NCBI RefSeq assembly: GCF_009914755.1
Contig: NC_060934.1
Reading direction: 5' to 3' (one strand)
Origin: the human T2T-CHM13v2.0 reference genome, Homo sapiens
Length of the DNA stretch: 64,000 nucleotides
How positions within the stretch are numbered: position 1 is the first letter of the stretch; the number at the start of each line of letters is the position of its first letter. The notes under the pieces were generated by a model, which was not told the DNA's origin, did no database searches, and was given only the letters and a program-made list of their open reading frames with translations. This document shows positions 1 to 64,000 of this stretch, piece after piece. The position numbers were made by a program, and so were the translations under genes.

Positions 1-168
1 CTGGGATTATAGGCACCCGTCACCATGCCCAGCTAATTTTTGTATTATTAGTAGAAATGGGGGTTTCACCAACTTGGCCAAGCTGGTCTTGAACTCCTGA
101 CGTCATGATTCACCCACCTTGGCCTCCCAAAGTGCTGAGATTACAGGTGTGAGCCACCGCACCAGGCC
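1..168 (-). mobile_element. AluS, cut by the window edge
   Basis: Antisense Alu left arm ending ...gagccaccgcaccaggcc. Confidence 0.95.
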
Positions 169-169
169 T

Positions 170-2450
170 TGTTCTTTTATTTAATGTTTTTAAGGTTCGT
201 CCATATTACTGTTTGTATCACTGGTTCATTATTTTATATTGATAAGTACTACTGCATTGTGTAAATACATCATGATTTATCCATTTACCTATTCATGGAC
301 ATTTGGATTGTTTCCATTTGGGGGTTCCTATAAATGGTACAGCTATGATCAGTTATGCGTATGTCTCATAGTACTCATCTGCATGCATTTTGGTTGGGAA
401 TATATCTAGGCATGGAATTGCTATGTCATAAGGTACTGTTTAGTGCTGTTTGTGTTTAATCTTTTAATCTGGATGTGACTGTATTAAGTAACTCACAGGT
501 AGATTCTATTGTTTTACCCCATCTGTTAGTCTTTGCCTTTTAATCGGAACATTTGGTAAATTTACATTTAATATAGTTATTAATAGATTTTAAATCTAAA
601 TCTACTATCTTACTATTTACTTTGTTCTGCTCACTCTATATTCTTTTGTTCTCTTTTCTTGCCTTATTTTATACTGGTATTTTTATTATTTCATTGTTTC
701 CTCTATTAGCTTTATAATTTCATACTTTTTTACCAGTCTTTTAAAGATGCAAATTTACTTCATCTTAAATTCTACTATAAATCAACATTTCATTTCTTTT
801 CAGAAAATTTCAGAGACTTTTGGATACTTTAAGGCCATTTATCCCCTCCCAGCTTATATGCTATTGTTATCATATATGTTAATTCTCAAAAATGTAATTC
901 CATGTTATTATTACTTTAGACAAAAAATATTTATTTACATTTGTTGACATATTTACTCTGTTTTTTGCTCTTCATTCTTTCCTGAATTTCTGAGTTTCCA
1001 TTTGTGGTCTTTTGCCCTCTGCCTGAAGAATGTCCATTAGTCTTTGTTGGGGTTTACTGATGATGAATTCCTTTGGTTTTGGTTTGTCTGAAAATGGCTT
1101 CATTTCACTTGCATCCTTGGAGAACAGTTTTGCTGTGTATAAAATTTGGGATTGACAATTTTTATTGATTGATTTTACTTTGAAGTTATCATTTTATTGC
1201 CTTCTGGTTTCTATTTTGTTGTTGTTGTTGTTGTTGTTAAGATGTCAACTGTCAGTCTAACGGTGACCTTGAAGGTAATTCTTTAAAAACTGCCTGCTTT
1301 TAATATTTCCCTTTGCCCTTGACTTTTCATGATTTTAATACAATGTGCTTAGTTGTGATTTTCTTATTTATTCTTCTTGAGGTATAGAACTTCTTGTATC
1401 TGTGGGATAATACTATCTTTCATAGTTTTTAAAAAATTCTCAACTATTATTTCTTCAAATATTGTTTCTGTCTCATTATATCTCTGATCTTTTGAGAATC
1501 CAACTGAGATAGTAGACAACCTCATAGTATAGCTCATATTTTGACTTTTATATTTTTCATTTATGTGTTTTATCTCAATATTTTCTTCTGATTTATCTTT
1601 ATAATTCTGACTAATGTGCTGCTCAATCAGTCCATCAAGTTCTAAATTTTAGTTTGCATATCCTAAATAGAATTTCCACAGGCTGTTTTATTTTTACAGT
1701 TTCCAATTTTCTGCCAAAATTCTAAACATTGTTTTTTATTTCACGAACATTTTCAGAGTTATTTTAAAGATATGTCTGTTACTGTGTCTATTGTGTGCAC
1801 TCTGGGGTGGGGTATGTTTGTATTTTCTCTTGTTTCTCTTGAGTTTTGTTCACATTATCTTGTGAACATTTAAAAAATTAAATATTAGATCCCAGGTATG
1901 AAAAAAATATATGACAAATTTAAGCCTAGAATGATGCCACCTTCTTCCAGATGGAGTTTAACACTTACTTCTGGCAAGTTGCCATGAACACTAATACTAT
2001 GCAACCACTTTAGTCAATTGTCAAGGATTGAGTTGGTTTGAATGTGGGCTTTACTTGCTGGAAGGGCCCATCTATTTCCCATTCATCTTTTGTCCTAGAC
2101 CATAGACCAAGTGTGAGGTATTTATCACTGAATCCTTTCAAGACCCTGGATTACAATTTTTCTCCCTCTAGTGCCACAAGCCCTTCCCACCCCCATCTCC
2201 AAGTACTTTATTTCAGTAGAAGTATAGAGGCTTCTTACAGATAAAAATAACTCCAAGTATTGGCTCCTAACTCTGAATTTCCTCCTTCCTTTGGACACTG
2301 GCCTTACAATTTCTGTAGTGACTGATAAATAAATGCTCTTGTGTCTCTAAGAACATTGAAGAAATACTTTGTAAGTATTTTCTAGTTGTTCACAGCAAGA
2401 GTGTTAGTCTGAAATATCTAGTTTGACATTACCAAAAGCTAAAGACTTTG
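170..2450 (-). mobile_element. Old L1M/L1ME-type fragments
   Basis: T-rich antisense L1 text (catttggattgtttcca, tatctaggcatggaattgct, tttgtctgaaaatggcttcatttcac). Boundaries approximate. Confidence 0.6.
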
Positions 2451-2593
2451 AGTTGGAAAAACATGAGTGAATTATTGTGCTTCCATTAGAAATGTAAAAT
2501 CCTAATGTGAGACTTGGTTTAACAAAAATAATTTCGTTTTAAATGTTTTGAATTTGATGTAACATTTATACACCCATGTGGCATTGTTCCATG

Positions 2594-2829
2594 CAGATTA
2601 AGTATTCCTTATCTAAAATGCTTGGGACCAGAAGTGTCTTGGATTTTAAATTTTTTCAGATTTTGGAATATTTGCATTATACTTATTGATTGAACAACCC
2701 AAATCTGAAAATCTGAAATCTGGAAGGCTCCAAAAGAAAAGATATTTTGAACACCAGCACAACACTTACAGGAAATAGTCATTGGAGCATTTTAGATTTC
2801 AGATTTTCAGATTTGGGATGCTCAACCTG
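2594..2829. mobile_element. Tigger4 (MER46/Zombi) MITE
   Basis: Terminal inverted repeats cagattaagtattcc...gggatgctcaacctg followed by TA. Internal aaatgcttgggaccagaagtg. Confidence 0.85.
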
Positions 2830-3189
2830 TAGTTGATTTGAAATACAGGACAGAATCTCAATAAATAAGTCAAGTGACTCTTGCATTAGATTTTACATGT
2901 GGAGAAACATATTTACCAAAGCAATTATTTCTTGTGAAAGGTCCAAAGTGAGGAAAGAATGAGTGACCCTTTTATACTAAGGGGTTGATAATGTTTATCA
3001 GTCATGAGCTTGGTGTTTTATTTTATCCTTTATAGACATCATATCATTTAATATGTTTTAAAGTATTCTCATTTTAAAAATGATAAGCCCTTGGCTTGAT
3101 GGAGTTAAGCAACTTGCAGGAAGTTCCATGTCTGCTAAGCAGCAACACCTAAGGTAAATCACAGAATGTCTATGTTTTTGATTATTCTA

Positions 3190-4685
<1,496 letters not shown>

Positions 4686-4725
4686 AAAATGCTAAATTAT
4701 GTAGTTGTTACATCTAACAGATATC

Positions 4726-4986
<261 letters not shown>

Positions 4987-5109
4987 GATAACTTACCTTT
5001 TATATTGTTTCTCTGAATATTCCAAAGAGAATACTTATTGCTTTATCTTGGGAACAAAGTTGCATTTTGTTTTTGTTTTTGTTTTTTTCTCATTGAATAG
5101 GTCCTATCC

Positions 5110-5415
5110 TTTTTTTTTTTTTTTTTCTTTCTCCAAGACAGAGTCTCATTTTGTCACACAGGCTGGAGTGTAGTAGCATGATTATGGCTCACTGAAGCCT
5201 CAAACTCCTGAGCTCAAGTGAACCTCCCACCTCAGTCTCCTGAGTGGCTGGGACTACAGGCATGCACCACCATTCCAGGCTAATTTTAACGTTTTTTGTA
5301 GAGACAGGGTCTCGTGATGTTGCCCAGGCTAGCCTTAAAGTCCTGGGTTCAAGCAATCCTCCCAGCTTGGCTTCCCAAAGTGCTGGGATTACAGGCTTGA
5401 ACCATCATGCCTGGC
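5110..5415 (-). mobile_element. AluJ
   Basis: Antisense Alu with J-type ctcctgagctcaag and cctcccacctcag. Confidence 0.92.
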
Positions 5416-6304
5416 TTGCATTCTTGTAGTCAATATTCTGCCACATGTTGGCAGAAGCCTGGGAATAAACGGAGGCTTGGGGAAGGGCAGGACCTTCTGA
5501 AAATGTAGTGTGTTTATCTGTGTCAATGAGGAAGTCCTGTAGCCATCTTTTAAGATGGACATGCAGTCCCCACATATAAAACCTCTCCACGGTTGTATCT
5601 CTCTCCTCCTTAGTAGTCAGTCTCTTTCTCCTTTTGTAGAGAATCTCTGAAAATCCCCGAAAACAATATTTGCTTTTAGATGTTTTGGATTAAATCCTCT
5701 ATTGTCTTTTTCCTTTGAATCCTCTCTCTCTCTTTTCCCATACAGAAACCCCCAGATTTTTCACTTTAAGACTATGTTACTGAACCAGATGATCCATCTT
5801 TATCCTTTGCTTCTCAGGCAACAAAAAAAAAGAAAAAGAAAAGAAAAAAAACAAAAGCCTGCCCACGCTGGGAGATTTAACAAACACTACTACCTCTTCT
5901 CTTCCAGATCTTGTCAGCTGCACTATTCCAATCACACTCAAAGCCGATCCACAACTCCCAACCCCATTCCTGCTGGATTTGAGTGCTGGCCTTCCACCAA
6001 GAACTTGCTGCAGCTGCGCCTGCCCTCTGAGTTCCTTAACCCTTTCCTCTTCTTTACTCTCATTTTGAGAGTTAGAGATGGAGGAAAGGAGGTTGATTCA
6101 TTCTCCCCACAACTATTAGCCATTATTATACAGCAGCCACGCTGTGCCAGGCACTGAAGTTCTGGCAGTGAAGTAGGCAAGCCAAGTCCCCATCCATAGA
6201 GAGGTCACATTCTAATGGATGGGTAATAATCAGGGAGCACTTACCATTTTTGTTTTTTGTTCATTCATTTATTTTTTTTGTTGTCGTTGTTTGCATGTTT
6301 GTAT

Positions 6305-6567
<263 letters not shown>

Positions 6568-6683
6568 TATTTTACAATAATGCCTGTATTATTAAATGCA
6601 GTCCTTATGTTATAGGCACTGTTGTTATTCTCATTTACTGAGACACAGAGATGTTTACTGACTCACACAACGTCACGCAATCA

Positions 6684-7267
<584 letters not shown>

Positions 7268-7477
7268 GCCAAGGACTTGGATCCCAGAACACTAGGATTC
7301 CTAATCACTATCATACTGATAAAATTGTTATTTTAGGGTTGATAAATACTATCCCATTTCTGTCTTTCTCTTTCCACTTAAAACATTGTATTATGCTTAA
7401 AATATATACCTGTAGTGTTCCCTTATTAAAATTCTAAAAGAAAAAGCAGATTTCTTTTTTATTTGTTTAAGGAAAAT

Positions 7478-8042
7478 GGTGCAGTAGGCATTCACTAGCT
7501 GCTTCTGTAGCGTCGATCATCTCTCTTTCTCATTTCTATGGTGAAGTTCTCCTTCCCCTCTTTTCTTCTTGCCCTTTTACAGAGCATCCAGGTGGGATGA
7601 ACCCACCATCAATTCTATGGGTGGGCTCTGATTGGCATAAGCCAAACAACATGTCCTATTACTTTGGCCACAATGATTGGTTGGGCTAAGGTTGGTGCTT
7701 CAGGCATGAACCAATCAGTGCCTGGCATTCAAATCACCACCATGACTGGTTCAGACTCAAATAGCAACTGGAGATGGTAAGAGGTGAGGCTCCCTCTCCT
7801 CCTGGTTGGGAAAGAGGAAGTACATAACCCCAATAGCTGCCCGCAGCTATCAGGAGGCGCGTGGAACGTGACAGCAGTATGGGTAAGTGGAGCCAGCGTT
7901 GTCACCAAACCACACCTAATTTCTGCCTCTCTTCTGGACTCTTCAGTTATGTGAGTCATAAATACTCTTTATTATATTTGTATAAGTCATTTTGAATTGG
8001 AGTTTGTTATACTTTCACTCCAAAGTGTGTTATCTGATTACA
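7478..8042 (+). mobile_element. LTR16-type ERVL solo LTR
   Basis: Contains tgattgg...ggccacaatgattgg...ccaatcag and ctggactcttcagttatgtgagtcataaat. Confidence 0.6.
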
Positions 8043-8946
8043 AATAATTTCTTGTATTTTAGGCATGTACATCCTAAATATTGAAGTAGGTTTAAAAAAA
8101 CAAACTCACAAGAAACTTTAAAAAATCTAAATTATCCAGAGGGCTTCAAATATCCAGAGAACATTTGCAAACAAATTTGGATCTCTGACTTATGTGCAAA
8201 ATAATAATATAATAAAATAATAAAGTAAAATAAAATACCCATAGCCCGGGTGATTTGTTTGCTTCACATCTGAAGACAATCAAGATTGTGAGTTGGTAGT
8301 TTGGAGCCAGATGTAACAGATGCTCAATTGGCCCACAGCGTGCTGGTTTCAGATTGTCGTGTACAGTTGTCTTGGATTTTGTTGCTAAAAACACTGCTGT
8401 TTTTGCCAAACAATACTGTTTTGGGAGTTTGCCACCACAAACAGAGAGTTTGCTGTGATGAAGATTTGTTCTTTTTGTGGGACCGCAGAATACCATTAGA
8501 TTATAATAATGTGAGAGGGAAGACATCAGCCTGCCTGTGTTCAGTATATCACATGCTACTAACTAGATTTAAAAGCACAGTTTTATTCTCAATAGCTAGC
8601 AACCAAGAGTGAAGATAATAGTGATGTGATTGGGCTTTTAAAATGCATGGGAAGTTGTATTCTCTTGGAGTCTGTATGCGTCCAAGGACATTCCTTCCAT
8701 AGCCAATTTAATGTTCTGTGGGATCTTAGCCTATGCCGGAGAGAAGGCCAAAGCTAATCGAGAATCGTTGGGATGTAGCACAACAAAGCACAGCTTTTAC
8801 CCAGCTGGGGAGACAGGGTCTGCCGAGGAGTTAGCTCTCTAAGGAAGACATCCCATTATGTTTTCAGCTTCTTTATTCGCTTTGTTGGCCCAAACCTGGC
8901 AGCTTTCCGCTCTGTTCCTAGAACAAAATATTAAGGAAATAGATGT

Positions 8947-9165
8947 CACTTTGGGAGACCAAGGCGGGCAGATCACCTGAGGTCACGAGCTCGAGACCAG
9001 CCTGACCAACATGGTGAAACTCCGTCTCTACTAAAAATACAAAATAATAATAATAATAATTAGCTGGGCATGGTGGCAGGCGTCTATAGTCTGAGCCGAG
9101 ATTGTGCCACTGCACTCCAACCTGGGCAACACAGCGAGACTCCGTCAAAAAAAAAAACTAAAAAT
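8947..9165 (+). mobile_element. AluS, 5'-truncated with an internal right-arm deletion
   Basis: Jumps from ...ctatagtc straight to tgagccgagat. (AAT)n in the linker. Confidence 0.9.
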
Positions 9166-10098
9166 AAGTTGGCCTGAGAGTGGTAAAAATAAATAAAAAA
9201 CAGAAATGGATAGAAGTTTTTTTTTCCATTTTTATTTCTTTTAACATTAACTACTGTATCTGACATTTGGGACATGGATAGACATAAATCATACATTTAT
9301 TCCGTTAGGAATAAAATACATCTGGAACTCTATTAAAACTAATGAGGATGAAACTCACATTGACTGTGAGTATAAAAGCATCATAGGCAAGCACAGCCCA
9401 GGCTCTAGAGAGACTGTGCTCCCGAAGTCAGCTTTTATGGGTTGTATGGAACTTGGAGCACATCTCCTGATGTGAACAAGCACGGATGGTCACAAAGTCA
9501 GCCTGCTTGTTCAGAATGGTTTCAGTAGCAAAACAGTAAAACCCAAAGCCCAAACAGTGCATCAAGGTTGCTTCTGGGGGGAAATGGTTTGGACTTCACA
9601 CTTGCTTGCTGTTCGTCCCGGCTGCACTGAGCTTGGGAGTTCCTTGGCAGTTCCCCAGGAGCTTACTTAGAGCAGTGTTGGGGAGGCTGTTGATGAGTGG
9701 AAACAGACAAGGATTCAGGTGTGGAGGGAACTAGCACCAAGGGGGATGGGAGTGTGAGCCAGTCAGGGGATGAGAAAGTCTGTGGCTCCTAACAGCATAC
9801 GTTGTAAGGTCTCCGCTTGTGACTCATCTCCCTTTTAAAGATTCTTACCTTCAAGGGCAACATCAAAGAGGCAGACCTTGCCTCAGGTCGCTTCGTTGGC
9901 AAAGGAAGTGATGGAGTATGTATTCAACTCAAAGAATTGCAAAGGATGTCCAATGAATGTGAGCTTGGACTCTTTTGACAAAGTGAGCTTTAGAATTCTG
10001 ATTCTGGGGACGACCACAGAGTTTTGTGTAGTGGAATAATCCCACTTCTTATCAAAATATGAGCAGAATGTTTTATTTTTTATACATCTTAAGTTCCT

Positions 10099-10387
<289 letters not shown>

Positions 10388-10894
10388 CCTAAATTCAATT
10401 TCTATTTTACGAAGTACACCTTAATTTTTTTTATGAAAATCATAAGTACACTTCTGTATAATTTGAGCATGTCAGCAAAACACATTTAGAATGAAATCAA
10501 TTATATAAACATTTTTTTCTTGAGAGAGAGTACCTACCTTTTGATTAGCTCTTCAAAATGTTGATATCCCCAGAAAAGCCAAGATTCACTGTTCTACAAA
10601 GACTGAGAGTATAGGTGCATTTATAGTTAGAGAGTGATGGATGGTTTTTCAGAAGAGCCAGAGATTTTTCAGCAGCATCCATAATGATGATTTTGGGACA
10701 TACTCATTTGAAAGTACTAATGTCTCAATTTGTTTTAAGATGACAAAAGCAAAATTTAAATATGATACTTGTGAGGTTTCAATTGCATGATCTTGCAGTT
10801 TATTAAGGGGAATGTGGTTATAAATACATAATTATATTATAGGTATTAAAAGGTATATGAACATGTAAGTTATCAGAGCTGATAATAATTCCTG

Positions 10895-11211
<317 letters not shown>

Positions 11212-12087
11212 TGATTATTAAATGATTGTTTCTTGCTATGAGACTATGTCCAAGTGTTGTTAATGAAAAAGTATGGTGTGTGAGCTCTTTGAGACTGGGA
11301 GCTCTACCTTCCTTGTTCTTTGAATTTCCCTAAAGACCTACTGTCTTGGCCTCCATTTTTTTTTATATCTGCCATAATCTATTCCATAGTCAGGTAGCAT
11401 AAGTGCTTACTGTGGGTCTGGTTCTCTTGCTTGCTTTTTTGTCTTCTTCCTGCCTCCACATAATCATTATCTTACTGACTCTCGTCAGGTGTTTTTCCCT
11501 TTGTCAATATCCTCTGCTACTCCTCTAAATTCTCCTCTGATTTTTTTTTCTGATATTCTGTTGTAATCTTTGCTCAGTTAACCAGCTCTGCCTTGTCAAA
11601 GGCCTCCTTAAATTCCCCCACGCTCCAATGTCTTTGCTTGGCGAGAAAGACCAAGAGCATGAGCATTCAACAAGGATCCCCTGAACATGCTGTGGTTGGT
11701 GTCAGGCAATATGCTGGGTGCTGGGAATGAGACGCACAGTCTCTACCCTCCAGGAGTTAAAATCCAAGCAGGTTAAACAGTCTGGCAGGATCTCCCAGGA
11801 CCTTCTGTCACTTAGCAAGGAAGGAAAAGGGCTGTTGAAAATGAATAGTTTGGGTGCCACTCATTCTGCTGTATTTATCCCGTGATGTCCCTGGCGTTTG
11901 CATGGGTGCTAAATAAGCTGTTTCTCAGTCTTGTGTTACAGAAGAAGAACAAAACTACACAGTTGGTGACCATTTTACAAATAAATTCATTTTTAAAAGT
12001 CAGTCATCCTGAGAATATTCCAATTTCCCCCACCACTCCAAAAAAGCCCCAATCCTTTCCAACCACTTGAGGATGCATTAATCCTTT

Positions 12088-12613
12088 TTTTTTTTCATTT
12101 TTTTACTGTATTTTTAAAATTTTTAACTTTTATATTTAGTTCAGGGGTACAGGTGCATGTTCGTTACATAGGTAACCTTGTGTCATGGGGATTTGTCATA
12201 CATATTATTTCACCACCGAGGCATTAAGCCTAGTACCTGTTAGTTTTTTTTTATCCTCTCCCTCCCATCCTCCAACAGGCCCCAGCATGTGTTCCCCTCT
12301 GTGTCCACGTGTTCTCATCATTTAGTTCCCACTTATTAGTGAGAACATGTATTTGTTTCTCTGTTCCTGCTTTAGTTTGCTAAGGATAACAGCTCTGCAA
12401 AAGACATGATCTCATTGCTTTTTATGGCTACATAGTATTCCATAATGTCTATCCTAAGTGCCCCATTTTCTTTATCCAGTCTGTCATTGACGGGTATTTA
12501 GGTGGATTCCACGTCTTTGCTATTGTGAATAGCACTGCAATGAACATATGCATGCATGTGTCTTTATAATGGAATGATTTCTGTTCCTTTGGGTATATAC
12601 CCAGTAATGGGTT
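12088..12613 (-). mobile_element. Older L1PA 3' end, 5'-truncated
   Basis: L1PA 3' UTR and ORF2 end in antisense. TSD atgcattaatccttt (12073-12087) / atgcatcaatacttt (12614-12628). Confidence 0.9.
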
Positions 12614-13865
12614 ATGCATCAATACTTTGAGGAAGATTGCTTTGGACTTTATTTAATCCATCAGTCAGTCAACAAATGCTTACTGAGCACAGGTTGTTAG
12701 GTGCCAGGCACTGAGGACACAGCAGAGCCCAGGACAGATCCCGTGCCCTGAAGAATTTCCGGGTGTACAGTACATCACTGTGCCGTGATGTACTGTGGAG
12801 ACAGCAGATGGGGGATCTATTCCATCACTACCTGCCTCATTTCTTTTATGCCTGGTCTAATTTCCTTCAAGTCAGATAAGTACTATAAATAGCTGGTTTG
12901 GTTTGCTCAGCAGAACCAAACTTGAGCTCCTGATTTCAAAGCCCCTGGGATGTGGTGAGGTCCCTTCAAGTGGCTCCCTCAGTTGCCGGACAATGACCTG
13001 TCTGCGGTTGCTGCTGATTTCACTGACTGTGTGGGATCACTTTTCAATAGACAGCTGTAACCTTAACCACACCGCATTGAGTCACAACAATATCTTTTTT
13101 GCCAAATTCTTCAAGAGGGGCTGTCTCCCACTCATGTGTACTCCTGTGAAACTCATAAAGGTGGATATGATTCATCATATTGCTAAGGCTTTTTCCAGAA
13201 ATATCTGCATTCAATTTCTGTGAAAACAAAGGAAGCAAGCTTTCTCCTTCAAAAACATGGGATACAGGATTCAAAGCACTTAAAGGCAAACATCCCATCA
13301 GAATGAGGTTTTAACCATGTGAGATTCCATACTTCCCTTCACCCTATACAATCTCTACTTTGCTCCAATGCTTTGAGATCTGACACATGTTCCTCTATTC
13401 TCATTCAGGCCCCTAGACTAACATACCCTGGAGATGACAAAGGCTTTCTACAAATGACACTATTGGTCTTTCCAGTTCTTACCAACACAAGGAATGAATA
13501 CCATTCTGGCCAGAGTAGTGCTCCTATAGATTGGGGGCCCATCTGCACTCAGTTCTTTTAGCCATCCCTCTGGAGCCCAGATGAAGGATGACACACCTGT
13601 TGCTGAGTCCCAGTGCCTGTTGGTTACTCTCCAGTGCTTGGAGTGGTATTCTGGGCTGACGAGGGCACCCACTCAGTGCCAAGACTGATTGTTTGGTCAA
13701 CAGATGTCTGGGCCACCAAGATATCCTCACAGGGAGTCCTTTGGTCCCAAAACTTTGTGATGTTGTAGCTCTGGATAGCAGATAGATTGCTTAGGTGTGG
13801 CGACCCTGCCTTGAAATAAGAAGGCAGTCATGGGAAGTGGAGAGTGCAGAGGAGAGGATGGGGAG

Positions 13866-14282
13866 TGTGTTAGGCAATTGTTACATTGTTATAAAGAAAT
13901 ACCTGAGGCTGGGTAATTGATAAGGGAGGTTTATTTGGGTCATGGTTCTTCAGGGTGTACAGGAGGCAAGGTGTTGGCATCTGCTTCTGGTGAGGGCCTC
14001 AGGAACCTTCCAATCATGGTGGAAGGTGACAGGGAGCAGGTACATCACATGGTGAGAACGGAAGCAAGAGAAAGAGAAGGAGAGGGCCTCAGACTCTTCT
14101 AAACAAACAGATCTCAGGTGAATTGGGCAAGAACTCACTTACCACTAAGAGGGGATGGTGCCAAGCCATTCATGAGGGATTCACCCCCATGGTCCAATCA
14201 CCTCCCAGCAGGCCCCACCTCCAACAAGGGGAATAATATTTCACCATGTGATTTGGAGGGTACAAACATCTAAACCATGACA
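13866..14282 (-). mobile_element. MSTB-like MaLR solo LTR
   Basis: TG...CA ends, aagaaatacctgaggctgggtaatt, 5-bp TSD gggag. Confidence 0.9.
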
Positions 14283-14442
14283 GGGAGAGAGAGTGGCCCT
14301 AGGTATCAACCAAGGAGGCCACAGCCCAGGTACTTGGCCTGCGTCATGGCACTGCACCCGCTGACCACTGGGCCTATTTAAAACATTAAATGTGATCCAA
14401 AGAGGCTTTTGGTGGCCTTGTATCTGTCATGACATTTCAGCA

Positions 14443-14460
14443 TGCTGCCATCTAGTGGAC
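14443..14460 (-). promoter_or_regulatory. CTCF core motif (GTCCACTAGATGGCAGCA)
   Basis: Matches the CCASYAGRKGGCRS consensus. Occupancy cannot be seen from sequence. Confidence 0.55.
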
Positions 14461-15497
14461 GTGTCTGTGGACTGACTGACTAGTCAGAGGAATTTGGACC
14501 CCTGGATCATCATCTTCTCTATCAAATTGAGCAGTCAACACTGGGAACTTTGAAGTGAAATGTGATCTCCTTACTGGAAATTGTAGTAAAAGAAGGAAGT
14601 GGAGACAACAATGGACTATCTACGATCCAGTCTTCCACCCAAGCTCCCTAGGAAGATACTTTCATGGGTGGGATGTAGGTGGCTGGCACGTGATGTTAAC
14701 AATCCCCTTGTGCTTGGCTTGATTGCTGCTGGAATATCAGTTTTTCCTTGCTTTCCCTATAGGGAAATCTGCTAAAGAAGTTGAGTCTCTTCATCAACAT
14801 GTTCCCTGCTGTGGGTACTATTTCAAAGGGCTCAGTTTTCTCATGGTGTCCACTTCACCTCCTCCTGTCCCTCCACTCCCATTGCGATCAGAGCAGAACC
14901 TCACTTTCACTGGCATCTCTTCTTGTTCAGTTAGAAAGTCTTTATGAGCCAGTGGCCTGTTGATTAAAATCCAGTCAGAAGAGTAGTGATCCAAATCCTA
15001 TTGATCCCACCTCATTTAACTTAGTGAATTAAATACTTAGGAATACAGGGTGTATCTGGCTAGGTCAAGGTGACCAGAACAAGGTTATCTATGATTGATT
15101 ATATATTTTAAAATATTATCAATATCTAAGCTTAAACATATTCACTGTGACTCAATTCTCTTCCAACATAAATATTAATAATCCAAATAATATTCTTTGT
15201 GAAATAACCTGAATACAGACTAACATTTTTCCTTCTCTCCTGTTGTACCTCCTAAAGTGAAATGATCTTGAACAGAAGTGGAAGTCATTGCCCACTAGTC
15301 CTATGGCGAGGGTACATTTATCTCCCATTAATCTCTGTTTCACAACTGCCACCATGTCTATGAAGTTGGCCTTCTGCCTCCACAGATGTCCTAAGCCTAA
15401 AACACTTCCACAGATGACTTGGCTTCAGCTTCATGGACCACATAATATCAGAAATCAGCCATCATTTTGCCTCTCAATTTTGGAAAGCATTGTTCTA

Positions 15498-15668
15498 CAG
15501 TGAAGGCTTACTTACATCCTTGGCTGTGCCTCAGAATCACTTGAGTTTTAAAAATGTACATGTGCCATAATTTGACACCTGAATATTCTGATTCTGTAGA
15601 CTTAGGATGAGATCAATTGTCTGTAGTCTTAACTCCAGTGATTCGTTGTCAGAACAAACAGCCGACTG
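15498..15668. mobile_element. MER5-type hAT-Charlie MITE splitting the integrase remnant
   Basis: tcagaatcacttgag...ttctgattctgtaga. Integrase motifs resume immediately after it. Confidence 0.65.
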
Positions 15669-17249
15669 TTCTAGACCTTCCAAGTCTTGTTCCACATGTT
15701 CACTGCCTGTTGTGTATAGACCATTAGCCATATGGAATGGATCAATTCATACTCAAATGGTAACTCCAGAATAGCACCTCTTACTAAAAAAAAGACAAAT
15801 GCTCTATGTATTCCCAACAGAATTCAGTTGTGATGACACACCATAGTTCACTGGCCAGAACACTCCCTTTGGAATCCATTACTCTTCCACTTCTACTGGT
15901 CCTCCACCACCTCTGGCACCACTGTTACCCCAACAGCTGGTCAATATTAAGCTGTCGTCATATACATATAAGGAGTTCAGTAACTAGTGCTGGGCCCTGG
16001 GAGACTGGGGGGAGATTTGTGAGTCTGGGCTTGATTCCAGATACAACACACATTTTGCCCAAGCCAGCTGCTGGAAGACCAAAACTTCTGACTCTCCAAG
16101 GAAACAACAGATGCTATATTCCAGGTCTTTACACCCCAAGCATTCTACTCATGCTCATCCAAGACTCCAGACTCCCTTCTCTACCTTGAACCCTTATGTA
16201 CATGTTTGAAGAGGTTCTGGGAACATAGTGGCATTAAAATCAGCCACTGGGTCAAACAGCTAGGCGAAGAAACCCTTCTCCCACCTCAGAAATGTCCTGG
16301 GGCACATTAGGGCCTGCTCTGCATAAGCCTGGGGGAAGCAAAATCCCTCTCCTGTTGGTGGAAGGTGGTGTCTAAATTCAGTGAGCCCCTTGTATAATTC
16401 ATCCTACTAAAACCCAAGGGTGCAATTATCTTTAATAAAAGCTACTCACTGCAGCCATATTCTTTGACTTGGAGAATGTTCCCAGTCTCTGTGCCCACCC
16501 CCTGGTTCAAATCTTTTCACTTAACCGTGGTTTCCTTGGCTTCCAGCTGGTGGCCTCCCTCGCATCTGTATTTTCTCTCTCTCCCCGCAATCCTAGCCTG
16601 GGATTGCATTCCTGATCGGCCGTCCTACTGGGTTCTGATTTAAAGATGCTGCTTCCTGGGTCTCCAGTGGTCAAGTGACTTTTTCCCTTAACATCCTTTC
16701 CAGCCTCCTGGAGTAGAACATCATGGCTCAGGCCTAGTACCCATACTCCAATTTTTTGAGTAGGTTGGGGGGCTAGCCCCAAGGACTCAGTAAGAAAAAT
16801 TAATACCCCTTCCTGAATGTAGGGAAGGAAATGCAGAAGAACACTTAATCCCCGTGGGAGTCTTCCCTCCAATTCCCCAAGCTGTGACCACCAGTCCTGA
16901 GGTCTTTCTTAATTGCTGCATCATTTTAACTTACGATTTTTCATCTTCTTTCATCTGACCAGATTGTTAGCTCTCTGATGGCAACAATGTGCTACCTAAA
17001 CTTTGTTTCTTCGTAGTATCTGGTGTAATCTTTTACTTCAAATAGGGGATCAAATAAATATCAATACATATAGATGCTATGAAATAGGCAAACACATATC
17101 ACTAGTGCCTTCTCTACACAAAGATAGAGGTAAATGTGATGGGTTCAGGGGTTTCTGTGATTTTAGGTAAGATGTGCTGGTTGGGTATCAGAGGCTTCTA
17201 GAGGGAGTCAGTGACAGGGAGGGACTGCTCAGCCTCACAGGAGGGGGAG

Positions 17250-17605
17250 TGTATTAGTCTGTTTTCACACTGCTGATAAAGACATACCTGAGACTGGGTA
17301 ATTTAGAGAAAAAGAGGTTTAATGGACTTACAGTTCCACATGGCTAGGAGGTCTCACAATCATGGCAGAAGGCAAAACACACATCTTACATGGCAGAAAG
17401 CAAGAGAGGGAATGAGAACCGAGTGAAAGGGGTTTCCCCTTATAAAACCATCAGATCTCATGAGACTTGTTTACTACCATGAGAACAATATGGGGAAAAC
17501 TGCCCCTATGGTTCCATTATCTCCCAGCGGGTCCCTCCCGTGTGGGAATTATGGGAGCTACGATTCAAGATGAGACTTGAGTGGGGTCACAGCTAAAGGA
17601 TATCA
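17250..17605 (-). mobile_element. THE1B-like MaLR solo LTR
   Basis: tgtattagtctgttttcacactgctgataaagacatacc ... gatatca, TSD gggag. Confidence 0.93.
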
Positions 17606-18011
17606 GGGAGAGCATCTGACAAATGCAGTGGAAGGATTTCTTGAGAATGACTGAGTTCATATCCCAAATGAGAACCATACGCAATTTCCTATAGATTTTT
17701 CCAGATCTCCCCCTCAAAGCAATAAGGGGCATCTGCTGGATGGCTGTAATCATGTTCAGTTCTTCCTCATTCGTTAACCTGTGAGGGCATTCACCAGAGT
17801 GGGCTCAGACTCTTGCGTGTAATCTTTTTCCAGGCCCTGGGGTTTGTTCTGCACCAGCTGTGCTGTGACATCTTTTATTTACCCCCATCAAAGTCCACAG
17901 GACTAAGCACAGAAAGGAACTGGTCTTTTCTGATGTAATTGCTTTTACCACAGCCTATAAGTCATGAATCTTTACCTGTTGATTTTTAGGAAAAGATTTT
18001 TTTCCCAATGT

Positions 18012-18128
18012 GTTATGCAAAATGCTGGCTATATTCTCTTCAAATGAACGTTATGCAAAATGCTGGCTATATTCTCTTCAAATGAACGTTATACAAAATG
18101 CTGGCTATATTCTCTTCAAATGAACGTT
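18012..18128. repeat. Minisatellite, 38-bp unit x3
   Basis: gttatgcaaaatgctggctatattctcttcaaatgaac x3, one substitution. Confidence 0.97.
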
Positions 18129-18791
18129 GCCTCTTTCTGTCTTTCTCTACCTGTATGAACTTCTGCTTGGGTTCTCTTTGCAAGCTTTATTCTCTGTGGC
18201 CAAGAAGGATCTCTTTGCCCAGTGAACATATTGTGTGCAGTTGTTTCACACAGCTCTGGTGGGTGCAGCTGCTGCTTGCTTGCAGTCTGAATTGAAAATG
18301 GATTTTCCTCTATGCTGCTGTGACACTCCCTGTGGCCGGGAATGAAACAGTTCGAAGTATTCTCATCATCCACTCACTTGGGCTATGTGGCAGGCCTGGA
18401 GGAGGCGTGGTTAACAGGAGGATGAAGAGAAGGAGAGTTGCTGCTGCTGTTTGTAATTAGAGACTAAGGTTGTTTGATGATGAGGGTAAAGAGTACATAA
18501 GAAATATCTCTACAACCCATAATCAATTCAATGTGATCAAAACAATAAATATACATACAATAAATATACATACAATAAATATAATGTAATCACTGCAGAG
18601 CCAGTAATCATTTCTGAAGACAGGGTAGCAGGTGTGAGAGGACGTAGGAGGAGGTAGAGGGCAGGAAAGTTGGTGAGGAACTCAATGGGGCAGCTGGGTC
18701 TTATGGCGACATAATGTAACAGAAAGGAAATACCTGAGAATGAAAGGAATGAGAGAGGAAAGGTTAAGTACCTGGAACCTCAAAAGGATCT

Positions 18792-19088
18792 TTTATTTTT
18801 TTGAGATAAGGTCTCACTCTGTCACCCAGGCTTGAGTGCAGTGGTATGTTCATGGCTCACTACAGCCTCAACCTCCTGGGCTCAAGCAATCCTCCCACCT
18901 TAGCCTCCGAGTAGCTGGGACTACAATGATGCAACACCATGCCCCGCTAATTTTTTTTTTTTTTTTTTAGTAGAGATGGGGTCCTGCTATATGGCCCAGG
19001 CTGGTCTCAAACTCATGGGCTCAAGTGATCCTCCTGATTTGACCTCCCAATAGTGCTAGACTTTCAGGCATGAGCCACCATGCCTGGC
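18792..19088 (-). mobile_element. AluJ
   Basis: Antisense J-type dimer with a degenerate TSD tcaaaag(g/a)a(t/c)ct. Confidence 0.92.
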
Positions 19089-19585
19089 TAACCTTCAAAA
19101 GAACCTTGCCACCACTGCCAACACTCAGAAACTCTGAAAAGTTGGAAGCTGGCTCTGAGTTAATGAGCTGAGTTTGTAAGTCTTTTTGACAAGAGATCAA
19201 CTGCTATGCTCGCGGACTCGTGCGTTGCTCCGTCTTGGTTTCTTGACTTTGGCCTGAGCCCCAGCCCGTCCCTGTGGGTACAGGTTTTATGGACTGATCG
19301 ATCCATGTGACTGCTTATTTTCCTTCATACTTTCTACCACCATTTCATGGAGAACTCTGCTTGCTGCCAGCCTGTATGTATCTTCAGGGACTTGTGTGAC
19401 TTACTTTCTCCTGCAGTGCTATTATCAGAAGATTGTATCTTCTTTAGGTGATTTTTCCATATCAGGCAGCTCTATAAAAATGATAACAGTGGGTGTAAAG
19501 TAAGTTTTGCATGAAATCTTAAAAAATATTCTACCTAGTGGCATTATTTTTCATTTGCATTTGGAGGGGACTGAAGGCTGAGTGA

Positions 19586-20008
<423 letters not shown>

Positions 20009-20237
20009 TAAAGCCCAAAGCTCAATTTGTTTTTGGTTTGCTGCAGTTGCTGAAAAGAAACACTTTGTCTCCAGCAAAGACAGAAAGGAGGACTTTATAT
20101 AGCAGTAATGTGATCACAGATATTTGATGTGGCCTCCATAATGAGGCCAACAGTGAGAAGCAAAGACAGTTCTCTAGAGGAGGTCAAGGCAATAACAGGT
20201 AAATGAACGCTGTGCTAGATTCAAAAGATGGGATTTT

Positions 20238-20524
20238 GGTCTGGTGAGGTGGCTCATGCCACTAATCCCAGTACTTTTGGAGGATGAGGCAGGTAAAGTG
20301 CTTGAGCCCAGGAGTTTGAGAGCAGCCTGAGCAACATGGCAAAATCCCATCTCTACAAAAAATACTAAAATTAGCAGAGCACGGTGGTGCCTGCCTGTGG
20401 CCCCAGCTACTCAGGAGGCTGAGGCAGGAGGATCACCTAAGCCCCATACTGCCGTGGGCTGTGATTGTGCTACTGTACTCCAGCCTGGGCAACAGAGTGA
20501 GACCGTATCTCAAAAGAAAAAAAA
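20238..20524 (+). mobile_element. AluJ
   Basis: Dimer, TSD tgggatttt. Confidence 0.9.
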
Positions 20525-20769
20525 GTGGGATTTTGAATACATCTGGAATTATGGCTGAGTTGTCTCTTGTAATATAGGTGAGCCATTGAAATCAGAGGTC
20601 CTGGATTCTGAATAGGGCTGAGTTACATCTGTTCTCATGAAGTTCTGGACAGCAGCTGCTTGTGTGTGTGTGTGTGTAGCTTAGCTCTAAGACAGAGCTA
20701 GGTTATGAGAGCCTGTCTTATATTTTTTTCTTTTGGTGTTGAAAAATAAATAGTTTTGTGTGTGTGTGT

Positions 20770-21088
<319 letters not shown>

Positions 21089-21929
21089 AATACATTATTT
21101 CTTTTCACAACTGAGACATTCTGGGGCTCATGTGGAAGCATTCAAAAATACAGTCACTGGAAAGACTTTAGTCAAGCCACTAACAGCTTGCTGGCAGAAA
21201 ATAAGGAATTGAGAGATGATCTCAGTGGTACTGTGAACGTCTGTGTGAACTGAGAAGGTTTTCCTAGTCACAGGACAAGGCTGCCTGCCCTTCAGTTTGT
21301 CCTCCCCACCACTTCTATCCTGCACACAGCTGGCAGCTCTCATGAGCTGTGTCCTGAAAGAATAACCAAACATCCTTTGTTCCTCACCAAAGTTCTTCGG
21401 TAACTCCCCTTCTTCCCCGACTCCTCCCAATTCAATGTGTATATTTAAATCAAGAACGGTTCATATTGTAAGAAACTGAAATACATAAAAACTTTAAAAC
21501 TCTCAATTTAAGTATAAATTGCATCTGTCGTTACGCTGCCACCTTGCTACCGTAATGACATAATCTTGGCAGCCAATGGACAAATTTGAAACACGTCAGT
21601 AAGTCTTTGAAGTTGTGACATCACACATGTAATTGTACTGAACGGAACAGGTTCATGGAGAGTCTCCCATTTTTACTGACAGCACCAAAAACATATGCTA
21701 ATACAGTGGTGCGAGTCGCCATTCATTAAACCACTTATATTGTATTTCCAATGATAATTGTGAAGGCATGAAAGTGCAAAACATACGCCCAGGGAGAACT
21801 TCTGGAGTGCTGGCAAATTAAGACCCTGTCATGTCTTGAGGGGCAGAAGATTTTATCGTATTCGCTGTTTTGCTAATATAATAGCTAATTATGCTAATAT
21901 AATATAATATATATAATATATAATAATAG

Positions 21930-22277
<348 letters not shown>

Positions 22278-22312
22278 TAGAACTATTGTTTTCAGGGGAA
22301 GGGGATGTGGGG

Positions 22313-22361
22313 GTATTAGTCCGTTCTCACACTGCTGTAAAGAAATACCCAATACTGGGTA
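22313..22361 (-). mobile_element. Short THE1/MST LTR end fragment
   Basis: gtattagtccgttctcacactgctgtaaagaaataccc. Confidence 0.75.
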
Positions 22362-22495
22362 TTTGGAATACCCCTGGCCGTATTCCATTTTTTAAGGTGC
22401 AGTTGAGAGAAATATATTTTTATTATCAGAAAATCAACACAAATATTTATGGAAATATTAGAATATACAACTAAGCATAAAAAATAAGAGAAATT

Positions 22496-22787
<292 letters not shown>

Positions 22788-23133
22788 TCAATAACTCTTC
22801 TTTCCCGGAATTAAATACTATTAAAGCCTTGGTGCACATTTTGCCAGGTCCTTGGCTGGGTATGTGTGTTGTAGAGTGACCGACTGTGGCAGTGGCAGTT
22901 TGCATGGCACTGAGGAATGTCCTGGGTTACTGGGCTTTCAAATCTAAAACTGGACAATGTTGGGTAAACTGGGAGAACTGGGTCATATAGATAGACTCAT
23001 GTGCACACACAGATTTACCTACACCATAGTAAGTGAAATTATTTTATTGAGGACCCAAGGGCAGGGCCAAACAACACTAAGCTTTTTCTATGTTTCTATG
23101 CATTATTAGTATTCTCAGTTTTCAGGAGGGAAA

Positions 23134-23776
<643 letters not shown>

Positions 23777-23959
23777 TAAATTAGTGAATGTCCTGTTAAA
23801 ATGTTAGGTCTATTTTCCTGTTGGAGTAGAGTAGTGATGTAAACTCTTAGACACATACACGCATGTTTCTTCCTAGTTTGTCATTTAAAAAAAATGTTAG
23901 TTGGGGTTTTCTGTATACAGACATTATATCATTTATGTGTTAGTGGTATCATTTTCCTA

Positions 23960-24239
23960 TTTTTTTTTTGAGACAGAGTCTCACTCTGTTGCCCCACGCT
24001 GGAGTGCAGTGGCGCAATCTCGGCTCACTGCAGCCTCCGACTCCTGGGTTCAAGTGATTTTCCTGCCTCAGCCTCCTGAGTAGCTGGGACTACAGGTGCA
24101 TACCACCATGCCCAGCTAATTTGTCTTCCATATTTTTGGTAGAGACAGGGTTTCACCATGTTGGCAAGGATGGGTTCGATCTCCTGACCTCGTGGTCCGC
24201 CCACCTTGGCCTCCCAAAGTGCTGGGATTGCAGGCGTGA
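23960..24239 (-). mobile_element. AluSc-like
   Basis: TSD tatcattttcctattt. Confidence 0.95.
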
Positions 24240-24620
24240 TATCATTTTCCTATTTTATGCGATGCTTTAGAAAGTCTTTTTCCCTCCTAAGGCCATATAA
24301 AAAGTCACTTGTAACTTTTTACCAGAATTCTTAGGGTATCACATGCATTTGGGATATACTTTAGTATAAGATACAAGGTAGGAATGTAAGTTTTTTTCTC
24401 ATATGGATACAGGTTGACAAATAATCCATCCTTTTGTCTTCGATTTAAAATTCACATATTTAACACACACAGACACAGACATGTGTATAGACATGTCCAC
24501 ATACATGAACACATTTCTATACCTTCTATTCTACTCCGTCAGTCTATTTCAGAACCTGTATCACACTATGCTAATTATTATAGCTCGAGGATAAGGACAG
24601 GATGGGAAGAAGTATTACTT

Positions 24621-24924
24621 GGCCAGGCGCAATGGCTCACACCTGTAATCCCAGTACTTTGGGAGGCTGAGGCGGGCAGATCACCTGAGGTCAGGAGTTC
24701 AAGACCAGCTTGGCCAACATGGCAAAACCCTTTCCCTACTAAAAATACAAAAATTAGCTGGGCATGCTGGCAGACATCTGCAATTCCAGCTACTCAGGAG
24801 GCTGAGGCAGGGAGAATTGCTTGAACCCAGAAGGTGGAGGTTGCACTAAGCCCATATCATGCCACTGCACTGCAGCCTGGGCAACAGAGTGAAACTGCAT
24901 CTCAAATAAATAAATAAATAAAAA
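24621..24924 (+). mobile_element. AluSx-like
   Basis: TSD gtattactt, (TAAA)n tail. Confidence 0.95.
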
Positions 24925-26250
24925 TTTTAAAAGGTATTACTTAACCTTAACCCTAGGAAATATGAAAGTAAAGATGAACCTGTAGGTAACAATTTAGCCA
25001 TGAAAGATTTCCTCCAACTCATCCCTACCTTATGTGTCTGGGGATGTTCCATGGGGGAAACAGTCTGTGTTTCAAAGTCACGTGTTGATGATTTGCAGTT
25101 CCCATAGAGACAGGCCTTGGAGACCTACAGTAAGATTTAACCTTGTAAAGCTCATAATTGCTGTAACAGACAAGTTTTAGCCTTTTGTCTGTTTTATTGC
25201 TACATAGCACCACACAGGGATGGAACAGTGTTCTTTCATGTCAAAGGTTTGGAACTCTTCTGTTTTTTCCCTTAGATTCCTTCTCTTTTCTGGCTACACA
25301 AGAACGTTTGAAGGGATAATGAGGACAGTGATACCAGAACTGCAGAAAGCAAGTTGCTGCAATTTTAAGAGTATCGCAAAATCTGAGATTCTGGTCCTAT
25401 TCTCGAGTGGCTCAGTGGAGTATTCCGAGTATTCTTTTTTCATCTTTAGTTTTCCTTTTCATCCTTAACTATGGTATCAACAATTATTACAGATAGAAAT
25501 GAAAATATCAGTGATGCTGCTTACTTGTAGCCATAGATGATTTCCTTGTTTAGTGGTGCTCATAAGAGCCTAAAGCTGTGTTCTTTCTATTTGCTCAGTA
25601 AATGTAATTGAAGCTATTTCATGTTTTTTTTTTTGAAGGCGCTGAGCAAGGAGACAAGTGATTTCTCATTTTGCTATAATTTCTTAGTGATAGCAAATTG
25701 ATGTCTTATCAAAAACATGCCTTGCTTGTTTGCAGTTTGATTTGGCTATTGAAGTAATAATAGCAGTTTGAAAAGTTTATCAGGTTTTGATAAACATGAC
25801 AGTTGTTTTGTGTTCAAGTCTTTGAGAGTGGGTAGAGTTTTTTGTTTTGTTTTTTTCGCTTAGATATAGTGATGTAGTCTACAAGCAAAGGCATCTGAAA
25901 ATAGCCTAAAAGACAAACAGCTGCGATTCAGGCTTTGTTGGAGCTTATAATCCAACACCACGCATCCTAAAAAACTTAAATGAGTTCGTAAAGACTGCAT
26001 TAAGCAAATGAGGTTTAAAAGTCAAATATCAGTGAAAGATATAAAATATATATCAGTTTGGGCAGTCAGTGCACAATAATAAAAAGAGGCAGGAACTTCC
26101 CTAATAAAATAGTGGAATGTGCCATTTATTCTAAAAGTGTGTGGCAAAACTGTGATAGGAGACGTTCCAGCAGCCTCTGTTGCTCACTTTTCCATTTCTT
26201 TTTCGTGTCCACCTTCAAACATTTGGAAATTTCTTCTATTTGCACAGTCA

Positions 26251-27130
26251 GTAATTCATTCAACAAAGAATGTTCAAGTTCCTGGAGTGTGCCAGATACT
26301 AGGTGCTGGGGACACAGCAGCGGGTAGATCATAGCCTCTGCCCTCATAAGAATTACATTCTAGGGAGGAGAGACAAACAATAAAATAATGAACCATTCAA
26401 GGCAGAAAATGCCAAATAGTAAAAAGTGCCGTGGAGGAAAATAATACAAGGTAAAGGGGATGGCACATGCCTGGCCAGTATTTGTGGGTGGCAGTGGGTC
26501 GGGGGGAAGGGGGGCATGCTGTTGCTATTTTATTGAAAGTAGACAAGAAGGCATTGTGTAAAGAGCTGGAGAAAACGAGGGTCTTACTCACATAGGTGTC
26601 CTGAGGAGGAACATTTCAGACAGAAAGACCAAGAAGCATAGAGGCCATGCCTGGTGAATTCCTGGAGGAGCAAGTTGGGGATGTGAGTGGGGTTCAGGCA
26701 GAGCTGGGAGGGTAGGGAAGGCTGGTAGGAACGATCTGAGATGGGACTGCACAGTTGTGGATGCTTTTTGGCCATGAAAGGATGTTGTTGGTTTTTCTCT
26801 GAATGAGAAGGGAAGTCTTTGGGGGATGTTGAGTGGGGACATGACCTTGGCTTAAACTTTAATGCGATCAATGGGCTCCATTATTGAGCATAGACCCTAG
26901 GTACTCAAAGGAGTGTGGGGTACAGGGGTCTCATTAAAAAGCTACTGCAATAGATGAGGAAGAGGAGAGGGCTGGATGGTGGAGATGGGGAGAAGTGATT
27001 AGCATCTCCATGCACTTTGAAGACACAGCCAAAAGTATTTGCTGATGGACTGGATGAGGGATGAGAGAGAAGGGGAATGAAGATGGTGCCATGGTTTGTG
27101 GCTAGGCAACTGGAAGAGTGGAGTTGAGCT
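26251..27130 (-). mobile_element. L2 3' region
   Basis: attcattcaacaa...gtgccagatactaggtgctggggacacagcag followed by purine-rich L2 body. Confidence 0.8.
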
Positions 27131-27229
27131 AACAAATAATAGCAACCATCCTTATCTCACTGACAGCTCTAGCTTTGGTTCCGGGTGTCTTTCCTTTTGT
27201 CTTAGGCCCTACTTCTCTGCTCATCTCAC

Positions 27230-28075
27230 TTTTTTAAAACATTATAGCAGTTTTAGGTTCATAGCAAAATTGAGCAGAAAGCACAAAGAGTTCCCATATA
27301 CCCTTTGTCCCCACCCACATATAACCTCCCCTACTAATGGACATCCCCCAGCAGGGTGGCACATGTATTACAACTGATGAACCTTCCCTGATACATCATT
27401 GTCCCCCAAAGTCCAGAGTTGACATTAGGGTTCACTCTGTGCTGTGCATTCTATGGATTTGGACAAATGTATTATGACACATATATATTACTGTAGCATC
27501 ATACAGAATAATTTTACTTCCCTAAAAATCATCTGTGTACCTAGTCATCCTTCCCCCCAAACCTATCTCCTGGCAACCACTGATCTTTTTCATTTATACA
27601 TAGTTTTGTCTTTTCAAGAATGTAAATTTCCTCCACATATTTTCACGGCTTGATACTTAATTTATTTTTAGCAGTGAATAATCGTCTGTACGTACCAGAG
27701 TTCATTTATCCATTGTCTGTATATACCAGAGTTCATTTATCCATTTACTCACTGAAAGACATCTTGGTTGCTTCCAAGTTTTGCCAATTATAAATTAAGC
27801 ATAAACAAACATCCTCGTGCGGGTTTTTGTGTAGACCTAAGTTTTCAAATCATTTGGGTAAATACTAAGAAGCACGATTGTTGGAGTGTATAATAAGAGT
27901 ATGTTTAGTTCTGTAAAAAACTACCAAACTGTCTTCCAAAGGGGTTGTACCATTTTGCATACCCACCAGCTATGCATGAGAGTTCCTGTTTGCTCCACAG
28001 CCTTGTCAGCATTTGATGTCAATGTTTTGGACTTGGTCCATTCTACTAGGTATATATTGGTATCTTGTTGTTAAT
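27230..28075 (-). mobile_element. L1MC/L1MB 3' end
   Basis: agcagttttaggttcatagcaaaattgagcagaaag...gagttcccatatacc. Contains a ~31-bp tandem duplication at ~27684-27745. Confidence 0.8.
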
Positions 28076-28339
28076 TGATTTCAGTTTCAAGACTTTCAGT
28101 TTGCCAAGGCTTCCTTTTAAAAATTAATTGGCGCTTTCCAAGCCCTTGTCCTTCTGGATCAGTAAGGTCTTTGAAATATCCTCAGTTATTTTAAAGTCTC
28201 AGATTAAACAAACCAACAAACAAGGCCCTGCAATGGGCGCTGCTAGTGGATGAAGTCATCTGAGACTCAGTGCCTGTATTACACAGCTTCAGTCCACCTT
28301 GGCCTCTCCCTGCTCTGGTCATTGGTCTCTGTGGATGGC

Positions 28340-30764
<2,425 letters not shown>

Positions 30765-31092
30765 TAGGAATTGGAAGCATGTGCAAAAATATCACTCGCT
30801 ACAGCTGATGTAAAGATGCAGCATCAGGATTTGAATGTGATTAGCTATTAGGGTCACAAATCAACTGTGAGGCATTATGCACATATTTTGTGGTTGTAAC
30901 AAGTATCCTTGAATTTCTTCCAGAAACCACCAATTTAAACTGGAACTAGTAGATGATGTGTCCCTGGTTACCTGGTGGTATTTAATTCTGATACAATGAT
31001 TGCATGAGATCATATTAAATCTTTACAGAAGAAATTTTGAGGGTGAAACCTGGTTTCATTGTCTGTTGTACTGGAGACTCATTATATCGACT

Positions 31093-31669
31093 CTTTTTTT
31101 TTATACTTTAAGTTTTAGGGTACATGTGCACAACGTGCAGGTTAGTTACATATGTGTACATATGCCATGTTGGTGTGCTGCACCCAGTAACTCATCATTT
31201 AACATTAGGTATATCGCCAAATTCTATCCCTCCCCCTCCCCCCACCCCACAACAGGCCCCAGTGTGTGATGTTCTCCTTCCTGTGTCCATGTGTTCTCAT
31301 TGTTCAGTTCCCACCTATGAGTGAGAACATGCGGTGTTTGGTTTTTTGTCCTTGCGATAGTTTGCTGAGAATGATGGTTTCCAGCTTCATCCATGTGCCT
31401 GCAAAGGACATGAACTCATCATTTTTTATGGCTGCATAGTATTCCATGGTGTATATCTGCCACATTTCCTTAATCCAGTCTATCATTGTTGGACACTTGG
31501 GTTGGTTCCAAGTCTTTGCTATTGTGAATAGTGCCGCTATAAACATACGTGTGCATGTGCCTTTATAGCAACATGATTTATAATCCTTTGGGTATATACC
31601 CAGTAATGGGATGGCTGGGTCAAATGCTATTTCTAGTTCTAGATCCCTGAGGAATCGCCACACTGACTT
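31093..31669 (-). mobile_element. L1PA (about PA4) 3' end, 5'-truncated
   Basis: Poly-T, 3' UTR and ORF2 C-terminus (ORF 31304-31663, ...WMKLETIILSKLSQGQKTKHRMFSLIGGN). Confidence 0.95.
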
Positions 31670-31848
31670 AAATTGCCAGTTTCAGTGAGTGAGACGGAAG
31701 TTTGATTTTCTAACTTAGGGAATGGTAAAAACGCCCAGCATCACTGGCTTGCTTTAAGTGTCCTTTTGACCACACAGTTTCCTTTTTGCTATGTATTTGC
31801 TCTCCAAACAACCTGTAATTTGGTCTTACTGCCCCTCACCCACTGTGA

Positions 31849-32726
<878 letters not shown>

Positions 32727-32904
32727 CAGATTTTGGCATATTTTCTAAGAAAAATCAAGAAATTGATATTATCTTTTACAAATCTGGCTTTTGCAAAGTT
32801 GTCTCTGTGAAAGGATCTCCTGAATTAGTTCACAGTCAGGTAAAGAGATAAGTTTGAGATTTTGGATACTGAATCTGTCTTTGGTGCAGACGCTCCCCGA
32901 GACA

Positions 32905-33290
32905 GCCTGTGTGTGACTTTGGCGGCTCCTAATGACCTGTACTCCCTGGTGCTCATGTCCTGGCATCGTCACCTCCCTCACTGACTCTGAGCTTGGCCAT
33001 GCGTCTAACCTTGGTCAACGGAACATCAGCCAACGTCTAACCTCGGCCAACGGAACATCAGCCATGCGTCCAACCTTGGCCAACGGAACAAGTGAAGGTA
33101 CGCTTGGCTGTTATATTTTGGGACTTGTCCTCTTGGATCGCTCCCTTCTAGAATCCAGCTTCTGTGCTGTGGGGAAGTCCATGTGAAGAAGAATTGAGAA
33201 CCCTGGATGCAACCCCAGCTGAACTCCCAGTCAGCAGCCAGGGCCAGCTGTCAGCTGTGCAAACAAGGCCATCTGGAACTTTCTACCATC
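32905..33290 (+). mobile_element. MLT1-type MaLR LTR with an internal 33-bp triplication
   Basis: ctcctaatgacc...actccctggtg...gactctgagcttggccatg...cagccagggccagctgtcagctgtg. Confidence 0.7.
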
Positions 33291-33709
33291 AAAGGGACCC
33301 AGCCTTGACAAAGACTTCTCCATTCTCAAAATATCATTGATGTTTATACCATAATTTCAATTATAGTATAACCAATAATGATAACAGGCATAATAGCAAA
33401 TCTGAATACAGCATTTGCTATACCTCAAGCACACAGATAACTTGTTGATTGTGTGATTGAAACTCTGGTGGTAAAAATATTAAGTTGAATTTTTTTTTCT
33501 TGATCACTGACTTAAACCATACTTTATCAAATTTCCTTTACCCATCTTTTGACCAGTTCTTCACAGGAGTAATTCATTCAACACGTTCTTATTGAATTCT
33601 CACTGTGTGTTAAACACGGTTTATACAGTAGTGAACAAAACAAGCAAATATCCTTGCTTTCACTAAGTCTACATCCTGGTGGAAAATACAGATAATAAAG
33701 AGTGGATGA

Positions 33710-34222
<513 letters not shown>

Positions 34223-34832
34223 TAAATGTCCTTTTGACAATGCAGAGCTTCCTTTCTTCTGATGCTTTCCCCATCAAACAATCGGTAATTTAGTTTCTTA
34301 TTGAGCCTAACCCACCATGAGGACCGGCCACATGCACATAGATGGTGCAACCTAAATAAAGCAACGAGTTTACACTACGTGGCCTTTGTAGGCTAGCTGC
34401 AGCTCTCATCGTATCACCTTCAAGGTCGCGAAGAAAGCCCTCCTTGGGATGTGCTGGTCTGATGGCAGAGGGAAAACAGAGGTGATAAAGCCATAGGATG
34501 GCTTTGTAGCTTCCGCTTAGAGGGCAGCATGCATCATTTCCTTTTGCATTTCATTGGCCAAAGCAGGTCATATGAACACTCCTGATTGGACTGGGAAACA
34601 GTTAAAAGCATGAATGTATATTCCACCACAGTTAGCAAAACATGCCAGATGTAGATAAGGGTTAAGTAGAGGAAAAAAAAGAAAAGAAAAGAAGAAGGAA
34701 ATGGAGACCTGGAGAGAAGAAGTTCAAGTTTAAATCGCATGGCCAGGGTGGACTTCTTTGGAAGGAGACATTTAAGCAATCTAAAGGAGGTAAAGGGAGG
34801 AACCTTGGAATATCTGAATGGAGAGTTTCAAT

Positions 34833-35004
34833 AGACGGGTGTGGTGGTGGGCGCTTGTAATCCCAGCTACTCGGGAGGCAGAGCCATGAGAATCACTTGA
34901 ACCCAGGAGACAGAGTTTGCAGTAAGCCAATATCTCACCACTGCCCACTAGCCTGGGTGACAGAACAAGACTCTGTCTCAAAAAAAAAAAAAAAAAGAAA
35001 AAAA
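34833..35004 (+). mobile_element. Alu right monomer inside an L2 (L2 ~34700-35480, -)
   Basis: Right arm with A tail; flanks are purine-rich L2 text. Confidence 0.85.
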
Positions 35005-35627
35005 CCTGAAAAGTCTCAAGAAGAGGGAATGTAAGTGCAAAGGCCCTGAGGCAGCATGTGTGGTGAATTGAAGAACAGCAGAGAGGCCAGTTGTAGCTGG
35101 AACATATGAATATCTTTGTGGGGTAGTTACTGGAAATGGAATCAGAGAAGAAATGAGGGTGGGTGAAGATCATGTATCAGACAAGCACAGGAGGGTTTTG
35201 AACAGGGGAGTGACACAATCTGACTTGCGTGTAATATGATAATTCTGTCTGCTGTGTTATAAATAGACATAGCAGGGCAAGGTGGGAAGCCAGAATGTAA
35301 GTGGGGGAGGCTTTGTATAGTCATTCGGGTGATAGCTAAGGTGGCTGTAGCAGAATGGAAGCAGTGTGATGGTGAGAAGCAGATGGATTGTGGATATCCT
35401 TTGAAGGTAGAACTGAGAGCCTCTTTTGGTGGTTTGTGGGATGGAGAGAGAGATTAAAGAGGATGCTAAGGTTTCCTAACTTTCCACTCATTTAACAGTT
35501 ATTAAAATCAATTTAATCTAAAGCATCAGTTTCAAATTCAGTGTCAACCTCAGCTTCCCCCATATCCCATCCTGCCTGGGTTAGTACCGGCCTGAATGGG
35601 GAATTTGGTTGCTTGGATTGAGGGTGA

Positions 35628-36186
<559 letters not shown>

Positions 36187-36714
36187 CCGGGCAGGTTCTT
36201 TAGGACGTGCTGAGGGGCCTCCCTTCTGCACAGGTTTTCGGTAGGTGAAATCCTAGATTCCTGGTTGGCTGCTGTCCCAGCTGGACCACCTGGAGATGAG
36301 TCAAGCATGGCTCCCTTCCCTGGGGCCCTAGAAAGTAGAAATGCAGGCTGCCCTACTGCCCTGCCATGCCTTCTCCAGTTCTCTTCCTTCCTGTTCAGCA
36401 GGGCATACCCCCTTATCTGCCGTCTAAGAAGGTCTCTTATTCTTGCAAACACCCACTGTCTCAAAAAGTGTTTCTTCTGATACATCCCTCACTTAGTTTC
36501 AGGGAAGGGAGGCAACCCACTGGCTCCCAAACCCAGGATGCGGAAGGAGGGTGTGGTCTGTCACCACGAATATTACACTTGGACAAAGGTGACAACCCAA
36601 GAAAGGCCCTCTCTCCTCCCGCTCTTCCCTGTCCCATTTTCTTACACAAAGAAAGCGGGGTAGGACCCTGGGTCGTGAACTAAGTAGAGCTGAACCAGAA
36701 AAACCAATTAGGAA

Positions 36715-37053
36715 TTTTTTTTTTTTTGAGACAATCTAGCTCTGTCACCCAGGCTGGAGTGCAGTGGCACGATCTTGGCTCACTGCAATCTCCACGTCCC
36801 AGGTTCAAGTGAATCGATCTTGGCTCACTGCAATCTCCACCTCCCAGGTTCAAGTGATTCTCCTGCCTCAGCCTCCTGAGTGGCTGGGATTACAGGCATG
36901 CACCACCATGCCCAGCTAATTTTTATAGTTTTAGTAGAGATGGGGTTTCACTATGTTGCCCAGGTTGGTCTCAAACTCCTGACCTCAAGCCATCTGCCCA
37001 CCTTGGCCTCCAAAAGTGCTGGGATTCCAGGTGTAAGCCACTGCACCCTGTCC
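36715..37053 (-). mobile_element. Alu with an internal 43-bp duplication
   Basis: 36770-36812 is repeated at 36815-36857. Confidence 0.93.
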
Positions 37054-39892
37054 CAATTAGAATATTGCACATACAGGTGGCAGGGAACTCACTGCAGAAG
37101 GAAAAGTATAATCTCCTCTGTGCTTTGCCATGAAGACCATGGACTCTCTACTCATTGGTCTCTCCTTGCACTGCGCTCAATGACAAGTAGGTCCAGTGTG
37201 CTACTTACTAGTATGGAACCTGGGGCCTTTACTTCTGGGTTTCACTGTCTCATCTGTGTGGTGAGGATGCAGCATGAGCTCTACCAGGCACTCTCAGCCT
37301 CCCTTTCTAGACAGCCCCCTCCTCCCTGCTGTTTGGAAATTCCCCCATCTCCAATTCCACCTCTTTGGGGCTGTCTGGTTTTGGCTCCTAACTACACTTG
37401 ATCTTGCCTGTCCTGGTTATGATACTGTTTCTTCTTAAAAATATTCAACTAGGTGTTTGCATTTGGCCTTCTCCCTCTTCCTTTCCTGCCAATCCTCACC
37501 TCCTTTCCCCCGTGTCCTCCCGAGACATCTGGGTACCAGCTGGGCTCATGCTCACCTCCAGTCCTCCATGGAAGTCATTCATGGGCCCCGCATCATCCTG
37601 CTCCACTGTGATCAAACCCCTCTGCAGCCAAACCAAAGTCTCAAGGTTTGGCTCGCTATTAGGAGAGAGACAGCACCCTTTCACCTAAAGCAGTCTTTCC
37701 TATCTCATTGCCAGAGGTTTTGACCCAATCTTGCGACCAACCCTGAGAATCTCATCAATGAAGATTCATTTCAGTCACCCAATATTGTCATTTTTGGATG
37801 TATGGGAGCTGGAGTCAGTTGCATCATAGTATGTTACTTTCATTCCATGACTTCTCCTATCTAGGGTTATTCCAGCTGTGACATTTACCCAGGACAGAAA
37901 AACTCATATCCCCAGAGTTCGATAGAAAAATCAGTTCCTGAAAATTTCCTTCTCCAGTGAATGAAGATTGTAATGGATAACAAATGGGTGTTAATATTAC
38001 ATAACCATTCAACACAACACTATTGAGTCCCAATTTTGTTTCATAAAGTGTTACTAGAACTACAGATGTAAAACGATCTGGTTGCTGCATCTGAAAGCCT
38101 CCAAACTTATTGCAGTGCTTGTTGACATTGTGAGACCACAGACCCATTTTTTAGAAATATGCTGGAAACTGTTGCCCTCTTTGCCCCATTCCCTAAAATG
38201 TTGGATTGTTGGAGAGCTTGAATATTTTGTTTTGGAACCGGTCCAAGGCTGCGTGGCTAGGACCTCTGTCTGTCAGGGATCCACTCTGACCTCAGAGTCG
38301 TCCACTATGCTAACTTCTTAGCCCTAGGCTCTTGCAAAGAAATGTTGTATATTTCAATTAGGATTTCAGGACTCTGCCAGCTAGGAAAAGATATTATCAA
38401 CTTTCTTGAAATTGTAAAAATAAGTGGATTAAAAAGGCGTGACAGTAAGTAAATAAGACTATATAGGAAATGCAGTAAATAAAAATAAACACTATTACGT
38501 TGTTTTGTTTTTTCCAGAGCAGTGCGATTTTTAATGGGACATATTTCTCTTATTAAATGTTACCATGAGTATAGATGTATTTATAGACAAAATGTTTTAA
38601 TTCCACAAGGCAGCTGGAAATCGCTCACATTTGCTTTTTGATTCAAAATATTGGTTTATAATTAGTCAGTTGATTTAATATGTAACATTAGTGTGAACAA
38701 GAAATGCAATTGACAGGGAGGAAAGAATTACTGTGTATATAAGTATATAACCAATGTGTTGATAGAATGAGTTGGTGTTCTTCAGTATAGATGTTGAGTA
38801 TTAACTCTGGTTCACAACATAGTGAAAAAATATTTGTACTTTTGGTTTTATAATGAGATCAAAATTCCTTCATAGCAGATCTTTTTCATGCTTAGGAAAT
38901 TAAGTTATATAACCAGACATAAGTACTATGTTACATGTCAGTCAGCCATGTATGCATTTTTCTTCTGTTAAATTGATTCTGATTTTCCATAGATTGAGCT
39001 GGTGTAAATTTTGTGTGCAGTTGGAAGTGTCTCCTAGGTACACGTGGTAACATCATGTCTTCCCCTTTCCATCTGCTTCATGGGGAAGATGCCGGCAGAG
39101 AGAACAAACGTTTGTTGACCAGCTAATATGAGCTAGAATGATTTATGCTTAATATCTTATTTAGTATGTACAGCCATGTTCAATTCTTGTGAATGAATGA
39201 AGATAAATATTATTTTCAACTCCATTCTATTTATGGAAGTGTTCAGTGAATCGCCCAAATTCATACTAGGAAGGAAGTGGTGAGATGTGAGTCTCACCTC
39301 TGGTCTGGTCTTCATCGCTTCGTGTCTTGCAAAGTTGCCTGATAGTTGAAGGTATAGGTGATGTTGACTGTCCTCATGGCTTGGCACCACACTATGGTTC
39401 ACAGGAACTCAGGGGGCAGAGTACAGGGGCTGTCCAGGTGGCCTCGCGTCTTAGCACTGCCATGTTCTGATTGTGTGGTTATGGACATTAGTTCATTTTC
39501 TGCACTTCAGGTGCCCCACTTACAAAACAGGGACACTCTTGCTATAGGTTTGTGGAAAGGCCACGGAGCAAACCTAGTCACTGACTCAAAGGCACTGTAA
39601 GAAATGGTATCTATACTCATAACTTAAAGACTGAGAAAGTAATACTTGACAAACTGGGGGAGCTCATGCAGATGTTTATTACAATGTGACTTTTTTTTAT
39701 TGCCTTTTTTGTTTTTATGTTTCGTGTTTTTCTGTTTCTTTGACTGTCTCATCCTCATCGATTTATGCTTCCTGCCCATCAGGCATCTCTTTATCACAGT
39801 CTGCTCTCAGTGATTGTGTAAGGGGACACTTTTAAGAGTTGTCTTCCTGAAACCACCTCTTGACCCCACAATTCTTTTAAATGTGCATATAA

Positions 39893-39969
39893 TTTTTTTT
39901 TTTGAGACAGGGTCGTGCTCTGTTGCCCAGGCTGGAGTGCAGTGGTGTAATTGTGGCTCACTGCAGCCA
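39893..39969 (-). mobile_element. Alu 3' fragment (J-like)
   Basis: Poly-T followed by gagacagggtcgtgctctgttgcccaggctggagtgcagtgg, ending at cactgcagcc. Confidence 0.85.
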
Positions 39970-40090
39970 TGATTACCCTAAATCCATGCCCTCACTTTTC
40001 CTTGCTAAATGGCCACTGAGGTCCCCACTTCACTTGTTCACTAATCAGAAACAGGCACCTCAGTGGCAGTTCAGTGGAAACCCTGATAAA

Positions 40091-41950
40091 GAATAAATTC
40101 AGTGAATGATGTGCAACTTTCTACACTGAAAACTAGAAAGCATTGCTAAGGGACAAAGCAGTAAATAAATGGAGTAATATACCACACTCAGAGATTGGAA
40201 GACTCAATATCACAGAGTCAGTTCTGTCCAAATTGAGATTTAAATTCAATGAAATCCTAATTAGAATCTCATTAGAGTTTTTTTTTTTTTTGGTAGATTT
40301 GATGATATGATTCTTCAATTTATATAGACAGTGAAAGGGACTGAAAGTAGCCAAGATAATCTTGAAGTAGAAAAACAAATTTGGAGGAATTAATGTGTCA
40401 GATTTCAAGATTTTGTATAGCTGCAGTAATTAAATGTGGGGTGTGTACAAGGAGAGATAAACCAGTGGAACAAAATGGTTCAGGAACAGACTCGCAAACA
40501 CACCTGAGTTTTAACAAGGGCTCCAGTATAATGAAATAGAAGGCTAGTCTTGTTGATAAATATTGTTGATCAGTATTTATTTGAAAATAATGAGCCTTAG
40601 ACTTGGCTTATTTCATACACAGAAATTTAATTTAAAATGAATAAGAGAGCTAATGTGAAAAGTAAAAGCATAAGCTTCTAAAAATTAGGATAATTTGTGA
40701 CTTTGCAGTAGTCAAAGATTTCTTTAAAAAGATACATAAAAATACTATTCATAAAAAGATACATAAAAATACTATTCATATGATAAATAGGACATTATTG
40801 AGAATTTGTTCATTAAAATATGACATTAAGAGAGTAAAAAGGCAATACAGAGACCAGAAAAATATATCTCCATTATATATATATGAAACAAAGGGCTTAT
40901 ATTCAGAATATATAAAGAACTCCTACTAATCAAAAAGAAAAAGGCCACCAAATGTAAAAATGGGCAAAAGACTCGAATTAGTATTTCACAAAAAAAAGAG
41001 ATCCATAATGATCTGTAAGCATTGAAATGGCACTTAATTATCCAGCAAGGAAATGCAAATTAAAACTACAATGAGATTTTTTTTTTTTTTTTTTTTGAGA
41101 GAGTCTCACTCTGTTGCCCAGGCTGGAGGCTCACTGCAAGCTCCGCCTCCCGAGTTCATGCCATTCTCCTGCCTCAGCCTCCCAAGTAGTTGGGACTACA
41201 GGCAACAGGGTTTCATCATGTTAGCCAGGATGGTCTGGATCTCCTGACCTCGTGATCGGCCCACCTTGGCTTCCCACAGTGCTGGGATTACAGGCGTGAG
41301 CCACCACGCCTGGCCACTACAATGAGATATTACCACACCTTCAGCCAAATCGGCTAAAATTAAAAGGAGTAACAGTACAAAGTGTTGCTGACAATGTGGA
41401 AAAACAGGAACTCTCATATTGCTGATGGGAGCATAACTTGATGCAATCTTTTTCGCAAATTTATTTAGCCATATCAGCTGAAGTTGAATACATCTATAGC
41501 TCCCTTAGGACTCAACAATTTCACCCCTGAGTTTGTAATCAACAGAAATGAATGCTACATTCACCAAAAGTCATATATTACAAATGTTCAGGGCTATTTT
41601 CTTTATAATAATCCCAAACTGGAAATGATAAATATCCATCAACATATCCCAAATAGTACTACAAATTCATACAATGAATAACTACATATTAATAAGAAAT
41701 AATGCATCTGATGCATGCAAAAGGTTGGAGAATTTCACAGATACAATTTTAAGCCAAAAAGAAAAAAGAAAAAAACCTCATACAAAAGACTATGTGTGTT
41801 ATTCTAATTATATGGAAGTCAGGAACCGGCAACATTGACCTATGACGATGGCAATCAGAATAATGTTACTTTTTCAGGTGGTATTGACTAGGAGAGGGAA
41901 GGAAATATTCCCTATATATCGACAGTGGTTATGTAATATGTAATTGTCCA
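40091..41950 (+). mobile_element. Old L1M ORF2 3' part and 3' UTR (apparently inverted segment)
   Basis: ctacactgaaaact...gaaatgcaaattaaaactacaatgagat...ccaaactggaaa. Confidence 0.85.
41077..41315 (-). mobile_element. AluY/Sc-like with two internal deletions
   Basis: TSD actacaatgagat. Junctions ggctggag|gctcact and tacaggca|acagggttt. Confidence 0.92.
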
Positions 41951-42402
41951 TTGTATGAATTCATATTCCTAGGTATGGGGGTTTTTTGATGCTACTAAAA
42001 ATGGTTAAATTTTTTTTCTCATTGCGTGTTTCATGTCTATAAAAATAGTTTTTGTATATTGACTTTATATCCAGCAACTGGCTGAATCTACTTATGAATT
42101 CAAAGCATTCGTGTATGTATATCTATGAATCATGTTTTCTATGAATGATGACACATTAACATCTTTCCAATCGTTTGATATTTTATTTCTTTTAATTGCC
42201 TTATTGCACTGGCCAGAACTTCCACAGGACAATGCTGTACAGAAGAGGTGAATGGACATAGTTGTCATAATCCTGAACCTGGGGGAGAAAGCACTTAATA
42301 TTTCACCATTAAGAATGTGTTTTTTTCTAAACACTCCTTATCATATTAAAAAAGCTCCCTTCTAGTCTAAGTTTACTGAGATTTTAAAAAATCATAAGTT
42401 TT

Positions 42403-44862
<2,460 letters not shown>

Positions 44863-45619
44863 AAAATCGTAAGTTTTAAATTATATATCAAATGCTTTTT
44901 CTGCCATGTTGAATCATGACTTTTCTCCTTCTGTTAATGTGAAAAATGCTTATTCTTAATATTAAACCAACTTATCGCTCTGCCAAAATCCCCACTTAGT
45001 CATGATGTGTTATATACACACACATACATGTATACATACTTTATTGATGTTTCTTATTTGTATAGGATTTTTGTTCCCATTATCATGGGAAATACTTGTC
45101 TATAATTTTTCTTTCTTTTAATGTCTTTAAAGTATGATATCAGGGTCACTGGATTCATAACAGGAATTCTGAAGTTATTCCTTCTATTTCCTGGAAGCAT
45201 TTAAAATTGCTATTATTTTTTCTTTAAGTGTTTGAAAGCATTTGCTAGTGAAGCCATCCAGGCCAGGGAGTTTTCTTTAAGGAAAGTTTTTGAATTATTG
45301 ATTAAATTTCTTTAAGACATACAGAATTTCTTGTGTCAGTTCTGCTTCTGCTGTTGTGTTTTTCAAATTGTCTGTTTGATCTAAATTTTTAAGTTTAATT
45401 TAGCATAAAATAGCTCACAATCTCCTCCAATTATTTTAATATCCAGATAATGTTTCCCGTTTTGTTCCTGATGCTAATGCTCTCATTTTTTCTTGATCAA
45501 TCTTGTTAGATTTATCAATTTTATTGATTTTTTCCAGAGGCTTAAATTTTGGATTTGCTGAGTTTTTTCCATTATATATCTATTTTCTATTTCATTGGTT
45601 TCCCCGTTTATCTTTTATT

Positions 45620-46895
45620 CTCACAATTAAGTGGTTTTTTAATATATTCAGAGTTGTACAACCCTCACTGTAATCTAATTTTAGAACATTGCATCACCCC
45701 AAAAAGAAATTCCATTCACATTAGCAGTCACTCCTCAATCCTGTTAACCTACTCTGTCCCCCCTCCAGCTCCTGGTGCCTGAAATCCACTATGTTTGCCT
45801 ATTCTGGACAGTCACATGAATGGAATCAGGCATACAGCCTTTGTGACTGGCTTCTTCCATGTAGCATAATGTTTTCAAGGGTCTTCTACATTGTAGTCTG
45901 TGTCAGTAATTCATCCTTTTAAAATGCCAAATAAGGTTCCATTGTATATATATATGGATGTTCTTTGACTTACTATGGGGTCATGTCCTGATAAATCCAT
46001 CATTAGTCAAAAACATCGTAAGTCAAAAATGCATTTAATACCCTGATAAACCCATTGTAAGAGTTGAAAAATTGCTAAGTTGAATAATTGTTAAGTCGGA
46101 GACCATCTATACTATATTTGTTTATCCCTCTATTAGCTGATCAACAGGTTGTTTCCACTTTGTGGTTATTATGAAATAATACAGGTATGAACATTCACAA
46201 AAAGTTTCATGTGAATATGTTTTCATCATTTCTTTTGGTGATATACCTGGGAGTTGGGATTAGTGAGGCATGTGCCATCTCTGTATTTTTTTGAGCAGCT
46301 ACAATACTCTTATCTGACGTGTCTTCACCATTTTACATCCTCACCAGCAATGTATGAGGGTTCCAATTTCTCCCCATCTTCACCAACACTTGCTTTTGCA
46401 GATCTTTTTTATTTTAGCCATCCTAATGACTATGATGTGATATCTTATGGTTTTCACTGGTATTTTTCTAAGGATCAATTGGTGTTTCTCTAAGGACCAA
46501 TCTTCTTTGGGGGAAATGTCTCTTCAAATCATTTGTCCATTTAAAAGTTTTTGTTGTTGTTGTTATCAGTTTTTTATATATACTGTATTCAAATCCCTTA
46601 ATATAATTTGCAAATATTTTCCCCACTCTATGGGTTGTCATGTCACTTTGAGGGTGTCCTTTGACACACACAAGTTTTTAATTTTAAGTCCAATTTATCT
46701 TTGTTGTCATTTGTGTTTTGTATCTTATCTAAGAAACCATTGCCTAACCCAAGATCATGATCAACTCCTTTGTTTTCTTCTAGGGATTTTATAGTTTCAG
46801 CTTTTATAATTAGATATATAATCAATCATTTTAAGTTACTTTTTGCAAATGGTGTGAGGTAGGGATCCAAATTCATTCTTTTGTATATGGATATT
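45620..46895 (-). mobile_element. L1MB 3' region nested in L1M
   Basis: ttagaacattgcatcaccccaaaaagaaa...ccattgcctaacccaagatcatga. Confidence 0.8.
45956..46108. mobile_element. Tigger-family MITE (MER47-like)
   Basis: gatgttctttgacttactatgggg...taagtcggagaccatct, flanked by TA. Confidence 0.75.
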
Positions 46896-47831
46896 CTTTT
46901 AGGATTTACTTCCTCTTATTTTGGGTTTGTTATTGAGATAAAAGCTTAGGTTCCCAATTTTCAAATGTTTTACTTTTCTAATATATCATATTTAATGCTA
47001 TATATTTCCTTTATTTTTGCTATGTCATATTTTCATTAACACTCAGTAGAAAGTATGTTCTAATTCCCATTGCAATTTCTCTTTGACCCTTTGGTAATTC
47101 ATTAGTGTGTCACTTAATTTCCAATCTTTTGAGATTTTCTAGACTTACTTTATTGCCAGCATATAATCTAGTTTGGTAAGCAGCCCAAGTGCATGTGGAA
47201 AGGAAATGTTCCCATGGCTATTTAAATGTAGTGTTCTACAGCAATGATATCAAGCTAAGGTCCAGTCATGCTTGCCACGTGAGTAGAGACAGCTTCAGAA
47301 AATTCTAGCCCCTGGCTGCTGACTGAAGCAGACAAGCCATGCATCCCCACCTTGCCCCGTTTAGATTCCTGAGCAAAGAATTTGTACATTTAATCAAATG
47401 GTTGTTTTATGCCATGAAGTTTTGGGATGATTTGTTGTGTAACAATGGTAAGAGGACCATTCTATTTCATAGGCTTGATGTTTATGAGACAATCTACGAT
47501 TTTGTGTAATCCTTTTGGAATTTGGGATTATTAAACCAGAGTTTTGAGAAACTAATTCTAGCATTATATATTTTATACAGATTTGGAAGTAGCCTAGACC
47601 AAAATATTGACATTTGAAAGCTGTAAGTTTAATAAGTAGTATCATACTCCTGAACAGAATGTCACCAAAAGTTATACACAAAATCTCATGCCTTTCCCTA
47701 TGCTTAATTATATTGTAATTGTGTGTGTGTACGAAAGAAAACAAAACCCAAACAGAAATTCACACAGGAACTATACTATTGAAGGTAATGTTCAGTTCTG
47801 AAATGTGTAAGAGGATACTACATAATTATCT

Positions 47832-47855
47832 GCTTTACACGTGGCTTTACACGTG
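47832..47855. promoter_or_regulatory. Tandem canonical E-boxes CACGTG-N6-CACGTG
   Basis: 12-bp direct repeat gctttacacgtg x2. Confidence 0.45.
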
Positions 47856-48137
47856 GAGGAAAAAAAGTATTAATGGCTATGTGATTTTAAATTGCTGGGC
47901 CACAAACCTATCAGAATACAGCAGATCTCTCTCTCAAGTAAACGGGCTTCTGCATCTTTGCTCACTGGTCTAGAAAGCTGCCATGTGGGTTCTCATGCTT
48001 CTGGCTGGCTGAGTTAGCAGAGCTCTTAGGTTAGCATAAGGCCTGGTCTCTTATTCGAGGTCCTGTATGACTTAGCCATTTGTAGTACTCTGTGCTCTCA
48101 GGGTTATTGGGTAGAAACATTTAGAAGTACGTATTTG

Positions 48138-48198
48138 TTTATTTTGAGCCACCAATGTAAAAAATGCAAGGGTACAGTTAAAGAAAAAGGTGTTTATT
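48138..48198 (-). terminator. Polyadenylation signals: AATAAA at 48193-48198 and 48138-48143
   Basis: tttatt occurs twice on the + strand, with U-rich sequence downstream on the minus strand. Confidence 0.75.
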
Positions 48199-48995
48199 TA
48201 GGCCATCAACTAGGATCATAATAAATAACGTAATATACTAATGTAATAACAGATCTTCTCATGCATTTATCGTGTTTATAAATATAGAAGAAAGCTGGCT
48301 TACAGGGCTGTTGGGACAAATTTGGAAAAGTGTATTTGGCAATTACACAGTAAAAGTTAACAGTGTTGACTATCAGATTCTCTTTTCTGTCAGTTTTTAG
48401 AATACATCCCCTATACATCTGTGAATAAATGGTAATGGTCTCTTAGAGTTTCTACTTTTTGTGAACATGCCAGAGTTAAGTAAATTGTCAAAGGATCCAG
48501 GTTGACAATGTGTTATTTGTCAATATTTCTAATGAAAAACAGATCTTAGAAAAATGAACTCTTCTGCATTTCATTGTAGAGGCTGATATATTACAAGCCG
48601 GAATCATTCAAACAATAAAAAAAGTGCCTCAATGAAATAAAACCCAAAAGTAGTTTATCAATAGTAACTGTGATACTTAATATACAAATGCTGTAGTATT
48701 GCGTTTGTAATTTGGTAAGTAAATGACCAAGTATCTGAATGCAAAAGTGATGAACTTTGATGAAAGCTTAATTTTGCTAGTAAATTTCACACGAAGGGGT
48801 AAAATAGGATAATCTTTAACATAAAGCTTTAGGACAAATAATTTAAACATATCATAAACACTGAAAATGTGTTTTTAATTGTTATTTACAGTTAATCAGT
48901 GATACCAGTGTTTAGCTTAATCCAGCCAATTGCCAGTCTTGACTCCTTCTTTCAACATCTGTTATTAAGATCTTCCTTATAAATACTTAGACAAA
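48170..48995 (-). other. MINDY3: MINDY3 3' UTR (~0.8 kb, end approximate)
   Basis: Repeat-free AU-rich sequence from the stop codon to AATAAA at 48193-48198 (minus strand). Confidence 0.8.
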
Positions 48996-49145
48996 TTAAT
49001 TTAGTGAAGGAGAGCGATCTGTGGTCCAGAGTAACTCAATGTATGGCCATTTGGTTTGCAGACAGCGTTTAATAGGAGTGTCATCTGTCTGTAGCATGGG
49101 ATCTTCAAAACCCATCACAACTGCAGTCCCTTCTACGTACATGAC
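48996..49145 (-). CDS. MINDY3: MINDY3 terminal exon, coding part: VMYVEGTAVVMGFEDPMLQTDDTPIKRCLQTKWPYIELLWTTDRSPSLN*
   Basis: Acceptor ttttgttcaacAG, 49 codons, then TAA at 48996-48998. Recognised as the MINDY3 C-terminus. Confidence 0.97.
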   Translation of the reverse strand, partial: VMYVEGTAVVMGFEDPMLQTDDTPIKRCLQTKWPYIELLWTTDRSPSLN

Positions 49146-50839
49146 CTGTTGAACAAAATAAAGCCACCAAGGTCAAGCAACAGTCTTAGCAAATTCTTAT
49201 GTGGAATGAAAACAATTTTTAGAGGCTAGCAAATAAGGTATTACATAGTTTCAGATGAAACTTGACATGTAATTTTATTTTGCTAGAAATGAGAAGGAAT
49301 ATCTGCTTACTGATTAATGTGAAAGTAAATTTGTAAACGATATTTAATTGCTAGCTGGCCAGGTGATTTTTAAAAAATTCAAGATCATGTGAATCCTAAA
49401 ACACATAGATTGTTTCTAAGAAAAAAAACATTCTTCAACGGATCTATACCATCGGAAAGAAATGCTTAATTATCATATTTACATATAATTTATACAGGTC
49501 CTACTGCTTTAATACTGAGGTTCTCAGATGCTCATGCTGCCTAATGAAACGGAGAGCTATAAAAGGAATATAGCTATTATGTTCTGAGGAACATGTGTCT
49601 CCTTCTAATTTAAGTATTGAATTTCTAGAGCTGAAACCAATTTGAATGTTTGTCAACAAAACTTGCTATTATGGTATTAAATATTCCTGAAATGCAATTC
49701 ATGAGTGCATTCTGTACAGCATGAAAAATCATGGAGAAAAAAATTAAAAAGGATGTCAGGACAGAAAGAAAAGTAAAAGAGACGTTGAAAGATCAAACTA
49801 ACCAGATACTGTATATGCAGTGGCAGTGATCACAGAAATATATACTGGCAGGTGAATAGCAAGAAAAATTTTATTCTGATTAATTTACAATGAAACATAC
49901 TTAAAAAGTATTTTGGACATATCAACAAAAACCCTAACTCATTACCAAGGGCTCACTGTGGACATTAAGGCACTCCTTGGTGGTTAATTTCTTTTTTGTA
50001 CCAAGAGAAATTCTGATGCTGTATAATTTAAAAGAAACAGATACAGACGACTGTCTTCTTCCAAAGTGTATAAAATTATTTTTACACATTCACTGGCTGA
50101 TACACATGAGTGTAATTATGTTCTTCCAAAATAAAAGCCATAAGCTATTTAAGGAGCCAAAAGAAACAACTTTATTATCCTTAAATGGTAGTTGCCTCTA
50201 AAACACATTAAATATAGGAATAGAATATATTACTAGATCAGATAATCTTGTGTCATGAATCTACTCATTCCTAAGAAAGTGCTAAAGATACATTGTAACG
50301 TGAAATACATTTTTTGGCATCTTTATTTTAGTTAATATATTAGTTTCTAGTGTTGATGAAATAAATTGACATTGAAACTACAACTCGGGCTTTTCAGTCC
50401 CCAAAGCAAAACTGCCTTCTCTGAAAAGTTATACACAAAGAATATAATTCAAGTTATTAAGTTAAATACAATCGGCCCTATTTTTCACAAAGAACTTCAT
50501 GTACTCATGTCATTAGAGCAGAAGTGCTTGGGCAAGGTGCCATGACCCACCTCCATGGCCTCAATCAGGCTCGGATGCCTGGCGGCTCAGACTCCATCTC
50601 ACTTTGCCAGCATTCTCCTTTTGTCTGTTTCCTTTCTAACAGGACCTTGCTATGCAGCTTATAATTTTAGCTCCTGATTAACTTCAAAACATATTTCTGT
50701 GACTTAATGACATCCATACTTTGCTTTATAGCTGCTGTATATTACTGTCATTTTAACAGTTCATCCTATTTGTTTTCTAATCTTTTTGTTGGTGTGTCAG
50801 AAGCTTGTCACAAACATGATTTGAAAACTTATACTACAT

Positions 50840-51040
50840 ACAGGTAGAGTGGCCAAGCAGACCAAGGACAGGATTGGGAATCAGGAACTCAGTTCCAATC
50901 CCTGTTCTGCCAATGACTTGCTGTGTGACCCTGGGTGAGTCACTTGATCTCCCCGTCTCAGATGCCTCATCTGTAAAATATGGATAATATTTGACCTATC
51001 TTGCAGGGATTGTGTAGGTGAATAATTAGTGATTATAAAG
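50840..51040 (+). mobile_element. MIR
   Basis: ttgctgtgtgaccctgggtgagtcactt...cctcatctgtaaaat. Confidence 0.85.
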
Positions 51041-52158
51041 TACCTCCTATTACAAAGCTGTGCAAACATCAAACTCTAGATGAAGCACTCATTCGCACAT
51101 TAGAAAACAACATCCAAGTTTGCATATATATATACATGCAAAGAATATACATTGTCAAGAAAATTTGGATGCTGTATATATATATCTTTGGACCTGACAA
51201 AAACATCTAATTTATATTTTGTTATAAAGATAGCAGTAAATTTTAGTCTTTTAGATTTGGTCTAATTAAAATTATGTACTTAATTTACACTGTTTTCTGT
51301 AACCTTCCACAATTTAGATACATGAAGTCAGCATGGGCAGATCAAATTAAAAAGGAATGTTAGACCTTATTCCTTTAATATTAGCTATAACTAATACATA
51401 TATATTATATATATATATATATACTATAACTAGTATGTACTGTAACTCATACTTGAATAAATGCAAAGATAATAGACACACAAAAAGGGGAAATCAATGC
51501 AGCCGAACTCTAGCTTTACGCCAGGTTGAGTACACCTGGCAGTGAATCACCTATGTGCTTTGTCAACGGTTAGCAAAGGAAAGCTGCAAAGCATCATGGG
51601 TAGGAGCATGGTCTCTGAGCTGGACTAAGTTTCACTCCCAGCTCTGTCATTTCCTGGCTGCTTGACCTGTAAAATGGAGATATACAGACAACACTTCCTT
51701 CATAAGGTGCTGTGAAACTTAAGCAAAGTACTTAATACAATTTCGGGTAAATGCTCAATATATGCTGACTATGAAGGTTATTTATTTAAAAATATTTTTT
51801 CCAGTAAAAAGTCTCACTGTTACCTCTTTCTTCCTTTAAATGGATAAGTAACAACTTTCACTGGACTAACTACGATGTTGATTTAGAAACACGCTACACT
51901 GCCAAGGGTAACGATCTGTATGGGGGTGTATTTAGTCATGGTGAAACTACTGCTCTGAAGTCCAATGTCAGTTTCCAATGCAGACTAACATATACTGGTC
52001 AAATCCAAAGATGGCTGATTCTAAAATGTGTCCTCATAGTAAAGAGACTCCTGGAATAATCTTAGGTAGCAATTGTACGGGAATCGAACATTGTTACATA
52101 CTCACATAATTATTTCATCAACCCAGTTGAACACCGACGACTACGTGAATTATCATAC

Positions 52159-52230
52159 CTTTTCATTATAATTTGACTGCTTCAATCCATTGTAGTGGTA
52201 GACAGTAAAAGATTCTGGACCACTGGAGCC
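52159..52230 (-). CDS. MINDY3: MINDY3 penultimate coding exon (72 nt): GSSGPESFTVYHYNGLKQSNYNEK
   Basis: AG acceptor at 52231-52232 and donor AAG|GTATGA. Phase 0/0, open frame. Confidence 0.96.
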
Positions 52231-53929
52231 CTATTATAAATAAAGGACTATTAACACTTTAAATTATATTTATATCAGGCAATTTCTAATCAACTGAAAG
52301 TAAAATGCATGTTTCTCAAATCCTTATCCTTTGACTGGGGACTCATTTGACAAAAGAAGGAACTTAGGTTTATGGAGTTGTAACTACCAGAAAGCCCTGA
52401 AGTTGAAAGTGTTGCCTCTGAAGAAGATGCTGGAAAGTAGGGAAGGTTGATTTCCATTATAAGCTCTTCAGAACTAACTTATTTTTTTTTTAATTATGTG
52501 CATGTATCACTATAACTTTTTTCAAAAGACAAGCTTCTAAAACATTTGCTAAAGTATATCTCCTTTTCTATGTAAATAATTTGTTCCTCTCAATGAATTG
52601 AGAAAAGCAGTAGCATCACTTTTACTCAGACTAAATACACTTCCAGTATGTACCAATACTTCCAATTTGGCCCACGATGTTTAATTAGTGGTTTCTTTTC
52701 CAAAAAATATCCAATATTTGAATATTGTCAACCATTAATTAGTGAAAAGAGCACTGTGAGAAATGAAAACATACTTATAATGCTTAAGGCGATTTCAGTA
52801 ATATTCAATAAAGAAAGGATATCCTATATATCACTAACAGAGTAAGCTTGTAGAAAAATGGGTCATGTTATTCCCACTATCTTAACCTTGCTTTTCAATT
52901 AGCTAAAGATCACGTTCAACCCTCTTAACCTGGCGTTCAAGGCCATTACAGGCCTGGCTCCCAGTGATTTCCCTCAGGGCCCCTGGCTGAGTCTGCCTGG
53001 ATAGATCCCCCTTGTCTTCCTGGCCATATCCGATGGATACAAACAGGCACATGGCCCTCCTTAGAATTTTTTCCAACTGGAATTAAGGGAAGACAGCTGC
53101 TGGCAACTGGAGCTTCAGCTCCTACAGAAAGATAGGCTGTGAGAATGTAGCCACTTTAGAGACAGGGGATGGGAGGTGGAGACCTCCCAGTGCTGTTCAA
53201 GGACTCCAGGAGCACTTTCCCGGTGCTTGCTTCTTCAATTCACCTGAGCTACTCCTTCCCCTTCATGTATTTTCCCCCTCACTTATGCCAATTTAGGCTG
53301 AGGTTCTGTGACCTGCAATCATGAGTCTTAAAATCATACAGGGCTTAATCTACCTTTTTAGTCTTATCTCCAACTACTCACCTTTCTGAATTCTGTTTTG
53401 GACAAGCATGACTCATTTCATCATGAAAAGATCTTTTGTTGGCCTTTTGCACATTCATGATTTTTTTTTACTCTTCTCTAAAATGCCCTCCTCTCCTTCC
53501 TTTTTCCAGACCTGGTTTAAATCTTACTTTTTCTGTAAAGTTTTTCCTGGACACACTAGTTAGTTTTTTACTACACTGGAACTTAACCTTTATCATAACA
53601 ATTGTCTAAATAATTTGAGAAGGAATCATATAGTACTACTTTGTATCATCTCTTCTATTATTTTGAAAGACTGTTTAATTTTTCATGTCTTACATTCCCA
53701 ACTAAAGCCTAAAATTGTTTTGTATCCCACTCAAAATGCCTTACAGAAAATAGAAAAATCAATTTGATCGTTTCCTTAATTACAGGAGTCATTGCAATTA
53801 GTTACATAATTTGACTCTTGGCTATCAGAGTTAAATTATTTGAACTTAAATAACCATTTTCCTGTAACTGAATATAATTTATATTCCCTATTTCCAGTAA
53901 TTAACTGGCATAAAATACAGAAATACCAA

Positions 53930-54230
53930 CAAAAAGTAGTGTAGCCCACTGGTAAAGTGCATAGACTCTGTGGTTAGACAGACTATATTGGATTTCTGAA
54001 TCAGCTACTAAAATACCTAGTGTATGACCTTAAACAATTGTCTTAAGTTCTCTAATCTTCAATTTCCTCATTGTCAAAAAATTCCTGAATCAGCTACTAA
54101 GATACCTAGTGTATGACCTTCAACAATCGTCTTAAGTTCTCTAATCCTCAATTTCCTCATTGTCAAAATGGGGAAGATAATAGTATGGTGTTTGGAAGGC
54201 ACACAGTGCCTGATGGAGAGTATGTGCTTG
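53930..54230 (+). mobile_element. MIR with an 88-bp tandem duplication
   Basis: MIR core duplicated at 53992-54079 and 54081-54168. Confidence 0.85.
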
Positions 54231-54463
54231 GGAAAGGGGAGCTGCTTCTGCTATTCTTATTTAAACGAATGGTCTTGAAAAGCTTATAAATATTACCACT
54301 TTTTTCTTCCTGCATCAGCCTCTACATCATAGCAAATAAGTGTTCTTCCACAGGACCTACTTGAAGCATTGTAAAGATTACCGAAGTTAAATATTTTCCT
54401 GGCTGTCCTTGTCACTCCAGTTTTGCAACTTCATTTATTTGTGGCTGATTAAATAAATGTTTA

Positions 54464-54766
<303 letters not shown>

Positions 54767-54978
54767 TCACTATATTCATCTGTTAGGGACAAGGCAGTAT
54801 GTGACTAATTGCCAAAAGGAGTGTTGAGTCACTATGCATTTTGTGGCTACAGGGGAAAGGGGACATCAGTGGTATGTAGGGCATGATCGGAAAAGATCTA
54901 TGACACCGAGGGCGTCTGAGCTGCTATAGGATGGGAACAGATGGGAATAGGTGGGACTGTGACAGGTCTTCCTCTAAA

Positions 54979-55130
54979 GCAGCTGTTCTCTAACTTGGGC
55001 CTCCAGATCACTTGCAGGGCTTGTTAGACCACATTGCTGCACCCACCCTTAAAGTCTCTGCTTCAGGGAGAAACCTGAGAATTAGCATTTCTAACAAGCT
55101 CTTGGAGATCATACTGAGAACTCACTGCTC
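54979..55130. mobile_element. MER5A-type MITE
   Basis: gttctctaacttgg...gggcttgttag...gagaattagcatttctaacaagct. Confidence 0.75.
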
Positions 55131-56564
55131 TAAAGGTAACCAAGAGCAGGATCACATGCTCGTGGGAGGCAAACAGCATGAACTATACAGACAATGAGAC
55201 AAACCAGGCCCAGGTGGAGAGTGTCTTCAGAATAGCAGGCAACAAGTAAACAGTGAGAGAGGAACACAGAGGCAACAAACAGTACAACCAAATGGAAATG
55301 TCTGTTACAGGCGAAAGAGAAGGGACTAGAACCCTCTTTTTACCTAAAAAATTACTACAAGTAACTGTCTCACTTTACATTTCTCACTTTTCAAAATCTT
55401 CCCCAAATTAAATTAAAAACAGGAATATTCTTTTTATTATAACTAAGAATCAACATTTCTATCAAAAGTTCCGATAGCAGCCTTGAAATATAATTAAAAT
55501 TAATACTGTCTCAAAGTTTAAGATGGTATAATGTATTATTAATCCAGATATCCAGTCAGAATGTGAACAAAGAGGATATCACACTGAAGGGTCTAATGTC
55601 GGACAATAAAATCTAATTTTTCATGAAGGCTTTAAGACCAAAGTTTTAAGAAGTCCAGTAGTCTACATTGTCTACATTGTGATATCCTCAGTTACTTTTT
55701 GAATCTTACCTCTTTCTTAACAATTTTATCTTGAGTTTAACAATCTTTTTTAACAATTACATTCTGAATTTTAGTAATTATATTTTGAAATTTTCCCTCT
55801 TGCTTTTAAATTTTTTCTATTTGTCAATATGTCTCTCTAATAATAGCGGTAAAATAGAAATTGGAATGTCTATTGCAACAATGAACTTCAGTGCAAACTA
55901 TACTGATATCTGATAAAATGACCATGATATCTGTTATCTAGTTAAGTAATTTGATTTAGTGGTAAAATGCTTCACTTAGAGAACAAAGACAGAAAGATGG
56001 GTATTGGATATAGAACTGGCTTGCCAATGATGCAGATACAACTCAAAAACATTCAGGTTGGCCCAGATGCCTCTGCTATTCCAGGTAACTGAGCTCCTAT
56101 CAAAGCCCAGTGGAAGACATGTCCCAATGGGAAACGGCCCAGACCCACTTAGGTTTTAATTCTCCAGGAGCTTAGCTTCACTAGCTAGGGGCTTCTACTA
56201 CCCACAGCCACCTTGACCTCTTCTCACAGTATTTAACAGCTTCCTGAGAGAAGAAAAGTGGGGGTGGGAGTGGAGAAAGAGAATCTTTCTCTTTTTACTC
56301 CTCAAACTTCCGAACTGTTCTCTCCGTATCATTATGTGTATAGACTGGTGTCTGCGTCATCTTCTGCTGCCCTCCCCATCAAGGCACTGCGTTACCGTAT
56401 TCGAACACACATTCCCTCTGTCTGGGAAGGTTTCCATGTAACGGTGTTTTCTCAGTCTCATATCTGCGCATTAGGACATTGTACAGAAAGAGAAAATGCT
56501 GCAAACAATCACAGGTAATCATCCCAACAGAATAACAATGAATATATTTCCTCAACTATGTTAC

Positions 56565-56652
56565 CTGATCAGGAAAAAATTCTTGAAGAAATGGGCCCAA
56601 TAATATGATTCCTAATCCTTCTGGATCTAATTTATTCTTCATGAGATTTATA
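56565..56652 (-). CDS. MINDY3: MINDY3 coding exon (88 nt): (Y)INLMKNKLDPEGLGIILLGPFLQEFFPDQ
   Basis: Acceptor tcttctttctccccgtAG and donor CAG|GTAACA. Phase matches both neighbours (TA+T = Tyr). Confidence 0.96.
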
Positions 56653-59250
56653 CTACGGGGAGAAAGAAGAAAAACAGTGGATACCAGAGGAAAAAAAAAA
56701 GCTGCTTTTCTTTCATGATTAAATTACTGGTACTACAACACATTCGGCTGCCAAAAACACTAAGAGCTGTTCTTTTTAGAACCTTAATGACAAATACACA
56801 GGAATGACATCTAATTTGCCAAACTTGGTTATTTTTAAACTAGAGTAATCTGTTACTATTTAAAATTTAAATTGTGATGACTTTGGAATATTGTTCCTTA
56901 TTAGGTAAAGTAATTTAAAAACCAAGGTTTATAAACTCAAGCTTGTAACTTCCCAAAGGCAAATTCTCTTTGCTTCATAGGTATGCCTGAATTTAACAAA
57001 TGAGGCATTTAACTAACAAAATGTTTTTCTTTTTCTCCTTGGGCTTAAAATACAGGGTCAAAAGGCAGTGGTACATCAGATAATAGAAAACATCTCTTAA
57101 AAAGCTTACTTTTAAAAACTAAATGAGATAGCAGCTTAAAATTCATAGACAATGTAATTTGAAGGTTAAAGAGCTACATTAATTCTCAAAGAGCTAATGC
57201 GTCATGAATGACAGTGACTGATATATACTGTATTGGTCCAGCAGCAGCCTAAAGTGCATACCAGCCCTTACAATGCAGGTGTACCAAGGCTGGTGACAGG
57301 TGGTGTTATGTGTGACTAGAAAGAAGGAAGAAGAAGGCAGAAGAAGGCAGACTGCAGTTTAATGGGTTTAAAAATGAAAATAGTCTTCAGAAAAGTTTTA
57401 TTTTCCTTGCTATCTCAAACTATAAAGGCCAAGTTAAATCTACCTTACTACACAACATGCAAAGTGTTGTGTTTGGGGATTTCAGGTGGTTCTAGTCAAC
57501 CACCTTCCTCAGGGGCAACTTCTCTCCTTTCAGTTTGCCTCTTCGGTCTGGGTCAGTTACCAGGTGTGCCTTTCACAAAAGGAGTTAAAGCTATTCTTGT
57601 GAGGGTAAGCTATGTTTTAAGGTTTATGAAAGCTGCATCTGCGCTGACATAGCCATCTCTCCCGGAAACACCTGGGTCAGGCTGCCTCACAGACCTCCTA
57701 CCTGACGTCTAGTATTGGCCCTGTGAGATACTTTTGTGGGCCTGTGGCTATCATTCTTGTATAGTATACTGTACAAAGGATATGGCATTTTAATGAGTCT
57801 GAGTAAGGCCGGGAAGTTATGATGAAACAAATGAAGGCAGGGTCATTTGTGTTTAATTCATTTAATCCTTAGGATGGCCCAGTTATTTCATGGGCCATTC
57901 TGTATTACAGTTGTAAATAGGCCAAAGTAGAGTGAATACTTCAGTCCAATCTTTCAACTACTTCAAGAAAAACAACCTGATTGAATCAATTGTACTAACT
58001 TCATGATTCAAGGTACGTTTTCCATCTGATAAAACAAGGAAAATTAGGTAGATGATATATAGCTATGGAAGAATTTGGAAAAAAAAAAACTTTCTTCTTT
58101 CTCTTCCTTGTCTTAGGCTGGTCAGTAACAAAAATTACTTGAGTTAATTCTCTTTTGTAAATTAGAGCAGTGTAAACAACATGGTCTCTACTTGGAAATA
58201 AAGTTAGAAGAAGTATAGTAATTACTATCATACCATTTGTTGGACTAGTTCAACACTCTGAATTTCTCTTTAAATTGAAAACAATTATTCATTTATTAAT
58301 ATTTCTAACTATTGAGAATGGATGAAATCACAGCTCTGAGTAGTAAGCTTGAGACACATTAATTCAGATGTGGCTAGTTTATGTGTATTGCATACTTTCA
58401 AAGAAAGTATGACTGAACTCATCTAAAAACGGAACAAGACCAAATTCTAAAAACGGTGTCTACCAATGTTTCCTGTTGCTTTTGCTGAACTCTTTCATTA
58501 TGTTTGATAAGCTCAAGTTTTTGCATTCTTAGAAAAACTTGCAGAAGGAAAAACTATGCTGAAAAAAGGAGTAAAGGTCCTATCTTAACTTTTATTCCCA
58601 TATTTGATCAATACATGTATCCACTTAAGAAGAGTTATTTTTTCATGGATAATAACTAAAGATCTTAATCTACAGAGGAAGTTGTAGATGTAACAATGCA
58701 TAAAACATAACAGTGAGAATGAAGACAATGACAGGATCCTAAGAAAATACTGAAAAACGATATGCCATAATATATTGCAGCCATCCCTAAAAGTTTCAGG
58801 TCAGTTAATTTAATCATTTAGAAATGTTAGATATCTTTGATCATCTTTATTTAAGAGGGAAAGTCAGAGGCCTGCTGGTTATTTAAGCAGGGCAACTAGC
58901 ACCATCTACACAGAACCGTCATTACTTTACTGAAGATACTAATGTCACATAAAATTTTAAGACGTGGGGAAGTGTTTGCAGAGAAACTTTTTAAAGTTTA
59001 TAGAAAGACACTTTTAGCATTTTTTAAAAAGCAGGACAGTAATTGCTGGGTGGGAAAGGAAACTCAATTTAAGTATGTCAAGTCTGCTATAATATTGGAT
59101 TAGTTCGATTTCTTAATCTTTGCCTTACATAGATTGCTATGCTTCATATATGCAGATATAGATTTTTAAAAAGGCAAAAAATGTACAATATGTCTTAAAC
59201 TTAATCGAATCTTTTTGAGTTGGCTAAATAACACTTCCTATTTAGCTTAC

Positions 59251-59323
59251 TATTCAGGATCTGAAACAAGGTCCAATGCTTTCATCACATCTTCCAGAAG
59301 TGAATCGGGTATGAATCCATTAT
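59251..59323 (-). CDS. MINDY3: MINDY3 internal coding exon (4th from last, 73 nt): (D)NGFIPDSLLEDVMKALDLVSDPE(Y)
   Basis: Acceptor ttttttcccccctAG and donor TA|GTAAGC. Splices in frame to the next exon, and the peptide is recognised as the MINDY3 EF-hand-like region. Upstream exons lie beyond the window. Confidence 0.96.
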
Positions 59324-60657
59324 CTAGGGGGGAAAAAATCAGAAACAACTTGAAATAAGAATTTAGTTCAAGAAATGCTATTAATGCTGATCAGGTTCCA
59401 GGAAAAAAAAATCGCATAAAAAATACAAAGAGTTAACATACTATTCCTTAAGTTTATTTTAGGCATAGTGCCTATTGCTATTAGAGACCCTCTTCTATTT
59501 GTTTTCTTGGAAACATCGGCAAATACTTAAAAATATTTTTTAACTTGAGAACTCCGACGAAAGCTTAAAGTCAAATTACTTGATCTTTAAACAGTGTTAC
59601 AGCGTTAAGTGGGTAAAATATTTTTCTACTTAAAATCTTAGGTTTATCTTTCAATAAACAAAGTAAACCTTTACATTTGCATTTAACAATTCAATTAAAA
59701 TAATTCTTTACCAACAAATTCCCTTTGTCACAATGTTATTTAGTTTCTTGAAGGAATGTCAGTGATCCACTGATACTTAGACAACTGACAGATTAACAGC
59801 AAAGGTATTCTAAAACAGACTTGGTGATTTAAATGAAAGCTGTAGGTTTAAAAAAAACAGCCCTGAAATGAAGAGTCAAACTAATGCTGATGATGACTAC
59901 TTTATGGAAAATGGTCCAAACTCTGATGATGCAACAGACCATGACACACACAAAGTCCTTGTGGGGTAGTTTGAAATGAGAGTGGTTTTAAACAAAAGTT
60001 GTTTATTCCTTAAATGTACAGTGCCCAATTTTCCCTATCCATTTACTCATTCCTGAAGATTGTCTCAGCTTTAAATCAGCTTCCAATGTCCTTCAGGGAT
60101 TAGATGATTAAAAAAAAAATCTTGCCATGGAGAACAAGATGTCCAAAAGCCCTGCTCCTATAATCAAACTACAGAATAAAGTGTGCAGTTGCTCTTTCAG
60201 GGTGTGGAATTGTACACTATCTCTATCAGAAAGGAATGAAGTTATGATTGTAGAAAGGTCTTTTCTATTCTTAAACCTCTTTTCTATTCTTAAACCTCAT
60301 AAGGAGCTGTTTACCCATTTGAAGACAGATTGGCCTTGACTAAAAGGTTATGAGTCATCTAGAATAATTAAAAATGTGCAATTTTTTAAGTGAAGGGTTT
60401 AGAGTAATTCCAGTTTGTTAAGTTACCAATAATTTGAGGTACTGAGAATAAAGACGACCTTGGTTGAAGGCACTTGTGAAAACATTCAAGCTCTGGCTCT
60501 GTGGGCTTAGCTTTGATGAGTCTGATCACTGATTTTGCTTAAGTTAAGTCATAGCTAAAGGCTCAGCGTCTCCGAATGTGAAACAGGCTTTATGTGGCCA
60601 CCAACAGACAGGAACAATTAGGTTTCTGTGTTTATAGGCTATATCCATTTGATATTA

Positions 60658-60856
60658 CAGGTGGAGTCTCCCTCATCCAAAATGCCTGGGTCTAGAAATG
60701 TTTTAGATTTCAAATTTTTTCTGGTTTATGAATATTTGCAAATATATAATGGCTGAACATCCCTGATCTGGTCCAAAATCTGAAATGCTCCACGGTGTCA
60801 TATTGGCACTCAAAATTTTGGAGGATCAACCTTTCGGGTGAGGGATGCTCAGTCTG
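60658..60856. mobile_element. Tigger4a MITE
   Basis: TA-caggtggagtctccctcatccaaaatgcctggg ... agggatgctcagtctg-TA. Confidence 0.85.
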
Positions 60857-62899
60857 TACACCGTTTTTCAGGAGCACTGACAGCATGTACTTTGTCATGG
60901 CTGGCAGCCTTTCCGCAGAAACCATAACCTGCAACTCAGTTCCCACCCCAACCAAGAGCTAATTGGCAAATGACAACAAAAACAACAATGTGACCTTCTT
61001 AACAACATGCTTATATATGATTAACCTCAAGCTTAAACATTTTTAAGGTAGCTATGAGATTTACAACTCATAAGCACAGATATTCTGAAGTGTAACCATA
61101 ACTGTACCCGGTCAGTAACTCTACATTTTGTACATTTAGTATTTTAAAACTAAAGATGTAATAGAATTTTCTCAATAATTCAAAACTTTTAATATACTCA
61201 AGATTAGAAGAGATTTCAAAATTATTTTCCTTTGTAGAAGACTTACTTTGACATGTTAACCATACCTACAAAAAATTCCTTAGAAAAAGGCCAGAATCAT
61301 TAAGTGTAAAAACAGATGAAACCTAGGTCATCTGACATTTCACCAACTGACTCCCTAGAGAATAAGGAAACAGAGGCACAAAGATGAAAAGACAACCTCA
61401 AAGTCAACAGCAAAGGAAATCTCAGAGAATACCATTTGATTAGTCAAGCAGATCTATGAAGAACTAAAAGAAAAAAATAGAACTTGCATACACTGGTAAA
61501 TTAACTACATAGATATCAACACAAAAGAATGGGGACTATGAGGCAGGGCAAGCAAAAGAGGGCAGAGCAGCCAGGATGGGAAACGGCTAGCATGTACATA
61601 CTGTAATGCTGTTGGATTGTGGCTGAAAGGAGGAAAAAAGCTGTTGGTTTAAAATTTTAAAAGATTTTTACCAGTTGAATATCCAGATTGCTAAAAGTGT
61701 CAAGTCCTTAGAGATTGTGGGGAGGAATAACTCAATGCAAAGGAGCGCTGATGAAGGACAGTGAAAGTGAGGCATGTAATTTCCTGGATAAGATAACTAT
61801 TTCATAACTGGGAGGAAACCTGAGTTGGGCTTTCAAAGGAAATATAAAACAATCAGGATTTCTGTCCTGAAAGATTAAGAAATAAACAGGAGAGCCTAGC
61901 AGGTCTCAATTTTAACAGAGATACTAGCTAAACTGGACACTGCAGGAAGAGAAGCCAAATGTTGGATACTCAAAACTAACAGAGAAGCTGGAAAAAGGTT
62001 TCTCAGAGTTGTGCAACAAACAGCTTATAAGGAAACTGTGAAGCCCACTGTACTTGAGACTAACATTTTCCATACACTGTGGGAGAGGGAGACTACAGTT
62101 TCTTGGGAATTAAAAAAAAAATAGAATTTAATAAAGCCTTAGTATTTATTAAATTGTAGGTCTATATTCCTATTGAAAAAGCAAGTGACCTTTTCCCCAA
62201 GGCCAAGTCACACACCAGAGCTGAGCTTTTCCAGACCTCTTTGGCATTACTTCTGGCTCCCCAGTGGGCAATGAGTTCTGGAGGGCAGGGAGTCCAGATC
62301 CCCAGGGCCTAGCACAGTGGTTGACTCATAGCTGCTCGTTAACATTTGTTACTTTTAATGATACAAGCTCATAAATAAGTAGCTCATTTATAGCTTGTAC
62401 TGCAAATTCACTTTTATTATGGGATGGAAAAGGTACAAAATATGGTGGCACTATACAGAAAACTGTTAGCTGGGGATGCCTGACAGAAACAGTGCTAACA
62501 GTGACGGGAGGCCACAGCAAGGGCACAGGGAGGAGCATTTATTTAAAAGGAACAGAAAAGACAAGGCAATTCTAGAGAATGCCTAGGGAGTGGTGTATAT
62601 TAAGCTCTACCTACAATAGTCCAATTATTCTTAAAGATTAAAAAAATGCAGTACACTGAAATCAGACAAAATATGGCTGTCAACATATTTTAGCAACTTA
62701 ACAAAACAAACAGCTTCAGATTTAAAAGAAATGGTGTTGCTTCCTGACATATAATTGTACAAGGGGGAGGGGATAAAGGAGAAAGAAGAAAACAAAATTC
62801 ATTATGTATAATGTGAAAACCTGTGATTAGCAGTTCAGACACTACCTATGTAGACCTTGATGTCTTTGGAGGTTATGGAATAAGCTCTGTGCCACACAT

Positions 62900-63060
62900 T
62901 TTTTAAAAAAACAACACCATGGTTAATGTATTGAGTGCTGACTAATCATATAAAGTTACTCTTAAGTCCATTTTACAGATGAAAAACTGAGGTAGGAACT
63001 CGTCCAACATCACACAGCTAGTGAGGCGTAACGGATGGAGCCATTTTCCTGGTATCCAGA
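62900..63060 (-). mobile_element. MIR
   Basis: ccattttacagatgaaaaactgagg...cacacagctagt. Confidence 0.8.
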
Positions 63061-64000
63061 GGCACTAGAGAATTGTTGTTGTCCAGTATCTTTGATCATA
63101 TTAATATATCTTTATCAATCATTTTACAATAATTCCTATAAAACATGTACCTGAATACGAAGCACATATCCAAACATTTTCTTCCACAAAAAAGACACAC
63201 AAAAATAAACACTGTGGACTTTCTCCAAAGCTCATGTGGAACACTTTGAATAGACCTGATAACTGCTTCTCTTTAAGCTGAGTAAGTGTGCTAGTCTCCC
63301 CTTTCTGAATCTGAGATTAAACTGAGCCAATTATCTAGAGGTGATACATCAAGGTCCCACAGAAAGTACAATTTTGTTACTATTCAAATGAGAAATTAAC
63401 AGTTAAAAACTATATTTTTGACCTTGTTTTATAAGTATGCTTGATATCAAAATAAGTACTGGGCTCCTAAGATCCTCAAGATTCTGAAATGGGCAGAAAT
63501 TGCTCAACTAGAAGCGAGAATATCAAATCCTTACTCCATTAAATTAACAGTTCAAAGTAAACTTAAATTTAGAAAGGTTAAAAAGTACCTTTTTATGACT
63601 TTAGCCTTTCAAGAAAGATACTGGTAGTAGAGAGAAGGGGAAAGATTGCTGAAACACTTAAAATCTAGTCTTGGTTCTCACATTTAGGTATGTGGCTCTG
63701 GAGAAGTGACTCAAACCATCAAAAGGTTGTTCTCCAAAGAACAAAAACAAGGATGATGATCCCTGCCTATCTCCTAGGTTTGTGGCAAGGTTTTAATGAG
63801 GTCATGGAGGTAAAGTGCTTCAGAAATCGTAACATTCCACGCAAATGCCACACATCATTCTTAGATAGATCCCCAATTTCATACCAGGTTTATGCTCCAA
63901 ACGATCAGTACTAAATCACTTGTTTACACTATGGAAGATGTGGTCTCATAGAGGCAATGCTATAAATGGTGACTGGCCTGTACACGCCTATTTAATTAGG

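What the first reader, a model, noticed from the sequence alone, without database searches (positions are those of the whole stretch)
12780..16340. Near-complete Ty3/Gypsy (sushi/chromovirus-type) pol fossil in apparently unique intergenic DNA
Seen: manual frameshift-aware translation of the + strand gives pol motifs in Gypsy order (RT-RNase H-IN). RT palm/thumb at ~13170-13350: HHIAKAFSR...KQRKQAF...MGYRI...NEVLTM*DSILPFT, versus HVRxVLxR...KxEKCxF...LGYxI...KVxAIxDWPxPxT. Connection at 13409-13447: APRLTYPGDDKGF, versus APILxHPDxxKPF. RNase H at 13661-13795: EGTHSV, KTDCL, LWSQNF, ADRLLR, versus EGAxHPV, xTDH, RWAxFF, ADALSR. Integrase HHCC at 14324-14470: AQVLGLRHGTAPADH/GLFKTLNVIQRGFWWPCICHDI. 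Integrase core at 15426-15870: QLHGP/IISEISHHFASQFWKAL, FHMFTACCV*TISHMEWIN (versus LSTAYHPQTDGQTERVN), PTEFSCDD..GQNTPF. Established: Gypsy elements are extinct in mammals and survive mainly as domesticated SIRH/Mart genes (PEG10, RTL1) from the sushi-ichi lineage and as faint MamGyp-type relics. Inference: this is a non-domesticated copy of that lineage, older than the MER5 and MSTB insertions that interrupt it. It may already be annotated as MamGyp-int or MamGypsy2; I cannot check.
Basis: partly seen in the sequence, partly recalled or inferred. Interest (0 to 1): 0.85.

Follow-up and report, generated by a model that had tools for sequence, protein, structure and literature searches.

The report
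Decayed Gypsy-type integrase fossil

Summary
One is the integrase zinc finger (14306-14451, two frames). The other is the integrase core motif around the second catalytic Asp (15436-15495). Pfam gives Integrase_H2C2 at E 1.6e-5. A frameshift-aware alignment to profiles built from 33 and 144 natural Gypsy polyproteins gives 32-35 and 24-27 bits, against null means of 11-14 bits. None of 60 shuffles and none of 284 or 394 other window segments reach these scores. The two pieces match Gypsy integrases. They do not match 32 human integrase sequences: ERV1-type copies, NYNRIN and KRBA2. RT, RNase H, the rest of the core and the C-terminus are at null level. So "near-complete pol" and "sushi/chromovirus-type" are not shown. 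Both claimed insertions are real and carry target-site duplications: a MaLR solo LTR and a small MER5-like element. No LTRs and no DNA paralogues were found. A second Gypsy-type integrase relic lies on chrX. Gypsy relics in human DNA are already catalogued (MamGyp-int). Whether this copy is annotated could not be checked. Low interest.

The parts
14306..14368 (+). Integrase zinc finger, first half (His-x6-His), reading frame 2 (start coordinate mod 3 = 2)
   Evidence: It aligns to profile positions 774-794 of the 144-sequence Gypsy profile, with both His on the profile's His. The 33-sequence profile gives the same segment, 14312-14368.
14368..14451 (+). Integrase zinc finger, second half (GLFKTL...FWWP...), frame 1, joined to the first half by a one-base frameshift. 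The Cys pair is degenerate.
   Evidence: Pfam PF17921: E 1.6e-5, 25.4 bits. This segment alone scores 27.6 bits. ESM Atlas: 28 of 30 feature hits are PF17921 clusters, top score 0.96. It is the top hit among 3491 six-frame ORFs of the whole window.
15436..15495 (+). Integrase catalytic core around the second catalytic Asp (here Glu), with the F-x-S-x-F-W motif, frame 1
   Evidence: It scores 24.5 and 26.7 bits against null means of 11.5 and 11.7; 0 of 60 shuffles and 0 of 394 window segments reach it. It is the second-best ORF of 3491 in the window.
15675..15746 (+). Possible continuation of the core toward the catalytic Glu (weak, not demonstrated)
   Evidence: If the insertion and one duplication copy are taken out, this piece falls in the same frame and register as the piece before. 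The predicted diagonal scores only 6.4 bits and ranks about 155th of 3912 diagonals.
13866..14282 (+). Solo LTR of a MaLR-type element inserted just upstream of the zinc finger. The target-site duplication GGGAG lies at 13861-13865 and 14283-14287.
   Evidence: 40 other genomic copies were scored at 73-80% identity, all confined to this stretch. The termini TG...CA and the duplication are read. The family name comes from recall.
15498..15666 (.). Small element with internal inverted repeats, inserted in the integrase core. The duplication TGTTCTA lies at 15491-15497 and 15667-15673.
Evidence: One search gives direct repeat D5 and inverted repeat I1 (14 nt, 93% complementary). One search shows the flanks. 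No other copies were found in the genome.
14452..15435 (+). Stretch between the two supported integrase pieces. It is 985 nt long where the profile expects about 273 nt, so about 710 nt are unexplained.
   Evidence: No repeat copies were found. A first-Asp motif is not above chance (47 of 100 shuffles as good).
13380..13865 (+). Claimed RNase H/connection (APRLTYPGDDKGF, KTD, ADRLLR): in the expected place and order, but not demonstrable
   Evidence: 16.2 bits against 13.3+-1.7; 9 of 100 shuffles and 16 of 240 window segments are as good. With the larger profile it scores 12.3, and 55 of 100 shuffles are as good.
12780..13379 (+). Claimed reverse transcriptase: not supported
   Evidence: 15.3 bits against 15.2+-1.9; 23 of 60 shuffles are as good. 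25 of 60 are as good. The RTL1-family profile gives 36 of 60 as good. There is no Pfam RVT hit.

Best explanation
The locus is a dead, neutrally decaying remnant of the integrase-coding end of the pol gene of a Ty3/Gypsy-type (Metaviridae) LTR retrotransposon. The element inserted into the ancestral genome before the two insertions in or beside the relic arrived. In the living element the N-terminal His2-Cys2 zinc finger and the DDE catalytic core would have joined the reverse-transcribed DNA to the chromosome. Here the frame is broken by stops and frameshifts, the second catalytic Asp reads Glu, and the Cys pair is degenerate. The core is split by a small element. The longest stop-to-stop frame over the finding is 133 codons. 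Nothing suggests present function.

Shown: the two integrase pieces, their Gypsy-like rather than ERV1-like character, and the two insertions with their duplications.

Inferred: that the integrase belonged to a retrotransposon and not to a Gypsy-like DNA transposon. Also inferred: that RT and RNase H once lay upstream and have decayed beyond detection or were deleted.
For: - Pfam PF17921: E 1.6e-5 for ORF 14365-14472, the only pol family among 69 + strand ORFs. There is none among 60 - strand ORFs.
- Atlas: 28 of 30 feature hits are PF17921 clusters.
- An HMM of 33 natural Gypsy polyproteins ranks the two pieces first and second of 3491 window ORFs, colinear in the profile.
- The frameshift-aware chain scores 42.1. 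150 shuffles give 21.0+-2.7 (max 28.9), 28 other window segments reach at most 27.6, the reverse strand gives 18.4 and the reversed profile 21.5. The real score is highest under all 4 parameter sets tried.
- The sub-tests replicate with a second profile of 144 sequences.
- Pairwise: 22 of 33 Gypsy references score 43-58.5 bits summed over the two pieces. Seven human ERV1-type integrase ORFs and NYNRIN score 27-32, the same as references without an integrase. 24 further human integrase sequences, including KRBA2, score 11.5-20 per piece. Their core motif reads SDNGPAF, against SEISHHF...FW here.
- A second relic on chrX shows RNase H followed by integrase, so such retrotransposon relics exist in this genome.
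- Kojima 2018 (PMC5753468, passages read) lists Gypsy relics in human DNA (MamGyp-int and LTRs). It states that Ginger1 left no repeats there.
Against: - The Pfam score lies 0.1 bit under the curated cut-off.
- Single-sequence searches fail. tblastn with 33 references gives E 0.05 at best in the region, and noise elsewhere is equal or better. PDB phmmer finds nothing related. The 1.84-billion-protein library returns only two repetitive proteins.
- The first-Asp and Glu parts of the core, the C-terminus, RT and RNase H are all at null level.
- About 710 nt between the two pieces are unexplained.
- No LTR pair was found. No DNA paralogue was found.
- The GIN1 zinc-finger exon also matches the window's zinc finger: 24.5 bits against shuffles of 11.6+-1.8. 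The zinc finger alone therefore does not exclude a Ginger-type source.
Confidence: 0.75

Rival explanations
1. One reading: a near-complete, colinear RT-RNase H-integrase fossil of the sushi/chromovirus lineage spans 12780-16340.
For: - The quoted motifs lie in the expected order.
- From 13400 to 13804 the DNA covers 135 codons for 136 profile positions.
- The RNase H part is borderline with one profile: 9 of 100 shuffles and 9-16 of 240 window segments are as good.
Against: - That low-penalty alignment scores 28.5 against a null of 26.0+-4.1; 15 of 60 shuffles are as good.
- RT is at null level in three profiles.
- RNase H falls to null with the larger profile: 55 of 100 and 94 of 100 shuffles are as good.
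- The C-terminus and chromodomain region is at null level.
- The RTL1-family (sushi-derived) profile gives nothing.
- No Pfam RVT, RNase H or rve hit appears in whole frames, ORFs or 120-aa tiles.
Confidence: 0.25
2. The integrase pieces come from a Gypsy-like integrase that was not part of a retrotransposon: a Ginger-type DNA transposon, or an old duplicate or retrocopy of a domesticated integrase gene such as GIN1.
For: - The GIN1 zinc-finger exon matches the window's zinc finger: 24.5 bits against 11.6+-1.8, max 17.5 in 100 shuffles.
- No RT or RNase H is demonstrable upstream.
- No LTRs were found.
Against: - The GIN1 core exon does not match the window's core piece: 13.0 against 12.9+-2.1, with 43 of 100 shuffles as good. 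That exon ends before the F-x-S-x-F-W part, so the test is partial.
- NYNRIN and KRBA2 score at noise level.
- Kojima 2018 (PMC5753468, passage read) reports no Ginger1 repeats in human DNA but does report Gypsy relics.
- The similar chrX relic has RNase H upstream of its integrase.
Confidence: 0.1
3. The pieces are the remains of an endogenous retrovirus integrase (class I, II or III ERV), not of a Gypsy element.
For: - PF17921 also matches hundreds of human ERV copies: 150 of 150 scored hits are over the cut-off.
- Human ERV integrases are homologous to a Gypsy integrase at E down to 4e-19.
- Retroviruses have the same domain order.
Against: - 30 human ERV1-type integrase sequences, many with long open frames, score only 11.5-20 bits per piece. 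This is the level of references that lack an integrase.
- Their core motif differs.
- Class II and class III ERV integrases were not tested as such.
Confidence: 0.05
4. Chance: the matches are what three-frame motif hunting finds in any DNA.
For: They are no better than shuffled or unrelated DNA.
Against: The two integrase pieces exceed every one of 60-150 shuffles and 28-394 natural control segments under two profiles. Pfam and the Atlas find them independently.
Confidence: 0.03

Closest known systems
MamGyp-int and associated MamGypLTR families (Repbase/Dfam mammalian Gypsy relics)
   Same: Ancient, non-domesticated Gypsy remains in human DNA. Kojima 2018 lists them (PMC5753468, Table 4 passage read). 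A PNMA2 preprint calls MamGyp-int a Ty3/mdg4 element (10.1101/2023.02.09.527862, passage read).
   Different: Membership is defined by nucleotide similarity to a consensus that is not available here. No DNA paralogue of this locus was found in the genome. The locus may be an annotated copy, an unannotated copy or another lineage.
Ty3/Gypsy integrase (Pfam Integrase_H2C2 PF17921 plus rve PF00665)
   Same: His-x6-His zinc-finger register, the ...WP... stretch after it, and the S-D/E...F-x-S-x-F-W core motif.
   Different: The Cys pair is degenerate and the second Asp reads Glu. The first Asp and the Glu are not demonstrable. The frame is broken. There is no Pfam rve hit.
RTL1/PEG10 (sushi-ichi-derived domesticated genes)
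   Same: Both descend from Gypsy-type elements. Human RTL1 keeps RVT_1 and RT_RNaseH_2 signatures.
   Different: RTL1 is an intact 1358-codon gene without an integrase. Its family profile finds nothing in the window. No evidence ties this relic to the sushi lineage.
GIN1 (Gypsy integrase-like gene)
   Same: Its zinc-finger exon is significantly similar to the window's zinc finger.
   Different: GIN1 is an intact multi-exon gene. Its core exon does not match the window's core piece.
Human ERV1-type integrases
   Same: Same Pfam zinc-finger family and same overall fold family.
   Different: Pairwise scores to the window's pieces are at background, and the core motif differs.

Membership tests
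Ty3/Gypsy (Metaviridae) pol | Integrase N-terminal His2-Cys2 zinc finger of the PF17921 type | tested here: met
   Pfam E 1.6e-5, 25.4 bits against a cut-off of 25.5. 31.9 and 35.3 bits against nulls of about 13. Both His are in register. The Cys pair is degenerate.
Ty3/Gypsy (Metaviridae) pol | DDE catalytic core with a Gypsy-type motif at the second Asp | tested here: inconclusive
   The second-Asp region is significant at 24.5 and 26.7 bits, with Asp read as Glu. The first-Asp region is at null (47 of 100 shuffles as good). The Glu region scores only 6.4 bits on the predicted diagonal. There is no Pfam rve hit.
Ty3/Gypsy (Metaviridae) pol | Reverse transcriptase upstream | tested here: not met
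   Null level with three profiles. No Pfam RVT_1 hit. Decay beyond detection is not excluded.
Ty3/Gypsy (Metaviridae) pol | RNase H between RT and integrase | tested here: inconclusive
   9 of 100 shuffles are as good with the 33-sequence profile. 55 of 100 are as good with the 144-sequence profile.
Ty3/Gypsy (Metaviridae) pol | Flanking LTRs, gag and protease | tested here: not met
   Direct repeats in 8000-21000 are only Alu-like families. No gag or protease ORF hit appears in the window-wide HMM scan.
Chromovirus / sushi lineage | Chromodomain at the integrase C-terminus; affinity to sushi-derived genes | tested here: not met
   15674-16400 against the C-terminal part of the profile, including the chromodomain: 43 of 60 and 41 of 60 shuffles are as good. 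The RTL1-family profile gives no signal.
MamGyp-int (Repbase/Dfam) | Nucleotide similarity to the family consensus or model | not testable with these tools
   No Dfam or Repbase library is held here. The genome DNA search finds only the locus itself.
ERV1-type endogenous retrovirus integrase | Sequence affinity to ERV1 integrases, SDNGPAF-type core motif | tested here: not met
   30 human ERV1-type integrase sequences score 11.5-20 bits per piece, which is background.
Ginger-type transposase / GIN1 | Integrase without RT or RNase H; affinity to GIN1 | tested here: inconclusive
   The zinc finger matches the GIN1 exon. The core exon does not match (partial coverage). No Ginger transposase sequences were available.

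The most novel reading that the evidence does not exclude
The chr10 relic, perhaps together with the chrX relic, could represent a very old mammalian Gypsy lineage that current repeat libraries do not cover. That lineage would be distinct from both MamGyp-int and the sushi lineage. It would add a data point on when and how many Metaviridae lineages died out in mammals.
Probability: 0.15. Interest if true: 0.35.

Novelty: new member of a known kind. Interest (0 to 1): 0.15.

Why it matters
It matters little for biology. It is one more non-functional Gypsy fossil in a genome where such fossils are already catalogued. It lies in an intron of a predicted lncRNA and has no open frame of note.

It has some use as a dating marker. 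The element predates a MaLR LTR and a small transposon that inserted into or beside it.

It is also a caution on method. Of five domain-level motif sets found by eye across three frames, only the integrase zinc finger and one integrase core motif survive controls.

Tried and rejected
- Whole-frame, per-ORF and 120-aa tiled Pfam scans found nothing beyond PF17921. In one search I generated 124 tiles but sent only the 62 + strand tiles. The - strand was covered by ORFs.
- The word-indexed protein search with the 65-aa piece found no candidates.
- PDB phmmer with two read-through tiles gave only unrelated weak hits, E 1.1-3.1.
- The one search of the 1.84-billion-protein library returned two repetitive proteins of no relevance.
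- tblastn of 33 Gypsy polyproteins against the window was not significant. The best E, 0.026, lies elsewhere in the window, and the zinc finger gets E 0.05-0.06.
- A genome-wide search with part of a natural Gypsy integrase was swamped by ERV integrases (1722 candidates, 144 scored). The window was not among them.
- DNA comparison of the chr10 and chrX relics showed only a shared L1-like flank and a 24-nt match. A common family is therefore not shown.
- Pfam did not recognise the chrX piece.
- Neither of two candidate first-Asp sites is above chance.
- The search for GIN1's next core exon failed within the 10 kb I could fetch.
- The earlier-findings tool was not open.
Full report
**Setting.** The window is human T2T-CHM13 chr10:15,748,001-15,812,000. 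The finding lies in intron 1 of a predicted lncRNA, according to the hub's annotation. The longest stop-to-stop frame overlapping 12500-16700 is 133 codons. Nothing here looks like a live gene.

The real question is whether the strings exceed what three-frame motif hunting finds in any DNA.

**Library searches.**
- Pfam on the three + and three - frames read through stops gave one family only: Integrase_H2C2 (PF17921), E 0.0026.
- Scanned as separate stop-to-stop ORFs, the 36-codon ORF 14365-14472 gave E 1.6e-5 and 25.4 bits, against a curated cut-off of 25.5. It was the only pol-related hit among 69 + strand ORFs.
- 60 - strand ORFs gave no pol family; the best E there was 0.055, to an unrelated family.
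- 62 overlapping 120-aa + strand tiles repeated only that hit, at E 1.6e-4.
- No RVT_1, RT_RNaseH or rve match appeared in any of these scans.
- The ESM Atlas placed the ORF among PF17921 clusters: 28 of 30 feature hits, top score 0.96.
- PDB phmmer found nothing related. The word-indexed protein search found nothing. The 1.84-billion-protein library returned only two repetitive proteins.

**Repeats and insertions.**
- A genome DNA search with 12780-16340 returned the locus itself plus 40 other places. All 40 are confined to window 13857-14291, at 73-80% identity.
- That stretch begins TG and ends CA, and GGGAG flanks it on both sides (13861-13865 and 14283-14287). It is a solo LTR of a MaLR-type family. 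The family name comes from recall.
- The three remaining parts of the finding matched only themselves.
- The stretch 15498-15666 is flanked by TGTTCTA (15491-15497 and 15667-15673). It has a 14-nt internal inverted repeat. It is a small inserted element.

**Natural references.** PF17921 also matches hundreds of human ERV copies: 990 candidates, 150 scored, all over the cut-off. The zinc finger alone therefore cannot separate Gypsy from ERV. I located human RTL1. It keeps RVT_1 and RT_RNaseH_2 signatures. I used its RT-RNase H region to fetch proteins. Beside the RTL1 orthologues this returned 33 natural Gypsy polyproteins (P0090-P0122). Most of them carry RVT_1, RNase H, H2C2, rve and a chromodomain. 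A second search from P0090 added fungal-type chromoviral polyproteins. Of these, 111 under 1600 aa went into the second profile with the first 33, making 144.

**Window-wide scan.** An HMM of the 33 polyproteins was run without filters over all 3491 six-frame ORFs of the 64-kb window. It ranked +14365-14472 first (profile 785-809) and +15418-15567 second (profile 902-925). No other ORF had E below 10. Single-sequence tblastn was not significant.

**Frameshift-aware alignment.** I wrote a profile-to-DNA alignment that allows frameshifts and jumps.
- For 12600-16600 on the + strand the chain scored 42.1. In comparison, 150 dinucleotide shuffles gave 21.0+-2.7 (max 28.9). Twenty-eight other window segments on both strands reached at most 27.6. 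The reverse strand gave 18.4 and the reversed profile 21.5.
- The real region was highest under all four parameter sets tried.
- Three segments carry the score:
  - 14312-14368 (frame 2), with His-x6-His in register;
  - 14368-14451 (frame 1, 27.6 bits);
  - 15436-15495 (frame 1, 24.5 bits), aligned to the profile's ...SDR...F-x-S-x-F-W... stretch with Glu in place of the catalytic Asp.

**Sub-tests by domain, with two profiles (33 and 144 sequences).**

| Region | Profile 1 | Profile 2 |
|---|---|---|
| Zinc finger | 31.9 vs null 13.2+-1.7 (0/60 shuffles, 0/284 segments) | 35.3 vs null 13.4+-1.9 (0/60, 0/284) |
| Second-Asp core piece | 24.5 vs null 11.5+-1.5 (0/60, 0/394) | 26.7 vs null 11.7+-1.6 (0/60, 0/394) |
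| First-Asp region | 47/100 shuffles as good | not run |
| 15674-16400, rest of core and C-terminus incl. chromodomain | 43/60 as good | 41/60 as good |
| RNase H, 13380-13865 | 16.2 vs 13.3+-1.7 (9/100 shuffles, 16/240 segments as good) | 12.3 (55/100 as good) |
| RT, 12780-13400 | 23/60 as good | 25/60 as good |

- RT and RNase H together scored no better than null, both as a chain (6-30 of 100 shuffles as good) and as a gapped alignment (6-15 of 60).
- A profile of 76 RTL1 orthologues also found nothing (36/60 and 56/60 as good).
From 13400 to 13804 the DNA covers 135 codons for 136 profile positions. Its score is ordinary for random DNA, so I treat it as compatible but undemonstrated.

**The piece after the small insertion.** If the insertion and one duplication copy are taken out, the right flank falls in the same frame and register as the core piece before it. 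The catalytic Glu then lies 35 residues after the position of the second Asp. I checked this by coordinates, without making a joined sequence. The predicted diagonal scores only 6.4 bits and ranks about 155th of 3912. That is mild support at best.

**Gypsy or ERV?** I scored the two supported pieces pairwise (BLOSUM62, frameshift-aware).
- 22 of 33 Gypsy references score 43-58.5 bits summed over the two pieces.
- Seven human ERV1-type integrase ORFs and NYNRIN score 27-32 bits. That is the level of RTL1 and other references without an integrase.
- For calibration, three Gypsy references gave shuffle nulls of about 16-17+-2 per piece. Real values were 29.5-33.5 for the zinc finger and 23-29 for the core.
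- The 12 human integrase stretches that best match a natural Gypsy integrase scored 12-20 per piece.
- 12 more, including KRBA2 (identification of that locus is from recall), scored 11.5-18.5.
- The core motif of the ERV stretches reads SDNGPAF.
- ERV class II and class III integrases were not tested as such.

**Gypsy or a Gypsy-like integrase of another source?** The GIN1 zinc-finger exon matches the window's zinc finger: 24.5 bits against 11.6+-1.8. The GIN1 core exon does not match the window's core piece: 13.0 against 12.9+-2.1. That exon ends before the F-x-S-x-F-W part, and I could not find or fetch the next exon. This rival stays open at low probability. Kojima 2018 (PMC5753468, passages read) reports Gypsy relics in human DNA: MamGyp-int, MamGypLTR1-3, LTR85/88/104. 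It reports no Ginger1 repeats.

**A second relic.** The best non-self match of the window's zinc finger in the genome is on chrX (14 of 23 residues, E 0.27). The match is reciprocal (E 1.5). That locus aligns without gaps over 62 residues to the Gypsy profile, from the zinc finger to the first catalytic Asp. It scores 37 bits against 18.4+-1.4. Upstream it has an RNase H N-terminal relic: 24.1 against 18.7+-1.8, 0 of 40 shuffles as good with one profile and 2 of 40 with the other. So Gypsy pol relics with RNase H followed by integrase do exist in this genome. The two loci share no DNA similarity beyond 24 nt. A natural Gypsy reference is as close to the window's zinc finger as the chrX copy is. 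A common family is therefore not shown.

**What is missing or unexplained.**
- No LTR pair was found; direct repeats in 8000-21000 are Alu-like only.
- No gag or protease was found.
- About 710 nt lie between the two integrase pieces beyond what the profile expects, and no recognisable repeat accounts for them.

**Verdict.** This is a real but small and heavily decayed integrase relic of a Gypsy-type element, older than the two insertions in and beside it. Its extent ('near-complete pol') and its lineage ('sushi/chromovirus') are not supported. The kind is already known from repeat libraries. Whether this copy is annotated needs Dfam, which I could not consult. Supplements of the papers cited were not opened and are unlikely to bear on this locus.

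Noticed in passing
G000:C23:109381772-109381957 (minus strand; loci L024, L035); upstream piece C23:109382819-109382999 (L036): A second Gypsy-type integrase relic on chrX. It aligns gaplessly over 62 aa from the zinc finger to the first catalytic Asp. An RNase H N-terminal relic lies upstream, and a MaLR-type LTR cuts that relic. Pfam does not recognise the integrase piece.
   Followed up: partly
window 14452-15435: About 710 nt more than a Gypsy integrase should have between the zinc finger and the second-Asp motif. No repeat copies and no clear insertion boundaries were found.
   Followed up: partly
window 12120-12611: A repeat fragment just upstream of the finding matches two places in the chrX locus at 71-72% identity. 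The - strand ORF at 12449-12652 reads like the end of LINE-1 ORF2 (recall).
   Followed up: no
window 18012-18128: Three tandem copies of a 38-bp unit, 98-100% identical (family D7).
   Followed up: no
window 10098-11210 and 18788-21000: Clusters of Alu-like repeats on both sides of the finding. They are the only direct repeats found around it.
   Followed up: no
G000:C14:18615093-18615263 (L001): The best PF17921 match in the genome lies in a 1000-codon open frame. I take it to be the integrase-derived part of NYNRIN (recall). It scores at background against the window's relic.
   Followed up: partly
window 26498-26725 (- strand) and 32165-32380 (+ strand): Several Gypsy polyprotein N-terminal regions give weak tblastn hits here (E 0.026-1). 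These are most likely compositional noise. They show how easily single-sequence searches produce E near 0.05 in this window.
   Followed up: no
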